Below are positions 1 to 59,277 of a stretch of 59,277 nt of DNA, piece after piece. The position numbers were made by a program, and so were the translations under genes. Origin of the DNA: a virus (Duplodnaviria > Caudoviricetes); IMG/VR virus record IMGVR_UViG_3300027969_000114, positions 1 through 59,277 of that record. The stretch is one strand, 5' to 3'. The notes beneath the pieces are model-generated. The model was not told the DNA's origin. It ran no database searches and worked only from the letters and a program-made list of their open reading frames with translations. Position 1 is the stretch's first letter. Every line of letters begins with the position of its first letter.

Positions 1-127
1 CTAAAACTACATAAATCTTACCTTGTTCTCCCGTTACGGGTAACGCTCCGAAAGTAGCAACCTCTATTATATCGTCTACAAAGCTAGGTAATTGACTAGA
101 AGGTACTAAGCCTCCTACTAAATCAGC
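1..127. repeat. Exact direct repeat of 29502..29628
   Basis: Base-by-base identical for 127 nt; first mismatch at 128 vs 29629. Confidence 0.95.
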
Positions 128-373
128 TTTTACATTTAAAACGTTTTGTAAGTCGGTTTGATTAGATAATGTTCCTGTAATTTGCCCCCAATTAACCCCG
201 AAGTTTCCTACTAAAGAATTGATATTAATTTCTACAACGCTAGGAGTTACGTTAAGAACTATGTCCTCACGGTTATCTATAATATTGACATCTATTACAT
301 CATCTGCACCTTGTGAAGTAATCTGTATTAAATTAGTTGTTTCGGTAACTATGATGTCTACAATATCTTCCAT
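1..373 (-). CDS. Tail fibre N-terminus of genome A (partial, runs off window)
   Basis: ATG at 373; MEDIVDIIVTETTNL... homologous to the start of 26716..29874. Confidence 0.9.
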   Translation of the reverse strand, partial: MEDIVDIIVTETTNLIQITSQGADDVIDVNIIDNREDIVLNVTPSVVEININSLVGNFGVNWGQITGTLSNQTDLQNVLNVKADLVGGLVPSSQLPSFVDDIIEVATFGALPVTGEQGKIYVVL

Positions 374-376
374 TTC

Positions 377-715
377 TTAGCGTGTTACTTCTGGTGTTAC
401 ATTAAATCCCCCTTTTACGTATGTCTTTACTTCGCCACTAGCTAAAGTAAATTGAATATCGTAAACGTAATTGTAAACTTCAATGTCGATTATTTGAGCG
501 TTAATTTTGAATAAACCCGAAGCTGCGGTCGTGATTGTGATACCAGCCGAGCCTACGGAAGTAAAAGAAAGAATAGCACTTGTATCGCTATAATTCTTTC
601 TAAGTTGCATTCTAATAGTCGCACCCGTTAGGTTTATTGCCGTTCCGTTCTTTTTGACTTCAAAGGCTACCTCGTTAAAAGTATCGCCTTTTGTATGCGT
701 GAAATTAAGAGCCAT
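377..715 (-). CDS. Virion protein, BppU N-terminal/Ig-like fibre-anchoring type
   Basis: GDTF..V.F...G..INLTGATIRMQLR, Y.YDIQFT and G.F.V motifs; lies just upstream of the fibre; nearly identical to 29878..30216. Confidence 0.6.
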   Translation of the reverse strand: MALNFTHTKGDTFNEVAFEVKKNGTAINLTGATIRMQLRKNYSDTSAILSFTSVGSAGITITTAASGLFKINAQIIDIEVYNYVYDIQFTLASGEVKTYVKGGFNVTPEVTR

Positions 716-785
716 TTTCTATTTTGTTAAGGTAAACCTTTAGTTTTTTAATATTTGCCTTTTTAGGCTTATAAGTACCAGCCAT
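705..785 (-). CDS. 26-aa basic micro-ORF (MAGTYKPKKANIKKLKVYLNKIENGS)
   Basis: Fills the gap between two genes; frame and peptide conserved at 30206..30286. Confidence 0.5.
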   Translation of the reverse strand: MAGTYKPKKANIKKLKVYLNKIENGS

Positions 786-1269
786 TGAAGTCAGCTTTTT
801 TGTCGGGGAACATATCTGCATTTGAGTTCGTGTTATATTCTGGATAAGAAGACTGGTTAAAAGACATATAATCTACAAATCTACGAGTGTAGTGTTCAGC
901 TATTGAGCGTTCCTTTTCTACCAAGTAATCTACTTCGGCTTTATCTACGTTAGAGCTATTCTCGCTATTGTGCTTAAATACTCCTTTGTTAGCTATCGTG
1001 TAAGCTGCAAACGGTAAGAACTCAACCATAGACCAATGGATAACCATAGGCTTAATATACACGTTTAAAAGCATCGTGTAAGGGTTAGTTAAGTTAGCTG
1101 CTACAATACCATCGTTAATCTTGTTAAATAGCTTAGTTCCTAGATAGCCTTGAATATGCGTATCTTGAGCAACCTTTACCCATTGAATAAATTTATCGAC
1201 ATCAAGGTTACCGCTAATAGCAGTAAATTTAACGATATCATCACGACTTACAAATAATGCTTGTGCCAT
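769..1269 (-). CDS. Putative head-tail adaptor/connector
   Basis: Follows the portal, predicted helical, homolog 30270..30770; function inferred from position. Confidence 0.55.
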   Translation of the reverse strand: MAQALFVSRDDIVKFTAISGNLDVDKFIQWVKVAQDTHIQGYLGTKLFNKINDGIVAANLTNPYTMLLNVYIKPMVIHWSMVEFLPFAAYTIANKGVFKHNSENSSNVDKAEVDYLVEKERSIAEHYTRRFVDYMSFNQSSYPEYNTNSNADMFPDKKADFNGWYL

Positions 1270-1766
1270 AAGTGCTTATATGCTAATTTGTTCTTTATTC
1301 TCCATACTATTGTACTATTAATACTATATTGTATTCCTAATTTTCTATTTGACAATTTAGAGTTATAAATATCTAACGCTTCATTATCTTTTAACTTTGT
1401 TTTTATTAACCTTAATTTAACTGCGTGTATGTTGTTTTCACTACTTGTACACCATTCTAAATTTTCGGCTCTATTATCGGTTTTAAGACCATTAATATGA
1501 TTAACTAATACGTTTGTACTATTATTAATAATAAACGCTTCAGCGACCAATCTATGTACCCTAAAATGGAATATATTTCCATCTTGTTTTAGAGTACATC
1601 TAAAATAACCATCTTTGCCTAACCTAACTTTTTTAGGTTGCCCTTTGTACTTTCTTGTAAAACCTTCTACATAATGTTTTACAATTCTATCTACACTTCT
1701 TAAATTACCTAGATTTGAAATTTCATATTGAGCTTCAAATCCTTTAATCTGTTTCCACATTTCCAT
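1248..1766 (-). CDS. NUMOD4-HNH homing endonuclease
   Basis: WKQIKGFE.QYEISNLGNLRS (NUMOD4), then VHRLVAEAF...VNHINGLKTDNRAENLEWCT..EN..H (HNH); absent from B. Confidence 0.93.
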   Translation of the reverse strand: MEMWKQIKGFEAQYEISNLGNLRSVDRIVKHYVEGFTRKYKGQPKKVRLGKDGYFRCTLKQDGNIFHFRVHRLVAEAFIINNSTNVLVNHINGLKTDNRAENLEWCTSSENNIHAVKLRLIKTKLKDNEALDIYNSKLSNRKLGIQYSINSTIVWRIKNKLAYKHLWHKHYL

Positions 1767-1781
1767 ATTTGCTTTTTTTTA

Positions 1782-1789
1782 CAAATATA
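1782..1789 (-). promoter_or_regulatory. Bacteroidota sigma-A -7 element (TATATTTG) for the HNH gene
   Basis: Perfect TAnnTTTG 15 nt upstream of the ATG; TTG about 20 nt further upstream. Confidence 0.65.
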
Positions 1790-1824
1790 ACTAATATGGT
1801 TACACTATGCAACTACCTTTGTAA

Positions 1825-3564
1825 TTACATATCGTGAGGCGCAATGTACGCTCTCTTATCTACCGTTGGTAATATTTCGCCAGCCTTTCTAGCTTGTGCT
1901 GGAGTAATTTCTACCGCTCCTTTTTTGCGTGGGTCTGTAAAACGCTTATAGGTTTCTCTAGTCCAAAAGTGTTTACACGTTCCAAAGTTATAAGCATCGC
2001 TTAATTTACCGCCACCTTTCCAAAGAAAAATATCATAAGGAGCATCAGGGTTAGGGCTCATACCAAAACCTGGATTTACGTTCTTATCGCTCATTTTATC
2101 TATATCTTCTTTACGATATAGTTTATTCATTTGCATCATTTTTTTACAAAAATCACGTTGTGGATTTGAGTTACCGCTATAACGATAGCGACTAGCAAAC
2201 AACTTACCATCCAAAGAAGATTTTAAATCTGGTCTAGCCACCCCAGTGGACACGCTTGCAAATTCCAAAATCTTAGATAATACCGATTTTTTAGGATTGT
2301 TTAATAATTCTAATTCAGCATCTAACTTTTGTTCTTCTTCTAAACTTTCAACTACACGAGAATCAACTAACTCCCATTCGTTTGGGTCTAACTCTTCTCC
2401 AAATGATTCTAGCTCATCTAAATGAGATGATAATTTTACACCTGTTTCTTCTTCAATTGCCGCCGCATCCATTACTGGGTTCTGGTCAATAAACTCTAAA
2501 GGTTGCAAAGTCTTAAAGTAAAGATTTAAGCTAATAGAATTGTAAGCTAAAATTTTATCTATAGCATCTAAAACCGTACCTTGCTTAGGTCGGATAGTCA
2601 TATTATCAAATAGAATAGAAGCGTTCTTTAACTCATCAGCATTAGAACTAAATCCGTTGCTAGAAGGAATACCAAAAAGTAAACCACTTGTTACGCTATG
2701 TCCTAATAAAATTTTACCTCTAGATTCTTCACTCAAATAAGTATAGTGAGCTGGAGCATCATTTAAAGGTACATTGTCAATAGTAGTTTTCTTAGTCTCA
2801 TCGCTATTAAAAGATACTACAATCTTAGCACCGCTTGCACCTGTTAATTTACGCTTAACATCCGCAGCTTGTAAAGACATTTTCTCTTCGTCAGGTACTC
2901 CGTTATTAAAGTTAATAACCGAAGTGGGAGAAAATCCGTTTTGTACATCGTTAATTAAGTAGTCCGCTATCTCTTCTTCTAATTGAGTATATGGTAAAGC
3001 ACCGATATAATCTACGTTAGAATAGTATTTTTGTCCTACGCTATAATCACGAACGCTAAGAATCTCTAGCGTTTTATCGCCATAACCAAAAGCTCCAATA
3101 CGTTTAGGAGGGAAGTTTTTTACATCTGCCCAATTATCGGAATAATAATAACCAGTAATTTCTCCGTACTCATTACACTTTTCCGCTCTAATTAATTGAG
3201 CTGGTGCGTGTTCGATTCTTACAATAGCGTTTTTTGCCTTGTTGTAAATTACTTGGAAGTATCCTTGACCTAAAAGCTTATAGTCCGTAATTACGCACTT
3301 TAAGACATCGGGTCTAAATAACATTTTCATTTGAGCGTACTCGTTCGGCTTCTTATTTGAATCCGTAGCATCTAATCCACGACCATAGATTAATTTAACA
3401 ATAGAATTAATAATCGAGTTATTTGTAGTCGAGTTATTATATCGCTTAATTAAATACTGAAAATAGTCATTGTCATCGCCAAAAGTAACCCAAGCTTCCC
3501 TGTTAGATTCTACGGATTGCGGTGGCTTATGAGATTCAAAATTAAAAACGTGAACGTTACTCAT
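1825..3564 (-). CDS. Portal protein with C-terminal Cys/His extension
   Basis: Portal-like core (NGFSP..INFNNGVP, G..GA.KIVV, I..GH.VTS..LFGI) plus a YRY..RDFC..C.HFW tail; homolog 30778..32550. Confidence 0.85.
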   Translation of the reverse strand: MSNVHVFNFESHKPPQSVESNREAWVTFGDDNDYFQYLIKRYNNSTTNNSIINSIVKLIYGRGLDATDSNKKPNEYAQMKMLFRPDVLKCVITDYKLLGQGYFQVIYNKAKNAIVRIEHAPAQLIRAEKCNEYGEITGYYYSDNWADVKNFPPKRIGAFGYGDKTLEILSVRDYSVGQKYYSNVDYIGALPYTQLEEEIADYLINDVQNGFSPTSVINFNNGVPDEEKMSLQAADVKRKLTGASGAKIVVSFNSDETKKTTIDNVPLNDAPAHYTYLSEESRGKILLGHSVTSGLLFGIPSSNGFSSNADELKNASILFDNMTIRPKQGTVLDAIDKILAYNSISLNLYFKTLQPLEFIDQNPVMDAAAIEEETGVKLSSHLDELESFGEELDPNEWELVDSRVVESLEEEQKLDAELELLNNPKKSVLSKILEFASVSTGVARPDLKSSLDGKLFASRYRYSGNSNPQRDFCKKMMQMNKLYRKEDIDKMSDKNVNPGFGMSPNPDAPYDIFLWKGGGKLSDAYNFGTCKHFWTRETYKRFTDPRKKGAVEITPAQARKAGEILPTVDKRAYIAPHDM

Positions 3565-3883
3565 AGAATATTATGTTTTGTTCGTTTTGAACATACTCGC
3601 CTGTATTGACTGAGTAAGTCCCGATTGTTTGGTTAGTACAAAAAACCTTATCACGATAGATTAATTCGTTATTTTGTTGAATAACCATCGTATAAAAATG
3701 CCCTTCTTTTAAAGCTAAAATCTTTGAGAAAGTTAAGTAGTAAGAAACTTGAGTACAAGTAATTGAATACTCGGTAGTAACGTTAGTTGTTTCGTTAGTT
3801 AAAAATAGCCTATTGCCCGCATTTCTACGAGTAGGTACAAATTGCACCGTTTGAGCCGTACCGATTTCTTTTAAAACTATCAT
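3557..3883 (-). CDS. Small virion/head-completion protein
   Basis: In the structural operon behind a late promoter; homolog 32543..32869. Confidence 0.5.
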   Translation of the reverse strand: MIVLKEIGTAQTVQFVPTRRNAGNRLFLTNETTNVTTEYSITCTQVSYYLTFSKILALKEGHFYTMVIQQNNELIYRDKVFCTNQTIGTYSVNTGEYVQNEQNIIFYE

Positions 3884-3888
3884 TATAG

Positions 3889-3914
3889 TATAAACGTTTT
3901 TTAATATGTTTTGT
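3889..3914 (-). promoter_or_regulatory. Phage late promoter ACAA-N14-CGTTTATA
   Basis: Motif repeated at 8 syntenic intergenic sites; 5 nt from the ATG at 3883. Confidence 0.75.
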
Positions 3915-3924
3915 TTCTAAAACG

Positions 3925-3951
3925 AAAAAGGGTAGGACATCAGCCTACCCA
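3925..3951 (-). terminator. Intrinsic terminator after tail tube gene
   Basis: GGGTAGG/CCTACCC stem followed by a T-run on the minus strand. Confidence 0.75.
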
Positions 3952-3977
3952 GTTTCAAACTCAAACAACAAAACTAA

Positions 3978-4505
3978 TTAAGAACCTGAAGTTACGGTAA
4001 AGCCCGCAGCCGTTAAGGTAGTCGTTAAGAAGTTAGCTGGAACTTGCTCTTGTCCGCTAAGAACTAAAGTGTATCCGCTTAAATCTCCCATTGCAGCACC
4101 AGTTACGATAGTACCGCCAGATACTTCCATACCGTTCTTTAAACCGCAATAGAATAAATTTCCATTGTTATCTTCTACGATAACTTGAGGACGAGTATAA
4201 GCCAAAAGCTTAATTTGCTTATGATCTACAATCGATAACTTTTTTAACGTTAAGTTTAAAGTTTGCTCGAAAAACGTAGTTCCGTTTTCACGAGATGAGT
4301 TAATAGTTTGCTCGAAAGAACTATTACCTTTTAAGTCGTACTTAAATGCTATTGGAGTACCAGCAACCGCAGAGATTGCATCGGTATTTGTAGCATCGTA
4401 AGTAACTCCAGTTGCATCGCCCTCGTTTACAAAGTACACGGATTTTAATCCTCCCGTACTTGTTTTGCAAGGCTCAATTCTTCCTAAAGAAATATCACAA
4501 GGCAT
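3978..4505 (-). CDS. Putative major tail (tube) protein
   Basis: Follows the capsid gene; beta-rich; start set to MPCDIS by comparison with 32959..33483. Confidence 0.65.
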   Translation of the reverse strand: MPCDISLGRIEPCKTSTGGLKSVYFVNEGDATGVTYDATNTDAISAVAGTPIAFKYDLKGNSSFEQTINSSRENGTTFFEQTLNLTLKKLSIVDHKQIKLLAYTRPQVIVEDNNGNLFYCGLKNGMEVSGGTIVTGAAMGDLSGYTLVLSGQEQVPANFLTTTLTAAGFTVTSGS

Positions 4506-4526
4506 ATTGATTAATTTAAAATGTTG

Positions 4527-4558
4527 AAAAATAAGCACCCCGAATTAACGAGGTGCTC
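4527..4558 (-). terminator. Terminator/attenuator after capsid gene
   Basis: AGCACCTCG-TTAATT-CGGGGTGCT hairpin plus T-rich tail; same hairpin at 33513..33536. Confidence 0.7.
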
Positions 4559-4568
4559 TTAATTGCTA

Positions 4569-5528
4569 TTAGTTAGCCGAGTTAGTGATACCGTAAGTAA
4601 CGATATCTTCAACAGCACCGTATTGAACGCCAGCAGTCATTCTCATAACTACTCTGACATTCTCACTGCCATCTACATCTGCCATATCAATAACCTTAAC
4701 GGAAGAAGAATCCATATCAGCTAGAACACCAGTACCGAAGTATAAGTTATCCTTGATAGTAGCGATTGCTTTGTTAGAAGCTAAACCGTTTGCTACGAAG
4801 ATTTTAACACCATCGAAAGAAAGAGAACCATTGTTATACCATTGAGTTCCCATTGCGTTAGAACCGTTAGCTCCTAAACCTGATGCACCAAAACCACCTA
4901 AAGCACGAACATAAGCACGAGCGATATTTTGAGATACATAAAGGTAAAGACCATCGTTTCCGTAAAGAGCTGCAGGGATCGCATCAACAATCTTGCCTAA
5001 TTCCGCAACTACGTTAGCTGCAGTTACAGTAGTTCCAGCAACCTCATTGGCTGCAGGTAAAGAAGCATCCGTAGTTAATAAAGTAACGAAACCATCGAAC
5101 TCGCCAGCGTTAGCAGTAACACCAGACCAAATGTTAGTCTCATTCTTGGCAGCAACTTTAGAAGCTACGTGAGCTACTAAGAAATCAGCGAAAGAAGTTG
5201 GAAGAACATCAAATGCTGAATAACCTTGTTGAGCTGATAACCAGTCCGAATGAAAGTCTTTTTTGCATAATTGTAAATTTACTTGAAATTCCTCTGGAGT
5301 TAAAACACGCTCCGTTAAAGTAACCGTAGAAGTTGCATCAAAATCACAAGAAGCATTTTTTAAGATTGCATCCGTAGAGATTTTCTTGATAACTTCTTTG
5401 TACTTGATACCTGGTTTAACCATAATTCCACCAGCGTCGATAGTTGGGGAAGACAAAAGAGCTGCAGAGATAATTTGATTCTTAAACTCGCCTGCATAAG
5501 TAGTTGTAATACTGGTCGTAGTAGCCAT
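4569..5528 (-). CDS. Major capsid protein
   Basis: Follows protease and scaffold, ends at a terminator, 319 aa, highly conserved with 33545..34498. Confidence 0.85.
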   Translation of the reverse strand: MATTTSITTTYAGEFKNQIISAALLSSPTIDAGGIMVKPGIKYKEVIKKISTDAILKNASCDFDATSTVTLTERVLTPEEFQVNLQLCKKDFHSDWLSAQQGYSAFDVLPTSFADFLVAHVASKVAAKNETNIWSGVTANAGEFDGFVTLLTTDASLPAANEVAGTTVTAANVVAELGKIVDAIPAALYGNDGLYLYVSQNIARAYVRALGGFGASGLGANGSNAMGTQWYNNGSLSFDGVKIFVANGLASNKAIATIKDNLYFGTGVLADMDSSSVKVIDMADVDGSENVRVVMRMTAGVQYGAVEDIVTYGITNSAN

Positions 5529-5550
5529 TTTTTTTAAATTTGTTTGTTAA

Positions 5551-6144
5551 TTATTTTGAAAAAATTCTGTTAAATACTGAGTCTTCAATAGAAGACACTT
5601 TGTTTTTTGAAATTCTAAATTGCTTTGGAGCGATTCCCGCTTCTGGATTGTGTGCCAAAGGTTGAGCACCTTCTTCAATAGAAGACATTTCAACTTTTAA
5701 CGATTCGTTTTCCGCTTTTAAAGCTTCGTTTTCTTCTTTGATAGATGAGAACTCTTGACGTAATTTCTCGATCTCAGCAAAGAAAGTTTCTTTAGAAACC
5801 GATTCCACAATACGTTTAGCCTTTGGAGCTTCTTCCGACATCTCTGGAGCTACAACTTCCGCTGGTGCTTCCTCAATCATTGGAGCTTCTTCCTCAACCT
5901 CTTCTGGAGCAATCGAAGCGATAATACCTTCAACCGCTACAACTAAAATGTTTCCATCTTCAAGCTTGTACTCGCCTACGGGCATAGGTACAATTCCATC
6001 AGCCGTTACAATTCCTACCGAGAAATCAGGTGCAAACTCTTCCGCTTCGATAACGGTAATTCCGTCTTCTAACTTCATTTGCGCAAGCTTAATCTCCATA
6101 GAAAGAACTGCCTTAATCTTGTTTAATTTGTTCTTGTATTCCAT
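5551..6144 (-). CDS. Capsid scaffolding protein
   Basis: Acidic, with coiled coil; directly upstream of the capsid gene. Confidence 0.7.
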   Translation of the reverse strand: MEYKNKLNKIKAVLSMEIKLAQMKLEDGITVIEAEEFAPDFSVGIVTADGIVPMPVGEYKLEDGNILVVAVEGIIASIAPEEVEEEAPMIEEAPAEVVAPEMSEEAPKAKRIVESVSKETFFAEIEKLRQEFSSIKEENEALKAENESLKVEMSSIEEGAQPLAHNPEAGIAPKQFRISKNKVSSIEDSVFNRIFSK

Positions 6145-6163
6145 ATATTTATTTAATTAATTA

Positions 6164-6556
6164 CTAAATTTTTGTATAAAGCTTTCTAAACTTTACCGAT
6201 AAATCTTTTAAGCGTGTTACTAAATCAGCTGCAGGCTTAAATCCGTCAATACCTTGAGCAGATTTTTCATCTCCACCAATTGCGCTAATTGCATCCATTA
6301 TAGCTACTAAATCTCCCTCAGAAGAATTAGCTCCCGCTAATACTTGGTCTAAAACACCTTGAAAGGTTGCGTACTCTTTTCTATAAGAACTATCTGCTGC
6401 ACCCATTTTTAAAGAAGCCTTTGCAAGCAAATCGTCTATTTTTTTAATCTCGCTTAATATTTGAGAAGGTTTTTTAGCAAACTCGTACTTTTGAGATGCT
6501 AATTCTGTTTTTGGGTTTGAGAATAATTTCTCAAATACTTTTTTGTCTGTATTCAT
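6164..6556 (-). CDS. Head-operon protein with conserved N-terminal leader (putative internal protein)
   Basis: First ~26 aa shared with 35138..35545; the rest is divergent. Confidence 0.5.
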   Translation of the reverse strand: MNTDKKVFEKLFSNPKTELASQKYEFAKKPSQILSEIKKIDDLLAKASLKMGAADSSYRKEYATFQGVLDQVLAGANSSEGDLVAIMDAISAIGGDEKSAQGIDGFKPAADLVTRLKDLSVKFRKLYTKI

Positions 6557-6569
6557 TATATATTTATAT

Positions 6570-6752
6570 TTAGTTTACACTTACAATAACTCTCGGAGTA
6601 TTTGTATTTACGACCGTTGAAGCAACTTGACCAACTAAAGCCCCGATCCCTTGATTAATTAACTCCCCCTTACAACAATCTTTTGAGTAAGTTCCGTCTT
6701 GACAAAGACAAGCTCTAGACGAATCCTGAGGACTATTATTCTTATTTGCCAT
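6570..6752 (-). CDS. Small Cys-rich conserved head-operon protein
   Basis: RACLC.DG.YS.DCCKG..INQGIG conserved with 35547..35729. Confidence 0.7.
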   Translation of the reverse strand: MANKNNSPQDSSRACLCQDGTYSKDCCKGELINQGIGALVGQVASTVVNTNTPRVIVSVN

Positions 6753-7320
6753 CGCTTAAAATATTAATGATTTGGTTAACTAATTCTTGCTCCTCTAATT
6801 CTTGTAAAGACATCTCTAATTTATCAGCAAAAAAACCTTCGATAGAAAAACCTTTATATTTACCTTCCTTAACATCACCCCAAACTTTGTCATCTTCTAT
6901 TTTCATAGATATCATCCAAGTTCCCTTTGGTAAACTAAATCCGTATTGTTTAGATTTGTCCATATCGGGGTTATCTATAATCCAAGATTCGACCACCGTA
7001 GCACCATCAAATTTAGATTTGTGTTCTAAGGTTGCGTTTGATTGGTTACCATTCTTTAAGAATAACTCGCTCGCTTGCTTAACCGTAGCCTCGCTAAAGA
7101 ATACATAGAACTCGTCTTTGCCATTCTTACGATAGATTTGCTTATTAGGAATAAGAGCTGCACCCATAAGGATACGCTTCTCCGCATCTACCTCCGCTAA
7201 ATCCATTTTATACTCTTTATTCAATGCGATAAAATTCTCCTCGATCGCTGGTGCATCTACCAAGCTTACCGCATCAATTCCATCTAAATCTTTCTCGATT
7301 ATTAATTCGACAATTCTCAT
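6742..7320 (-). CDS. Prohead protease, XkdF-like serine protease family
   Basis: AVSLVD.PAIEENF, H, VESWI, GTW and KGFSIEG motifs. Confidence 0.85.
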   Translation of the reverse strand: MRIVELIIEKDLDGIDAVSLVDAPAIEENFIALNKEYKMDLAEVDAEKRILMGAALIPNKQIYRKNGKDEFYVFFSEATVKQASELFLKNGNQSNATLEHKSKFDGATVVESWIIDNPDMDKSKQYGFSLPKGTWMISMKIEDDKVWGDVKEGKYKGFSIEGFFADKLEMSLQELEEQELVNQIINILSDGK

Positions 7321-7324
7321 AGCC

Positions 7325-7349
7325 TATAAACGTTTATATTAATTTTTGT
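7325..7349 (-). promoter_or_regulatory. Phage late promoter ACAA-N13-CGTTTATA
   Basis: Motif 4 nt upstream of the protease ATG. Confidence 0.75.
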
Positions 7350-7361
7350 TACATTTTCATT

Positions 7362-9293
7362 TTAACCAAGACTCGAAGTCTTTACAATATTTCTATCTAA
7401 AGCTTGTTGAGTTGTAATATCTTGAGATACTACGTAAGCTCTCATAGGCTCTTGAGGCTTGCCCAAAGTTTGCGCTAATTGATTTACTCCGCTTACTCCT
7501 ACTACATTAAAAGAAGGTGCGGAACTTGTAGCACTCGGTGCGGTATTTTCGCCACCGCCTCCGCTTCCTACGTTTGTAGAAAGAATATCTTGTACCGATT
7601 TAAAACCAATCGCTGCGGTAGTAGCAATATTTGCAAGCTTAATACCAAACTCGAAAGGAGTAACGGTCTTAGTTGCAAGTTCCGCTGTAATACCTTGATA
7701 AGTATTAATTAAAGCCGAAGCTACCGCAAAGGCTTTACCCTCCGTAGAACTTTGCTCAAATAAACCCGACATATTAGAAAGCGTTTGGCTAACCATTGCT
7801 ATCTTTTGTTTATTTAATGCTTGTTCTTGTTTAAAAGTTTCCGTTGCAATCTTGCGTTTTTCTTCTTCGCTTATTTGCGTAGAAGCTTGAGCTAAAGCGT
7901 TGTATTGCTTTAAAGCCTCTAGCTTCATAGACAAAGAGTTTTGCTCGTTTGAAATTTCTGCTTGTAAGCGTTCGCTTTGCTTTGAATAATTATAAGTAGC
8001 TATCTCATCTTCTTTAGTACGAATAGAAGCGTTTAATTCTTGCTTCTTAGTATTAAATTCATTTTCCGCATCTATTCTAGCTTGAGTACCTTCTTTGTAA
8101 AGTCTTACGTTATCGGATAATCTTTCTAATTGAATTGCTTTTTCTTCTTTTAAATTAGCTAATTGTGCTTTTAACTTTTCGTCTTCATTTTTTATTAGTT
8201 CCGTACTTGCTTGCTTTTCCGCTATTGCTAACTCGTCTATACTTTGAATTTGAGTCTTTTGTAAATCAAGTCTTTCTTTTATTAAAGCATTACGATTGGC
8301 ATCTTGTTCAGAACGTAATCCTTCTATTTGTGCTAAAACTCCATCTGCGTTAGCTAAAGCATTTATTAAAGCTACTTGATTTTCAATTGAATTATTTTTG
8401 TTTAAATCAGCTTGAGCAGAAGCTACTTGAGCTTGTGCTACCGCTTTCATTGCTCCTTCTTGCTTATTTAAAACTTGTAATAATTTATCATTTGCTTTAA
8501 TACGATCTTCAATAGAATTTAAATCGTTATCTCTTGCTTGTCTTAATTTTTCGGCTTGTCTATCGTATTGCTCAACTAATCTAGCTTGTTGAGCTGCAGC
8601 AAGCATAGCATTATTTTTAAGTTGAACTAATTTAACGGCTGCATCTAAGACTTTTTTACCGTAAGCTGTTAATCCAGCTGCAGCATTTTTTATTGTATCC
8701 GTTGCTCTATCTACGCTATTATCTACGCCAGTTAATACATCTACCGATTCTTTACCAGCTTTTTTTAGGTTATCTAAGGCTGCAGAAAAATTACCACTAA
8801 ACAATTCCTTTAAAGCTCCACTTAAATATCCTAGCGTATCAAGGAATGAGTTAAATCTCTCTATTAAATTCTCCTTAATTGCATCTCCTAATTTCTTTAA
8901 ATTCTCTACTGGATTCTCAAATACATCTTTGAAAAAATCAATTACTTTAGGGAAATTATCAAATATGATTTTTATTAAATCATTAAATACAATAGAGATT
9001 GCTTCTAAAGCGGTATTAAGAATATCTACTACTTTTTGATTCTTAGATAGCACCTCTTTAAACATATTGAAAGCTTCCATTACAAGCCCTATACCAAGTG
9101 CTTTAATGGCTAACCCCATACCTTTAAAACCACCAGCTAAAGCTTTGATTCCTCCTTCGGCATTCTTAGTAGATTTACCAATATCTTTTACGGCTTCTTG
9201 GGTTTCCTCAAAGCTGTCTTTTAAATCATCTACGTTTTTAGTGACTTTTTTAATGTCATTCTTTAACTCTAACTCTATTGTGATTTTTTCCAT
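7362..9293 (-). CDS. Tail tape measure protein
   Basis: Long Ala/Gln/Lys-rich helical protein with a hydrophobic GLAIKALGIGL segment; C-terminus conserved with 36338..38344. Confidence 0.75.
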   Translation of the reverse strand: MEKITIELELKNDIKKVTKNVDDLKDSFEETQEAVKDIGKSTKNAEGGIKALAGGFKGMGLAIKALGIGLVMEAFNMFKEVLSKNQKVVDILNTALEAISIVFNDLIKIIFDNFPKVIDFFKDVFENPVENLKKLGDAIKENLIERFNSFLDTLGYLSGALKELFSGNFSAALDNLKKAGKESVDVLTGVDNSVDRATDTIKNAAAGLTAYGKKVLDAAVKLVQLKNNAMLAAAQQARLVEQYDRQAEKLRQARDNDLNSIEDRIKANDKLLQVLNKQEGAMKAVAQAQVASAQADLNKNNSIENQVALINALANADGVLAQIEGLRSEQDANRNALIKERLDLQKTQIQSIDELAIAEKQASTELIKNEDEKLKAQLANLKEEKAIQLERLSDNVRLYKEGTQARIDAENEFNTKKQELNASIRTKEDEIATYNYSKQSERLQAEISNEQNSLSMKLEALKQYNALAQASTQISEEEKRKIATETFKQEQALNKQKIAMVSQTLSNMSGLFEQSSTEGKAFAVASALINTYQGITAELATKTVTPFEFGIKLANIATTAAIGFKSVQDILSTNVGSGGGGENTAPSATSSAPSFNVVGVSGVNQLAQTLGKPQEPMRAYVVSQDITTQQALDRNIVKTSSLG

Positions 9294-9424
9294 TGTCTTT
9301 TTATTTGCTCAAATGCCATTTTAAACGTTTTGGGAATCTCGAATCTTCCCTTTGCTATTTCTATGTTTTCGCTTTGGTTATAGTGCGGTAACATATTAAG
9401 CATATCTAATATTTGCTTTATCAT
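9275..9424 (-). CDS. 49-aa conserved tail-operon micro-ORF
   Basis: MIKQILDMLNMLPHY..SENIEIAKG..AFEQIKRQWKK; ATGA-coupled to the upstream gene; homolog 38326..38475. Confidence 0.75.
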   Translation of the reverse strand: MIKQILDMLNMLPHYNQSENIEIAKGRFEIPKTFKMAFEQIKRQWKKSQ

Positions 9425-11409
9425 ATCGTTCTAAAATCGGTTAGTAATTCAAATTGAACTTCTCCGCTTGTTAGGTCGGTTGTGAATTGGTTAATAGTAT
9501 AACGTTTATCTCTAATAATTACACGATCGTTTACCTTTAAATTAGTCAAAAGGCTAATAGGTAAAACCGCCTTTAGTTTAAATATCCTAGACTTAATACC
9601 AAAAATATTATTAAGGTAGTTTGAATAGTAGTTATTAAATAACGATTGATTTTCAATAGCAAGAGTATAAGTAGATTGTTCCGCTCCAAAATTTAGCGTG
9701 TAATCTACCGCACTTATTAAGGTATCTTGACCAAATATATTAGCCGAAGTTACGCTTGCCGTAGAAGTACCATCATTAAATTTATAAGCCGAAACCGTTT
9801 GCGTTGATCCGTAATCGTAAAGAATAACGGGCTTAGGAATATATGGAATATAACTAGGCTTTAAAGCATACGCTACTTGTAAGTTAGTGCTAGTAAATTT
9901 AGTTCCTAGTATTGTTTCAAACGGAAGTTCTACGGTGTATTCTTCTCCATCGTTATCTAGCTCATAATACAAATCCCCATAAGGAACTTTAGAACGAGAC
10001 ATAAATTCCACGTTTAACCACGATTCCGCAGGTTGATATTTAAAGTTTACCTTCTTATAAGCCTTGCTCCGTTCAATATCGAAAACATCGTTTACTATGT
10101 ATTGCGTTATATCTCTAGTAGTTCCGCTTGCATACCAGCCCTCTAATTGCTCAATTCTAAATACTCCACTTACATCCGAATAGCAAGTAAGATTAAACAT
10201 TTTAAGAATTCCGCTAAAGAACTCCTCGATAGTCATCTCTGGCATATATTGATTTATAGCCATTGTAGTCGTAGTAGTTTGCGTAGTACTTTGCGTTACG
10301 GTTAAGTCGGTTACTTTTGTATACGTTCCCCCTATTAAAGTACCCGTTTCATAATAGTATACACTTGTAAACGAAATCGCTGCCGTGCTTGCAATATAAA
10401 ACGTATAAGCTCCCGATTCCTCTAAAGGTACTTCTAAGTACATTGGAGTAATTTGAGTTAAATAGCTTTGCGTATTAACTACAACTCCATCACGATAAAC
10501 ATAAAAGAAAAACTCTTGTGCATCTTGTCCGATACTAGGAACGCTAAACGTTATTGTTATGTTTGACTTAAATTGATATTCGGGTAACGTAGGCTTTACG
10601 TAGTTAAGCGTATCGCTAAATACGTTAAATATTCCTTGCGTTCCAGTAGTTGAAGTATTAGTTTGAAAGTTAAGCTTATTAGCAACCGTTTTAAGTTCAA
10701 ATGTTTCGCTATTTTTTAACCATAAAAATGCTCTAGTAAATCTTGCATCACTTAAAAACGCTCCTTCAAATGTTACCCCAAGACTAGAAGCTATCGCATC
10801 AAATACACGCTTTACCCTAATCGCTGGGAATAAATCCGTATGATAAATAGGGGTAGCCGTTTGCGATATATCCCAAATGCTCCCCGCTCCGTAACCCCAA
10901 ACATTCTTAGAAGATATTAAAGGAAACATTACATCGTTACCAGCCCCACCCGTTACACGAGTTTTTACAACCGTTCCCGTATAGCTAAAATTATATGCAC
11001 TTAAATCTAAGTCTTTTAAAAACTTGCCTCCAAAGGCATCCTTTAAAGATACAAGAGAACCAAAGAACGTAATTTGATAGTTATCTATTTTACCATCTTT
11101 ATAGCTTGCTTTCTCTAATTGAATTTTACCTTTACGAAATGGAGAATAATCTAGTTCTATATACGCATTCTTTCTCGTTCTAGCGTCGAATCCATTGTCT
11201 AACGAGTTCTCGTACCAATGCTTAAAAATTCGGTTGTTATACGGAGTCGCTGGAACGGTAAACGATTGGCTAAAATCCGTAAAGACTTTAGATATATCAT
11301 TAACGTTTTGGATATTACTTGTAACGCTTATTTTTTCGTCATCAAATAGCTCTATCCTTTTAGGTTCGTTAGTAGCATCGTCGTAAATATAAAGTAGAAC
11401 GTTAATCAT
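9421..11409 (-). CDS. Tail tip/baseplate hub-like structural protein
   Basis: Large beta-rich protein next to the tape measure; FSQSFTVPA motif; very similar to 38472..40460. Confidence 0.6.
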   Translation of the reverse strand: MINVLLYIYDDATNEPKRIELFDDEKISVTSNIQNVNDISKVFTDFSQSFTVPATPYNNRIFKHWYENSLDNGFDARTRKNAYIELDYSPFRKGKIQLEKASYKDGKIDNYQITFFGSLVSLKDAFGGKFLKDLDLSAYNFSYTGTVVKTRVTGGAGNDVMFPLISSKNVWGYGAGSIWDISQTATPIYHTDLFPAIRVKRVFDAIASSLGVTFEGAFLSDARFTRAFLWLKNSETFELKTVANKLNFQTNTSTTGTQGIFNVFSDTLNYVKPTLPEYQFKSNITITFSVPSIGQDAQEFFFYVYRDGVVVNTQSYLTQITPMYLEVPLEESGAYTFYIASTAAISFTSVYYYETGTLIGGTYTKVTDLTVTQSTTQTTTTTMAINQYMPEMTIEEFFSGILKMFNLTCYSDVSGVFRIEQLEGWYASGTTRDITQYIVNDVFDIERSKAYKKVNFKYQPAESWLNVEFMSRSKVPYGDLYYELDNDGEEYTVELPFETILGTKFTSTNLQVAYALKPSYIPYIPKPVILYDYGSTQTVSAYKFNDGTSTASVTSANIFGQDTLISAVDYTLNFGAEQSTYTLAIENQSLFNNYYSNYLNNIFGIKSRIFKLKAVLPISLLTNLKVNDRVIIRDKRYTINQFTTDLTSGEVQFELLTDFRTI

Positions 11410-12482
11410 TAAACTACATCGTTAATAAGTGAGAATGCGTAATCAAATTGAATCTCGTAATTTATATTCTTATCCTTTAGGCTAGTCTTTAAATCGGTAG
11501 CTGTAGTCTTAACTTCTACGGGTACTCCATCTAAAAGGATCGTCTCCGCTAAAAGCAAGTCTTGTATAAGCTCGTTATAATTTTCGGGAATCCAACCAGT
11601 GTTCAATCTTACGCTTTGGCTACCATTAATATTAAACGATTTTGTTTGCGCTCTAGCTACGTTATAATCTACCGCATCGGGTAACAATTTAAACGTAGTA
11701 CCCATCGTTTGAATAGCGTTCGTTTTGGCTTTAAAGAAAGTTAAGAATTGCCAACCGCCATAACGGTTAATAAATTGGCATTGAATTGGGTTATACTTAG
11801 GCTCACAAATAGGAGTAACTAAAATTTGAGCAATAGTATCCGTATATTCTCCCGTTGGCTTCCATAAAATAGTGCAAGTATTACCTTTGTCGTATTTAAT
11901 GCTAGTCGTTCTTAATGGTATCTTGTAAAGTTTTGCGCCATCTCTAGCTATCGTAACTATAACCTCGTTTCTACCTCTTAAATCCTTATAAGAAACTTGC
12001 AAAGAAGCTGGACTAATATTATTAGCCCAAACGTTAATATATGGATATTGCGCCTCCGCAATTCCTTCCTCGTAAAAATACTCAAGGCTTGTATTAGCAA
12101 GAGGCAAAATAATAGCAGTTGAACCGCTTTGATTGTAACCTCCGCTATAATTTGTATATCCACCAGTTGAATAGTTTGTAGTTGTATCTAATAACGTATA
12201 AGTTCCTAATGAAGCTTCTTTAAATCTCTTAACTTCATAGATTGCCATCATTGAGTTAGTATTATCGCTAGGCTTAATAGCCTCGATAAATTCCTTAATG
12301 TATGGTGCAATATTATAAACGTTCTTTCTATTAGTCGTGGAGGCTATGGACTTTGTAAAAATATAAGTTGCTACATCGGGTCTTGAGTTTGGGTTATTCC
12401 AAATTCTTAACTCTATTCTTGAGCCTAGTTGAGCCGTTTCGTTTACTTCAATAAAGTAAGGACTTCTTGCGTAAAGTATCAT
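11409..12482 (-). CDS. Tail structural protein (distal-tail-like)
   Basis: FINRYGGWQF and LNTGWI motifs; tail operon; homolog 40460..41536. Confidence 0.55.
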   Translation of the reverse strand: MILYARSPYFIEVNETAQLGSRIELRIWNNPNSRPDVATYIFTKSIASTTNRKNVYNIAPYIKEFIEAIKPSDNTNSMMAIYEVKRFKEASLGTYTLLDTTTNYSTGGYTNYSGGYNQSGSTAIILPLANTSLEYFYEEGIAEAQYPYINVWANNISPASLQVSYKDLRGRNEVIVTIARDGAKLYKIPLRTTSIKYDKGNTCTILWKPTGEYTDTIAQILVTPICEPKYNPIQCQFINRYGGWQFLTFFKAKTNAIQTMGTTFKLLPDAVDYNVARAQTKSFNINGSQSVRLNTGWIPENYNELIQDLLLAETILLDGVPVEVKTTATDLKTSLKDKNINYEIQFDYAFSLINDVV

Positions 12483-13015
12483 TTTTTATTTGCTAATTTA
12501 TAACTTATAATAGTATCTATGTCGGCTTTAAATGCTTTAATTAATTCTTTACCTAAGTATTTATCCTTTGCCCTTTCAAATGGCTTTGTAAAGAATAAAG
12601 AAGGACGAATCCCCGTTTGATAAATGCTTCTAGTAATTATAAAAGCGGTAGATTGATAACTCAAAAACTTACCGCTCTTTTTATCTCTAAATTGTATGCC
12701 TTTAACTTTTACCCACTTATCTATTCCTTCGGTTAATCCTCCTTCTCTACCTTTTCCACTTCCAAACTTATAAGGGCTATTAGGGGCTTTAGCACTTTTA
12801 GATTTTCCTTGAACACCTAAATCTTGATAAGCTCCGTAATCCTCCATCGAGAAATTAATTAAAGAATAATTATCCTCTTTCAATACTTCGCTTTTAAGGC
12901 TATTATAAAGTTTACTAGAAACGTTCTTACCGCCTTTGGTTAGATTGCTTCGTGATTGTTGAATAACGTAGCCTCTAAACTTCTTAATTAAATCGTCTAC
13001 GTTCTTTAGTACCAT
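12479..13015 (-). CDS. Putative tail completion/neck protein
   Basis: Basic; LYNS, Y.D.GV.G and IY..GI.P.LFFTKPF motifs; homolog 41533..42075. Confidence 0.55.
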   Translation of the reverse strand: MVLKNVDDLIKKFRGYVIQQSRSNLTKGGKNVSSKLYNSLKSEVLKEDNYSLINFSMEDYGAYQDLGVQGKSKSAKAPNSPYKFGSGKGREGGLTEGIDKWVKVKGIQFRDKKSGKFLSYQSTAFIITRSIYQTGIRPSLFFTKPFERAKDKYLGKELIKAFKADIDTIISYKLANKK

Positions 13016-13471
13016 TTAGCAAATAGTCATATCGTTAGGAATAGTAACGTCGAACGTTAGCGTCCATCCCGCTACTTTATTTTCAAATCGATCCGTAAAC
13101 GGTTCGGCATTTGGAGCGGTAGTTACTTGAATCAAATAAGAAAATAAACTTCCTCTCATAAGCTCGCTAGATAACCTAGACCCTAAAATAAGTTGTGTAT
13201 TTAATACATCTTGCTCATTATCGTTACCATCCCAAATATTAGTAACCTCTTCCTTGCTTTCATCTACCAAATCCATAAGTAAAATCGAAATATTTAAGGA
13301 AGTTGTACTTTCTCCTAATTGCGCATTATTCACAATAATATGCGATAACGGGTAAATAGTTTGCTTGCTCAAATCTACCTTGAAAATATCCCCAATAGTA
13401 ACGGTATTAATTACACCCGTATTTTTTAGGTAGTCTTTTAAAGTATTTACTATGTAATAATATCCGTTCAT
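13016..13471 (-). CDS. Putative tail terminator protein
   Basis: Acidic; YPLSHI and EPF.DRFEN..AGW motifs; homolog 42075..42533. Confidence 0.55.
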   Translation of the reverse strand: MNGYYYIVNTLKDYLKNTGVINTVTIGDIFKVDLSKQTIYPLSHIIVNNAQLGESTTSLNISILLMDLVDESKEEVTNIWDGNDNEQDVLNTQLILGSRLSSELMRGSLFSYLIQVTTAPNAEPFTDRFENKVAGWTLTFDVTIPNDMTIC

Positions 13472-13732
13472 TATTTTTGATTTTTAATCATTTTAACCTC
13501 TAAGTTATTCTTTTGCTTTTCAAAAGTTAAGAACATCAAACACTGATGAACGCTAAGTTTTGAAATTTCATCAAATCTTCTAACATCTCCTTGAGCGAGA
13601 GCATAGAGAGAGCTATACCATCCCCATCGTTTGCCAAATTGTGCTTGTTCACTATATCCGTTATCTTCGGATTCTCCTCCAAATAGGTCAGCGTACTTTT
13701 CAATAATTCGTTGCCTAAATGATAAAAAAAAA
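13471..13732 (-). CDS. -1 frameshift extension of the tail chaperone (G/GT-like, about 247-aa fusion)
   Basis: GTT TTT TTT TAT with the T9 at 13724..13732. The -1 frame LSFRQRIIEKYADLF..FGKRWGWYSSLYALAQGD.. is open to a TAA at 13471 overlapping the next ATG; conserved in B. Confidence 0.8.
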
Positions 13733-14213
13733 CCACCGCACCTAAAACAACATCAAGCGGAGCGTGTCTCATAACATCCGAGTAAGTTACCGATCCTTTG
13801 TATTCTTCTATCTCGTACCTATCTCCCGCCTTATTTGTAATCGGTCTATATAGTACCGCCATAGCTTTGTGCATCTCGTCCCAATCGGTAATATAGGTAT
13901 CTAAATCTACATACTCGCCTTGAGTCATATCGTCAAGGTTTGGTATAAATCCAAACTCCGCACCGCCAATTTTAAACCGTTGTATTAACTTATGATTGCT
14001 ATTAAATAACAATCCTAAATTGCTTGTTATGCTTGCGACATCTTTTCTTTTAATGTTTGCGACATCTCTTAAATCAATACCGCAAAAAATCTGTACCATC
14101 TTTTGGTGCAAGAATTCGCTCTCTTCGTTTTCTTTGGCAATCTTTAGAAATTTTTGGTATTGAAGTAACTTAATTTCTTTTAGATGCGTTGGAATTGTTA
14201 GCTCTAGCTTCAT
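13536..14213 (-). CDS. Tail assembly chaperone (0-frame product)
   Basis: First gene of the tail operon; contains a T9 slippery run; homolog 42598..43275. Confidence 0.65.
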   Translation of the reverse strand: MKLELTIPTHLKEIKLLQYQKFLKIAKENEESEFLHQKMVQIFCGIDLRDVANIKRKDVASITSNLGLLFNSNHKLIQRFKIGGAEFGFIPNLDDMTQGEYVDLDTYITDWDEMHKAMAVLYRPITNKAGDRYEIEEYKGSVTYSDVMRHAPLDVVLGAVVFFYHLGNELLKSTLTYLEENPKITDIVNKHNLANDGDGIALSMLSLKEMLEDLMKFQNLAFISV

Positions 14214-14217
14214 AATC

Positions 14218-14243
14218 TATAAACGTTATTTGTTGTTTTTTGT
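14218..14243 (-). promoter_or_regulatory. Phage late promoter ACAA-N14-CGTTTATA
   Basis: Motif 4 nt upstream of the ATG at 14213. Confidence 0.75.
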
Positions 14244-14244
14244 A

Positions 14245-15456
14245 TTAGTAGACAAAATACTTCCCGTTATTGGGGTTTGATAATTGATAGAATACGTTGT
14301 AACGTATGGCATCGATAGCGTGGTTAAAGTTATCGACCACAAGCCCAGATTTTTTATCTGAGTATATGTAATTGTTGAGTTCTTTTCCAATGTTTTGCGA
14401 GTTAGATTCTATGATTAATTCGTAGTCTTGCATAAGAGCAAGTCCAGCGGTAATACTTCCCGCTCCTTTAGCGGTCGCAATTATGTTACATCCTTGAGAT
14501 TGAAGCTCGGCTATAAGTCTAGGCTCGGCACTATCCGCTACGATTAAACTTTTAGCACAAACACGCTTGTTTATTTGCGCTATCTCGCTGGTGGTTAGCT
14601 TTGGTTTATATAAATGCTCCTTAATGTATATTTTACGCTTAGTCTTATCTATGGCTACTTCTACTAAGGTTGTAGGATCAATAGAGAAACCAAAATCTTG
14701 CCCAAATGAAGTTTGTAAGTTATCGGGATTAAATGCCCCATAAGACCAATTAGTAAATACAACTCCTTCCGCTTTGTCTAGCCATCCTCCTAAAATCGTA
14801 TGCTCGTATTTACGCTTATTATTATTCTCTAAAGATTCAATTTGATTTAAGAACGATTCACTAAGGTATTCAATATTATCCTTGTACGTGGTATGTATGT
14901 AAGTTGTATCGCCTTTTGTTAGTGAGTTTCCATCTTGTATACCTTTCTCTTCAAAGAATCTACCATAAATAAAGTGTTCTTTTGTAGTCGGATTTAGAAT
15001 AAGAATAACTCGGTTTTGTCTTTGGCTATTACGAATCGAGAAGTCTATCTTATCAAATATATCTTCGTCCGTTAGCTCTTCGGCTTCGTCTAGTATCCAA
15101 GTGGTTACACCTTGCAAGGATTTTAAATTAGCGGTTTGAGTTCCGCTTGAAGTTTTAATCCCCCTAAAAAGAATCTTTGAATTAGTGCGAGTGTTAATAA
15201 TCTCGTCTTTGGTAATATAGAAATCGGATTCTAGCCCCGCCATTTCTATCTTCTCTACAAACTCGGGTATAATTGAGATATGAGCCGAAGTAAGAGTATA
15301 TCTAGTAAATAGTATTACGTGTCCGACTTCGTACGTTAGAAGCAAAAGGAAGGAGTTTAGAGCAAATGATTTACCCGAACCCCTTCCTCCCGTAATTACA
15401 AAGTAACGACTATCGCTTTCAAATAGTGGAACGTATTTACTATTTAATTCTATCAC
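14245..15456 (-). CDS. terL: Terminase large subunit, PBSX/SPP1 type
   Basis: GGRGSGKS Walker A, WILDEAEE Walker B, LNP, G.DFGFS.DP, DSAEP, NHAIDAIRY. Confidence 0.95.
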   Translation of the reverse strand: MIELNSKYVPLFESDSRYFVITGGRGSGKSFALNSFLLLLTYEVGHVILFTRYTLTSAHISIIPEFVEKIEMAGLESDFYITKDEIINTRTNSKILFRGIKTSSGTQTANLKSLQGVTTWILDEAEELTDEDIFDKIDFSIRNSQRQNRVILILNPTTKEHFIYGRFFEEKGIQDGNSLTKGDTTYIHTTYKDNIEYLSESFLNQIESLENNNKRKYEHTILGGWLDKAEGVVFTNWSYGAFNPDNLQTSFGQDFGFSIDPTTLVEVAIDKTKRKIYIKEHLYKPKLTTSEIAQINKRVCAKSLIVADSAEPRLIAELQSQGCNIIATAKGAGSITAGLALMQDYELIIESNSQNIGKELNNYIYSDKKSGLVVDNFNHAIDAIRYNVFYQLSNPNNGKYFVY

Positions 15457-15716
15457 TTGAATTTAACAATATCCTTTATATCAAAGTCGTTAATCGTATG
15501 CGTATTATTTTGATCTACCACTTGTTTAGGCATTCCGTATTGATATTGAAAGAATAGCTTAACCGCCCAGTCTTTGTGGTCTTCTAATGCTTGCAATAAA
15601 ACCGCAAAAGCTTTAGGCTCTAATGGAGTTAATTTCTCTACTAGAGATTGTTCTTCGGCTTTGGACTTACGACCCGCTCCTTCTCTTGCGCCTCCTCTTT
15701 TATCTATCTTATCCAT
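15453..15716 (-). CDS. Putative terminase small subunit
   Basis: RGGAREGAGRK motif, G.PKQ; coupled to terL. Confidence 0.65.
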   Translation of the reverse strand: MDKIDKRGGAREGAGRKSKAEEQSLVEKLTPLEPKAFAVLLQALEDHKDWAVKLFFQYQYGMPKQVVDQNNTHTINDFDIKDIVKFK

Positions 15717-15717
15717 A

Positions 15718-16149
15718 TTAAAATTTAATTGCTTTAGCGTCCGTGTTTTCTCTAATCTTATCTACTTCGTTTTGGTTATTATCGTAGTGAGTTCCAATTT
15801 CTAAACGTTTAACGGTCTCCCATTTTAAGCTTCCATTAGTAAAGTAAACTCTTGAGCGTGGAATCCCTAACTCGTCCGCTACCTTATAAACTTCTTTGCT
15901 ATCGCTTTCTTGTCTTCTAGTAATAATGTAAACGGTCTTATTGTCGTTCATTAATCTCTTAGCAATATCTTGCCCTCTTTGAGTGCTAAGCGTGTCATCG
16001 AAATCAAAAGACACTTTATTACCTTGCGCTTCAAGGCTACCGCTTGAGATAATTGCGACATATACTTCTGTCGCTTTTTCTTTGGTATCATATTGACATA
16101 AGCCAGAGCCAATTCTCCATTTACCATTTGAACATTTAATTACTGGCAT
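15718..16149 (-). CDS. HAD-superfamily phosphatase-like protein with short N-terminal Cys domain
   Basis: SFDFDDTL (motif I), IITRR (II), K, HYDN (IV); absent from B. Confidence 0.7.
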   Translation of the reverse strand: MPVIKCSNGKWRIGSGLCQYDTKEKATEVYVAIISSGSLEAQGNKVSFDFDDTLSTQRGQDIAKRLMNDNKTVYIITRRQESDSKEVYKVADELGIPRSRVYFTNGSLKWETVKRLEIGTHYDNNQNEVDKIRENTDAKAIKF

Positions 16150-16570
16150 TTTCTTCTAAGTGAACGTTATAAACTTGTCTAATTTGTCCGATATAATCTC
16201 GCCAACAAGAAGAACAACTAGAGTTCTCTAAACGGATTCCAAAGATTCTAAAATAAATATCCGTTAAATCCCATTGCGTTTTAGGGGGTATTTCGTTTTG
16301 TGGTTTACTAAAGAAGTCTTGTAAGTATTCAAAGTCCTCTACTTGTAAACATTGCGGTTTACGATAAGACCAAAGTTGGTTTAACTTCTCTTTGCGTTCG
16401 TCACATCCACAATCCCAATCTAAGGCTTTAGATAATAAAGTAATTCCCGCCTTAATTCCCGTTGCGGTTGTGATTGCCTCAATGGTATCCCCTAGCCCTT
16501 GAGCGTTTGCAAATGTAGCAACCTCTTTAGGCTCTACACTAATTGCTTGTTTGTTTGGTTTTCTTGCCAT
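16136..16570 (-). CDS. Conserved Cys-containing protein (GLGD/CGC/CxxC)
   Basis: GLGDTIE..T..TGIK, DCGCDERKEKLN, CSSC; homolog 48784..49146. Confidence 0.7.
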   Translation of the reverse strand: MARKPNKQAISVEPKEVATFANAQGLGDTIEAITTATGIKAGITLLSKALDWDCGCDERKEKLNQLWSYRKPQCLQVEDFEYLQDFFSKPQNEIPPKTQWDLTDIYFRIFGIRLENSSCSSCWRDYIGQIRQVYNVHLEENASN

Positions 16571-16995
16571 TCCTTTAATTTTAGTTTGCATTTTTTGATT
16601 GTATTGTAAACGCTCATAAATCCTATGTTCGTTTCTCTTGAAAGTTTTCTAATTGAAATTCGATTATTAACCCAAAGCATAAATAGCTTCTTATCATACC
16701 AATCCCAAGTATCTATAAACTCAATATATGGTTGAGCTAGTTCTTCGGCTAGTTCGTTGCTTTCGTCTTCTCGTAAGCTATACTCGATATCTTGCGTTAC
16801 CTCTACCTTAACCACCTTCTTAGAATGTAAGTCCATCGTAAGGCTTCTAAGCGTATAGTAAAAATAAGCTTCATTAATATCTTTTCCATAAACTTTAATG
16901 TATGCTTCTTGGACTACATCTTCGGCATAATTTACCTCGCCAAACTTCTTAACCATTGCGACCCAATGTTTGTGCCGAGAGTAGATATGATCCAT
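16534..16995 (-). CDS. Phage ECF-like RNA polymerase sigma factor
   Basis: AEDVVQEAYIK (region 2) and SIRKLSRETNIG..SVYNTIK HTH (region 4); start from a TAATG overlap at 16995. Confidence 0.8.
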   Translation of the reverse strand: MDHIYSRHKHWVAMVKKFGEVNYAEDVVQEAYIKVYGKDINEAYFYYTLRSLTMDLHSKKVVKVEVTQDIEYSLREDESNELAEELAQPYIEFIDTWDWYDKKLFMLWVNNRISIRKLSRETNIGFMSVYNTIKKCKLKLKEWQENQTNKQLV

Positions 16996-17171
16996 TAAAG
17001 AAGGTAAATATTTTCGGCTACCAATTTCCAATAAATCTTATCGTCAATTCTTTGGCAATACTCGCCAAACATTCCGCACATAAATAAGCAAAGCTCTCGA
17101 GCAAGCATCTTATTACCCGTAAAGTAATAAGCGTTGTTCATTAAAGAAGAGGCTCTTTCGTCTGGTTTCAT
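16995..17171 (-). CDS. 58-aa protein, identical in A and B
   Basis: MKPDERASSL...YWKLVAENIYLL; TAATG-coupled on both sides. Confidence 0.85.
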   Translation of the reverse strand: MKPDERASSLMNNAYYFTGNKMLARELCLFMCGMFGEYCQRIDDKIYWKLVAENIYLL

Positions 17172-17395
17172 TATATCGATTTAGTTATTTCTCTATTAAG
17201 ATACCATCTAGCCTTTTCTAAGTCTTGCTTTCTATTGCCTTTCTTATCCGCTCTTAAAATATATTTGATTGCATTCCCTAAAGCAAAGTTTAACTTGAAA
17301 GAATCTATGATATCGATAACTTCGATTCCGTTACCTTGATAGTGCTCGGGATGATTAACTAAACTAAGTCTTTCATGAGGTTCTACGTAGTTCAT
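17171..17395 (-). CDS. DUF3310/SaV-like protein
   Basis: VNHPEHY, F.LGNAIKY..RA.KK and DLEKA.WY motifs. Confidence 0.85.
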   Translation of the reverse strand: MNYVEPHERLSLVNHPEHYQGNGIEVIDIIDSFKLNFALGNAIKYILRADKKGNRKQDLEKARWYLNREITKSI

Positions 17396-17520
17396 ATTAT
17401 TTTAGTTTTGCAAAGTTTAATGAAAAAAAATGATTAAACAAAATTTCTAAGCATTTATTTTATATGCAAAAAGATGCTATTTTCCATCATTAAGGTAAAT
17501 TATATCTATTAACGTATAAA

Positions 17521-17871
17521 TTAACCAACATTAAGCCCATAAGATTTTAGCAAAATGTTTAATTGATTGTTTAAAGTCTCTCGCTTAGTGTCATCTAGTC
17601 TTGCCATTTGAATCCCAATCTTGTAAAAATATATCATTGCCTCAGCTGCATCTATAAACTGCTCGGTAGCTCTCATTCCTTCTTCACTATGTTCGCCTTT
17701 GGGTAATAGAATCTCAACTACCTTTTCAAGTTCTACAAGTTGTTGATTTGTAATAGACTTAACCCTTTGCTTGTTAGCTTGGTTACCCCTCCAATCGTCT
17801 TCGATAATATGTATCATAGCTTGACACATTGTAAAATAGGTTAGTGCTTTGTCTTTGTCTTCTTGTGTCAT
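17521..17871 (-). CDS. Hypothetical protein
   Basis: Homolog at 50093..50437. Confidence 0.7.
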   Translation of the reverse strand: MTQEDKDKALTYFTMCQAMIHIIEDDWRGNQANKQRVKSITNQQLVELEKVVEILLPKGEHSEEGMRATEQFIDAAEAMIYFYKIGIQMARLDDTKRETLNNQLNILLKSYGLNVG

Positions 17872-18089
17872 TTGTATTTTTGGTTTAGATAGTCTTTAAT
17901 TTCTCGCACTCTTAAAAATGCTAACTTTCTCAAAGGATCAATACCAAATAATATCCGTTCCTTTTGCGATTTAAGACACGAATGCAAGTCGTTTATATAA
18001 ATCCCTTCCTTTAGAATAAATCTATCGTTAGGTTTAAGTAATTGAGCCTCTATCCATTCGACGGCTTTGGTTTGATTTGTAGTTAGCAT
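17868..18089 (-). CDS. Hypothetical protein (A only)
   Basis: ATGA-coupled ORF within the operon. Confidence 0.6.
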   Translation of the reverse strand: MLTTNQTKAVEWIEAQLLKPNDRFILKEGIYINDLHSCLKSQKERILFGIDPLRKLAFLRVREIKDYLNQKYK

Positions 18090-18090
18090 A

Positions 18091-18438
18091 TTATAATTTA
18101 GTTATTTCGAAATCTATTCTAGGATTGTCTTTATCGATAAATTTATACATTAGTAATCTATGGCAAAGTCTATCGTTTTCTATTACTCCGCTAGTTTGTA
18201 GGCAATCAAGTATAATCTTTGCAGAATTATCGAGATCGCTTCTATTCGATTGAAAGTAAACGTGTATCTCAATGCTAAACTTTTCTTTGAAAGGCTCATT
18301 CGGTTTTCCTTTTGCCAAAGCAAGTAACCAAGTAAATCGCTTTTCGTATTCCGTAAGCTCTTTAGATTTATAAAGCCTATTGTTTCCAATCTTGTACCCG
18401 TTTGATTTGCTAGGCACTTGCCCAAGTATTGTTATCAT
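18091..18438 (-). CDS. rusA: RusA-family Holliday junction resolvase
   Basis: PSKSN, DLDN..K.ILD.L, IENDR, PRI motifs. Confidence 0.85.
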   Translation of the reverse strand: MITILGQVPSKSNGYKIGNNRLYKSKELTEYEKRFTWLLALAKGKPNEPFKEKFSIEIHVYFQSNRSDLDNSAKIILDCLQTSGVIENDRLCHRLLMYKFIDKDNPRIDFEITKL

Positions 18439-19262
18439 TTTTTATGCTTGGGGTCTAAAATACAAGGAGCGGTATTATTCCATTTTATAGAATGGTGTAA
18501 CCTTGTGTGGTTTGTATTCATCATTGAAACTTTAACTCCGCTAGGGTGCATTAAAACCGAATGAAAGGATTTTACATAAGTTCCGCTTAATGCGTATTCG
18601 TCGGTCATTCCTCCGTTGTTACTTTGTGTATCCTTTTGGTCTAATTGAATATTTGTAAAGGTAAAGAATATATCTCCCCTATTTCCCAAAGAAGTGTAGG
18701 TATTAACATCTTCGTTAATTGATCCTACAAATTGAAACTCTCGATCGGTAGAACATATAAACGAGTTCATACATTTACGCTTTAATTTAATCCCGCTAAA
18801 TCCTCCGATATGGTCTCCTCCCTGTGAGAATGCAATCGATTTAATATTTACGCTCTTATAAAAATCAAGCATTTTTTCAAATACGACATCTAAGTTAGTA
18901 ATTATTTTAGCTCCCGTATCGTAACGATAACCAAAGTAATAGTAGTCATCGTCGAGTTGCATAAAGTATTTAACTCCAATTTCTTTAGCTATTTTAAAGC
19001 AAGCGTTACGAGCGTGAATAATAACTTTACGATTATCGAAGTTATTTCCCTCGTCTACGGAATCAGCCATAGCTTTTTTATCAAATACTTTTACGCTTTC
19101 TTCTCCAAAGTTTGCGATATATTGATTTATGGATTTGTCCTCATTATCGACAATAAAATAAATCTTACCCGTATAACCGCATTTTTTTAAAGTTGAATAA
19201 GTCTTAACGTTATCGGGTCTTCCGTGCGTTAGTATAAATACGGCAAAATTATTGTTCTCCAT
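18435..19262 (-). CDS. GREB1-like/TET-associated (TAGT) glycosyltransferase, predicted DNA modification
   Basis: ILTHGRP, ARN, QLDDDY, NSF, NEDV and GG...Y..YVKS motifs of this GT-A clade. Confidence 0.75.
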   Translation of the reverse strand: MENNNFAVFILTHGRPDNVKTYSTLKKCGYTGKIYFIVDNEDKSINQYIANFGEESVKVFDKKAMADSVDEGNNFDNRKVIIHARNACFKIAKEIGVKYFMQLDDDYYYFGYRYDTGAKIITNLDVVFEKMLDFYKSVNIKSIAFSQGGDHIGGFSGIKLKRKCMNSFICSTDREFQFVGSINEDVNTYTSLGNRGDIFFTFTNIQLDQKDTQSNNGGMTDEYALSGTYVKSFHSVLMHPSGVKVSMMNTNHTRLHHSIKWNNTAPCILDPKHKK

Positions 19263-19650
19263 ATTCTTCTAGGTATTGCTTTCTAATCTCGTCGCATAAT
19301 TTTACGTAACCGTATTGAATTGCTTTTTCAAAGTCGATTATAACTAGACCGCTTTTCTCCATTAAGTTTTGCATTTCGCTAGAAGAGTGTGCGTAGTAAT
19401 CCGCAATTTTTTCGTAATTAAAAACGTTGTGTCTCCTTGAGGCATCCATTAAGAATAACTTTTCTTCGTAAGGAAGCGAGGAAGCTTCTATCTCTTTTAA
19501 TAATCTATGAGTCTTTTGTTTGTCGCATAGCTCCATAATATGGGGCTTAACATTTTTAGCTTCGTAGATCGGAGATTCTATTTTAGAAGAATACTTCTTA
19601 TCGTTTTCGTTTGGAGCAAACTCTTGCCCAAATAAGTTAATTTGTTTCAT
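19249..19650 (-). CDS. Partner protein of the TAGT glycosyltransferase, function unknown
   Basis: KI..PIYE, A.RH.VFNY.KIADYYAH, LVIIDF.KAI..G motifs; overlaps the GT gene; absent from B. Confidence 0.6.
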   Translation of the reverse strand: MKQINLFGQEFAPNENDKKYSSKIESPIYEAKNVKPHIMELCDKQKTHRLLKEIEASSLPYEEKLFLMDASRRHNVFNYEKIADYYAHSSSEMQNLMEKSGLVIIDFEKAIQYGYVKLCDEIRKQYLEEYGEQ

Positions 19651-20411
19651 TAGTCTATGGGTTTAATATTTCCATTTTCGTCGAGATATGCCTTAAAGTC
19701 TGCCAAATTTTCAACAAACTCCCGATAACATTGCGATTTACAAGCTATTATTAGTTGTTCTTTGTTATCAAATTTGTTTACAAATGAATTATAAATACGC
19801 TTTTTGTCTTCTACGCTAGTCTCGTAAATTTGAAATTTAACTATGTAATCGTAAAGAACGTGTAAACCTCCAGCTATCCAATTCATTTTAATATTGCGTT
19901 CGTGGCATCTAATCATTTCTTGCGAATACATATTAGCCGAGTTAATCGCTGCCATCTTTAAATCTGCGTCGCTAGGAATTTCTTGAGGTGCTTCTATCTC
20001 TTTTACTACGGTTATTGTTTCTTGTCTAGCGTAATCTATATAAGCCTTCATAATTCTTCCGAAGTATTCACAAGAAAAGTTTTCGTAACATTTTGCATCT
20101 ATTCCAAGTTTACCACTAACCGCCCATTCAAATGCTAATTTGATTTCTTCGGGTGTAACATTGCCAAAATTTGATCTAATAAAATTTAGTAACACAAATT
20201 TCTCTTCTTCGGTAGGCATATTGTTACCTCTAAGCCCTACTAAAACCATTGAATAACGTAAGACTTGCTTAATGTCTTCTTCTTGTCTTAAACGTAAGCT
20301 TTGGGTGCTTTGTGCTTGTAGTATGCTATTAGCTTCGGAGTTACCAATTTTTAAGGGCTTCCATTCTTGCTGCGCTAGTTCCGAGCGGTTGTTTGTCGTT
20401 TGAAGTTCCAT
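19650..20411 (-). CDS. Replication accessory protein (lambda P/helicase-loader position)
   Basis: Overlaps the initiator 3' end; EI.LAFE..V.GKL..CYENFS..Y..RIM.AY conserved with 50784..51542; function by position only. Confidence 0.5.
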   Translation of the reverse strand: MELQTTNNRSELAQQEWKPLKIGNSEANSILQAQSTQSLRLRQEEDIKQVLRYSMVLVGLRGNNMPTEEEKFVLLNFIRSNFGNVTPEEIKLAFEWAVSGKLGIDAKCYENFSCEYFGRIMKAYIDYARQETITVVKEIEAPQEIPSDADLKMAAINSANMYSQEMIRCHERNIKMNWIAGGLHVLYDYIVKFQIYETSVEDKKRIYNSFVNKFDNKEQLIIACKSQCYREFVENLADFKAYLDENGNIKPID

Positions 20412-21057
20412 ATTGTTGTTTAGAATAAATTGTTATTTCGTCGTTAAAGCATTTACCATTTAAATAAGTCAAAGGATTTTTTCGGTATTGAGAATCGGGG
20501 TTTGCATCAACATATTTTTTAACGCTTAAAGTTATTTTATTTATTTCTTCTAAAGTTAATTTATCAAAAATCTTTTCGCATTTAACTCTATCTATTTTCT
20601 TATTATAGGTTTCCCAGAAATACTCAAAATCTTCTATATTATTTACTTTACTTTCTTTTACTTTACTTTTATTTACTTTAGGAGCGTTACTAACGTGTTC
20701 GTTACGTGTTACATTTTCGCTAACTTGTTGATTTTCACGCCATTCCGCAATTCGTTTTGCGTTTTTTTCTTTTGAAACTTGATACTTTTGACTAAAGTTT
20801 AGTAATTGTTTGTTAAAAGTTTCACCATTATTTGTAGAAATCAAATCAATTTCTTCAATAAACTGCCAAACTTTCTCTAATTTCTTACCAACATTTAGCT
20901 GATGCTTTAAGACTTTTGTCTTTATAGGCTTTTCTTGCATTGCAAGCTTTTCCAATATGGTATAAAATAAACCCAAGCCTTCGTAACCATACTCTAGGTA
21001 AAGCTCCGTTATCTTCTCGTCATTAAAAGAACTCGAATCGTGTAGGTAGTATTTCAT
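20341..21057 (-). CDS. Replication initiator (Lin1244/DUF4373-like N-domain, lambda-O-like organisation)
   Basis: HD....D.KI..L...YG.EG.G.FY.ILE N-domain; KVNKSKVKESKVN linker; FE.FW..Y.KK..K..C and P.TYLN C-domain. Confidence 0.75.
   Translation of the reverse strand: MKYYLHDSSSFNDEKITELYLEYGYEGLGLFYTILEKLAMQEKPIKTKVLKHQLNVGKKLEKVWQFIEEIDLISTNNGETFNKQLLNFSQKYQVSKEKNAKRIAEWRENQQVSENVTRNEHVSNAPKVNKSKVKESKVNNIEDFEYFWETYNKKIDRVKCEKIFDKLTLEEINKITLSVKKYVDANPDSQYRKNPLTYLNGKCFNDEITIYSKQQYGTSNDKQPLGTSAARMEALKNW
20641..20713. repeat. Putative origin A inside the initiator gene
   Basis: ACGTGTT at 20693 and 20704 (11-bp period), GTTAC x3, adjacent TTTAC-repeat AT tract. Confidence 0.45.
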
Positions 21058-21065
21058 TTTGAAAT

Positions 21066-21149
21066 AAAAAAAGCCAGTCTGCGTAGGAGTGCAAATCTGG
21101 CTTTGGTTTTTTAACCCTAAAATAACCGAAGAACTCCTACCCCCTTCGC
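21066..21149 (-). ncRNA. Structured cis-regulatory leader RNA of the initiator (complementary loops plus terminator)
   Basis: Hairpin loop GUAGGAGU is complementary to loop ACUCCUAC of a U7-tailed hairpin; stems covary with 52167..52252. Confidence 0.75.
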
Positions 21150-21173
21150 TTATTGTTTCGCAATATAAATAAA

Positions 21174-21440
21174 TTATCTATTCTTGCATAATCTTTTTTC
21201 AAAGATTCCAAAAAAATGCGGAAAATCTTGCTCAAACTTTCTAGCATAATCAGCGGTAAAATTATTGTTTACCTTAAATTGATCGTTGCGTTTAATTTTA
21301 GATTCCCATCTTATTCTTTCAAAAACCGATTTAGCTCCTACTTTAGTTTGTCCAGCCTCTACCATTTCGTGAGTATAGTAAACAAACTCTTTATAAATTC
21401 TAGGATTTCTTTCTTGATATTGTTCGAACGTTTCTTTCAT
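21174..21440 (-). CDS. Conserved phage hypothetical protein
   Basis: NP.IY..F, ERIRW, FKVNNN.TADYARKF; homolog 52277..52546. Confidence 0.75.
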   Translation of the reverse strand: MKETFEQYQERNPRIYKEFVYYTHEMVEAGQTKVGAKSVFERIRWESKIKRNDQFKVNNNFTADYARKFEQDFPHFFGIFEKRLCKNR

Positions 21441-21528
21441 CTTGTCGTATAAGTTTTAGTTTTATGTAATTCTTATTTAGCTCTTTTGCTAAATGTGCTT
21501 GCCATTGATTAAAGGTTATCTTTTCCAT
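21400..21528 (-). CDS. 42-aa micro-ORF (MEKITFNQWQAHLA...)
   Basis: Fills a gap; homolog MKLTFNQWQTHLA starts at 52631. Confidence 0.6.
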   Translation of the reverse strand: MEKITFNQWQAHLAKELNKNYIKLKLIRQDERNVRTISRKKS

Positions 21529-21529
21529 T

Positions 21530-21718
21530 TTAATTAGTATTTATTAACGCATCTTGCACCGCTTCCCAATAGTCTAAATCTTCGCCTAGAGTAACTCCTA
21601 CAAGTAAATCGATATGAAGTATTGCGGAGGCTATTGCTTCTTCTTTGCTTTTCTTTGATCTAACTTGAGCGTTAGTAAAATGTTTAATTAGCTCGGTAGC
21701 TTTTTGCTTTGGTGTCAT
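21530..21718 (-). CDS. Small protein, MTPK.KA..L...YW type
   Basis: Positional homolog 52636..52863. Confidence 0.7.
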   Translation of the reverse strand: MTPKQKATELIKHFTNAQVRSKKSKEEAIASAILHIDLLVGVTLGEDLDYWEAVQDALINTN

Positions 21719-22091
21719 TTGCGTAAGGGTTAGTAATAGTTAAATATTTAAATGCTCTTATATTTTCTTCGTCATTATCGGGAGAAACTATGTAAGGATA
21801 TTTAGAATTTTGAATATAATGAATAAAATGATTTATATCCCATTTATCATCATTGTCATCTCTTACCCAAACTATATCTCCTTGATTTGGAGATTTTTCG
21901 GGTTCTTCTTGGCTAAATCCTTCAAAGGTATATTCCGTAAAAGATAATAATCTAGTTTCAAATATTAGAATTGGCTTATCATCATTTATAAATTTAATAG
22001 CAAAATGAGATATAGATTCGTCTATTATAACTCCCCATCCATAACAAATATGGTAAACTTTATCTTCGATTTTAAATATTTTCTCGTTCAT
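21684..22091 (-). CDS. Hypothetical protein (A-specific at this slot)
   Basis: FK..DKVY...YGWG.I, LSFTEYT..GFSQE; replaced by 52860..53114 in B. Confidence 0.65.
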   Translation of the reverse strand: MNEKIFKIEDKVYHICYGWGVIIDESISHFAIKFINDDKPILIFETRLLSFTEYTFEGFSQEEPEKSPNQGDIVWVRDDNDDKWDINHFIHYIQNSKYPYIVSPDNDEENIRAFKYLTITNPYANDTKAKSYRAN

Positions 22092-22266
22092 ATTCTTCCA
22101 TTATAAGTTTGATTTCTTCCATTACTTCGGGGTAATTAACTTTACCGTAAACCGTTTGTTGGATTATCGGTAAGCTCCACTCCCTTGCGCTAAAGGGTTG
22201 AATCCCCTTAGCGTTTAATCGATCAGCACATAGCTGATATAAATTCATTTTTTTGATCCTTTGCAT
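22072..22266 (-). CDS. Small protein, possible HTH
   Basis: ADRLN.KGI.PFSAREWS conserved with 53131..53328. Confidence 0.7.
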   Translation of the reverse strand: MQRIKKMNLYQLCADRLNAKGIQPFSAREWSLPIIQQTVYGKVNYPEVMEEIKLIMEEYERENI

Positions 22267-22271
22267 TTTTT

Positions 22272-22601
22272 CTAATTAAAATTTTTATAAGGTTGTGAGC
22301 CTATTACTTTTAAACCTTCCATTAATCGTTCATCACAATACCTAGTATAATCTTCGCTATTTGCAAAGTGTTGAACCGTTGAATAGTACCCACCTCGTTC
22401 GCCTTTTAAATCAAGCTTTAATACTTGTGGATAAACTTCTATCAATTGTTTAACTGGCTCTTCGGATATTAATTCAAATCCACTTTTTACCCATTCTTTG
22501 ATAAACGAATCATAATCCGATTCGGTATCAAGGTTTTTAGTAACCTTCCAAGTATTAGCTGGAGCTTTAAAAAACGTAAATGTTAGGTCTTGCTTATACA
22601 T
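22272..22601 (-). CDS. Hypothetical protein with two internal repeat units
   Basis: Homolog 53315..53671. Confidence 0.7.
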   Translation of the reverse strand: MYKQDLTFTFFKAPANTWKVTKNLDTESDYDSFIKEWVKSGFELISEEPVKQLIEVYPQVLKLDLKGERGGYYSTVQHFANSEDYTRYCDERLMEGLKVIGSQPYKNFN

Positions 22602-22602
22602 A

Positions 22603-22905
22603 TTAAAAAGGTAAATCTTTAGAAATTTCTTGAGCTATTGGATTTGGAATTTCGGGGGCATTTTGGCGAGGTAAATCCGAATCATAGATAACCTTTCCAT
22701 TACCAATATAAACTTTTGGAGTTTTTGCTTCCCGCTCTTCTTTTGTTTGTGATATCCAAATAGAAGCATTGTTTCCGTATTGGTCGGGAGTGTCGTTTAA
22801 AGAGATGGTAATATTTACCGATTCTTCGTTAGTACGTTTGTTCGTGTAGTGAACCAAGCCATTTAATTTAGACTTGTTAATTTGTGAGTTAATTAGCTTT
22901 CCCAT
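22603..22905 (-). CDS. Putative single-stranded DNA-binding protein
   Basis: Follows ERF; DQYGN, SQTKEER, YIGNGK motifs; C-terminal DLPF. Confidence 0.65.
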   Translation of the reverse strand: MGKLINSQINKSKLNGLVHYTNKRTNEESVNITISLNDTPDQYGNNASIWISQTKEEREAKTPKVYIGNGKVIYDSDLPRQNAPEIPNPIAQEISKDLPF

Positions 22906-22906
22906 T

Positions 22907-23428
22907 TTATTTATTGATTTGTTGTTTACGAGTTTTGAATGCTTCTAAGTCGCTAGGAGTTAGTGAGCTTTTAAATGTATTGTAAAGTATTCCTAGTTCG
23001 TCTTCGGTATGTACGTTAGGTAACATATCTAAGCGAAACTTTGGCGATTGTGCTACCGTTACACTTGATCCCGAAGCATCCGTATCCTTGTCTGTCACTA
23101 ACCCAAGCATCGAGCTTAAAGCGTATCTTCTGAAGTACGTTACACCCGATCCGTAGCTCTGATATTCGTTCATAGCTCCCAACTTTACAAGCGGTATAGT
23201 AGTAAAGCTTTCTAGTTGTTCTCCACTCTCTACGTGGAAAAGAATAGTCTTAATCCCGTTGTCTTGTAATAGTTGAGTAAAACAAAGCTTATGCTTTTTA
23301 AGTAGCGGATTAATAACGCTAAAGATTTGAGGTAAGTCCGCATAGGTGTAGTTATGCCCCTTAGTGTCCTTGTGAATAATCGGGCATTCGTTTTGAAAAT
23401 CCGATAGTGCTTTAATTAAGTTTTTCAT
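22907..23428 (-). CDS. erf: ERF-family single-strand annealing recombinase
   Basis: Y.YADL, Q..GS..TY.RRYAL..LGL..D.D.D motif. Confidence 0.9.
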   Translation of the reverse strand: MKNLIKALSDFQNECPIIHKDTKGHNYTYADLPQIFSVINPLLKKHKLCFTQLLQDNGIKTILFHVESGEQLESFTTIPLVKLGAMNEYQSYGSGVTYFRRYALSSMLGLVTDKDTDASGSSVTVAQSPKFRLDMLPNVHTEDELGILYNTFKSSLTPSDLEAFKTRKQQINK

Positions 23429-23573
23429 TTGAAATTATGTTTACAAGTTTAGAATTTGATTTGTAGCATTCGCTTTGTATTAAGTCCTTGACTTCCCAAA
23501 GGTTTGCATCGTACGACCAAGTCATAGTATATAAACCCGCTTGGTCTTGGAATTGTGCTTTTAAAACTTTCAT
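23412..23573 (-). CDS. 53-aa early micro-ORF
   Basis: MKVLKAQFQDQAGLYTMTWSYD; homolog 54713..54886. Confidence 0.7.
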   Translation of the reverse strand: MKVLKAQFQDQAGLYTMTWSYDANLWEVKDLIQSECYKSNSKLVNIISNEKLN

Positions 23574-23680
23574 AGCCCTTGAACGATATAAAGAACTTGG
23601 AAGATAATACCTACGAATGTAGCGACTAAGACTAACTCCGTTAAATCTTGTTTGTCAAAATTTTTAATGTAATCTCTCAT
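23570..23680 (-). CDS. 36-aa single-TM early membrane peptide
   Basis: MRDYIKNFDKQDLTELVLVATFVGIIFQVLYIVQGL; near-identical at 54883..54993. Confidence 0.75.
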   Translation of the reverse strand: MRDYIKNFDKQDLTELVLVATFVGIIFQVLYIVQGL

Positions 23681-23719
23681 TTTTTTGTTGTTTAGAATTA
23701 ATTACCCTTTTTGTTGAAA

Positions 23720-23727
23720 CAAAGATA
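23720..23727 (-). promoter_or_regulatory. Early promoter, sigma-A -7 element TATCTTTG
   Basis: Perfect TAnnTTTG at the head of the early operon. Confidence 0.65.
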
Positions 23728-23826
23728 TGAGGTTTAACCCAATAAAAAAAATTCTTTTTTAAATTTATTTATCTAACGGTCAATTATTTTTATTTATTGT
23801 CACACATTTATATAAAATTGTGACAC

Positions 23827-23860
23827 AAAAAAGCCCTAAGACATTATCCTAGAGCTTTTT
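23827..23860 (-). terminator. Terminator ending the late/lysis transcript
   Basis: GCTCTAGGA/TCTTAGGGC stem plus T6; syntenic hairpin at 56169..56201. Confidence 0.75.
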
Positions 23861-23903
23861 ACACACAATTCTAAACCTATAACACTATGAAAAACAATCT
23901 AAT

Positions 23904-24893
23904 TTACACTATTCTACCATCTTTTATCATAATATTGGAAACTTTTGTTTTACCATTATTGATTTCTACCAATCCGAATCCGTGATTATGTTGAGCAAAA
24001 GGATAATACTTAGGGGATAGTTGAGTTAAACAACCCATTGAGTAAGTATGAAAGAACTCTTTAAAGCCATTCTTTTTAGTTGTGCTTGTCGTTCTATGAA
24101 CGTGACCTATGATCGTGTTACAAAACGTTTTGTTAAACGTAGATTGGCTAGGATTCATCCCGCCAGCCATAACCTCGTGTCCGTGTAGTAATAGCAAGTC
24201 GGCTATTTCCATACCTTGCCAATCGGGAACGTAAGTAATATTAAGCTTATCTAATCTAAAGAATTGCTCGAATTGCATCTCGTGTAATTGCGCAAACTCT
24301 TCCGCTTGATCGTTAAGATATCTTTGCCATCTATTCTCGTGGTTTCCCATCTTATAATAGATAGGAATTAAAGGAAAAATATCTCTTATCTTTTGTAAAA
24401 AATTTCGCCCCATCTCGATTTCACGAGGGAAGTCCCTCATATCTTTTTCCTTTTCGTGTCTACTTATTGCGTAGCAGTCTAGGACATCTCCTAGCAGAAT
24501 TAGACAATCGATTTTTTCTTCTCTTAAATGTTTAATTGCACAAGTCAAAGCCTCTAAAGAATGATAAGGAACGTGAATATCTGAAAGGATTCCTACCTTC
24601 TTAAAGTCATCCGTAAGCTTTAGGCTAGTATATTCTTTACCTAAGCTTTGCTCTATTCCGAAATTATCTACTTCGCTAAGGTCGAACGATTCTATTACCG
24701 CACTTGGTCGATTTTTTTTAAAATGCTCCGAGCGGTTGCTTACCGTAATACCCATTCTAGTTAAATGCCTATGAAAGTTTTCTTGAGATTCAAAGCCATA
24801 GCTTGCAAAGTTCTCACGTTCAAAGTCTACCCGAGTTAAATTGACCGAAAAGAAATGGTCTTTAATAGCTTGCGCCTTTTTATTTAATTGCAT
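23904..24893 (-). CDS. Calcineurin-like metallophosphoesterase
   Basis: SDIH, GD, GNHE, HGH and GHVH motifs. Confidence 0.9.
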   Translation of the reverse strand: MQLNKKAQAIKDHFFSVNLTRVDFERENFASYGFESQENFHRHLTRMGITVSNRSEHFKKNRPSAVIESFDLSEVDNFGIEQSLGKEYTSLKLTDDFKKVGILSDIHVPYHSLEALTCAIKHLREEKIDCLILLGDVLDCYAISRHEKEKDMRDFPREIEMGRNFLQKIRDIFPLIPIYYKMGNHENRWQRYLNDQAEEFAQLHEMQFEQFFRLDKLNITYVPDWQGMEIADLLLLHGHEVMAGGMNPSQSTFNKTFCNTIIGHVHRTTSTTKKNGFKEFFHTYSMGCLTQLSPKYYPFAQHNHGFGLVEINNGKTKVSNIMIKDGRIV

Positions 24894-25335
24894 TTAATCC
24901 GAATTTAAGATACAAATAAGCTACCAAAGCTATTAACTCAATAAGTAATAACCAAACTACCCACATAGGAACTCGGTACTTAATAACTTCTTTGTCTCGG
25001 TATTCAATCCATTTTACCTTTGAGTTACGATAGTTATTCTCTATCTCGTTTCTCATTGAATCAATATCGATTTGAGCTTGAATATTGCCACCTACGGAAC
25101 GAATTATAACCTTCCCTTGTGGTAGGACTAATTTACTATAAAAGTTGCTTAAAAGCCCACTTGAGTCGCAAGGGTTTACGATAGTTAAAGTATCGTGAAT
25201 AGCCCTAAACTTTTCGACTATTTTCACGCTTTGTATAGTATCGATTCTGAGGACTTCTTTATACTCAGTAATAGATTTACTAGGCTTGCAAGATAAGAAT
25301 CCAACACAAGCCAAAAGAATAAGGAATTTTTGCAT
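24880..25335 (-). CDS. Putative unimolecular spanin
   Basis: N-terminal lipoprotein signal (..FLSC) plus C-terminal TM helix; follows the endolysin. Confidence 0.7.
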   Translation of the reverse strand: MQKFLILLACVGFLSCKPSKSITEYKEVLRIDTIQSVKIVEKFRAIHDTLTIVNPCDSSGLLSNFYSKLVLPQGKVIIRSVGGNIQAQIDIDSMRNEIENNYRNSKVKWIEYRDKEVIKYRVPMWVVWLLLIELIALVAYLYLKFGLNAIK

Positions 25336-25337
25336 AT

Positions 25338-25793
25338 CTATGAGAAATAAAGGTTAGCCTCAGCTTGTCTTCTTAAAGTTAATCCTTTTAAGACAGTTCC
25401 ATTAGCTTTGTTCCATTTCATAAACTCATCTGCTATGGTTACATCTAATGGATTAGCGTTTACCTTTTTGATTAAGGTAGATTTTTGTAAGTTACCATTG
25501 CCTAGATTATAAGCAAAAGAAGTGAGTGCATCGAAGTTCCCTTGAGATATGTCATCACGGCAAAATGAATCAACCGCTTTCTCATACGTTACCAATAAAA
25601 ATTTAAGTAGTTCTTCAGCTTTCTCTTTTGTAATAGGAGTATCTGTTAATTTAACTTTTGTTCCATCTGGGTAATATGTATTACCAAAACCGATTGTAGG
25701 AATCGAGGCTGGACAAAGGTACGGCTTGAGTTTCAATCCCTCAAACTGCTTTATTAGGTCGAGACCTTTTTGGCTTAACTTCGTTATTTTCAT
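25338..25793 (-). CDS. Endolysin, GH24 phage lysozyme
   Basis: FEG...PYLCP...PTIGFG, FDAL.SF.YN.G, GL..RR.AE; start set from the B homolog. Confidence 0.93.
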   Translation of the reverse strand: MKITKLSQKGLDLIKQFEGLKLKPYLCPASIPTIGFGNTYYPDGTKVKLTDTPITKEKAEELLKFLLVTYEKAVDSFCRDDISQGNFDALTSFAYNLGNGNLQKSTLIKKVNANPLDVTIADEFMKWNKANGTVLKGLTLRRQAEANLYFS

Positions 25794-26067
25794 CTGTAAT
25801 ATTAAGTTTAGATTTAAGTACACTATTTTCGCTTTTTAGGCTATGTACTTCGGCAGTCAAGATATCTATTTTATCACTTAATTCTTTTACTTTATCGCTC
25901 ATATCTTGCGCCATCTCTCGCCAAATTTTAATTGCTGCTTCGGTATTCGACAACTCCCCACCTTGTAAATCTACTTTCTCTTTTTTGCGTGTGCTAAAAT
26001 AAGTTGCAATTGATGCAATTAAAGCCGTAAGAATATTAGTAAACCAGTCGGGTAGGGAGTTAAGCAC
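25741..26067 (-). CDS. Putative holin-like protein
   Basis: N-terminal TM segment plus coiled coil; directly upstream of the endolysin. Confidence 0.5.
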   Translation of the reverse strand: MLNSLPDWFTNILTALIASIATYFSTRKKEKVDLQGGELSNTEAAIKIWREMAQDMSDKVKELSDKIDILTAEVHSLKSENSVLKSKLNITDENNEVKPKRSRPNKAV

Positions 26068-26069
26068 CG

Positions 26070-26339
26070 TTAATCTTTTTTAAGTTTGTGTAAAATTTGA
26101 GCCTTTGCGATAATAGCGAAGTTTTCGTTATCCTTTACAAAGTTTTTAAACGTTTCTTGGTCGCTAGAATCTAAGTCTAATTCTTCTCCTTTATTAAGAG
26201 CTAAAGCCCACTCCCAGAATTTAAGTGCATCGCCCTTAGATTGTTGAACAAGTGAGTTAGCGACAAGCTTACCAGCGTTAGCGTTTTCAATGGCTTTGCC
26301 ATCTAAATCTACTAGGTTAAAGTTTAAATCTATTTTCAT
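26070..26339 (-). CDS. Conserved late hypothetical protein
   Basis: Behind a late promoter; near-identical to 58417..58686. Confidence 0.75.
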   Translation of the reverse strand: MKIDLNFNLVDLDGKAIENANAGKLVANSLVQQSKGDALKFWEWALALNKGEELDLDSSDQETFKNFVKDNENFAIIAKAQILHKLKKD

Positions 26340-26359
26340 TCTTTTGTTGTTTATTTCAC

Positions 26360-26385
26360 TATAAACGCAATTAGATATTTTTTGT
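26360..26385 (-). promoter_or_regulatory. Phage late promoter for the lysis operon
   Basis: ACAA-N14-CGTTTATA, 20 nt upstream of the ATG at 26339. Confidence 0.75.
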
Positions 26386-26393
26386 TTCTAAAT

Positions 26394-26714
26394 TTAGAAA
26401 GGCAAAGGATAAGCTACAATCTCAGGATACAAAAAGTTTTGAATTTGAGCATCCAAGTTAGCTTCGATTGCCTCGCAGTCTAGTAAAGCCGTAAGCCAAG
26501 ATTCGACCATTTCTTTAGTGACCTCATCGTAAGGAGTGAAGCTTGCTTCGTGTGGTGCATCTACTTTTAATAAATTATAATAGTCTGCCGTAAAATGAAT
26601 GACATCTTCTTCGTATTGCTTTTGCGCTCTGTAATGAATTGTGCTAATTACTTTGTCCATTCCGTCAATGGAAGGGATAGAGTCTAATTGAGATATTACC
26701 CAGTTGAATGCCAT
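26394..26714 (-). CDS. Fibre-associated small acidic protein
   Basis: W.I..L, FTPYDEVT.E.V..W motif; directly after the fibre gene. Confidence 0.65.
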   Translation of the reverse strand: MAFNWVISQLDSIPSIDGMDKVISTIHYRAQKQYEEDVIHFTADYYNLLKVDAPHEASFTPYDEVTKEMVESWLTALLDCEAIEANLDAQIQNFLYPEIVAYPLPF

Positions 26715-26715
26715 A

Positions 26716-29700
26716 TTATTTATTTTCTAAGATTTTAATTTTTGCTTCTAATTCTTGAACTGCTTTAATTAAAGGAACTACGATATTAGCATATCTTACG
26801 TTTTCAACTTGACCGCTTCCATCTTCATTTGCAAAATCTGCTAAGTATGAAGAAACTTCAGCCACTTCCTCAGCTATAAGTCCTAAGAATTTTTTATCTG
26901 AATATCTATAATAGTCTTTTTTGTAAGTAAATTCTTTAGGCTTTAGTGCTAAAATTGTATTTAATCCGCTAGCATTCCAATCTGTAATGTTGTCTTTAAA
27001 TCTAGCAGACGATACGGTAGAGCGTTGCATTGACCCATCGCTAAACACAACCACATTTGCGACTGAACTAGTTGTAAAATTGTAGACTCCGGGTGCATAA
27101 ATTGCCCCATCATTTCTTACACCAAATCTTGTGTTACCTAAATTATCTGCAGCAACAAAAGCATAATTTGAACTTCCTCCATCTTGACCGCAAACAATTA
27201 ATTTAATACTAGAGCTTCCTGTTGTATTTATGCCTACATTCCCCCCGCTAGTAATCCGCATACGTTCGGCTGAATTAACATCAAAACGAATAAAATTACT
27301 TGTTTCATTTACATAAATAATGTTATTTCTACTTCCGCTAGCAGACAATCCTAAACCTGTAGAACCACCTTGAATGTATAAATATCCATTCCCCGAATAA
27401 CTATAAATCGAGTTATTAGTAGTAGGAATAGATGCCGTAGTAGATAGTTGAATTATACCATCGCTAGTAATCCGCATACGTTCGGTAGCTGCAGTTTCAA
27501 AGACTAAATTATTATCTGCACCAATAGAAGCAGCTGAACCTCCTCGAATACCTAAATAACCCGTGTTATTTGCATTATCAGTCCAGCTAATTCCATTCCC
27601 TCCATTTGGACCTACTACTGATAATTTATAACCCGGCGCCGTCGTTCCTATGCCGACATTTCCACCTAAGCCATTTAAAATTAAAGAACGATATGCAACA
27701 CCATCTTGGAAAGATTGTAAGAATGCTAAGTTATTAGCACCATCTACCCCTATTGATAAAGTCTTTGATGTAGTTACTGAATCATTTACTCTTAATTGAC
27801 CATTATTTGTTGAAGCTGTTGTACTACCGAATACTTGTAATAATGCTACTGAACTTGTGCTAGATGTTCCGTTGATTAATACGTTTCCAGCGGAAGTAAT
27901 AACTTGTCTAAAAGCCCCTACTGTTCTATCATAAATGCCAAAAAATCCGTCATCTACTGCATTGACATCAATAATTAAATCAAATCTTTTATTACTATTT
28001 CTATTTGTTATTGCAATTGGTACAGCATTTGTAGAAGTTGCTTGTATTGTAATAGCTACCCCTGACAAAGCAGTGCTTTGACTTGCTATTTGACCACTAA
28101 ACGTAGCACTTGTACCGCTTAAAGCTCCCGAAAGTGTGCCTCCCGATAAAGGTAGGTAAGCAGATAAATTTGAAGTAAGGGCAATAGTACCGCTTGAGTT
28201 TGGCATCGTAAACTCATAAGCTGCATTACCGTGAATAAATTTAGTAGCCTTTGTATTTGTGCTATTAATAAATTCTACGTGGTTAGTATTTGCTTTAAAA
28301 TGAGAATAACCAGCTTGACTTGCGTATCCTACGGTTTCACTTACAAAAAGTAAATCGTGTTTAGAGCCAGCAAAAAAGTATTTTAATCCAGTAATTGTTT
28401 CAAGTCCAGTAAGATGAACAACCGCCGAATCTAAAGCGTAAGTAGAAGTATCTACAGAACCATCTGCTTTTAAGAATTGCGCAGAAGTACCGCTAGTCTT
28501 AATAAATGAAGTTGCGGTTATGCTATTTTCAAAAGTTGCACTTTTATCTGAATTTAAAGTTAAAGCTCCAACACCTCCGTTTACTTCAAAGTGTAAAGTT
28601 CCGCTTGGGTTATAATTTGCAAAAGTTAAACGTGAACCAGTATGATAAATAGCACCGCTTCCCGCAGTCATTCCAGTAACAAATAAAGCAGAAGCAGTAA
28701 TTGAACTAGATAAACTTACTGAAGTTCCGTTCAAAGCTCCAGTTAAAGTTCCGCCCGCTAAAGGCAAATAAGTAGAAGATGCTGCGCTTGTAGTTAAATA
28801 AGTGCTATTATCGTAGCTAATTGTAGTTCCACTTGCCTTTACAAAACCAGTACCATTTAATTGAGCTTGAGCGCCTAAGTTAGTTAATGCAGCTCCAGAA
28901 GTTGTTGCTCCAGTTCCACCTCTATTAATAGCTACTGCTACTCCATTCCAAGTAGCTGAAGTTATTGAGCCAGCATAATCAAAAGTATTAGTAGACCAAG
29001 AAACATTTGATGGAGCTTGAAAATGTCTATCCCAAGAACCAGCTGCTATTGAATTATCTGTTAATTCGACTTGAGCATATCCTCCAGATGGAATTGAAAC
29101 AATTAACGTGTTAGAATTATTATTAACAGTTATTGCTCCACTAGATTGATTATTATTAAATATATAAACTGCACCTTTAGGCAAAGTTGTCGCATCCGGT
29201 AGCTTAATTGTTTGACCTCCAGAGCCATTAACTAAATATGAAGGAACTGAAGCAACTGTTAAAACTATTTGAGTTCCAGAAGCAGTAACAGAACTAAATC
29301 CATCAAAAATATTATTAACAGTAAGATTATTACTACCTAAGTTTACGTTTGTTGTAGCACCCGTGTAAGGAACAAGTAAATTTAAAGCATTTTGTAAATC
29401 AACTTGAGAACTAAGAGTTCCAGTAATTGCTCCCCAAACTGCACTAGAATCTTTTATTTCAATGTAAGCCGAACCCGACCATCTATAAATAAGGTTAGTA
29501 GCTAAAACTACATAAATCTTACCTTGTTCTCCCGTTACGGGTAACGCTCCGAAAGTAGCAACCTCTATTATATCGTCTACAAAGCTAGGTAATTGACTAG
29601 AAGGTACTAAGCCTCCTACTAAATCAGCCTTTAAACCTAGTACCGTGTTTAAGTCGGTTTGGTTAGTTAGTGTACCTCCGATTTGCCCCCAATTAACTCC

Positions 29701-29874
29701 AAAGTTTCCTACTAAGGAATTGATATTTATCTCAACTACGCTAGGAGTTACGTTTAAAACTATGTCCTCTCTATTGTCTATAATATTGACATCTATTACC
29801 TCATCGCTTCCGCTAGAAGTAATCGTAATTAAATTAGTCGTTTCGGTAACTATGATGTCTATAATATCTTCCAT
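26716..29874 (-). CDS. Tail fibre/receptor-binding protein with C-terminal intramolecular chaperone (peptidase S74)
   Basis: Gly/Ser/Thr-rich; GNVGIGT and ERMRITS repeats; S.ARFKDNI, GLIAEEV, LIKAVQEL. As assembled it has the B-type N-terminus and A-type 3' end. Confidence 0.9.
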   Translation of the reverse strand: MEDIIDIIVTETTNLITITSSGSDEVIDVNIIDNREDIVLNVTPSVVEININSLVGNFGVNWGQIGGTLTNQTDLNTVLGLKADLVGGLVPSSQLPSFVDDIIEVATFGALPVTGEQGKIYVVLATNLIYRWSGSAYIEIKDSSAVWGAITGTLSSQVDLQNALNLLVPYTGATTNVNLGSNNLTVNNIFDGFSSVTASGTQIVLTVASVPSYLVNGSGGQTIKLPDATTLPKGAVYIFNNNQSSGAITVNNNSNTLIVSIPSGGYAQVELTDNSIAAGSWDRHFQAPSNVSWSTNTFDYAGSITSATWNGVAVAINRGGTGATTSGAALTNLGAQAQLNGTGFVKASGTTISYDNSTYLTTSAASSTYLPLAGGTLTGALNGTSVSLSSSITASALFVTGMTAGSGAIYHTGSRLTFANYNPSGTLHFEVNGGVGALTLNSDKSATFENSITATSFIKTSGTSAQFLKADGSVDTSTYALDSAVVHLTGLETITGLKYFFAGSKHDLLFVSETVGYASQAGYSHFKANTNHVEFINSTNTKATKFIHGNAAYEFTMPNSSGTIALTSNLSAYLPLSGGTLSGALSGTSATFSGQIASQSTALSGVAITIQATSTNAVPIAITNRNSNKRFDLIIDVNAVDDGFFGIYDRTVGAFRQVITSAGNVLINGTSSTSSVALLQVFGSTTASTNNGQLRVNDSVTTSKTLSIGVDGANNLAFLQSFQDGVAYRSLILNGLGGNVGIGTTAPGYKLSVVGPNGGNGISWTDNANNTGYLGIRGGSAASIGADNNLVFETAATERMRITSDGIIQLSTTASIPTTNNSIYSYSGNGYLYIQGGSTGLGLSASGSRNNIIYVNETSNFIRFDVNSAERMRITSGGNVGINTTGSSSIKLIVCGQDGGSSNYAFVAADNLGNTRFGVRNDGAIYAPGVYNFTTSSVANVVVFSDGSMQRSTVSSARFKDNITDWNASGLNTILALKPKEFTYKKDYYRYSDKKFLGLIAEEVAEVSSYLADFANEDGSGQVENVRYANIVVPLIKAVQELEAKIKILENK
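27246..27485. repeat. 24-bp direct repeat CGCTAGTAATCCGCATACGTTCGG, 216 bp apart
   Basis: Copies at 27246..27269 and 27462..27485; encodes ERMRITS. Confidence 0.9.
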
Positions 29875-29877
29875 TTC

Positions 29878-30216
29878 TTAGCGTGTTACTTCTGGTGTTA
29901 CATTAAATCCCCCTTTTACGTATGTCTTTACTTCGCCAGTAGACAAAGTAAATTGAATATCGTAAACGTAATTGTAAACCTCAATGTCAATTATTTGAGC
30001 GTTGATTTTGAATAAACCCGAAGCTGCGGTTGTAATTGTAATGCCAGCCGAGCTAACCGAAGTTAAAGAAAGAATAGCAGCAGTATCGCTATAATTCTTT
30101 CTAAGTTGCATTCTGATTGTAGCACCAGTTAAATTAATAGCCGTGCCATTCTTTTTAACCTCGAAAGCTACTTCGCTAAAAGTATCGCCTTTTGTATGCG
30201 TGAAATTAAGAGCCAT
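29878..30216 (-). CDS. Virion protein, BppU/Ig-like (B)
   Basis: Near-identical to 377..715. Confidence 0.6.
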   Translation of the reverse strand: MALNFTHTKGDTFSEVAFEVKKNGTAINLTGATIRMQLRKNYSDTAAILSLTSVSSAGITITTAASGLFKINAQIIDIEVYNYVYDIQFTLSTGEVKTYVKGGFNVTPEVTR

Positions 30217-30286
30217 TTTGTATTTTGTTAAGGTAAACCTTTAGTTTTGTAACGTTAGATTTCTTTGGTTTATAAATACCAGCCAC
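30206..30286 (-). CDS. 26-aa basic micro-ORF (B, GTG start)
   Basis: AGIYKPKKSNVTKLKVYLNKIQNGS; homolog of 705..785. Confidence 0.45.
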   Translation of the reverse strand: MAGIYKPKKSNVTKLKVYLNKIQNGS

Positions 30287-30770
30287 CGAAATCTGCTGTT
30301 TTGTCTGGGTACATATCTGCATTTGAGTTGTTATTATATTCTGGAAATGAAGACTGATTAAAACTCATATAATCGATAAACCTTCTAGTGTAGTGTTCGG
30401 CTATTGATCGCTCTTTTTCTACTAAAAAGTCGATTTCGTCCTTATCTACGTTTTGGCTATTTTCGCTGTTATGTTTATAAACACCTTTATTTGCAATAGT
30501 ATAAGCAGAGAAAGGCAAAAATTCCACCATAGCCCAATGGATTACCATAGGTTTAATATACACGTTTAATAAAGTTAGGTATGGATTAGCTAAATTACCT
30601 GCAACTAAAGCATTTGTGATTTTATCAAATAACTTAGTGCCTAAGTAGTTCTGAATATGAATATCCTGAGCTACCTTAATCCATTGCACAAATTTATCTG
30701 GATCAATGTTTCCATTAATTGCAGTAAATTTTACTAAATCATCTCTTGTAATTAATAAAGCCTGAGCCAT
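30270..30770 (-). CDS. Putative head-tail adaptor (B)
   Basis: Homolog of 769..1269. Confidence 0.55.
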   Translation of the reverse strand: MAQALLITRDDLVKFTAINGNIDPDKFVQWIKVAQDIHIQNYLGTKLFDKITNALVAGNLANPYLTLLNVYIKPMVIHWAMVEFLPFSAYTIANKGVYKHNSENSQNVDKDEIDFLVEKERSIAEHYTRRFIDYMSFNQSSFPEYNNNSNADMYPDKTADFGGWYL

Positions 30771-30777
30771 CGTCTAA

Positions 30778-32550
30778 TTATTTTGGTAAAAATCCCTGAT
30801 TCGGCATATCGATTGGCCTCGTATACACCAGTTTGCTATTCTTGCTTGCATCCTTACCTTCGCTTTTATTAAAAGGTGCAGGTAAAATTTCTCCTGCTTT
30901 TCTAGCCTCCGCAGGGGTTATTTGTTCTGATCCTTTTTTTCTTGGATCAGTAAATCTTTTGTATGTTTCTCTTGTCCAAAAGTGATGGCAAGCTCCACCG
31001 CCCTTGTAAAGAAATATGTCGTATGTGTTAGTTCCGCCAGGCCCCCATTTCGGGTTAGTTTTTGGATCTTTACTCATTCTAACTATGTCTTCTTTACGAT
31101 ATAGCTTATTAGCTTTAATCATTTTCTTGCAGAAATCTCTTGAATCCTCTGACAAAGCACCTGTGTATCTATATCTTGAAGCAAATAACTTGCCATCTTG
31201 ATCTGATTTAATATCAGGTCTTGCTACTCCTGTCGTTGCAAACTCCCAGATCTTAGATAATATGCTTTTTTTAGGATTATTAAGTGCCTCTAATTCTGCA
31301 TCTAACAGCTCTTCGTCTTCGTAAGATACTACTCGGCTGTCAATCAATTCCCATTCAGCAGGATCAAGATCTGAGCCAAATTCTTCGACATCTAAGCTAT
31401 CTATGTGACTAGACATTTTAACTCCTGTTTCCTCTTCCATATCGTCTTTACCTATAACTGGATTCTGATCAATAAATTCAAGAGGCTGTAAAGTCTTAAA
31501 GTATAGATTTAAAGAGATACCGTTAAATGCTAAGATTGCATCTAAAGCCTCAATAACTCTATGCTGTTTAGGACGAATAACCATATTATCAAATAAGGTT
31601 GTTGCATTAGCTAACTCATCTGCGTTTGAGCTAAATCCATTATTAGATGGAATACCAAATAGCAATCCAGATGTAATTGAGTGTCCAAGCAAAATCTTAC
31701 CACGAGATTCTTCGCTTAAATACTGATAATGAGCAGGTGCATCATTTAATGGAACTGAATCTAATGTAGTCTTGTTATTGATGTCGTTATTAAATGACAC
31801 TACTACTTTAGCTCCTTTTGAACCAGTTAATTTGTTCTGAACGTCTTTAGCTATTAGCTCTCTCTTTTCTTCGTCTGGAACGTTATTGTTAAAATTGACA
31901 ATAGTCGTTGGCGAAAATCCATTCTGGACATCGTTAATTAAAAAATCAGCGATCTCTTCTTCTAGCATAGCATACGGTAATGCACCGATATAATCTACGT
32001 TTGAATAGTATTTTTGACCTACACTATAATCACTTACGCAAAGCAATTCTAATGTCTTATCGCCATATCCAAAAGCACCAATTCTTTTAGGTACAAATTT
32101 CTTTGTGTCTTCCCAATTATCGCAATAGTAATAACCAGTTATTTCTCCTTTGTCATTACACTTTTCTGATCTTATTAACTGAGCAGGTATATGCTCTACA
32201 CGAACAATAGCATTTTTAGCCTTGTTATAAATTAATTGTAGATAGCCTTGACCTAATAACTTGTAATCAGTAATAACGCATTTTAGAACATCTGATCTAA
32301 AAAGCATTTTCATTTGAGCATACTCGTTTGGCTTTTTGTTTGAATCCGTAGCATCTAAACCACGACCAAAAATCAATTTTACAACCGAATTTATAATAGA
32401 ATTGTTAGTTGTAGAATTATTATAACGGTCAATTAGGTAAGTAAAATAGTCGTTATCGTCTCCAAACTCTACCCAGTTATCTCTTTTAGATTCCTTAGAT
32501 TGAGGTGGCTTATGTGATTCAAAATTAAATACGTGAACGTTATTACTCAT
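30778..32550 (-). CDS. Portal protein (B)
   Basis: Homolog of 1825..3564. Confidence 0.85.
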   Translation of the reverse strand: MSNNVHVFNFESHKPPQSKESKRDNWVEFGDDNDYFTYLIDRYNNSTTNNSIINSVVKLIFGRGLDATDSNKKPNEYAQMKMLFRSDVLKCVITDYKLLGQGYLQLIYNKAKNAIVRVEHIPAQLIRSEKCNDKGEITGYYYCDNWEDTKKFVPKRIGAFGYGDKTLELLCVSDYSVGQKYYSNVDYIGALPYAMLEEEIADFLINDVQNGFSPTTIVNFNNNVPDEEKRELIAKDVQNKLTGSKGAKVVVSFNNDINNKTTLDSVPLNDAPAHYQYLSEESRGKILLGHSITSGLLFGIPSNNGFSSNADELANATTLFDNMVIRPKQHRVIEALDAILAFNGISLNLYFKTLQPLEFIDQNPVIGKDDMEEETGVKMSSHIDSLDVEEFGSDLDPAEWELIDSRVVSYEDEELLDAELEALNNPKKSILSKIWEFATTGVARPDIKSDQDGKLFASRYRYTGALSEDSRDFCKKMIKANKLYRKEDIVRMSKDPKTNPKWGPGGTNTYDIFLYKGGGACHHFWTRETYKRFTDPRKKGSEQITPAEARKAGEILPAPFNKSEGKDASKNSKLVYTRPIDMPNQGFLPK

Positions 32551-32869
32551 AGAAAATTATGTTTTGTTGGTTTTCTACATATTCATCTTTATTAACAGAA
32601 TACGTTTCAATCGTTTGATTTGTGCAAAAAACTTTGTCACGGTAAACTAAATCGGTGCCATCTAGGATTGTCATCTCATAAAAATGACCTTCTTTTAAGG
32701 CTAATATTTTAGAAAAAGTAGAATAATAAGATATTGATGTGGCTGTAATAGAATAGGTTGTAGAAACTTTAGTAGATTCGTCTCTTAAAATTAAAGAAGT
32801 ACCACCATTTCTTCTAGTAGGTATAAATCTTACCGTTTGCGCAGTTCCTATTTGTTTTAAAACTATCAT
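32543..32869 (-). CDS. Small virion protein (B)
   Basis: Homolog of 3557..3883. Confidence 0.5.
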   Translation of the reverse strand: MIVLKQIGTAQTVRFIPTRRNGGTSLILRDESTKVSTTYSITATSISYYSTFSKILALKEGHFYEMTILDGTDLVYRDKVFCTNQTIETYSVNKDEYVENQQNIIFYE

Positions 32870-32873
32870 ATTA

Positions 32874-32899
32874 TATAAACGCTATTTATTTAGGTTTGT
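32874..32899 (-). promoter_or_regulatory. Phage late promoter (B)
   Basis: ACAA-N14-CGTTTATA, 4 nt from the ATG. Confidence 0.75.
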
Positions 32900-32958
32900 T
32901 TTTAAATGGAAAGAGAGGCAATCAAGCCCCCCTTTCAAAACCACAAACAAAAAAACAA

Positions 32959-33483
32959 TTATGAACCAGTTACGATTGTAAATCCTGCAGTCACTAATGA
33001 AGCAGTAATAAAGTTAGCTGGTAAAGGCTCTTGTCCTGATAAAGTTAATGTGTAACCAGATAGATCACCCATTGCCGCACCCGTTACAATAGTACCTCCC
33101 GTTACTTCCATACCGTTTTGTAAACCAGCGTAGAAAAAGTTACCATTCATATCTTCGATCACAACTTGTGGTCTTCCGTATGCTAGTAATTTAATCTGCT
33201 TGTGATCAACAACCGACAATTTCTTTAAAGTCAAACTTAAAGTTTGCTCAAAGAAAGTAGTTCCGTTTTCACGGCTAGATGTAATTGTCTGCTCAAAGCT
33301 AGAGTTTCCCTTTAATTCATATTTGAATCCAGTCGGAGTTCCAGCTACGGCAGTAATTGCATCAGTATTTGTTACATCATACGTGTAAGATGTAGCATCC
33401 TTCCAGTTAACAAAGTAAACGGCTCTTAAACCTCCGTTACTCGTTTTACAAGATTCGATGCGCCCCAATGAAATATCGCACAT
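32959..33483 (-). CDS. Putative major tail protein (B)
   Basis: Homolog of 3978..4505. Confidence 0.65.
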   Translation of the reverse strand: MCDISLGRIESCKTSNGGLRAVYFVNWKDATSYTYDVTNTDAITAVAGTPTGFKYELKGNSSFEQTITSSRENGTTFFEQTLSLTLKKLSVVDHKQIKLLAYGRPQVVIEDMNGNFFYAGLQNGMEVTGGTIVTGAAMGDLSGYTLTLSGQEPLPANFITASLVTAGFTIVTGS

Positions 33484-33505
33484 AGTTATTTATATTTAAA
33501 ATGTT

Positions 33506-33537
33506 AAAAATTAGCACCCCGAATTAACGAGGTGCTT
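33506..33537 (-). terminator. Terminator/attenuator after capsid gene (B)
   Basis: Same hairpin as in A. Confidence 0.7.
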
Positions 33538-33544
33538 AGTGCTA

Positions 33545-34498
33545 TTAATTTGCGGAATTTGTGATTCCGTATGTGACGATATCTTCAACAATACCATACT
33601 GAACTCCAGCCGTCATACGCATTACGATTCTAGCGTTCTGAGATCCGTCAATATCTGCCATGTCTATAACCTTAACCTCTGACAAATCAGATAATAAACC
33701 TGTTCCGAAATATAAGTTATCCTTAGTTGTAGCGATTGCTTTGTTAGAAGCTAAACCGTTTGCTACGAAGATTTTTACACCATCGAATGCTAAAGATCCA
33801 TTGTTATACCATTGTGTACCTTGTGCGTTTGTACCATTAGCTCCTAATCCTGATGCACCAAAACCACCTAAAGCACGAACATAAGCACGAGCCATATTCT
33901 GAGAAACGTAGATGTAAAGGTTATCGTTAGTGTACAAAGTAGCAGGGATAGCATCAACGATCTTGCCCATTTCAGCAATAACGTTCGCTGCAGTAACCGT
34001 TGTTCCAGCTACTTCTTGTGCCGCAGGTAATGCTGCATCTAAAGCTAACAAAGTAGAAAAACCATCAAATTCTCCTGCGTTTGCAGTCACACCAGACCAG
34101 ATATTTGTCTCGTTTTTAGCGGCAACTTTAGCGGCAACGTGTGCTACTAAGAAGTCAGCAAAAGTTTTTGGCAAAGTATCAAATGCAGAGAAACCTTGCT
34201 GTGCCGAAAGAAAGTCGCTGTGAAAATCTTTTTTGCAAAGGCTAAGATTTACTTGAAATTCCTCTGGTTGTAAAATACGCTCAGTTAAAGTTACCGTAGA
34301 AGTAGCATCAAAATCACAAGTAGCGTTCTTTAAGATCGCATCTGTAGAGATTTTTTTGATTACCTCTTTGTACTTTACGTTTGGTTTGATCTCGATACCA
34401 CCGTTGTCGATAGTAGGAGATGACAATAATGCTGCAGCAATGATTTTATCCTTAAATTCACCGCTGTAACTTGTGGTAATAGATGTTGTAGTCGCCAT
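33545..34498 (-). CDS. Major capsid protein (B)
   Basis: Homolog of 4569..5528. Confidence 0.85.
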   Translation of the reverse strand: MATTTSITTSYSGEFKDKIIAAALLSSPTIDNGGIEIKPNVKYKEVIKKISTDAILKNATCDFDATSTVTLTERILQPEEFQVNLSLCKKDFHSDFLSAQQGFSAFDTLPKTFADFLVAHVAAKVAAKNETNIWSGVTANAGEFDGFSTLLALDAALPAAQEVAGTTVTAANVIAEMGKIVDAIPATLYTNDNLYIYVSQNMARAYVRALGGFGASGLGANGTNAQGTQWYNNGSLAFDGVKIFVANGLASNKAIATTKDNLYFGTGLLSDLSEVKVIDMADIDGSQNARIVMRMTAGVQYGIVEDIVTYGITNSAN

Positions 34499-34515
34499 TT
34501 TTGTTAATTAATTAA

Positions 34516-35112
34516 TTATGAAAGTTTTGAAAATACTGTGTCAAGAATACCTTTCTGCTTGTTTTTTGCAAAACGGATTCCTTCGTTTTTGTTTTGAGAT
34601 TCTGGATTAAATGACAAAGGTTGTGCACCTTCCTCTTGCATAGACATTTCTACCTTCTTTGCCTCTTCAGCAACAGATAATTTTAATGCCTCTAATTCAG
34701 ATTTAATAGCTAAGTTTTCAGCTTTTAATTCTGCGATCTGAGATTCAAAGAAAGTCTCTTTGCTTACAGATTCCACAATGCGTTTTGCCTTTGGTATTTC
34801 CGTAGCTAAATCAGGAGCGACAACATCAGAAGGAGCGTCTTCGATCATTGGCATTTCTTCTTCTACTTCCTCAGCAGAGATAGATGCAATAATACCTTCA
34901 ACAGCAACAACTAAAATCATTCCGTCTTCTAGCTTGTACTCGCCTACTGGCATAGGTACAACACCATCTGCTGTTACAATTCCTACCGAAAACTCAGGCT
35001 CAAATGATTCTGCTTCAATAACGGTAATTCCGTCTTCTAACTTCATTTGTGCTAATTTGATTTCCATAGAAAGAACAGCCTTAATCTTGTTTAATTTGTT
35101 CTTGTATTCCAT
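34516..35112 (-). CDS. Capsid scaffolding protein (B)
   Basis: Start MEYKNK matches A. Confidence 0.7.
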   Translation of the reverse strand: MEYKNKLNKIKAVLSMEIKLAQMKLEDGITVIEAESFEPEFSVGIVTADGVVPMPVGEYKLEDGMILVVAVEGIIASISAEEVEEEMPMIEDAPSDVVAPDLATEIPKAKRIVESVSKETFFESQIAELKAENLAIKSELEALKLSVAEEAKKVEMSMQEEGAQPLSFNPESQNKNEGIRFAKNKQKGILDTVFSKLS

Positions 35113-35137
35113 ATATTTATTTAATTTATTTACTATA

Positions 35138-35545
35138 TTAATTTTGAACAATTCTACCTGCAATTACTTTTCCTAAACCAGCAAATTGATCTAATACATC
35201 AATGTCTTTTAACAATGTTTCATTTAATCTATATGAATCTGTTGTCTTAGGATCAAAACCAAAGTTTTTTGCATTTTCATTTAATGTAGCCATTATAGCT
35301 TTTGATCTTGTACGCAAGTTAGCTCCAGTAGCTGTATGTTGTTTAGACTCGCTAATAACAGCATTTAAACTATCTAATAATCCAAAAGCTTTGTTATCTG
35401 CTGATTCAGCCTTTTTAATTGTTGCAGTAGCTAATGTTGCTAAGGCTTTAACATCGTCATAAATTAAAAACTCGTATTTTTGAGATGCTAATTCTGTTTT
35501 ATCTTCTGAGAATAATTTTTGAAATACCTTTTTGTCTGTGTTCAT
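35138..35545 (-). CDS. Putative internal head protein (B)
   Basis: Shares only the N-terminal leader with 6164..6556. Confidence 0.5.
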   Translation of the reverse strand: MNTDKKVFQKLFSEDKTELASQKYEFLIYDDVKALATLATATIKKAESADNKAFGLLDSLNAVISESKQHTATGANLRTRSKAIMATLNENAKNFGFDPKTTDSYRLNETLLKDIDVLDQFAGLGKVIAGRIVQN

Positions 35546-35546
35546 T

Positions 35547-35729
35547 TTAGTTTTGCTTTACGATTACTCTGGTTTCACTTGTATTTACAATAACAGAAGT
35601 AACCTGACCTTCTAGCGATCCGATTCCCTGATTAATTTCTTCTCCTTTGCAACAATCTCTTGAATAAGATCCGTCTTCACAAAGGCAAGCTCTCTTGCTA
35701 TCACTTGGACTAGTTTTTTTATTTGCCAT
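35547..35729 (-). CDS. Small Cys-rich protein (B)
   Basis: Homolog of 6570..6752. Confidence 0.7.
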   Translation of the reverse strand: MANKKTSPSDSKRACLCEDGSYSRDCCKGEEINQGIGSLEGQVTSVIVNTSETRVIVKQN

Positions 35730-36297
35730 CTTCTAAAATATTTATGATTTGTTTTACTAATTCCTCGTCTTCTAAATCTTGTAATGACATCTCTAGTTTA
35801 TCCGCAAAATAACCTTCAATAGAAAAACCTTTGTAAAGCCCGCTTTTAACCTCTTGCCATACCTTGTCGTCTTCGATCTTCATTGAGATCATCCAAGTGC
35901 CTTTAGGTAAGCTAAATCCGTACTGCTTAGATTTGTCCATTTCTGGATTATCTACAATCCAAGATTCTACAACCGTTGCACCGTTAAATTTTGCCTTATG
36001 TTCGATCGTAGCATTAGACTGATTCCCGTTTTTAAGAAATAACTCGCTTGCCTTTTTAACCGTTGCCTCAGAAAAGAAAACGTAAAACTCATCTTCTTTG
36101 TGCTTGCGATAAATTTGCTTGTTAGGAACGAGTGCCGCACCCATAAGAATACGCTTCTCAGCATCTACTTCCGCAAAATGTATTTTAATATCTTTATTTA
36201 AGGCAATAAAATTCTCTTCGATTGCAGGAGCATTAACAAGGCTAACCGCATCAATGCCATCCAAATCCTTTTCGATAATTAATTCCACAATTCTCAT
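35719..36297 (-). CDS. Prohead protease, XkdF-like (B)
   Basis: Homolog of 6742..7320. Confidence 0.85.
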   Translation of the reverse strand: MRIVELIIEKDLDGIDAVSLVNAPAIEENFIALNKDIKIHFAEVDAEKRILMGAALVPNKQIYRKHKEDEFYVFFSEATVKKASELFLKNGNQSNATIEHKAKFNGATVVESWIVDNPEMDKSKQYGFSLPKGTWMISMKIEDDKVWQEVKSGLYKGFSIEGYFADKLEMSLQDLEDEELVKQIINILEDGK

Positions 36298-36301
36298 AAT
36301 C

Positions 36302-36327
36302 TATAAACGCTTTAATATTATTCTTGT
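36302..36327 (-). promoter_or_regulatory. Phage late promoter (B)
   Basis: ACAA-N14-CGTTTATA, 4 nt from the ATG. Confidence 0.75.
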
Positions 36328-36337
36328 TTTATTTTCG

Positions 36338-38344
36338 TTACCCTAAAGTTGCTGATTTTATAATATTTCTATTTAAAGCCTGCTGTGTAGTTACATCTCC
36401 TGCTACTACATAAGCCCGTACAGGTGGCTGATCTTTGCCAAGAGACTGAGCGATCTGATTTACTCCAGACGTTCCTACAACGTTAAAGGATGGCGAACTA
36501 GCCGTAGGTGCAGATGGTGCTGATCCACCGCCACCGCCACCGGGTACTTCTACCTCTAATATCTTCTTTACGTTTTGGAATGCTGATGTAGCAACGGCTA
36601 TTGTAGATGCTACCTTTACTGCTGTACCGAAAGGCTCAGGGTAAATATTCTTAGCTTTCCAAACCTCTGAAATACCTAAGTAAGCATTTATAGTTGCCTG
36701 AGCGATTGCAAGTGCTTTTCCCTCTGCCGTTTGTTGCCCTAGCATAGCACTAAAGTCTCCTAATAAAGATGCAGTCTGGCCTAGTAATTGTCGCTTGCCA
36801 TCATAAGCTAAACGCTCAATAGCTAATCGCTTGTCAGTATTCTCTTTTAGTGCCGCAGTTCTTTCGGTCTCGTTTGCATACTCCTTCTTTTTAATAATAG
36901 CATTTTCTGCATCTAATGCTTCTAGCTTTGCATTAAATGTAGATTTGTCATTATTTAGTATTAACTCATTAAATGCGTATTGACGATTTAAAGCCTCCTC
37001 TTTAATCTCTTTGTCTTTTGCTTTTAGTGCATTATCTAGCTCTTGCTTTTTAAGGTTAAATGCTCGTTCTGCATCTACTCGTTTCTGAGTACCTACTTCT
37101 GCTGTGTTAATTATACCTTGTAATCTTTCTAGCTCTGTTGCCTTTAGTCTTTGTAATTCCTGCTTCTGAGCAAGCAGTCTTAGTGCATCATTCTTAATTG
37201 CATCCGCATTACCTTGCTTTTGTAATGCTAAAACCTCTGATTTGCCATCAATCAAAGCCTGATTTAGATCTAGCTCTTCCTGATTTAAGGCTGTAGTATT
37301 TGTTAATTGCTCAGATATTAAACCAGTAATTTGTGATTCTACACCCTTCTTATTATTTATTGCGTCTTGTATTTTTACTCTATTCTCCTGATTTTGTAAA
37401 GCATCAAATTCTGCTTGTGCCGCAGCGATTTGTAAGTCAGCTAAAGATGTCATTGCTATCTTTTGCTCTTGAAGTATCTTACCTAATTTATCATTAGCTT
37501 CTTTTCTTACCTTAATGCTTTTAGACACATTATCTCTTGTCTGTCTTTCAAGTTCTGCCTCTCTGTCTTTCCCTTCTACAATACCTTGCTGTAATGATAC
37601 AGCTAACTGAGAATCCTTTCTTAACTGAACTAACAGCTTTGCTTTTTCGGCATTTGCTTTTAGATCAATTTTGCTAATACCTTCTACGGATGCAACAACG
37701 ACCTGACTAATTTCAGTAATCGCTTTACCTAAATTTAATGCTACTTTTTTACCTGCTTTAATAGCGTCTTCTCCTGTTTCTTTTATACCATCTTGAAATG
37801 ACTTAATTCGTTCCGTTAATACTTTTACCTGCTTAGGATCTTTGTCTCCAAAAAAAGAGTTTTCCCAAAGTAATTGTATTTCCGCTATTGCTAGGCCAAC
37901 ACCAAAAAAAGCTAATTTAAGTGGTGTTAAAGCTATTGTTAATAATCCCTTAATTACATTAGTAAGCCCCTCAAATCCCTTGCTAGATTTAGATACCTTT
38001 TCGATTACTCCTACAATAATATTTGTAACCTGATTTAAGGTAATAGAGATTGTCTCAAAAATAGTAGATAAAGCATCTGCTACTTTTTGGTTACGCTGAA
38101 AAGCCTCAGACAATAGCTCAAATCCTTTCATTAGGATTCCGATACCCATTGCCTTAATAGCTAGGCCGACACCACTAAATCCTTTTGCTAAAGACTGAGT
38201 TGCATTAGTAGCATCCTTAGTTGCTTTCTCTGAATTTTCAGTTGCATCGGATACTTTATTTAACCCAGCTACAACGTCCTTTAAAGACGAAACAACGTCT
38301 TCTAAGTTATTCTTAATTTCTAAATCTACTGTCCTTTTTTCCAT
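36338..38344 (-). CDS. Tape measure protein (B)
   Basis: Divergent homolog of 7362..9293. Confidence 0.75.
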   Translation of the reverse strand: MEKRTVDLEIKNNLEDVVSSLKDVVAGLNKVSDATENSEKATKDATNATQSLAKGFSGVGLAIKAMGIGILMKGFELLSEAFQRNQKVADALSTIFETISITLNQVTNIIVGVIEKVSKSSKGFEGLTNVIKGLLTIALTPLKLAFFGVGLAIAEIQLLWENSFFGDKDPKQVKVLTERIKSFQDGIKETGEDAIKAGKKVALNLGKAITEISQVVVASVEGISKIDLKANAEKAKLLVQLRKDSQLAVSLQQGIVEGKDREAELERQTRDNVSKSIKVRKEANDKLGKILQEQKIAMTSLADLQIAAAQAEFDALQNQENRVKIQDAINNKKGVESQITGLISEQLTNTTALNQEELDLNQALIDGKSEVLALQKQGNADAIKNDALRLLAQKQELQRLKATELERLQGIINTAEVGTQKRVDAERAFNLKKQELDNALKAKDKEIKEEALNRQYAFNELILNNDKSTFNAKLEALDAENAIIKKKEYANETERTAALKENTDKRLAIERLAYDGKRQLLGQTASLLGDFSAMLGQQTAEGKALAIAQATINAYLGISEVWKAKNIYPEPFGTAVKVASTIAVATSAFQNVKKILEVEVPGGGGGGSAPSAPTASSPSFNVVGTSGVNQIAQSLGKDQPPVRAYVVAGDVTTQQALNRNIIKSATLG

Positions 38345-38475
38345 TGACGTTTTATTTGCTCAAATGCAGTTTTTAAATTAGTAGGTAGCATATTTTTCCC
38401 TTTTGCTATTTCGATCGTCTCGCTAATTCCATAGTGTGGAAGTAAGTTTAACATTGTAAATATCTGTTTTATCAT
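38326..38475 (-). CDS. 49-aa micro-ORF (B)
   Basis: Homolog of 9275..9424. Confidence 0.75.
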   Translation of the reverse strand: MIKQIFTMLNLLPHYGISETIEIAKGKNMLPTNLKTAFEQIKRQWKKGQ

Positions 38476-40460
38476 ATCGTTCTAAAGTCAGTTAGTAATT
38501 CAAAATCCACTTGTCCTGTTGTTAGATCAGTCGTAAACTGATTAATTGTATAGCGTTTGTCTCTAATAATTACCCTATCGTTTACCTTTAAGTTAGTCAA
38601 AAGGCTAATTGGTAAAATTGCTTTTAGTTTAAATATCCTAGATTTAACACCAAATATATTATTTAGGTAGTTAGAATAGTAGTTACTAAATAGCGACTGA
38701 TTCTCTATTGCATTAGTGTATGTCGATTGCTCAGCACCAAAGTTAAGAGAATAATCAACAGAGCTAATTAAAGTATCCTGACCAAATATGTTTGCCGAAG
38801 TTACGCTTGCCGTAGAAGTACCATCGTTAAACTTGTAAGCAGATACGGTTTGCGTAGAACCATAATCGTATAATATAACTGGCTTAGGGATATAAGGAAT
38901 ATAGCTAGGCTTTAATGCGTATGCTACTTGCAAATTAGTTCCTGTAAATTTAGTATGATATAAATGCTCAAACGGTAATTCTACATTGTACTCTTCGCCA
39001 TCGTTATCTAGCTCATAATATAGATCGCCATACGGAACTTTAGAACGTGATAAAAATTCTATGTTTAAAAACGACTCAGGTTTCTGATATTTAAAGTTTA
39101 CCTTCTTATAGGCTTTTGATCGCTCTATGTCAAACGAATCGTTTATAATATACTTAGTTATATCTCTAGTAATTCCGCTTGCATACCATCCCTCTAATTG
39201 TTCTATTTTAAATACTCCAGCTACATCCGAATAGCAGGTAAGATTAAACATTTTAAGAATACCACCAAAAAACTCTTCGATCGTCATTTCTGGCATATAT
39301 TGATTTATAGCCATTGTGGTTGTCGTTGTCTGAGTTGTGCTTTGTGTAACAGTTAAGTCGGTTACTTTTGTATACGTTCCACCGATTAAAGTTCCTGTTT
39401 CGTAATAGTATACAGATGTAAACGATATGGCTGATGTAGATGCAATATAAAATTCATAAACCCCTGATTCCTCTAAAGGTACTTCTAAGTACATAGGAGT
39501 GATTTGAGTTAAATAGCTTTGCGTATTAACTACAAGACCATCTCTATAAACGTAAAAGAAAAATTCCTTTGCATCCTGACCAATGCTAGGAACGCTAAAG
39601 GTAATTGTGATATTAGACTTAAATTGATATTCTGGCAATGTAGGCTTTACATAAGTTAGCTTATCATTAAACGTATTAAATATACCTTGTGATCCTGTTG
39701 TAGATGTATTAGTTTGAAAGTTAAGTTTGTTAGCAACCGTTTTTAGCTCAAATGTCTCGCTATTTTTTAGCCATAAGAATGCTCTTGTAAATCTAAGATC
39801 GCTCAGAAATGCACCTTCAAAAGTTACTCCTAAAGAAGTAGCGATTGCATCGAATACGGTCTTTACTCTAATTGCAGGGAATAAGTCTGTATAGTAAATA
39901 GGAGTAGATGTATTTGTAATATCCCAAATGCTACCAGCTCCAAAACCCCATACGTTTTTAGAGGATATTAAAGGGAACATAACGTTATTACCTGCACCGC
40001 CTGTTACTCTTGTCTTTACAACCGAACCCGTATAACTAAAATTACTAGAACTTAGATCTAGGTCTTTTAAAAACTTACCACCAAAAGCATCCTTTAACGA
40101 AATCAAAGATCCAAAAAACGTAATTTGGTAATTGTCGATCTGACCGTTTTTATAGCTTGCCTTTTCTAATTGCATTTTGCCCCTACGGAATAGAGCATAG
40201 TCTAGCTCTATGTAGCCATCCTTTCTAGTCCTAGCGTCAAAACCATTGTCAATAGAGTTCTCATACCAATGCTTAAATATCTTGTTATTATGAGCAGTTG
40301 CTGGCACCGTAAAAGACTGACTAAAATCAGTAAAAATTTTAGATATATCATTTACGTTTTGGATGTTGCTTGTGACACTAATCTTTTCGTCATCGAACAG
40401 CTCTATCCTTTGTGGCTCTAAAGTCGTAGCATCGTAAATATAAAGTAGTGCATTAATCAT
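38472..40460 (-). CDS. Tail tip/hub-like protein (B)
   Basis: Same length as and very similar to 9421..11409. Confidence 0.6.
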   Translation of the reverse strand: MINALLYIYDATTLEPQRIELFDDEKISVTSNIQNVNDISKIFTDFSQSFTVPATAHNNKIFKHWYENSIDNGFDARTRKDGYIELDYALFRRGKMQLEKASYKNGQIDNYQITFFGSLISLKDAFGGKFLKDLDLSSSNFSYTGSVVKTRVTGGAGNNVMFPLISSKNVWGFGAGSIWDITNTSTPIYYTDLFPAIRVKTVFDAIATSLGVTFEGAFLSDLRFTRAFLWLKNSETFELKTVANKLNFQTNTSTTGSQGIFNTFNDKLTYVKPTLPEYQFKSNITITFSVPSIGQDAKEFFFYVYRDGLVVNTQSYLTQITPMYLEVPLEESGVYEFYIASTSAISFTSVYYYETGTLIGGTYTKVTDLTVTQSTTQTTTTTMAINQYMPEMTIEEFFGGILKMFNLTCYSDVAGVFKIEQLEGWYASGITRDITKYIINDSFDIERSKAYKKVNFKYQKPESFLNIEFLSRSKVPYGDLYYELDNDGEEYNVELPFEHLYHTKFTGTNLQVAYALKPSYIPYIPKPVILYDYGSTQTVSAYKFNDGTSTASVTSANIFGQDTLISSVDYSLNFGAEQSTYTNAIENQSLFSNYYSNYLNNIFGVKSRIFKLKAILPISLLTNLKVNDRVIIRDKRYTINQFTTDLTTGQVDFELLTDFRTI

Positions 40461-41536
40461 TAAACAACATTGTTTATAAGGTTAAACCCATAGGCAAATT
40501 CAATCTCATAATTTATGTTTTTGTCCTTTAAGCTAGTCTTTAAATCTGTAGCTGTAGTTTTGATCTCTACTGGCACACCATCTAAAAGTATAGTTTCGGC
40601 TAAAAATAAGTCTTGAATAAGCTCATTATAATTCTCAGGAATCCATCCTGTGTTTAATCTAATAACCTCGTTTCCGTTAATGTTAAATGACTGGCTTTGT
40701 GGCCTTGCAGGGTTATAGTTTACGGCATCAGGCAAAACGTTATATGTCGTACCCATTGTCTGTATGTTATTCATTTTAGCTTTAAAGAAAGTTAAGAACT
40801 GCCAACCACCATAACGATTTATAAACTGACAAATGATCGGATCGTATTTACTCTCACATACGGGTGTAACAATTATCTGAGCTATTGTATCCGTATATTC
40901 CCCTGTTGGCTTCCATAGTATTGTACACGTATTGCCTTTGTCGTATTTAATGCTTGTAGTCCTTAATGGTATTTTGTATAGCTTAGCTCCATCTCTTGCG
41001 ATCGTAACTATTACCTCATTACGGCCTCGTTTGTCTTTATAAGAAACGGTTAGTGTAGCAGGGCTAGCGTTGTTAGCCCAAACATTTATGTAGGGATATT
41101 TAGCCTCCGCAATTCCTTCTTCGTAAAAATACTCTAAGCTAGTATTTGCAAGTGGTAAAATAGTCGCTGTTGATCCTGACTGATTATAGCCACCAGAATA
41201 ATTAGTGTAACCTGCTGTCGAATAGTATGTAGTTGTGTCTAATGCAGTTCCATAGTTACCTAGTGTAGCCTCTTTAAACCGTTTAACCTCTACAATAGCC
41301 ATCATAGAATTTGTGTTGTCTGATGGCTTAATTGCATCAATGTATTCTCTGATGTACGGAGCTATATTATACACGTTTTTTCTGTTGCTTGTAGATGCAA
41401 TAGACTTTGTAAATATATAGGTTGCATCAATAGGCTTTGTATCTGGATTATTCCAAATACGTAATTCTACCCTAGAACCTAATTGACCAGCTTCATTGAC
41501 TTCAATAAAATAAGGACTGCGTGCGTAAATTATCAT
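40460..41536 (-). CDS. Tail structural protein (B)
   Basis: Homolog of 11409..12482. Confidence 0.55.
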   Translation of the reverse strand: MIIYARSPYFIEVNEAGQLGSRVELRIWNNPDTKPIDATYIFTKSIASTSNRKNVYNIAPYIREYIDAIKPSDNTNSMMAIVEVKRFKEATLGNYGTALDTTTYYSTAGYTNYSGGYNQSGSTATILPLANTSLEYFYEEGIAEAKYPYINVWANNASPATLTVSYKDKRGRNEVIVTIARDGAKLYKIPLRTTSIKYDKGNTCTILWKPTGEYTDTIAQIIVTPVCESKYDPIICQFINRYGGWQFLTFFKAKMNNIQTMGTTYNVLPDAVNYNPARPQSQSFNINGNEVIRLNTGWIPENYNELIQDLFLAETILLDGVPVEIKTTATDLKTSLKDKNINYEIEFAYGFNLINNVV

Positions 41537-42075
41537 TGTGCTTTTAAATTATAGCTTACTATGGTTTCTACATCCTGACCGAATGCTTTAATTAAATCTG
41601 TTTCTATGTACTTTTTATAACCTGCAATAAATGGCTTTGTAAAGAACAATGTCGGCTTTAGCCCTTTCATATAAATACTGCGTGCTATTATAAACGCAGT
41701 TGATTGATATGTCAAAAACTTACCCGACTTCTGATCTCTAAATTGTATCTGTCTGCTTTTAACCCATTTGTTAATTCCAGATGTTAAACCACCTTTTCCA
41801 CTTCCTGATCCAAACTGAAAGCCTCCCTTCTTGTAGTCTTGTCTGGTTTCAAATTTACCGTTCTTTCCTTTTACACCCTGATCTTGATACCAACCGTATT
41901 CTACCATAGAGAATCCGACAAGCGTATATTTATTGTCGTGTACTATTTCCCCCTTAATGCTATTATACAATTCCTTAGTGTCATTCATCTTTCTCTTGCT
42001 AAGGTTAGATCGAGATTGTTGAACTACATAATCCTTGTATTTCTTAATTAGCTTGTCTAGGTTCTTTAGTTCCAT
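41533..42075 (-). CDS. Putative tail completion protein (B)
   Basis: Homolog of 12479..13015. Confidence 0.55.
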   Translation of the reverse strand: MELKNLDKLIKKYKDYVVQQSRSNLSKRKMNDTKELYNSIKGEIVHDNKYTLVGFSMVEYGWYQDQGVKGKNGKFETRQDYKKGGFQFGSGSGKGGLTSGINKWVKSRQIQFRDQKSGKFLTYQSTAFIIARSIYMKGLKPTLFFTKPFIAGYKKYIETDLIKAFGQDVETIVSYNLKAQ

Positions 42076-42533
42076 TAGCAGATCGTCATATCGTTTGGTA
42101 TAATTAAATCAAATGACAAAGTCCATCCTGCAATCTTGTTCTCAAATCTATCTACAAATGGTTCTGCGTTTAGTTCGCCTTGCACCTGCACATTCTGGGA
42201 ATACAAATTGCCTCTGATTAAATCTACACTTAGTCTCTGTGCGATTGTTAGCTGTGTATTTAGTACATCCTGCTCATTATCGTTTGATTCCCATTTGCTT
42301 GTCTCACCGTGATCCGCTATATCTACTATATCCATAAACAAAATACTAACGTTTAACGTCATTGTTGTTTCTGCTATGCCAGCGTTATTAACAATAATAT
42401 GGCTTAAAGGAAATATAGTCTGCTTATATAGATCAACAGCATTAAGATCGCCAACGGTAACGGTGTTAATAAACGGTGTTGCCTTTAGATAGTCCTTTAG
42501 CTTGTTAATTACGTAATAATATCCTTGTGTCAT
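42075..42533 (-). CDS. Putative tail terminator (B)
   Basis: Homolog of 13016..13471. Confidence 0.55.
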   Translation of the reverse strand: MTQGYYYVINKLKDYLKATPFINTVTVGDLNAVDLYKQTIFPLSHIIVNNAGIAETTMTLNVSILFMDIVDIADHGETSKWESNDNEQDVLNTQLTIAQRLSVDLIRGNLYSQNVQVQGELNAEPFVDRFENKIAGWTLSFDLIIPNDMTIC

Positions 42534-42794
42534 CAGTTACCTTTTTTTATCATTTTAATTTCTAAATCGTTCTTTTGCTTTTCGAATGTTAAAAACGTTA
42601 AGCATTGATGTATTGGAAGTCGGGAAATTTCACTAAATCGTCTAACATCTCCCTGAGCAAGTGCATAGATGGAATTATACCATCCCCATCGTTTTCCGAA
42701 TTGTGCTTGTTCACTATATTCATTACCGCTGGATTCTGCTCCAAATAAATCAGGGTATTTGTCAATAATTCGTTGCCTAAATGGTAAAAAAAAA
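42533..42794 (-). CDS. -1 frameshift extension of the tail chaperone (B)
   Basis: T9 at 42786..42794; -1 frame LPFRQRIIDKYPDLF..FGKRWGWYNSIYALAQGD.. is open to a TGA overlapping the next ATG. Confidence 0.8.
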
Positions 42795-43275
42795 CCGTTG
42801 CACCTAAAACAACATTAACAGGAGCACCCCTCATTGTATCACAATACTTATGCGATCCCTCATAGTCTTCAATCATATACCTATTACCGTACTTATTTGT
42901 AATCGGTCTATATAAGACAGCCATTGCCCTATGCATTTGATCCCAGTCGCCAATATACGTGTCAAGGTCTACATACTCTCCCTGAGTTATATCGTCTAAA
43001 TTAGGTATAAATCCGAACTCTACACCGTTTAATTTAAACGTAGGTATATGCTTATGATTTACGTTAAATAAAGCCCCAATTCCAGATGTTATTTGTGCAA
43101 CATCCTTATGTTTAATAGTAGCAATATCCTTTAGCTCAATCCCACAAAAAATCTGCACCATCTTTTGATGCAAAAATTCACTTTCTTCGTTTTCCTTTAC
43201 AATCTTTAGAAATTTCTGGTATTGATCCAGCCTGATTTCGCTCAGTTGCGTAGGAACATTAAGTTCTAGCTTCAT
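42598..43275 (-). CDS. Tail assembly chaperone (B, 0-frame)
   Basis: Homolog of 13536..14213. Confidence 0.65.
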   Translation of the reverse strand: MKLELNVPTQLSEIRLDQYQKFLKIVKENEESEFLHQKMVQIFCGIELKDIATIKHKDVAQITSGIGALFNVNHKHIPTFKLNGVEFGFIPNLDDITQGEYVDLDTYIGDWDQMHRAMAVLYRPITNKYGNRYMIEDYEGSHKYCDTMRGAPVNVVLGATVFFYHLGNELLTNTLIYLEQNPAVMNIVNKHNSENDGDGIIPSMHLLREMLDDLVKFPDFQYINA

Positions 43276-43279
43276 ATTA

Positions 43280-43305
43280 TATAAACGTTATATTGATTTT
43301 TTTGT
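43280..43305 (-). promoter_or_regulatory. Phage late promoter (B)
   Basis: ACAA-N14-CGTTTATA, 4 nt from the ATG. Confidence 0.75.
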
Positions 43306-43307
43306 TA

Positions 43308-44516
43308 TTAGTAGATGAAATACTTGCCTCTATTGGGATTAGACAAGTGATAGAAGACGTTGTAACGTATGGCATCCATAGCGTGGTTAAAGTCATCGAC
43401 AATAAGTCCTGATTTTCTATCCGTGTATCTGTAGTTGTTAAGTTCCTTTGCGACATTGACTGAGTTTGATTCTACTATTATTTCATAATCCTGCATTAAA
43501 GCTATACCAGCCGTTATGCTACCTGCTCCTTTTTCGGTTGCTATTATATTACATCCCTTAGATGCAAGCTCAGATATAAGTCTAGGCTCAGCACTATCCC
43601 CTACGATTAATGAATTACCGCACACATCATTGTTTATTTTGCATATCTCGGACGTTGTTAGCTTCGGAGTATACAAATGCTCTTTAACATATATCTTGTG
43701 CTTAGAGCGATCTATTGCAACCTCAATTAAAGTGGTCGGATCAATAGAGAATCCAAAGTCCTGACCGAAAGAAGTTTGCAAGGTATCTGGATTAAAGTCT
43801 CCAAATCTCCAGTTAGTAAATACTACACCCTCTGCTTTATCTAGCCAACCACCTAATATCTGATGCGTGTACTTTTTAGGGTTATGGCTTTTAAGCCGTT
43901 CGATCTCATCAATAAAGGATTGATCTAAATGCTTTATGTTATCTAAATAGGTAGTGTGTATATATGTTACATTATTCTTTATACCATTATATCCTTCTTC
44001 TACACCCTGACTTTGAAAGAATCGGTTATAGATCCAATGCTCTTTGGTCGCAGGGTTTAGGATTAACACTACTCTATTCTGAACACCCTTTTGACGAATA
44101 GATAAATTAATCTTGTCAAAGGTAGTTTCGTCTACAAGCTCTTCGGCCTCATCTAGTATCCAAGTGGTTACACCTTGCAATGATTTAAGGTTTGCGGTCT
44201 GATCTCCGCTTGAAGTCTTTAATCCCCTAAATAGAATCTCGCTTCCTGATTCCTTATTTATAATCTCTGATTTCGTAATATGAAATAAGTGTTCCGTATC
44301 TAATAGCTCTATCTTCTCTTGAAACTCAGGTATAATAGATAGATGTGCAGATGTCATAGTAGATCGGGTAAACAAAATCTTATGCCCTTTCTCAAAAGAT
44401 AAGAGGCTGGCAAATGTGCCAACCCCAAATGACTTTGAACTACCACGACCTCCTGTAACTACAAAGAAGCGTGTCTGATTCCATAACGATTTATATTTCG
44501 GACTGAGTTGTATCAT
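43308..44516 (-). CDS. terL: Terminase large subunit, PBSX type (B)
   Basis: GGRGSSKS, LDEAEE and nuclease motifs; start MIQLSPKY aligns with A. Confidence 0.95.
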   Translation of the reverse strand: MIQLSPKYKSLWNQTRFFVVTGGRGSSKSFGVGTFASLLSFEKGHKILFTRSTMTSAHLSIIPEFQEKIELLDTEHLFHITKSEIINKESGSEILFRGLKTSSGDQTANLKSLQGVTTWILDEAEELVDETTFDKINLSIRQKGVQNRVVLILNPATKEHWIYNRFFQSQGVEEGYNGIKNNVTYIHTTYLDNIKHLDQSFIDEIERLKSHNPKKYTHQILGGWLDKAEGVVFTNWRFGDFNPDTLQTSFGQDFGFSIDPTTLIEVAIDRSKHKIYVKEHLYTPKLTTSEICKINNDVCGNSLIVGDSAEPRLISELASKGCNIIATEKGAGSITAGIALMQDYEIIVESNSVNVAKELNNYRYTDRKSGLIVDDFNHAMDAIRYNVFYHLSNPNRGKYFIY

Positions 44517-44871
44517 CGTCAAATTTAAATACGTCTTGTACTTTAAACTCTTTAACCGTATGAGAATTAACACTCTCAATATGTTGCATCGATAACTGCT
44601 TTAATTCGTCCTGAGTAGCAATCAGTTTCATAAGCCCCATTTGTAATGTAGGATTATCTGACTTATACCACTTAGATCGCATAGAGACTTTAATCTCAGT
44701 CTTTACTTTTGTTAAAGCATCTTTTATATCGTCTAATTTGTCTAATTCAAGATTATAAAATGTAGCTCTTGAACAAGGCAAATAGGATATAATGTCATCT
44801 ATAAAAAATAGTTTGTTCTTGTTAATCGCCTCTAATGCGGAGGCAATCAGTTCTTCTTTATTGTATGCCAT
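44491..44871 (-). CDS. Putative terminase small subunit, HTH type (B)
   Basis: CSRATFY HTH; overlaps the terL start; unrelated in sequence to the A TerS. Confidence 0.65.
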   Translation of the reverse strand: MAYNKEELIASALEAINKNKLFFIDDIISYLPCSRATFYNLELDKLDDIKDALTKVKTEIKVSMRSKWYKSDNPTLQMGLMKLIATQDELKQLSMQHIESVNSHTVKEFKVQDVFKFDDDTTQSEI

Positions 44872-45505
44872 TTTCTTCTTCGATTCTATATTTAATCATA
44901 TTCTTTGTTTCCCAAGCCTTCTTGTATTCTACGCTTTCGAATAGCTTTGAGAATCCAGTTATGTGCTTTAGCTTTAATAGCTCTTCGGGTTGCATCCCTA
45001 GCTCATTACAAATGTCGTTATCTTTCCATCCATTTTCTAGCATTTTAAACACCATATTTGACATACCTGATACTGAGTGGCTTCCTCTAGCTCTGTTGTG
45101 TCTAACCGTACTTGCCATACGATCATTAATGTCCTTGTTAATAACAACAATAGGAAGGCATCCCTGATTACGATTTAATATATCTGCATTATTCTTGCAA
45201 GTAAAGTATCGGTGAAATCCATCTACGATTGTATACATATCTTTCTCGCTATCGTAAATTGTAACAATAGGTTGTGTGTAACCATCGTGTAAGATGCTAG
45301 TGTATAGCAATCCCATTTCGATATTAGCGACTGCATTTGGATTATAGTCGTTAGGGGTTACCTTGTCTATATTTACCCAACGTACCCTATCTACGGGCTG
45401 TTCTTTTAATGGGCTTTTCTTATGTAGTGCTTCACGTATTGATTCAATAGTGCTTAAATCTAATTCAGCATTCTGAATATGCTTTAGAATTTCATTTGGT
45501 TTCAT
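44858..45505 (-). CDS. ibrB: IbrB/YbdM-like ParB/Srx-domain protein
   Basis: NDYNPN.VA..EM.LL..SI..DGYTQPIV, IVDGFHRY, RMASTVRHNRARG.H. Confidence 0.85.
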   Translation of the reverse strand: MKPNEILKHIQNAELDLSTIESIREALHKKSPLKEQPVDRVRWVNIDKVTPNDYNPNAVANIEMGLLYTSILHDGYTQPIVTIYDSEKDMYTIVDGFHRYFTCKNNADILNRNQGCLPIVVINKDINDRMASTVRHNRARGSHSVSGMSNMVFKMLENGWKDNDICNELGMQPEELLKLKHITGFSKLFESVEYKKAWETKNMIKYRIEEENGIQ

Positions 45506-46671
45506 TATTGCTTTTTAAATTGTGGAACGTATTTGTTATAAATGTAAGTGTATTTGTTAATTATACCTTTCTTAAATTTCTTGTAGGTATTTACGTTTGC
45601 ATTAATTTTCCAGTTTAGGAATTTAGTATAATCCCAATCGCTAGAAAGGATCGTGTTGATCATAACCCTATTAAAGTCAATGCTTATTTCTGGATCGCAG
45701 AACTCTTCATTAAACTTATTGTATTTAGCTATAAATTTAGTGTAGTTCTTTTCGTCTTGAATTATGTTTTTAGCTAGGTGCAATGTGTATTCGCTCCAGT
45801 TATTAAACATAGTTGGATGTACTTTAGGACATACAAAGGCTTCGTTCTTTAGGTGTTTAATTGTATTCGCTCCATCGATACGCTTAGATATTTTCTCCCA
45901 AGTAGGTGGCTCGATCTCTTGTATTAAAAGCAGGGCTTGTATTGCTGTTTCGTGGTGTACGTTTGAGATCCGCATATCTTTAATTACGACACCGTATCTG
46001 TACATCTCGTTGTACACGTTATTGTAATCCCATTTGTTTTTAAATATCGCTGCCCAAACATCTGAATAAGACCAATCGTATAATGGATAAAAAGTATAAT
46101 GCTCTTGCTCTTTAGATAGTATTTTGCCCCAAGTAATATGCTTATAGGTTCGATCCTCAGTTAATACCATAGCTCGCTTTGGGCTTTCCTCTGCTCTTAC
46201 ACCTGCTAGGTAGCAACTCTTTACTCCTTTAAAGTGGTAATTAAATATCTTGCCAAACAATTCGTGAAATCTATTAGTGCCATAGTTATTCTCCTTAATA
46301 GATAAATCGTTTTTAGGATGTATCCAGACATCTTCTTTAGTTACATCCCAGCAGTAAGAATAGCGTTCGTAAGAGCTAGCGTTGTTCGTAATTACCATAG
46401 GCATTTGAAACCACATAGGTTCTACACGAGGATCTTGCATAATCTTTGTGCAATAATCTACCGTTCCCTGCCATTCGGCTTCCTGATCTATCCATAATAC
46501 TTTTAATGGTAGTCTATTTCTTTGCTCTGCTACGATCAAAGCTAAATTTAGGGTGCAGGTACTATCCTTGCCTCCGCTAAATCCTACAACAACGTTTTCA
46601 AATTCGTCAAATAGGTAATTCATCCTATCTAAGGCATCGTCAAATACGTTTTTGGTTTTATAAATCTTCAT
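45505..46671 (-). CDS. ibrA: IbrA/YbdN-like PAPS-reductase-family (PP-loop) protein
   Basis: FSGGKDS, IDQEAE, GVRAEES..R, YPLYDW...DVW, MRIS motifs. Confidence 0.85.
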   Translation of the reverse strand: MKIYKTKNVFDDALDRMNYLFDEFENVVVGFSGGKDSTCTLNLALIVAEQRNRLPLKVLWIDQEAEWQGTVDYCTKIMQDPRVEPMWFQMPMVITNNASSYERYSYCWDVTKEDVWIHPKNDLSIKENNYGTNRFHELFGKIFNYHFKGVKSCYLAGVRAEESPKRAMVLTEDRTYKHITWGKILSKEQEHYTFYPLYDWSYSDVWAAIFKNKWDYNNVYNEMYRYGVVIKDMRISNVHHETAIQALLLIQEIEPPTWEKISKRIDGANTIKHLKNEAFVCPKVHPTMFNNWSEYTLHLAKNIIQDEKNYTKFIAKYNKFNEEFCDPEISIDFNRVMINTILSSDWDYTKFLNWKINANVNTYKKFKKGIINKYTYIYNKYVPQFKKQ

Positions 46672-47233
46672 AAATATCGCTTATAAATTTGATGCACTTA
46701 CTATTGTAATCAGACATAACAAATTTCTTATTCATTTTCTTAAATATCCTGCCTGTGTTTCCGTAACCACAGCAAAAGTCTCCTACACAATTAAACTTAG
46801 ATGCTATATTTAATATAATAGCAGTTGTAGTGCTATGCATACCATCAAAATTATAGTTGTAAACGAATGCTTTTGCATTAGCCCCATTAATTTTAGTATC
46901 TAGTACCTGATGTGGCTTTTCTATTTTGCTCATAATCTTAATGCTACCTATAATAATCATAGGCACTTTAGTGATTTTGATAATAGAATTAACTGCTGTA
47001 ATGTACTGAGTAAAATCAAGGCTTGCGTTTGCTCTCTTGTTAAACTTTTCTAGTCCATCGATCCAGCTAATCTCTGTGTAAAGTATATCGCATTTATTAA
47101 ATACATTAGGTATACCATTAAGCACATTGTTTGCTAGTGCTATATTGCCATCCTTTTCAAAATAGTCTAAGTTTCCGTTTACCTCGATTGGATCGTGTAA
47201 TGCAGAATGATAGGGAAATTTTTTAGTTGCCAT
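46658..47233 (-). CDS. DNA amino-methyltransferase-like protein with atypical catalytic motif
   Basis: C-terminal V.DFCCGYG (SAM-binding motif I); N-terminal DILYTEISW where DPPW/Y is expected. Confidence 0.55.
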   Translation of the reverse strand: MATKKFPYHSALHDPIEVNGNLDYFEKDGNIALANNVLNGIPNVFNKCDILYTEISWIDGLEKFNKRANASLDFTQYITAVNSIIKITKVPMIIIGSIKIMSKIEKPHQVLDTKINGANAKAFVYNYNFDGMHSTTTAIILNIASKFNCVGDFCCGYGNTGRIFKKMNKKFVMSDYNSKCIKFISDIYEDL

Positions 47234-47972
47234 TTAAGATAAAGTTATTGGTTGTGTGCATCTGAACAGCTAGCTTATTAAACTTAGTAGTTTTGTCTGA
47301 TTCATAATACTCATAACCTGATGGAGAAACTATTGTCGTATTTACATATTTAAGCATATCGTTTTGCGAATTGCCTAGATTAGCGTTCTCTTTTAATGCT
47401 TGCTTGTAACCTCCCTTAGATGTTCCCTGCTTGTGGTATGCGTAACAGGATCTAGTTCGGTAATTCTTGTAACCATTAATGTAAGATTTGATGCAAATAT
47501 CCCATTCATCAACGCTATTGTAAGGAGTAAACTTCCCAATAGAATGAAATACATCTTTTTTAATAAACCAGCCACCGCCTTTGTAAACAAAATTAGACTG
47601 AATAGCTACATTCATTCTTTTAACTGAATTAATTATACGGGTAATTGATACTAAACCAGTATCGTTTTTAGCTAAAAGGCTAAATATATAATTGTCTATA
47701 ACCGTATCCTCTGTAAAATAGACATCGTCGTCTGTAAATAAATATGCTTCTGTCTCAGGAAAACATTTGTCGGCAATAGATACACCAAAATTAAAAGCAT
47801 TTGTTAGTGGCATCTGAGCTGTATCCACAATTACAACATTAGGCTTTCTGATTATATCTGTGCTATCTGATAGGCTTACAATAACTATGTTGATCCAATC
47901 AGGCACAGAATTAATTAGCCTATTGCAAATATCGTTTCTCTTATAGGTCGGTGCAATTAAGGTTATTTTCAT
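47223..47972 (-). CDS. GT-A fold (GT2/TAGT-like) glycosyltransferase
   Basis: IAPTYKR, FTDDD, IG.F, DE.D.CI, GY.N, GG motifs. Confidence 0.8.
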   Translation of the reverse strand: MKITLIAPTYKRNDICNRLINSVPDWINIVIVSLSDSTDIIRKPNVVIVDTAQMPLTNAFNFGVSIADKCFPETEAYLFTDDDVYFTEDTVIDNYIFSLLAKNDTGLVSITRIINSVKRMNVAIQSNFVYKGGGWFIKKDVFHSIGKFTPYNSVDEWDICIKSYINGYKNYRTRSCYAYHKQGTSKGGYKQALKENANLGNSQNDMLKYVNTTIVSPSGYEYYESDKTTKFNKLAVQMHTTNNFILNGN

Positions 47973-48244
47973 TCATTCTCAATTAAAGTGCGATTAATGA
48001 TTCCGCTACCATCGTTAATAGTCATTGCCCAATACTTGTACTCGCCTAAATTGTAATAGGTATAGATCCGATTAAAGAATCTTTTTTGGTATCCATTTGC
48101 ATTAATGTATTTAACAACCTCGCTGTAAAGCTCTTTGTTATCCCATTTTTTTTCTAGTGTATACCAATGTGGTATTTTAGGCATTGACTTTGCAAATGTA
48201 TAATCAATGCTGTTTAGAATTTTGTCTGCTGTTTCCTTGTCCAT
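47969..48244 (-). CDS. Conserved small domain (FAKSMP.IPHWY..YKYW.M..IINR)
   Basis: Coupled ORF within the modification cassette. Confidence 0.65.
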   Translation of the reverse strand: MDKETADKILNSIDYTFAKSMPKIPHWYTLEKKWDNKELYSEVVKYINANGYQKRFFNRIYTYYNLGEYKYWAMTINDGSGIINRTLIENE

Positions 48245-48245
48245 T

Positions 48246-48782
48246 TTACTTTGTTTTCATAATAAAAAATTCATTTGCACATTTAGGACAAATTACTTCT
48301 ATTAAATCGTCCTGAGTATTCATTTCTCCCATACGCTCATTTAGCTCTTTAGTAACTTTGTCAACGTTTTCCTCTGTTACCGCCTCGTAATTAGTGCTAG
48401 GATTTAGGACTGGATTATAATCAGGAATATCCCATTGAATTAAACCCCAGTCTTTTAATTCTGTTGTATCCCATTCGTTAGCAAGTGCATCCCAATCCCA
48501 TTCGCCTCCGCTAATGTTATCCTTAATTAAAAACTCTTTTTGCTTTGCTTCGGATAGGTCTGTAATAATAACTGGGATCTCTTTGATGCCAGCCTCTAAG
48601 CAGGCTCTATATCTCATATTCCCTCCTAGTATAATCATTTCCTGATTAACAACGATAGGTCGAATAGAAAGCATTTCTGGGAAATCCTTAATAGATTTAA
48701 CTAGCTTTTTAAATTTGTCATCCTTAATCGTTCTAGGATTATTAGGATTAAGTTTAATGTCTGTGATTTTTTTGATTTCCAT
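48246..48782 (-). CDS. ParB/Srx-domain protein with C-terminal CPKC
   Basis: NPNNPR.I, L.KSI, RPIVV, GGNMR..A, IKDN..GEWD motifs. Confidence 0.85.
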   Translation of the reverse strand: MEIKKITDIKLNPNNPRTIKDDKFKKLVKSIKDFPEMLSIRPIVVNQEMIILGGNMRYRACLEAGIKEIPVIITDLSEAKQKEFLIKDNISGGEWDWDALANEWDTTELKDWGLIQWDIPDYNPVLNPSTNYEAVTEENVDKVTKELNERMGEMNTQDDLIEVICPKCANEFFIMKTK

Positions 48783-48783
48783 A

Positions 48784-49146
48784 TTAGTATTCGTTATAAA
48801 TTCTTCTTAAATCTCCTATCATATCCCTCCAGCAAGATGCACAAGATGTGTCAGTAAATGGTACTCTAAAAACACCTAAGTAAACAGCTTGTAGCTCTCT
48901 TTGAATTTGTAATCCAATTGAATTTGGATTGGTTTTAAAAAATTCATTTAGATAATTGTAATCTGATTCGGCTAGACAATTAGGTTTTTTGTAAGGAAAG
49001 ATCCTGTTTAATGCCTCTTTGCGTTCTTCGCATCCGCAATCCCAATCTAGGGCTTTTGACAATGCTTCTACTCCTGCTTTAATTCCTAATGCTTCGGTAA
49101 GGTTTTCAACTGAATCGCCTAGACCTTTTGATTTTCTTTTTGCCAT
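48784..49146 (-). CDS. Conserved Cys-containing protein (B)
   Basis: Homolog of 16136..16570. Confidence 0.7.
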   Translation of the reverse strand: MAKRKSKGLGDSVENLTEALGIKAGVEALSKALDWDCGCEERKEALNRIFPYKKPNCLAESDYNYLNEFFKTNPNSIGLQIQRELQAVYLGVFRVPFTDTSCASCWRDMIGDLRRIYNEY

Positions 49147-49571
49147 TGTTTTAATTTTAGTTTACATCTTTGAATTGTTTGAAAAATATTCATTAGGGGA
49201 ATCCCTGACTCTTTTGCCATTTTACGCATTGAAACGTTATTGTTAATATATATTAAATACATTTTGCGATCGTACCAATCCCAAGTATTAATAAAATCCA
49301 TATATGGTTTAATAAATTCATTAAGGTCTTCATTATAGGTGTCTTCTTTTAATGAGTATTCTATCTCTCTTGTTATTTCGACCTTGTCAATTTTTTTACG
49401 ATGTAAATTAACGGTTAGCGATCGGAGTGTATAGTAAAAATACGACTCATTTACTTCCTTACCTAATAATTTTATGTATGCTTCTTGGACAATGTCTTCT
49501 GCGTAGTTTGTTTCGCCAAACTTTTTGACTATTTGAATCCAATGCTTATGACGCTTGTATATGTTATCCAC
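49119..49571 (-). CDS. Phage ECF-like sigma factor (B, GTG start)
   Basis: AEDIVQEAYIK plus C-terminal HTH. Confidence 0.8.
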   Translation of the reverse strand: MDNIYKRHKHWIQIVKKFGETNYAEDIVQEAYIKLLGKEVNESYFYYTLRSLTVNLHRKKIDKVEITREIEYSLKEDTYNEDLNEFIKPYMDFINTWDWYDRKMYLIYINNNVSMRKMAKESGIPLMNIFQTIQRCKLKLKQWQKENQKV

Positions 49572-49747
49572 TAAAGCAGGTAGATATTTTCTGCAACCAA
49601 CTTCCAATAAATTTTGTCATCTATTCTTTGGCAATACTCGCCAAACATTCCGCACATAAATAAACAAAGCTCTCTTGCAAGCATCTTATTCCCCGTAAAG
49701 TAATAAGCGTTGTTCATTAAAGAAGAGGCTCTTTCGTCTGGCTTCAT
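49571..49747 (-). CDS. 58-aa protein (B)
   Basis: Identical protein to 16995..17171. Confidence 0.85.
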   Translation of the reverse strand: MKPDERASSLMNNAYYFTGNKMLARELCLFMCGMFGEYCQRIDDKIYWKLVAENIYLL

Positions 49748-49866
49748 TAGTCCATCCATTTTCCGTGCTTGAATAAATGCCAAGTACGATGCTTTAAAAC
49801 TTCTATAACTAATTGAAACAAAGTATCTGCTTCATAGCTACCTACTTTTTTAATTATTAGTTTCAT
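49747..49866 (-). CDS. 39-aa micro-ORF, B only (…EVLKHRTWHLFKHGKWMD)
   Basis: TAATG-coupled on both sides; exactly fills the gap. Confidence 0.65.
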   Translation of the reverse strand: MKLIIKKVGSYEADTLFQLVIEVLKHRTWHLFKHGKWMD

Positions 49867-50069
49867 TATTTAGATTTCGTTAATTCATTAACAATGTACC
49901 ATCTAGCCTTTTCTAAGTCTTGCTTTTTATTGCCTTTCTTATCAGCTCTTAAAATATACTTGATTGCGTTTCCTAATGCAAAATTTAAACCAAAAGCCTC
50001 AATTACATTAATAGCTTCAAGGCCATTTGCCCCTTTATAGTGTTCTGGAGAATTTACTTGATCGCTCAT
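49866..50069 (-). CDS. DUF3310/SaV-like protein (B)
   Basis: Homolog of 17171..17395. Confidence 0.85.
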   Translation of the reverse strand: MSDQVNSPEHYKGANGLEAINVIEAFGLNFALGNAIKYILRADKKGNKKQDLEKARWYIVNELTKSK

Positions 50070-50092
50070 AGTTACAAAGTTTATATAAATTT

Positions 50093-50437
50093 TTATTTAA
50101 AGTCAATATTTAATCCATAATTTTTCATAAGGATTATTAATTGAGTATTTAATCCTTCGGCTCTTGTCTTATCCATTAGCTCTATATTCATTCCAATCTT
50201 AAAAAATTCTAGCATTAATTTTCCTGCTTGAAAATACTGATCTGATACGGTTGCATCAGGATCTCCTTTGTATAATTGCTGTTCAATTTTAAGTAATTCT
50301 TCTAAAACTGAATTAGATTTAGACTTTAGCGATTGCTTATTAAATACAGATGGCCTAAAATCGTTTTCAATGTGATCAATTAATGCGTTTAAAAGTCCGC
50401 AGTAAATAATTATTGTTTCTCTTTGTGTTAATTTCAT
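50093..50437 (-). CDS. Hypothetical protein (B)
   Basis: Homolog of 17521..17871. Confidence 0.7.
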   Translation of the reverse strand: MKLTQRETIIIYCGLLNALIDHIENDFRPSVFNKQSLKSKSNSVLEELLKIEQQLYKGDPDATVSDQYFQAGKLMLEFFKIGMNIELMDKTRAEGLNTQLIILMKNYGLNIDFK

Positions 50438-50784
50438 ATTTGATTTAGTCTGTATTTTTTTAATAGCTCTTGACAATCCTCTATTGAACGTACTATTGCA
50501 TAATAGTATTTATGCTCTAATGCTATTTTCTGAAAATCTTTTTGATTTGGAGACTGCACTCCTTTGGCTATTTTAACTTCTACAAATAGTCCTTTCCAAT
50601 TATCGTTTGAAATCATCCAAAACATATCTGCTACTCCTGATTTCACACCCTCCATTTTTAGTTTTATGCCGACTAAAAGACTTCTTTGCCCCCCATTAGG
50701 TACTGCAAAAAACGGAAATTCTTGTGTTAGATCTAACCACTTACATATGGCTACTTGTAATCGATGTTCGTCCTGATTTCTCAT
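50434..50784 (-). CDS. VRR-NUC domain nuclease (probable resolvase)
   Basis: E..LQ, AVPNGG.R, GV..GV.D, F.EVK, S..QK.F motifs. Confidence 0.85.
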   Translation of the reverse strand: MRNQDEHRLQVAICKWLDLTQEFPFFAVPNGGQRSLLVGIKLKMEGVKSGVADMFWMISNDNWKGLFVEVKIAKGVQSPNQKDFQKIALEHKYYYAIVRSIEDCQELLKKYRLNQI

Positions 50785-51542
50785 TAGTCTATTGCAGATA
50801 TTTTACCTTCTGCTGTTAGGTATGCTTTAAAGTCTGCTAAGTTTTCTACAAATTCCTTGTAACATTGAGCCTTGCAAGCCCAAAGTAGTTCGTCTTTGTC
50901 TTTATATTTAGGCAATAAGGACAAATATATTCTTTTTTTATCTTCCTCGTTTGCCTCATAGATGTTAAATTTTACTATGCTGTCATATAGCGAGTGCAAA
51001 CCGCCTGCAATCCATACCATTTTTATGCTTTTTTCTTGACATCTTATGATTTCCTGAGAATACATATTTGCAATATTTATTGCTGTCATTTTTTGATCTT
51101 CTTCACTTGGGATAGGTGCTACTTCTTCGATCTGTTTTACAACTAATTTAGTCTCTTGCCTAGCAAATTCTATATAGGCATTCATAATTCTACTAAAATA
51201 CTCGCAAGAAAAGTTTTCGTAACACTTTGCATCTACGTTTAGCTTGCCTGCAACAGCATATTCAAATGCTAAAACTATTTCTTTGGCTGTTTGATTACCA
51301 AAATTTGATTTAATAAATTTAAGTAGAACGTATTTCTCTTCTTCTATTGGTAAATTATTGCCTCTTAGCCCTACAAATAACATTGCGTAGCGTAGAGCCT
51401 GCTTTATCTCCTCTTCGTCGCTCTGTCGCAAAGTATGGTGGCTCTGTGCCTCGACAATAGCATTAGCTAGACCGCTACCAAATGTTAAGGCTCGTGATTC
51501 GGTCTTTACTAGTTCCTGTTTTTGCGTTGTTTGAATTTCCAT
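50784..51542 (-). CDS. Replication accessory protein (B)
   Basis: Homolog of 19650..20411. Confidence 0.5.
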   Translation of the reverse strand: MEIQTTQKQELVKTESRALTFGSGLANAIVEAQSHHTLRQSDEEEIKQALRYAMLFVGLRGNNLPIEEEKYVLLKFIKSNFGNQTAKEIVLAFEYAVAGKLNVDAKCYENFSCEYFSRIMNAYIEFARQETKLVVKQIEEVAPIPSEEDQKMTAINIANMYSQEIIRCQEKSIKMVWIAGGLHSLYDSIVKFNIYEANEEDKKRIYLSLLPKYKDKDELLWACKAQCYKEFVENLADFKAYLTAEGKISAID

Positions 51543-52158
51543 TTTGACTAAACTTATTTTTATTTAACATCCACGTTGTAATTCTTCTTTTAATATCAAA
51601 GAACTTTTCCATTTCCCAGCGTTCTTTACCTTTAGGATTTTTTTCTGTCCAATAAGAAAAGAAATTATTGTACTCAGATCCTAAATCATTAGTGTGAGGC
51701 GAAAGCATTTCGCTAAAAGATACTATACTTTCTTTTTCTTTTATTTCATTTACTTTACTTTCCTTTCCTTTCCTTTGTTGAACGGTCGTTGAACGGTCGT
51801 TGAGCAATCGTTTATCGGCCGATGCTTTACCTGCCATTTTACGCTGTTCTTTCATCTTAAAGTAAGGTTCTAAGTAAACTAGCATTTTAGGCGAAAAGAA
51901 CTTTTCTGTTTCGTCTATTTCAAATAATTCGTAGTTACATACACAAACTCTGACTTTTGCCTCTGAGACGCTAAATTCTTCTGCTAATAGGTCTAGGTCG
52001 CTTAGGGGATACATAAGGTCTTGTTGCTCCCTTAATGTCTCTAATAGCATAAAGTATATGCCGTAACCCTCTGTTCCTAGTTCTCTTCTTAATCGCCTAA
52101 TTTTTCGATCGTGTCTTGCATTACAAAAATGCGGGAAATAATACGCTTCTTTTTCCAT
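51475..52158 (-). CDS. Replication initiator, DUF4373/Lin1244-like (B)
   Basis: YFPH..NAR.D.KI..LR...G.EGYGIYFMLLE.L; KGKESKVNE linker. Confidence 0.78.
   Translation of the reverse strand: MEKEAYYFPHFCNARHDRKIRRLRRELGTEGYGIYFMLLETLREQQDLMYPLSDLDLLAEEFSVSEAKVRVCVCNYELFEIDETEKFFSPKMLVYLEPYFKMKEQRKMAGKASADKRLLNDRSTTVQQRKGKESKVNEIKEKESIVSFSEMLSPHTNDLGSEYNNFFSYWTEKNPKGKERWEMEKFFDIKRRITTWMLNKNKFSQNGNSNNAKTGTSKDRITSLNIW
51725..51820. repeat. Putative origin B: 11-bp iterons plus pyrimidine tract
   Basis: GTTGAACGGTC x2 (51777, 51788), then GTTGAGCAATC and GTTTATCGGCC in register. Confidence 0.55.
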
Positions 52159-52166
52159 TTTAAAAT

Positions 52167-52252
52167 AAAAAAAGCCAGCTTGCGTAGGAGTGCAAAACTG
52201 GCTTGGTTGGTTTTTAACCCTAAAATAACCGAAGAACTCCTACCCTCTTCGC
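52167..52252 (-). ncRNA. Structured leader RNA of the initiator (B)
   Basis: Same loops and covarying stems as 21066..21149. Confidence 0.75.
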
Positions 52253-52261
52253 TTATTTATT

Positions 52262-52269
52262 CAAATATA
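52262..52269 (-). promoter_or_regulatory. Sigma-A -7 element TATATTTG upstream of the leader RNA
   Basis: Perfect TAnnTTTG; A has the variant TATATTGC at about 21160..21167. Confidence 0.65.
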
Positions 52270-52276
52270 TAAACAC

Positions 52277-52546
52277 TTATCTAGGTTTACAAGTCCGAAA
52301 CTCAAAATATCCTATGTACTCAGGAAAATCATTTTCAAACTTTCTAGCATAATCTGCTGTATAATTATTGTTTACTTTAAAATCGTCATTGCGATCTATC
52401 TTTGCATCCCATCTGATGCGTTCGCAAATTGCTTTAGATCCTATACTAGTTGCTCTTGAATGTATCGCCTCAAAAGCGTAGTGTACATAGGCTCTATATA
52501 TTAACGGATTTTTTACGTGATACTCTTCGAATGTTAGCTTTTTCAT
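52277..52546 (-). CDS. Conserved hypothetical protein (B)
   Basis: Homolog of 21174..21440. Confidence 0.75.
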   Translation of the reverse strand: MKKLTFEEYHVKNPLIYRAYVHYAFEAIHSRATSIGSKAICERIRWDAKIDRNDDFKVNNNYTADYARKFENDFPEYIGYFEFRTCKPR

Positions 52547-52635
52547 AAGGTCTGATTAATTTAAGTTTTAGAAGATCAATTTGTAACTGATTAGCTAGGT
52601 GTGTTTGCCATTGATTAAAAGTTAGCTTCATAATT

Positions 52636-52863
52636 TTATGCGTTTAAATTAAACTTATCTGCTTTAGCTTCGTGCTTGTCGATGTTAATATAATAAATTT
52701 CATTGATAACTTCCTGATAATACGCTGTATCTTCTTCGTTATCAGTTTTCTCATTTATGATTTCCATTACTGCTATGATGGCACATTTAGTTGCTAGTTC
52801 TCTGTTTTGTAAAATGATATTAAATCTATTTACAAGGAATTCGGCTTTAGATTTAGGTATCAT
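52636..52863 (-). CDS. Small protein M.PK.KA..L type (B)
   Basis: Positional homolog of 21530..21718. Confidence 0.7.
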   Translation of the reverse strand: MIPKSKAEFLVNRFNIILQNRELATKCAIIAVMEIINEKTDNEEDTAYYQEVINEIYYINIDKHEAKADKFNLNA

Positions 52864-53114
52864 ATTTTGCTTAATTTAATTATGTTCCAATTTGGGATTC
52901 CAATCGTTTTGTTTACGAGGCTAGGATGATTAAAAATAAGAGTTCTTTGACCTTCGGTTGTTCCTACTAATCGGCTCTCAAACTCATCGTTATAATTACC
53001 TAGCTTGTAATCTAAGTGGTATATTTCGCCTATTGAAAGCTTGTAGTTTTTAACTTCGTAAATGTTAATTTCATTGCCACTTTCTGATTTTAATACTTCT
53101 ACTATGTTTCTCAT
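52860..53114 (-). CDS. Hypothetical protein (B-specific)
   Basis: ATGA-coupled ORF. Confidence 0.6.
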   Translation of the reverse strand: MRNIVEVLKSESGNEINIYEVKNYKLSIGEIYHLDYKLGNYNDEFESRLVGTTEGQRTLIFNHPSLVNKTIGIPNWNIIKLSKI

Positions 53115-53130
53115 TTTATTTTTGTTTAGA

Positions 53131-53328
53131 TTATGATTTACCTTCTTCGTAATATTCGTCCATTAATTCCCTTAATTCTTTAGTCACTTCTGGGTAGTTT
53201 ACCTTGCCATAAACGGCCTGCTGTACTAGCCCTGATGACCATTCTCTTGCACTAAAAGGTAGAATACCTTTCTTATTTAATCTATCAGCTACTAACTGAT
53301 ATGCAAACATTTTTTTAATTTTCGTCAT
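53131..53328 (-). CDS. Small protein (B)
   Basis: Homolog of 22072..22266. Confidence 0.7.
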   Translation of the reverse strand: MTKIKKMFAYQLVADRLNKKGILPFSAREWSSGLVQQAVYGKVNYPEVTKELRELMDEYYEEGKS

Positions 53329-53671
53329 TTTCTTCGTTTTTTAAATTATAATCTTTGTACGGTCTTTCTCCTATAATTTTGTATCCTTTCCAAAGTTGCT
53401 CTTGCTCATATTTATTATAGTCTTCGAGCGACACAAATCTTTGTACCGTTGTAAAATAAGCTCCAAAAGTTCCTTTTAAATCTAGCAATAAAACTATTGG
53501 ATAAACTTGTGTTATTTCTTTTATAGGATCTTCGGATATTAATAAAAATCCGTCTTTCATCCACGATGCGATGTATAAATGATTCTCTAATTCCGTTTCA
53601 AAGCCTTTAGTTACTTTCCAAGTATTGGATGGGGCTTTAAAAAAAGTATATGTTAGCCTTTCCTTATACAT
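53315..53671 (-). CDS. Hypothetical protein (B)
   Basis: Homolog of 22272..22601. Confidence 0.7.
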   Translation of the reverse strand: MYKERLTYTFFKAPSNTWKVTKGFETELENHLYIASWMKDGFLLISEDPIKEITQVYPIVLLLDLKGTFGAYFTTVQRFVSLEDYNKYEQEQLWKGYKIIGERPYKDYNLKNEENDEN

Positions 53672-53949
53672 TAGAATGGTAGATCAGATGCTGGAAAATT
53701 AACGTTTTGCTTTGGAAGGTTTGAATCATAAACTACCTTGCCATTTCCTATGTATATTTTAGGAGTCTTTGCATCACGCTCGTCTTTGGTTTGTGAAACC
53801 CAGATAGATGCATTATTCCCGTATTGATCGGGAGTGTCGTTTAATGAGATGGTAATATTTACCGATTCGTCATTTGTTTTTTTGTTCGTGTAGTGAACTA
53901 AGTCTGTTAATTTTGACTTGTTGATCTGAGCATTAATTAATTGTCCCAT
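53671..53949 (-). CDS. Putative SSB (B)
   Basis: Homolog of 22603..22905; ends DLPF. Confidence 0.65.
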   Translation of the reverse strand: MGQLINAQINKSKLTDLVHYTNKKTNDESVNITISLNDTPDQYGNNASIWVSQTKDERDAKTPKIYIGNGKVVYDSNLPKQNVNFPASDLPF

Positions 53950-53950
53950 T

Positions 53951-54493
53951 TTAAGATAGTTGTAGTTTACGTGTTGTTAAAAAATTAAGTACTTTTTCGT
54001 CTCCTGCCATTACTGATTCGTTGGCTATGTAGAGCATTGATAATTCATTAAGTGTTTTGCAATCGTCTATGATTGCCTTCCAATCTGTTTCTCCGTTTTT
54101 CATTGGATATTTTTTTGCGACTGGTACGCTAGATCCTGATGCATCCGTATCTTTGTCGGTTACTAAACCTAGCAAACTCGATATGGAGTATCTCCGAAAA
54201 TAGGAAATCCCCGCTCCGATGCTCTGAAATTCATTCATTGCTCCTAGTTTTACCGTAGGAATGCTAGTAAACGATTCTAGCTGTTCGCCTGATTCAACGT
54301 GAAAAAGAATTGTTCTGATTCCATCGTTTTCGAGTAATTGCGTAAAGCATAATTTATGCTTTTTTAGAAGTGGATTAATTACGCTAAAAATCTGTGGTAA
54401 ATCAGCGTAGGTGTAGTTGTGGCCTTTCGTATCCTTATGGATAATCGGACACTCGTTTTGAAATTCCGCTAGGGATTTAATTAAGTTTTTCAT
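53951..54493 (-). CDS. erf: ERF-family recombinase (B)
   Basis: ERF motifs; C-terminal domain differs from A. Confidence 0.9.
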   Translation of the reverse strand: MKNLIKSLAEFQNECPIIHKDTKGHNYTYADLPQIFSVINPLLKKHKLCFTQLLENDGIRTILFHVESGEQLESFTSIPTVKLGAMNEFQSIGAGISYFRRYSISSLLGLVTDKDTDASGSSVPVAKKYPMKNGETDWKAIIDDCKTLNELSMLYIANESVMAGDEKVLNFLTTRKLQLS

Positions 54494-54498
54494 TTGAT

Positions 54499-54741
54499 TT
54501 AGGTTAAAATTATTTGAAAAGGTATTTCGTTAAATATAAAGTCAAATTCTACAAATCCATTGGTGCTAATTTTAGGTGCTCCGTATTTGTTTGCAATTAC
54601 TAATGGATCTTTATTGCTATATCCCTGCATTGTAACGTTGTGAGTATAAATACTAATTAAGTAAAAATAATTGCTATCTAATTTTGACTCTTCTAAAAAG
54701 TCTGCTACTGCTTTAAATTTGGTTTCCATTGAGTTTTTCAT
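54499..54741 (-). CDS. Hypothetical early protein (B only)
   Basis: ORF inserted upstream of erf. Confidence 0.6.
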   Translation of the reverse strand: MKNSMETKFKAVADFLEESKLDSNYFYLISIYTHNVTMQGYSNKDPLVIANKYGAPKISTNGFVEFDFIFNEIPFQIILT

Positions 54742-54886
54742 TTGAGATTATACGAATTAATTTTGAGTTTGATTTGTCCATTTCGTGAGCGACTAGCTCT
54801 GCAATAGTCCATAATTCTGGATCGTATGACAATGTCATTGTGTACGTTCCTGCTTTGTCTCTGAATTCTGCTTTTACGATCATCAT
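54713..54886 (-). CDS. 57-aa early micro-ORF (B)
   Basis: Homolog of 23412..23573. Confidence 0.7.
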   Translation of the reverse strand: MMIVKAEFRDKAGTYTMTLSYDPELWTIAELVAHEMDKSNSKLIRIISNEKLNGNQI

Positions 54887-54993
54887 AGCCCTTGAACGAT
54901 ATAAAGTACTTGAAAGATAATGCCTACAAACGTTGCTAGTAACACTAGCTCGGTTAGGTCTTGCTTGTCGAAATTTTGGATGTAATTTCTCAT
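54883..54993 (-). CDS. 36-aa single-TM peptide (B)
   Basis: Homolog of 23570..23680. Confidence 0.75.
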   Translation of the reverse strand: MRNYIQNFDKQDLTELVLLATFVGIIFQVLYIVQGL

Positions 54994-55079
54994 TTTTGAT
55001 TGTGTTTAGAATTGTTATGTCTTATTGACTTGTAAATATACTAAAAATATAATATAATAAAAACTTTTTATAATCTTTT

Positions 55080-55382
55080 TTACTCTTCATCGTAATTTTT
55101 ATCTAGCGATTCTACTGCCTCATCGTAACTATTTAAAAAGTGCTCTTCGCCTGTTTTAAAATCTGATGTGATATAATCAACTTCTTGCCCCATTGAAGAT
55201 CCAATGCTTATTCCGTTTTCTAATGCTATATAAACATAACCAGATAGGTGGTTAAAGCCTATTTGCATTATTTCTTCTGTTCCTGAGTATTTTGCGTATG
55301 CCTCAAAGCATTTTGACAAACCTAATGCTTCTAGGTATGCAATTCGATTATTTTGAAATCCGTGTAATTGTAAGTTTTCCAT
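55080..55382 (-). CDS. Hypothetical early protein (B only)
   Basis: GFN..SGYVYIALENG motif; co-oriented ORF. Confidence 0.65.
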   Translation of the reverse strand: MENLQLHGFQNNRIAYLEALGLSKCFEAYAKYSGTEEIMQIGFNHLSGYVYIALENGISIGSSMGQEVDYITSDFKTGEEHFLNSYDEAVESLDKNYDEE

Positions 55383-55422
55383 TTTGTGTTACGGTTTACC
55401 TAAGCACCGTAAGGTTTAGTGA

Positions 55423-55797
55423 TTAAAGTCCTGTTATGTCGCCTACCATTAAGCTGTTGTCTGCTTTAGTAAATAAGCCTGCTAGTCTTCTGCCAGTAGG
55501 AGTCTTTTCAAATCGGTATGGGGCTTTCTTTAAATATTGATTGTCTTCGAGATAGTACGATTGCATCGGGTACGATGTTAGGGATGAGCAATAAGATACT
55601 TCTTGAATTACTCTAAATCCATCTACGATGTAGATTGCGTAAAGGGATGTAGATCCGTAAGAGATTTCCTCGCTAGAAAAGAATTTTGCATCTCTTTCTG
55701 CATATCTGTTTACGGTTTGAATCCAGATTCTGCGATTGTAATCGCTTCTTGTGTGATTTACTGCTTGGTCTAGGGATACTTCTACTAATGTTTTCAT
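55423..55797 (-). CDS. Hypothetical early protein (B only)
   Basis: ORF with an A-rich Bacteroidota-type initiation region. Confidence 0.65.
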   Translation of the reverse strand: MKTLVEVSLDQAVNHTRSDYNRRIWIQTVNRYAERDAKFFSSEEISYGSTSLYAIYIVDGFRVIQEVSYCSSLTSYPMQSYYLEDNQYLKKAPYRFEKTPTGRRLAGLFTKADNSLMVGDITGL

Positions 55798-55815
55798 TTT
55801 GATTTTTGTTTAGAA

Positions 55816-56004
55816 TTAATATGGAAAGTATGATTTTGATTTTGGATTAGATATTTCGGCATTCATTTCTCGAATATTGTATATCTTTTGGACTGCTTTG
55901 TACTCTGCTTCTAGATCTGTGCATTTGCAGTATTCTATGTGAAACTGCTTTGTGTGCTTAAAAATTACTCTTTCTGTGTTTGTTAGAATTAAGATGTCTC
56001 TCAT
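55816..56004 (-). CDS. Hypothetical early protein (B only)
   Basis: First ORF after the AT-rich promoter region. Confidence 0.6.
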   Translation of the reverse strand: MRDILILTNTERVIFKHTKQFHIEYCKCTDLEAEYKAVQKIYNIREMNAEISNPKSKSYFPY

Positions 56005-56168
56005 TTTAGCTGTTTTTTAGGTATTCTGCCTTATTGCTCTGTAAAGGTAACAATAGTTTTAACAAATAAAAATCTTTTTTAATCTTTTTTTATATGTAGT
56101 GTAAAATAATTACTGATTAGGTTTTTAATAGGTAACCTATTTTTTACATATTTTTTACATATATGCAC

Positions 56169-56201
56169 AAAAAAGCCTCCAGACAGAATCCAGAGGCTTT
56201 T
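56169..56201 (-). terminator. Terminator ending the late transcript (B)
   Basis: GCCTCTGGA/TCTGGAGGC imperfect stem plus T6. Confidence 0.75.
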
Positions 56202-56241
56202 AAAACACAATTCTAAACCTATTTATGAAAAACAACCAAAA

Positions 56242-57240
56242 TTACACTATTTTACCATCTTTAATTAAAAGATTAGAAACTTTTGTTTTGCCATCTATTA
56301 TTTCTACAACGGCAAAACCGTTATTGTGCTGTGCAAAAGGATAGTATTTAGGGCTTAATTGAGTTAGGCATCCAGCTGAATAGCTATGTATAAACTTTTT
56401 AAACCCAGTCTTTTTAATAGTATTTGTCGTACGATGTACGTGTCCAATCAGCGTATTACAGAAAGTCTTATTAAATGTGCTTTGCGAAGGATTCATTCCG
56501 CTTGCCATAATTTCGTGGCCGTGTAATATTAGTAAATCAGCTAATTCTATGCCTTGCCAATCAGGTACATAAATAATATTTAGCTTGTCTAGCCTAAAGA
56601 ACTGCTCAAATTGCATCTCGTGTAACTGAGAAAACTCTTCTGCTTGTTCGTTTAAATACTTTTGCCACCTGTTTTCGTGGTTGCCTAGCTTGTAATAGAT
56701 AGGAATATGAGAAAACAGATCTCTTAGTTTCTGTAGAAAGTTTCTGCCCATCTCTATTTCCCTTGGAAAGTCTCTTAGATCCTTTTCTTTTTCGTGTCTT
56801 GAGATAGAATAAAAGTCAAAAATATCTCCATTTAAAATTAGGCAGTCAATATTTTGTTCTCTTAAATGCTTAATTGCACACGTTATTGCACTAAGAGAAT
56901 GATATGGAACGTGTATGTCTGATAACACACCCACTTTTTTAAAATCATCTGTTAAAGTAAGGCTAGTATATTCTCTGCCTAAGCTATCTTCTATCCCAAA
57001 ATTATTTAATTCTTCTAAATTAAAATCAATAGATTCAATTTTAGTGTTAGGTCTTGTTTGTTTAAAATGCTCGCTTCTTTTTACTACACTTAATCCAAGT
57101 CTAGTAATTTTTTTATGAAATTGCTCTACGCTTGCATAGCCGTATGTATCCCAGTTTTCACGCTCAAAGTCTGCCCTTGTTAAATTAGTAGAATAAAAAT
57201 GATCTTTAATTGATTGACCTCTTTCTTTATCTGATTGCAT
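56242..57240 (-). CDS. Metallophosphoesterase (B)
   Basis: SDIH, GD, GNHE, HGH, GHVH. Confidence 0.9.
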   Translation of the reverse strand: MQSDKERGQSIKDHFYSTNLTRADFERENWDTYGYASVEQFHKKITRLGLSVVKRSEHFKQTRPNTKIESIDFNLEELNNFGIEDSLGREYTSLTLTDDFKKVGVLSDIHVPYHSLSAITCAIKHLREQNIDCLILNGDIFDFYSISRHEKEKDLRDFPREIEMGRNFLQKLRDLFSHIPIYYKLGNHENRWQKYLNEQAEEFSQLHEMQFEQFFRLDKLNIIYVPDWQGIELADLLILHGHEIMASGMNPSQSTFNKTFCNTLIGHVHRTTNTIKKTGFKKFIHSYSAGCLTQLSPKYYPFAQHNNGFAVVEIIDGKTKVSNLLIKDGKIV

Positions 57241-57682
57241 TTAGTCCGAATTTAAGATACAACCAAGCCATTAACATAATAGCTTCGATTAGTAATAGTA
57301 TAATTACCCAAGTAGGAACACGGTATTTAATTATCTCTTTATCTCTGTATTCAATCCATTTTACCTGAGAATTACGATAGTTTTCTTCGTACACTTGTTG
57401 CATAGAATCAAGATCTACAATAGCACTAATATTATTGCCATCAGATTTAATAATAATCTTGCCTTGTGAAACGTTTAATTTGCTATAAAAACGAGTTAAA
57501 ATACCACTTGAATCACAAGGGTTATAAATCGTTAATGTATCTGTTACAGATTTATATTTTTCTATAACTTTTTCTGTTCTAAAAGTATCTACTCTGAGCG
57601 TCTCTTTATACTCCGTTAAGGTATTCGTACGTTTACACGAAGATAGTGCCAGAATCGTCAAAAGAATAATGAATTTTTGCAT
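57227..57682 (-). CDS. Putative unimolecular spanin (B)
   Basis: LSSC lipobox plus C-terminal TM helix. Confidence 0.7.
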   Translation of the reverse strand: MQKFIILLTILALSSCKRTNTLTEYKETLRVDTFRTEKVIEKYKSVTDTLTIYNPCDSSGILTRFYSKLNVSQGKIIIKSDGNNISAIVDLDSMQQVYEENYRNSQVKWIEYRDKEIIKYRVPTWVIILLLIEAIMLMAWLYLKFGLNAIR

Positions 57683-57684
57683 AT

Positions 57685-58140
57685 TTAGGAGAAGTATAGA
57701 TCTGATTCTGCTTGGCGTCTTCTAGTTAATCCAGTTAAAGCTCTGCCACCTGCCTTATTCCACTTTAAAAATTCTAATTTAATTGCAGGATCAGAAGGGT
57801 TTGCATTAACTTTTTTAATAAGTGTTGATTTTTGTAAGTTACCTGTGCCTACATTATAAGCAAAAGAACATAATGCATCGAATTGGCTTTGAGATATGTC
57901 ATCGCGACAAAATGAATCCACCGCTTTTTCATAAGTAGAAACTGATAATTTTAAAAGCTCTTCGGCTTCTTGTTTAGTAATTGCTTGATCGCTTAATAGA
58001 ACTCTTTTACCGTTCGTATAATACGTGTTTCCGTATCCAATCGTATTTATACCCCCAGCGCAAACATACGGCACTAGGCTCAATCCCTCAAACGACTTTA
58101 TTAGATCGAGACCTTTTTGGCTTAACTTCAATATTTTCAT
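57685..58140 (-). CDS. Endolysin, GH24 lysozyme (B)
   Basis: FEG..PYVC...TIGYG. Confidence 0.93.
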   Translation of the reverse strand: MKILKLSQKGLDLIKSFEGLSLVPYVCAGGINTIGYGNTYYTNGKRVLLSDQAITKQEAEELLKLSVSTYEKAVDSFCRDDISQSQFDALCSFAYNVGTGNLQKSTLIKKVNANPSDPAIKLEFLKWNKAGGRALTGLTRRRQAESDLYFS

Positions 58141-58414
58141 CTAAAAGATTTAGTTTGGATTTAAGCGTAGAGTTTTCGCTTTTAAGACTATGTACTTCAG
58201 TTGTAAGATTGTCTATTTTATCAGATAGTTCTTTTACCTTATCGCTCATTTCTTGCGCCATCTCTCGCCATATTTTAATTGCTGCTTCGGTATTCGACAA
58301 CTCCCCACCTTGTATGTCTACATTCTCTTTTTTGCGTGTGCTAAAATATGTAGCTAATGAAGCTATTAAAGCGGTAAGAATATTAGTAAACCAGTCGGGT
58401 AGGGAGTTAAGCAC
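58088..58414 (-). CDS. Putative holin-like protein (B)
   Basis: Homolog of 25741..26067. Confidence 0.5.
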   Translation of the reverse strand: MLNSLPDWFTNILTALIASLATYFSTRKKENVDIQGGELSNTEAAIKIWREMAQEMSDKVKELSDKIDNLTTEVHSLKSENSTLKSKLNLLDENIEVKPKRSRSNKVV

Positions 58415-58416
58415 CG

Positions 58417-58686
58417 TTAATCTTTTTTAAGTTTGTGTAAAATTTGAGCCTTTGCGATAATAGCGAAGTTTTCGTTATCCTTTACAAAGTTTTTGAACGT
58501 TTCTTGATCGCTAGAATCTAAGTCTAGTACCTCGCCTTTGTTAAGAGCTAAAGCCCACTCCCAAAATTTAAGGGCATCGCCTTTAGATTGTTGAACAAGT
58601 GAGTTAGCTACTAGCTTTCCAGCGTTAGCGTTATCGATGGCTTTACCATCTAAATCCACTAAGTTAAAGTTTAAATCTATTTTCAT
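58417..58686 (-). CDS. Conserved late hypothetical protein (B)
   Basis: Homolog of 26070..26339. Confidence 0.75.
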   Translation of the reverse strand: MKIDLNFNLVDLDGKAIDNANAGKLVANSLVQQSKGDALKFWEWALALNKGEVLDLDSSDQETFKNFVKDNENFAIIAKAQILHKLKKD

Positions 58687-58706
58687 TCTTTTGTTGTTTG
58701 TTTCAC

Positions 58707-58732
58707 TATAAACGCAATTTAAAGATTTTTGT
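58707..58732 (-). promoter_or_regulatory. Phage late promoter for the lysis operon (B)
   Basis: ACAA-N14-CGTTTATA. Confidence 0.75.
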
Positions 58733-58735
58733 TTC

Positions 58736-59062
58736 TTATGACTGCCAAGGCAAGCCGTAGTTTACAATCGGAGGATTTAAAAAGTTCTCTATTTGTGCAT
58801 CTAAGTTTGCCTCGATTGCCTCGCAGTCTAGTGAAGCAGTAAGCCAAGATTCTACCATTTCCTTAGTCACCTCATCGTATGGAGTGAAGCTCGCTTCGTG
58901 TGGTGCATCGACTGCCAAAGCTCCGTAAGTATCAGCCGTAAAGTGAATGATATCCTCTTCGTATTGCTTTTGCGCTCTGTAATGAATTACGCTAATTACT
59001 TTGTCCATTCCGTCAAGGGAAGGGATACTATCTAACTGACTGATTAAAAATGAAAATGCCAT
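58736..59062 (-). CDS. Fibre-associated small protein (B)
   Basis: Homolog of 26394..26714. Confidence 0.65.
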   Translation of the reverse strand: MAFSFLISQLDSIPSLDGMDKVISVIHYRAQKQYEEDIIHFTADTYGALAVDAPHEASFTPYDEVTKEMVESWLTASLDCEAIEANLDAQIENFLNPPIVNYGLPWQS

Positions 59063-59063
59063 A

Positions 59064-59277
59064 TTATTTATTTTCTAAGATTTTAATTTTTGCTTCTAAT
59101 TCTTGAACTGCTTTAATTAAAGGAACTACAATATTTGCATATCTTACGTTTTCTACTTGACCGCTTCCATCTTCATTTGCAAAATCTGCTAAGTATGAAG
59201 AAACTTCAGCCACTTCCTCAGCTATAAGTCCTAAGAATTTTTTATCTGAATATCTATAATAGTCTTTTTTGTAAGTA
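59064..59277 (-). CDS. Tail fibre C-terminus (partial, S74 chaperone domain)
   Basis: Same peptide as 26716..26929, with three synonymous differences seen. Confidence 0.9.
   Translation of the reverse strand, partial: TYKKDYYRYSDKKFLGLIAEEVAEVSSYLADFANEDGSGQVENVRYANIVVPLIKAVQELEAKIKILENK
59155..59277. repeat. Exact direct repeat of 26807..26929
   Basis: Identical for 123 nt up to the window end; last mismatch at 59154 vs 26806. Confidence 0.95.

What the first reader, a model, noticed from the sequence alone, without database searches (positions are those of the whole stretch)
21066..21170. Candidate novel RNA switch gating the replication initiator (kissing loops plus terminator)
Seen (minus-strand transcript, both genomes): a sigma-A-type promoter, then hairpin 1 CGAAG(G/A)..GUAGGAGU..UCUUCG, a possible middle hairpin (GGUU..AACC), then hairpin 3 AAGCCAG..UUGC-ACUCCUAC-GCA..CUGGCUU plus U7, ending 8 nt before the initiator ATG. 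The two 8-nt loops are exact reverse complements and identical in A and B. Stem differences preserve pairing (G-U to A-U in hairpin 1; U-G/U-A swaps in hairpin 3), although the downstream initiators are strongly diverged. Known analogies: the repZ pseudoknot of IncI1/ColIb-P9 plasmids, pT181 attenuation, and the P4 CI / P1 C4 immunity RNAs. Inference: loop-loop pairing in cis, or in trans from the short terminated RNA, sets read-through or translation of the replication operon. This could give RNA-only copy control or immunity in phages with no visible repressor or integrase. I do not recognise it as a named family.
Basis: partly seen in the sequence, partly recalled or inferred. Interest (0 to 1): 0.85.

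Follow-up and report, generated by a model that had tools for sequence, protein, structure and literature searches.

The report
Self-kissing terminator leader before phage replication genes
Just upstream of the replication-initiator gene, these uncultured freshwater phages carry a short folded RNA whose first hairpin tip base-pairs with the tip of its own transcription-stop hairpin, a pairing that related phages keep through matched mutations, so it is a real, uncatalogued RNA control element whose mechanism is still untested.

Summary
Each copy has a promoter-like box, a 5' hairpin, a small A-loop hairpin and a canonical intrinsic terminator. The terminator's U-tract ends 8 nt before the initiator ATG. 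The two 8-nt loops are exact complements.

I collected 67 distinct relatives from IMG/VR without using the loops. A 7-bp loop-loop helix is Watson-Crick in 67 of 67. Its three central pairs covary across five loop classes, and both stems covary as well (0 of 500 shuffles reach the observed score). A second architecture, with loop order swapped, keeps the same rule with seven further loop pairs.

Rfam 15 gives no match. In 66 of 95 elements the downstream gene is a replication initiator, from three unrelated initiator families. Neither flank tracks loop class, and no extra target sites exist.

The promoter box is the Bacteroidota type (TAnnTTTG), not a classical -35/-10. The middle hairpin is conserved but unproven.

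The mechanism is inferred only: the loop contact gates read-through into the replication genes, possibly with feedback from the short terminated RNA. No RNA data were available.

This scan has already found the same design on other DNA several times.

The parts
21160..21167 (-). Genome A: promoter-like -7 box TATATTGC (relaxed form of the Bacteroidota TAnnTTTG box), 6 nt upstream of the outer stem
   Evidence: Read. A box at this place is exact (TAnnTTTG) in 67 and relaxed in 27 of 95 family elements. Promoter activity was not tested.
21121..21154 (-). Genome A: hairpin 1. Outer stem AAUAA/UUAUU, G.G mismatch, stem CGAAGG/UCUUCG, 10-nt loop GGGUAGGAGU
   Evidence: MFE fold. RNAalifold predicts it de novo. 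10 of 11 pairs show changes on both sides and 98.9% of cells are paired in 67 sequences.
21133..21140 (-). Genome A: loop-1 word GUAGGAGU, the 5' partner of the loop-loop helix
   Evidence: The 7-bp core pairs in 67 of 67 relatives, with 3 covarying positions.
21105..21116 (-). Genome A: small middle hairpin GGUU-AAAA-AACC
   Evidence: Folded. The sequence is conserved but hardly varies (helix 3), so it is unproven as a helix.
21071..21103 (-). Genome A: intrinsic terminator hairpin. Outer stem AAGCCAG/CUGGCUU, bulged A, inner stem UUUGC/GCAGA, 8-nt apical loop
   Evidence: 98.0% of cells are paired and 5 pairs change on both sides. A U-G pair in 44 of 67 sequences marks this strand as the folded one.
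21083..21090 (-). Genome A: terminator apical loop ACUCCUAC, the 3' partner of the loop-loop helix
21066..21072 (-). Genome A: U7 tract of the terminator. It ends 8 nt before the initiator ATG (21057).
20341..21057 (-). Genome A: replication initiator gene (238 aa), the gene the leader precedes
   Evidence: Pfam Lin1244_N, E = 2.2e-5. PHROG 270 / 2562, replication initiation protein.
21174..21440 (-). Genome A: conserved 88-aa gene upstream. This is context, not a part of the RNA.
   Evidence: PHROG 13625, unknown function. It was used as a loop-independent anchor. It does not track loop class.
52262..52269 (-). Genome B: -7 box TATATTTG (exact TAnnTTTG)
52224..52257 (-). Genome B: hairpin 1 (CGAAGA/UCUUCG, A-U where A has G-U), with loop word GUAGGAGU at 52236-52243
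   Evidence: R1 hit of 105.5 bits.
52209..52219 (-). Genome B: middle hairpin GGUU-AAA-AACC
   Evidence: by reading the sequence.
52167..52204 (-). Genome B: terminator hairpin (52204-52172) with apical loop ACUCCUAC (52184-52191) and U7 (52173-52167). It ends 8 nt before the ATG at 52158.
51475..52158 (-). Genome B: replication initiator gene (227 aa), 27% identical to A's
   Evidence: Pfam Lin1244_N, E = 4.6e-14. PHROG 2562. Comparison with A.

Best explanation
The element is a promoter-proximal leader RNA of about 90 nt, one per phage genome. It acts as a gate in front of the replication genes.

Shown:
- The folded strand is the gene strand.
- A 5' hairpin and a canonical intrinsic terminator are conserved through compensatory changes.
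- Seven nucleotides of the hairpin-1 loop are always the Watson-Crick complement of the terminator's apical loop, in at least 12 different letter pairs.
- The U-tract ends 0-23 nt (8 nt here) before the next start codon. That gene is usually a replication initiator, of any of three unrelated families.
- The loop words have no other partner in the phage DNA examined.

Inferred:
- Polymerase starting at the TAnnTTTG box, or arriving from the upstream early genes, mostly stops at the terminator and releases a short RNA.
- The fraction that reads on into the replication genes is set by the loop-loop contact.

My preferred version has two steps. First, on the nascent chain, loop 1 captures the terminator loop as it emerges. 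This hampers the terminator and allows read-through. Second, as terminated RNA accumulates with genome copy number, its free loops occupy the nascent loops in trans. Two molecules can close a double-kissing dimer with short linkers. Termination is then restored.

This would give protein-free negative feedback on replication-gene expression. It would also act on any co-infecting phage with the same loop letters. The direction of the effect (the contact favouring read-through versus favouring termination) is the least certain step.
For: Structure and covariation:
- In 67 distinct type-1 sequences found by loop-independent criteria, 97.5% of cells are paired against 85.7% in shuffles.
- 18 pairs change on both sides, and 0 of 500 shuffles reach the observed score.
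- Sliding the 3' partner by 1-3 columns drops pairing to 34-49%.
- The kissing core is 7 bp in 67 of 67. Central pairs are AU35/GC23/CG9, GC51/AU16 and GC60/UA5/AU2, with no G-U, no one-sided change and no mismatch.

Independent ascertainment:
- A covariance model built on nested stems only gave 63 hits of at least 83.9 bits, 42 of them distinct. All 42 have at least 7 nt of loop complementarity.
- A loop-free DNA pattern gave 66 distinct segments. All 56 complete family members among them have 7-8 nt of complementarity.

Strand: forward hits score at least 83.9 bits and reverse hits at most 28.3 bits. A U-G pair is present in 44 of 67 sequences.

Other architectures obey the same rule. The type-2 form has a 5-bp hairpin with a 14-nt loop, plus a long terminator, and uses seven further loop pairs. 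L014 and L015 also comply.

Position:
- 66 of 95 downstream ORFs are initiators from three families: Lin1244_N, HTH_36/PHROG 428, and PHROG 6251.
- The gap from U-tract to start codon is 0-23 nt.

Self-contained system:
- Loop class is independent of the upstream 88-aa protein. L001 and L002 differ at 1 of 88 residues yet belong to different loop classes.
- Loop class is also independent of initiator family.
- Own-class loop words are not enriched elsewhere: 0.227 versus 0.217 and 0.120 versus 0.113 per locus, over 619 kb.

Complementarity stops exactly at the loop edges (flanking G.G and U.C, read). This is a kissing contact, not a classical antiterminator.

No protein candidate: no Q-type antiterminator, integrase, resolvase or HTH_3 domain in the window.

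Duplex energies of the loop pairs fall in a narrow band, -8.9 to -12.4 kcal/mol, with one exception at -6.7.
Against: - No transcript data exist. The promoter, the RNA 3' end, the short RNA itself and any read-through are all inferred from sequence.
- Covariation cannot tell intramolecular from intermolecular pairing.
- A kissing contact leaves both stems intact, so it is not obvious that it weakens a terminator. The sign of the effect is a guess.
- The five type-1 loop classes differ also in the adjacent inner stems. They may be old lineages kept by ordinary compensatory evolution rather than specificities under diversifying selection.
- 29 of 95 elements precede small genes of other kinds rather than an initiator: a membrane protein, an HNH endonuclease, a methylase and others.
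- The phage looks virulent, which removes the prophage-immunity setting of the closest known analogues.
Confidence: 0.55

Rival explanations
1. Cis-only structural module. The loop-loop helix forms within one molecule and simply locks a compact fold. This fold would make the terminator more efficient, or protect the 3' end of early transcripts or the short RNA from exonucleases. Nothing is sensed, and the element is a constitutive insulator between the early and replication modules.
For: - The spacing between the two loop words is tightly kept: 42-44 nt in type 1 and about 45-48 nt in type 2. This fits a geometric constraint within one molecule.
- The outer terminator stem and U-tract are nearly invariant and canonical.
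- No other target sites exist.
- Cis kissing loops of several base pairs are known in riboswitches (recalled, not checked here).
Against: - A promoter-like box sits directly upstream of the element rather than downstream. This is the wrong order for a simple terminator-then-promoter insulator.
- There is no room for another promoter between the U-tract and the start codon (gap 0-23 nt), so the essential replication genes must depend on read-through.
- A continuous 7-bp kissing helix stacked between two roughly 12-bp stems is hard to close with a 17-nt linker. This is my own geometric estimate, not a computation.
- A purely structural role does not explain why one phage uses two different loop pairs at two elements (L249).
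Confidence: 0.2
2. Stand-alone small RNA. The terminated RNA is itself the product. Its position before the replication genes would be incidental to the gene order.
For: - It has its own promoter-like box and its own terminator.
- Two mutually complementary loops on one RNA is the design of self-assembling RNAs such as phi29 pRNA (recalled).
- Natural RNA-only multimers are reported in bioRxiv 10.1101/2024.12.08.627333 (search listing and start of abstract only).
- Short RNAs released at phage promoter-proximal terminators can become regulators, as StxS does (PMC7547250, abstract).
Against: - The element is glued to the next start codon in all architectures.
- It is found before initiators of three unrelated families. 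This argues for a cis link to the downstream gene.
- Downstream genes have no room for a promoter of their own.
- Host targets could not be searched because the host is unknown.
Confidence: 0.1
3. Factor-dependent antitermination. A phage or host protein, or a small ligand, recognises the kissing complex or one hairpin and releases the terminator, in the manner of BglG/LicT-type or Q-type systems or a riboswitch.
For: - The layout of promoter, short leader, strong terminator and then essential genes is the classic antitermination layout.
- G(G/U)GU at the start of loop 1, and the G.G mismatch under hairpin 1, are nearly invariant. These could be protein contacts.
Against: - Type 1, type 2, L014 and L015 share architecture but almost no sequence. 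That is unlike a ligand pocket or a sequence-specific protein site.
- Loop class tracks neither neighbouring gene.
- The window has no Q-type antiterminator domain.
- Nothing competes with the terminator stem, so there is no mutually exclusive fold (reading).
Confidence: 0.1
4. DNA-level element. The inverted 8-mers would be half-sites for a dimeric DNA-binding protein, or hairpins of single-stranded DNA at a replication origin next to the initiator gene.
For: - Phage origins often lie in or next to the initiator gene (general knowledge).
- Inverted repeats whose letters differ between related phages resemble operator or iteron specificities.
Against: - Each half-site sits in the loop of its own covarying hairpin.
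- G-U pairs, including U-G in 44 of 67 at one position, would be A.C on the other strand.
- The covariance model scores at least 83.9 bits on one strand and at most 28.3 on the other.
- A U-tract terminator and a promoter-like box frame the element.
- Loop class does not follow initiator family.
Confidence: 0.03

Closest known systems
Satellite phage P4 immunity: CI RNA (seqB) pairing with seqA and seqC in the leader of the replication operon
   Same: - The regulator and its complementary targets lie on the same sense transcript, upstream of the replication genes.
- RNA-RNA pairing controls premature transcription termination.
- No protein repressor is needed.
(Passage in PMC4825925; primary papers recalled from its reference list.)
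   Different: - P4 makes CI by processing a longer transcript, and it has two target sites flanking the regulator.
- P4 works in a lysogen.
- Here there are exactly two partners, both hairpin loops, and one of them is the apical loop of an intrinsic terminator.
- No third site exists, and the phage shows no lysogeny genes.
- No sequence or structure match to any Rfam family, at E-values up to 10.
P1/P7 C4 antisense RNA (immI; Rfam C4)
   Same: A sense-encoded RNA is complementary to sites further along its own transcript. Matched changes on both sides create different specificities (P1 versus P7). This is recalled, not checked here.
   Different: C4 blocks a ribosome-binding site. Here the partner is a terminator loop at least 20 nt upstream of the start, and no complementarity reaches the start region. 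No Rfam C4 match.
Countertranscript-driven attenuation of rep genes in pT181, pIP501 and pAMbeta1
   Same: A leader with an intrinsic terminator sits just before the replication-initiator gene. Kissing-loop recognition by a small RNA whose amount reports copy number decides termination (recalled).
   Different: - Those small RNAs are antisense, made from the opposite strand.
- They switch the leader between mutually exclusive folds.
- Here both partners are on the sense strand, and no alternative fold competes with the terminator.
- No conserved TAnnTTTG box faces the element on the opposite strand in A or B (one search list).
IncI-alpha / IncB / IncL-M rep leader pseudoknot (repZ, repA)
   Same: A hairpin loop in the rep leader pairs with a distant complementary word, and this controls initiator synthesis (recalled).
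   Different: - There, the partner lies next to the rep ribosome-binding site and activates translation.
- There, a leader peptide and an antisense Inc RNA take part.
- Here, the partner is the terminator loop, and the leader has no ORF of 40 aa or more.
- No start-proximal site is found here.
Lambdoid PR' - 6S RNA - tR' unit released by Q; StxS small RNA
   Same: A promoter is followed within about 100-200 nt by a strong intrinsic terminator ahead of a large operon. The short terminated RNA can itself be a regulator (PMC7547250, abstract).
   Different: The lambdoid unit needs the Q protein and has no self-complementary loops. No Q-family domain is present in the window. Here the unit precedes replication genes, not late genes.
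   Same: ColE1 has fully paired 7-nt loop-loop helices. In pRNA, two complementary loops on one RNA covary among related phages (recalled).
   Different: ColE1 partners are antisense transcripts that control primer formation. pRNA is part of the packaging motor. Neither involves a terminator loop or sits before an initiator gene. No Rfam match.
Catalogue of about 8,500 candidate structured RNAs from IMG/VR (DNAVirus_X; PMC10690425)
   Same: It mined the same data source by covariation. 1241 of its candidates contain predicted Rho-independent terminators (passages). This element or a part of it may be among them.
   Different: The main text never mentions kissing loops (0 occurrences) and does not describe this element.

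Membership tests
Any Rfam 15 family (including C4, IsrK/seqA-like, pRNA, known leaders and riboswitches) | Covariance-model match at the family's gathering score | tested here: not met
   0 matches over the whole window. 0 matches over 10 loci carrying the other variants. In a permissive scan of 20950-21300 the best E-value was 0.33, with all bit scores far below their cut-offs.
P4 CI / P1-P7 C4 type sense-encoded immunity RNAs | Regulator and complementary target on the same sense transcript, changing together between relatives | tested here: met
   Both loop words are on the minus strand, 42 nt apart. They are paired in 67 of 67 relatives through 3 covarying positions.
P4 CI / P1-P7 C4 type sense-encoded immunity RNAs | Further target site(s) downstream: seqC, or a site at the ribosome-binding site | tested here: not met
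   No own-class word beyond chance in the 60 nt after the U-tract (77 elements), nor elsewhere in 619 kb.
P4 CI / P1-P7 C4 type sense-encoded immunity RNAs | Regulator released by processing; acts in a lysogen | not testable with these tools
   No RNA data. The window has no integrase, resolvase or HTH_3 domain, and no close prophage was found in 185,579 species genomes.
Countertranscript-driven attenuators (pT181 type) | Intrinsic terminator in the leader directly before the rep gene | tested here: met
Countertranscript-driven attenuators (pT181 type) | Antisense RNA from the opposite strand, and mutually exclusive leader folds | tested here: not met
   Complementarity is sense-to-sense and ends at the loop edges. 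The MFE and the alignment fold show no competitor of the terminator. No TAnnTTTG box on the plus strand faces the element in A or B.
IncI-alpha/IncB rep leader pseudoknot | Loop pairs with a word adjoining the rep ribosome-binding site; leader peptide coupling | tested here: not met
   The partner is the terminator loop. There is no start-proximal site and no ORF of 40 aa or more in the leader.
Lambdoid Q-dependent late leader (PR'-6S-tR') | Q-family antiterminator encoded by the phage | tested here: not met
   PF06530 and PF03589 give 0 matches in the window. Unrelated antiterminators cannot be excluded.
Riboswitch | Conserved ligand pocket plus an expression platform with alternative folds | tested here: not met
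   The variants share architecture but almost no sequence. No alternative fold was found.
Bacteroidota sigma-A promoter | -7 box TAnnTTTG, with -33 TTTG about 19 bp upstream | tested here: inconclusive
   The box is exact in 67 and relaxed in 27 of 95 elements, at a fixed distance from hairpin 1. TTTG or TTG at the -33 place occurs in 40 of those 67. Genome A has only the relaxed form. The consensus itself is recalled. No transcript start data exist.

The most novel reading that the evidence does not exclude
This would be a protein-free, address-coded feedback switch.
- The roughly 90-nt terminated leader accumulates with phage genome copy number.
- It kisses nascent leaders of the same loop letters in trans, forming double-kissing dimers.
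- It thereby decides whether polymerase stops or enters the replication genes.
- Phages would thus count their own genomes, and shut down co-infecting relatives of the same address, by RNA alone.
- The dozen or more natural loop pairs would be mutually orthogonal addresses.
- This would be a new class of sense-RNA attenuator, widespread in aquatic Bacteroidota-type phages, and a ready-made set of orthogonal RNA regulators.
Probability: 0.27. Interest if true: 0.9.

Novelty: new variant of a known kind. Interest (0 to 1): 0.8.

Why it matters
Gene regulation in phages of Bacteroidota is almost uncharted, and RNA-only control of phage replication is known from very few systems (P4, P1/P7).

This element is a compact, abundant RNA: 67 distinct type-1 and 17 distinct type-2-like sequences were seen here. 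It has unusually clean evidence for a long-range loop-loop contact involving the tip of an intrinsic terminator. It sits before the replication genes whichever initiator family the phage uses.

If the contact gates read-through, that would show how apparently repressor-less phages time or limit replication. It would add a new way of tuning intrinsic termination, through the terminator's loop rather than its stem. It would also supply natural orthogonal RNA pairs for synthetic biology.

The hypothesis is directly testable with loop and compensatory mutants.

Tried and rejected
- RNA evidence: no RNA holder was listed for window 20900-21450. I therefore did not lay reads, and expression remains untested.
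- Isolated phages: there was no DNA match to the 1.2-kb region or to the 113-nt element in 50,697 phage records. Relatives of the 88-aa protein in Polaribacter phages Danklef_1 and Freya_1 lie in tightly packed genes with no such leader.
- Bacterial genomes: only 5 distant relatives of the 88-aa protein (32-52% identity) were found, so the host is not identified that way. One of these, L215, a MAG contig, does carry a type-2-like element.
- Shine-Dalgarno idea: loop 1 contains AGGAG. However, 0 of 80 ORFs of at least 80 aa have an SD-like 4-mer upstream, against 181 of 2000 random positions. The other loop classes also lack AGGAG. Rejected.
- Other occurrences of GTAGGAGT in the window (7495, 21594, 38007, 55496) lie inside coding sequence (Val-Gly-Val codons). 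They are not at matching places in A and B. I treat them as chance.
- Extra targets elsewhere in phage DNA: none found.
- Classical sigma-70 promoter: 8 matches against 9.7 expected, so not informative.
- TAnnTTTG count over the whole window: 114 against 83 expected. This is only a weak host clue.
I did not use that set for loop statistics.
- The first 32-sequence alignment (A2) had been picked with a 7-mer complementarity filter. Its fully paired loops are therefore partly by construction. I replaced it with the loop-independent set A4.
- When building A4, a trimming regex on the hairpin-1 loop dropped 5 segments, all unrelated terminators. I also removed 2 further unrelated terminators (L223, L228) by hand.
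- The MAFFT alignment of the 17 type-2-like sequences (A5) misaligns the loops. I gave no pair counts for type 2, only the per-sequence complementarity, which were found with a complementarity filter.
- No tRNA genes in the window.
- Paper searches found no description of this element.
- The supplements of PMC10690425, which may list it as an unnamed candidate, were closed.
- The preprint 10.64898/2026.09.22.753630 is not held.
Full report
**What the window is.** The 59,277-bp record holds two related phage genomes of about 29.5 kb, one after the other. Genome A runs from 1 to about 29,501 and genome B follows it. Long stretches are 70-92% identical at offsets of 29-32 kb. Nearly all genes are on the minus strand. 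I found no tRNA gene. I also found no tyrosine integrase, serine recombinase or HTH_3 domain and no Q-type antiterminator. None of 80 ORFs of at least 80 aa has a Shine-Dalgarno-like 4-mer upstream, against 181 of 2000 random positions. The 20 nt before starts are 79% A+T. Together with the conserved TAnnTTTG box described below, this points to a Bacteroidota host. That consensus is recalled knowledge and the host is not proven. DNA runs that hold the stretch are labelled freshwater or aquatic metagenomes.

**The observation.**
- On the minus strand of A, the stop codon of a conserved 88-aa gene (21174-21440) comes first.
- It is followed by the box TATATTGC (21167-21160).
- Hairpin 1 (21154-21121) has an outer AAUAA/UUAUU stem, a G.G mismatch, the stem CGAAGG/UCUUCG and the loop GGGUAGGAGU.
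- A small hairpin GGUU-AAAA-AACC lies at 21116-21105.
- The terminator hairpin (21103-21071) has an 8-nt apical loop ACUCCUAC.
- U7 lies at 21072-21066, and 8 nt later the ATG of the initiator gene (20341-21057).
- B has the same layout at 52269-52167, with its ATG at 52158.
- The loop words are exact reverse complements and identical in A and B.
- The A/B stem differences keep pairing.
- The element is 86% identical between A and B, while the initiators share only 27% identity over 147 aa.
- The single-sequence fold gives the three hairpins: -30.6 kcal/mol, z = -3.2.

**Relatives, collected without using the loops.** I used three routes.
- The 88-aa protein served as an anchor. 15 and then 80 IMG/VR loci were kept, out of 172 that encode a relative.
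- A covariance model (R1) was built from nested stems only. Over 96 sources it gave 63 hits of 83.9-117 bits on the gene strand. The next best hits, at most 28.3 bits, were the reverse strands of the same places. These hits comprise 42 distinct sequences, and all 42 have at least 7 nt of perfect complementarity between the two loops.
- A DNA pattern covering only the end of the middle hairpin, the outer terminator stem and the U-tract gave 66 distinct segments. Of these, 56 are complete family members, all with 7-8 nt of loop complementarity. Nine are unrelated terminators and one is cut by a contig end.

**Covariation.** The union, 67 distinct sequences, was aligned as A4. One search lists the rows that were dropped.
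- 97.5% of cells form standard pairs, against 85.7% in column shuffles.
- 18 of 31 pairs change on both sides.
- 0 of 500 shuffles reach any of the observed measures.
- Sliding the 3' partners by 1-3 columns drops pairing to 34-49%.
- Hairpin 1 has double changes at 10 of 11 pairs, and the terminator at 5 of 12.
- The loop-loop helix is paired in 67 of 67 sequences at each of 7 positions.
- Its two outer pairs on each side are invariant.
- Its three central pairs covary: AU 35 / GC 23 / CG 9; GC 51 / AU 16; GC 60 / UA 5 / AU 2.
- The helix contains no G-U, no one-sided change and no mismatch.
- The 8th pair, present in A and B, holds in 39 of 67. In 13 of the 67 that base is C and can pair locally with a G to extend hairpin 1.
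- RNAalifold predicts hairpin 1 and the terminator on its own.
- A U-G pair present in 44 of 67 sequences would be A.C on the other strand. The folded strand is therefore the gene strand.
- The five type-1 loop classes are GUAGGAG(U), GUGAGAG, GUCGGAG(U), GUGGUAG and GUGGAAG.

**Other architectures with the same rule.**
- Many loci carry a different leader after the same kind of box. It has a 5-bp hairpin with a 14-nt loop and a long interrupted terminator hairpin.
- In this form the pyrimidine-rich word comes first and its complement sits in the terminator's apical loop.
- The word pairs are CUCACUAC/GUAGUGAG, UCUCUCAC/GUGAGAGA, CUUCUCAC/GUGAGAAG, GUUCUCAC/GUGAGAAC, GAUCUCUCA/UGAGAGAUC, GGUCUCA/UGAGACC and CUACAAC/GUUGUAG.
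- Two more diverged leaders, L014 and L015, use CGUAGGA/UCCUACG and ACGUGGAAC/GUUCCACGU.
- These variants were recognised with a complementarity filter, so they illustrate the rule rather than test it.
- One contig, L249, has a type-2-like element before an early gene. It also has a type-1 element, with different loop letters, before its replisome-organizer and helicase genes.
- Loop duplex energies lie between -8.9 and -12.4 kcal/mol, with one at -6.7.

**Context.**
- A TAnnTTTG box precedes the fold at a fixed distance. It is exact in 67 and relaxed in 27 of 95 elements with enough upstream sequence.
- The U-tract ends 0-23 nt before the next ORF.
- Of 95 elements with a downstream ORF, 66 precede a replication initiator or organizer. 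These come from three unrelated families: Lin1244_N / PHROG 2562-270 (53), HTH_36 / PHROG 428 (8) and PHROG 6251 (5).
- The rest precede small genes of various kinds.
- Loop class follows neither flank. The 88-aa proteins of L001 and L002 differ at one residue, yet their loops belong to different classes. Each initiator family is found with several loop classes.
- Own-class loop words are not enriched elsewhere in 619 kb of 75 loci, nor in the 60 nt after the U-tract.
- Each loop's only partner is therefore the other loop, either in the same molecule or in another copy of the same RNA.

**What it most likely does.**
- The layout is promoter-like box, about 90 nt of folded RNA, a canonical terminator, then an essential gene with no room for its own promoter. 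This means the replication genes depend on read-through.
- The one feature conserved across all architectures besides the hairpin and the terminator is the loop-loop complementarity.
- That complementarity stops exactly at the loop edges and competes with no stem. It is therefore a kissing contact, not a classical antiterminator.
- Because sequence is free while architecture is fixed, a ligand pocket or a sequence-specific protein is unlikely.
- I therefore read the element as an RNA-only gate on read-through (confidence about 0.55).
- The simplest variable that such a gate could sense without any other factor is the concentration of its own terminated product. That product carries both loops and can close a double-kissing dimer with a nascent leader. 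This trans step, and the sign of the effect, are inference (about 0.27 for the full feedback model).
- Rivals are a constitutive cis fold (0.2), a stand-alone self-assembling or host-directed small RNA (0.1), factor-dependent antitermination (0.1) and a DNA-level site (0.03).

**Comparison with known systems.** There is no Rfam 15 match, for the window or for the variant loci.
- The nearest in logic is P4 immunity. There the CI RNA pairs with seqA and seqC of its own transcript and stops transcription before the replication genes (passage in PMC4825925). P1/P7 C4 is similar (recalled). The present element differs in several ways: it has just two partners, both are hairpin loops, one is the tip of an intrinsic terminator, there is no third site, and there is no lysogeny setting.
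- pT181-type attenuators share the terminator-before-rep layout but use antisense RNA and alternative folds.
- The IncI/IncB pseudoknot contacts the start region, which is not the case here.
- The lambdoid PR'-6S-tR' unit, and StxS derived from it (PMC7547250, abstract), share the promoter-proximal terminator but need Q.
- A role for terminator loops of small RNAs in regulation has been reported in E. coli (PMC11979758, abstract). According to that paper's section heading, it probably works without base-pairing.
- A catalogue of about 8,500 candidate structured RNAs from IMG/VR (PMC10690425; passages) may contain this element as an unnamed entry.
- Four literature searches found no description of the element.

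**Earlier notes of this scan.** A word search of the scan's own notes shows that the same design has been reported at least seven times on other DNA. The design is a hairpin loop complementary to the tip of a terminator, before phage replication or early genes.
- One lake-water phage leader of about 105 nt, with about 80 related copies, is probably this same family.
- These are AI notes, not independent evidence.
- I tested one of their leads here, a third site at the start codon, and did not find it in this family.

**Verdict.** The element is a new, well-supported RNA family. It is a new variant of the known kind "RNA-RNA pairing that controls replication genes", and its mechanism remains open.

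Noticed in passing
window 1-29501 versus 29502-59277: The record is two related phage genomes of about 29.5 kb in tandem, 70-92% identical in long stretches. IMG/VR classes it as one linear virus record of 100% completeness. It may be an assembly join of two co-occurring strains or a true concatemer. I did not test which.
   Followed up: no
window 18435-19262 (-): A TET-associated glycosyltransferase domain (Pfam TAGT, E = 7e-36) lies three genes downstream of the initiator in genome A. This hints at a hypermodified DNA base. The scan already holds a note on it.
   Followed up: no
window 21174-21440 (-) and 52277-52546 (-): The 88-aa protein upstream of the leader (PHROG 13625, unknown function; invariant NNN-TADYAR motif) has relatives in Polaribacter, Mesorhizobium, Acinetobacter and mycobacterial phages. 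It is a very widespread small phage protein with no assigned role.
   Followed up: partly
L155-L157, L164-L169, L171, L175, L177-L179, L184, L186, L193, L204-L205 (first ~70 nt after the 88-aa gene): In these relatives the same kind of TAnnTTTG box is followed by a single G+C-rich hairpin without a U-tract (for example GGGCCGGUC-AUGUAG-GCUGGCCC), and then by a small gene. The kissing-loop leader lies 0.6-1.3 kb further on, before the replication gene. The function of this simpler 5' hairpin is unknown.
   Followed up: no
L249:2302-2408 and L249:~5703-5810: One phage contig carries two leaders of this design with different loop letters: CUACAAC/GUUGUAG before an early 168-aa gene, and GUAGGAGU/ACUCCUAC before the replisome-organizer and helicase genes. 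This is consistent with loop letters serving as separate addresses within one genome.
   Followed up: partly
L047 and L056 (minus and plus strand, around the pattern match): These unrelated viral contigs hold a dense array of direct repeats of (U)GUAGGAGU, at least seven copies within about 110 nt. It looks like an iteron or binding-site cluster and is not a member of this RNA family.
   Followed up: no
window, all minus-strand ORFs of at least 80 aa: No ORF (0 of 80) has GGAG, GAGG or AGGA within 18 nt upstream of its first ATG, against 9% of random positions. This marked avoidance of Shine-Dalgarno-like words fits a Bacteroidota host.
   Followed up: partly
L215 (genome contigs, MAG contig labelled Candidatus Peribacteria): This 36-kb MAG contig carries a relative of the 88-aa gene followed by a type-2-like kissing-loop leader (GGUCUCA/UGAGACC) and a DUF3850/ASCH gene. 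It is probably a phage contig binned with the MAG, so the label is not a reliable host clue.
   Followed up: no
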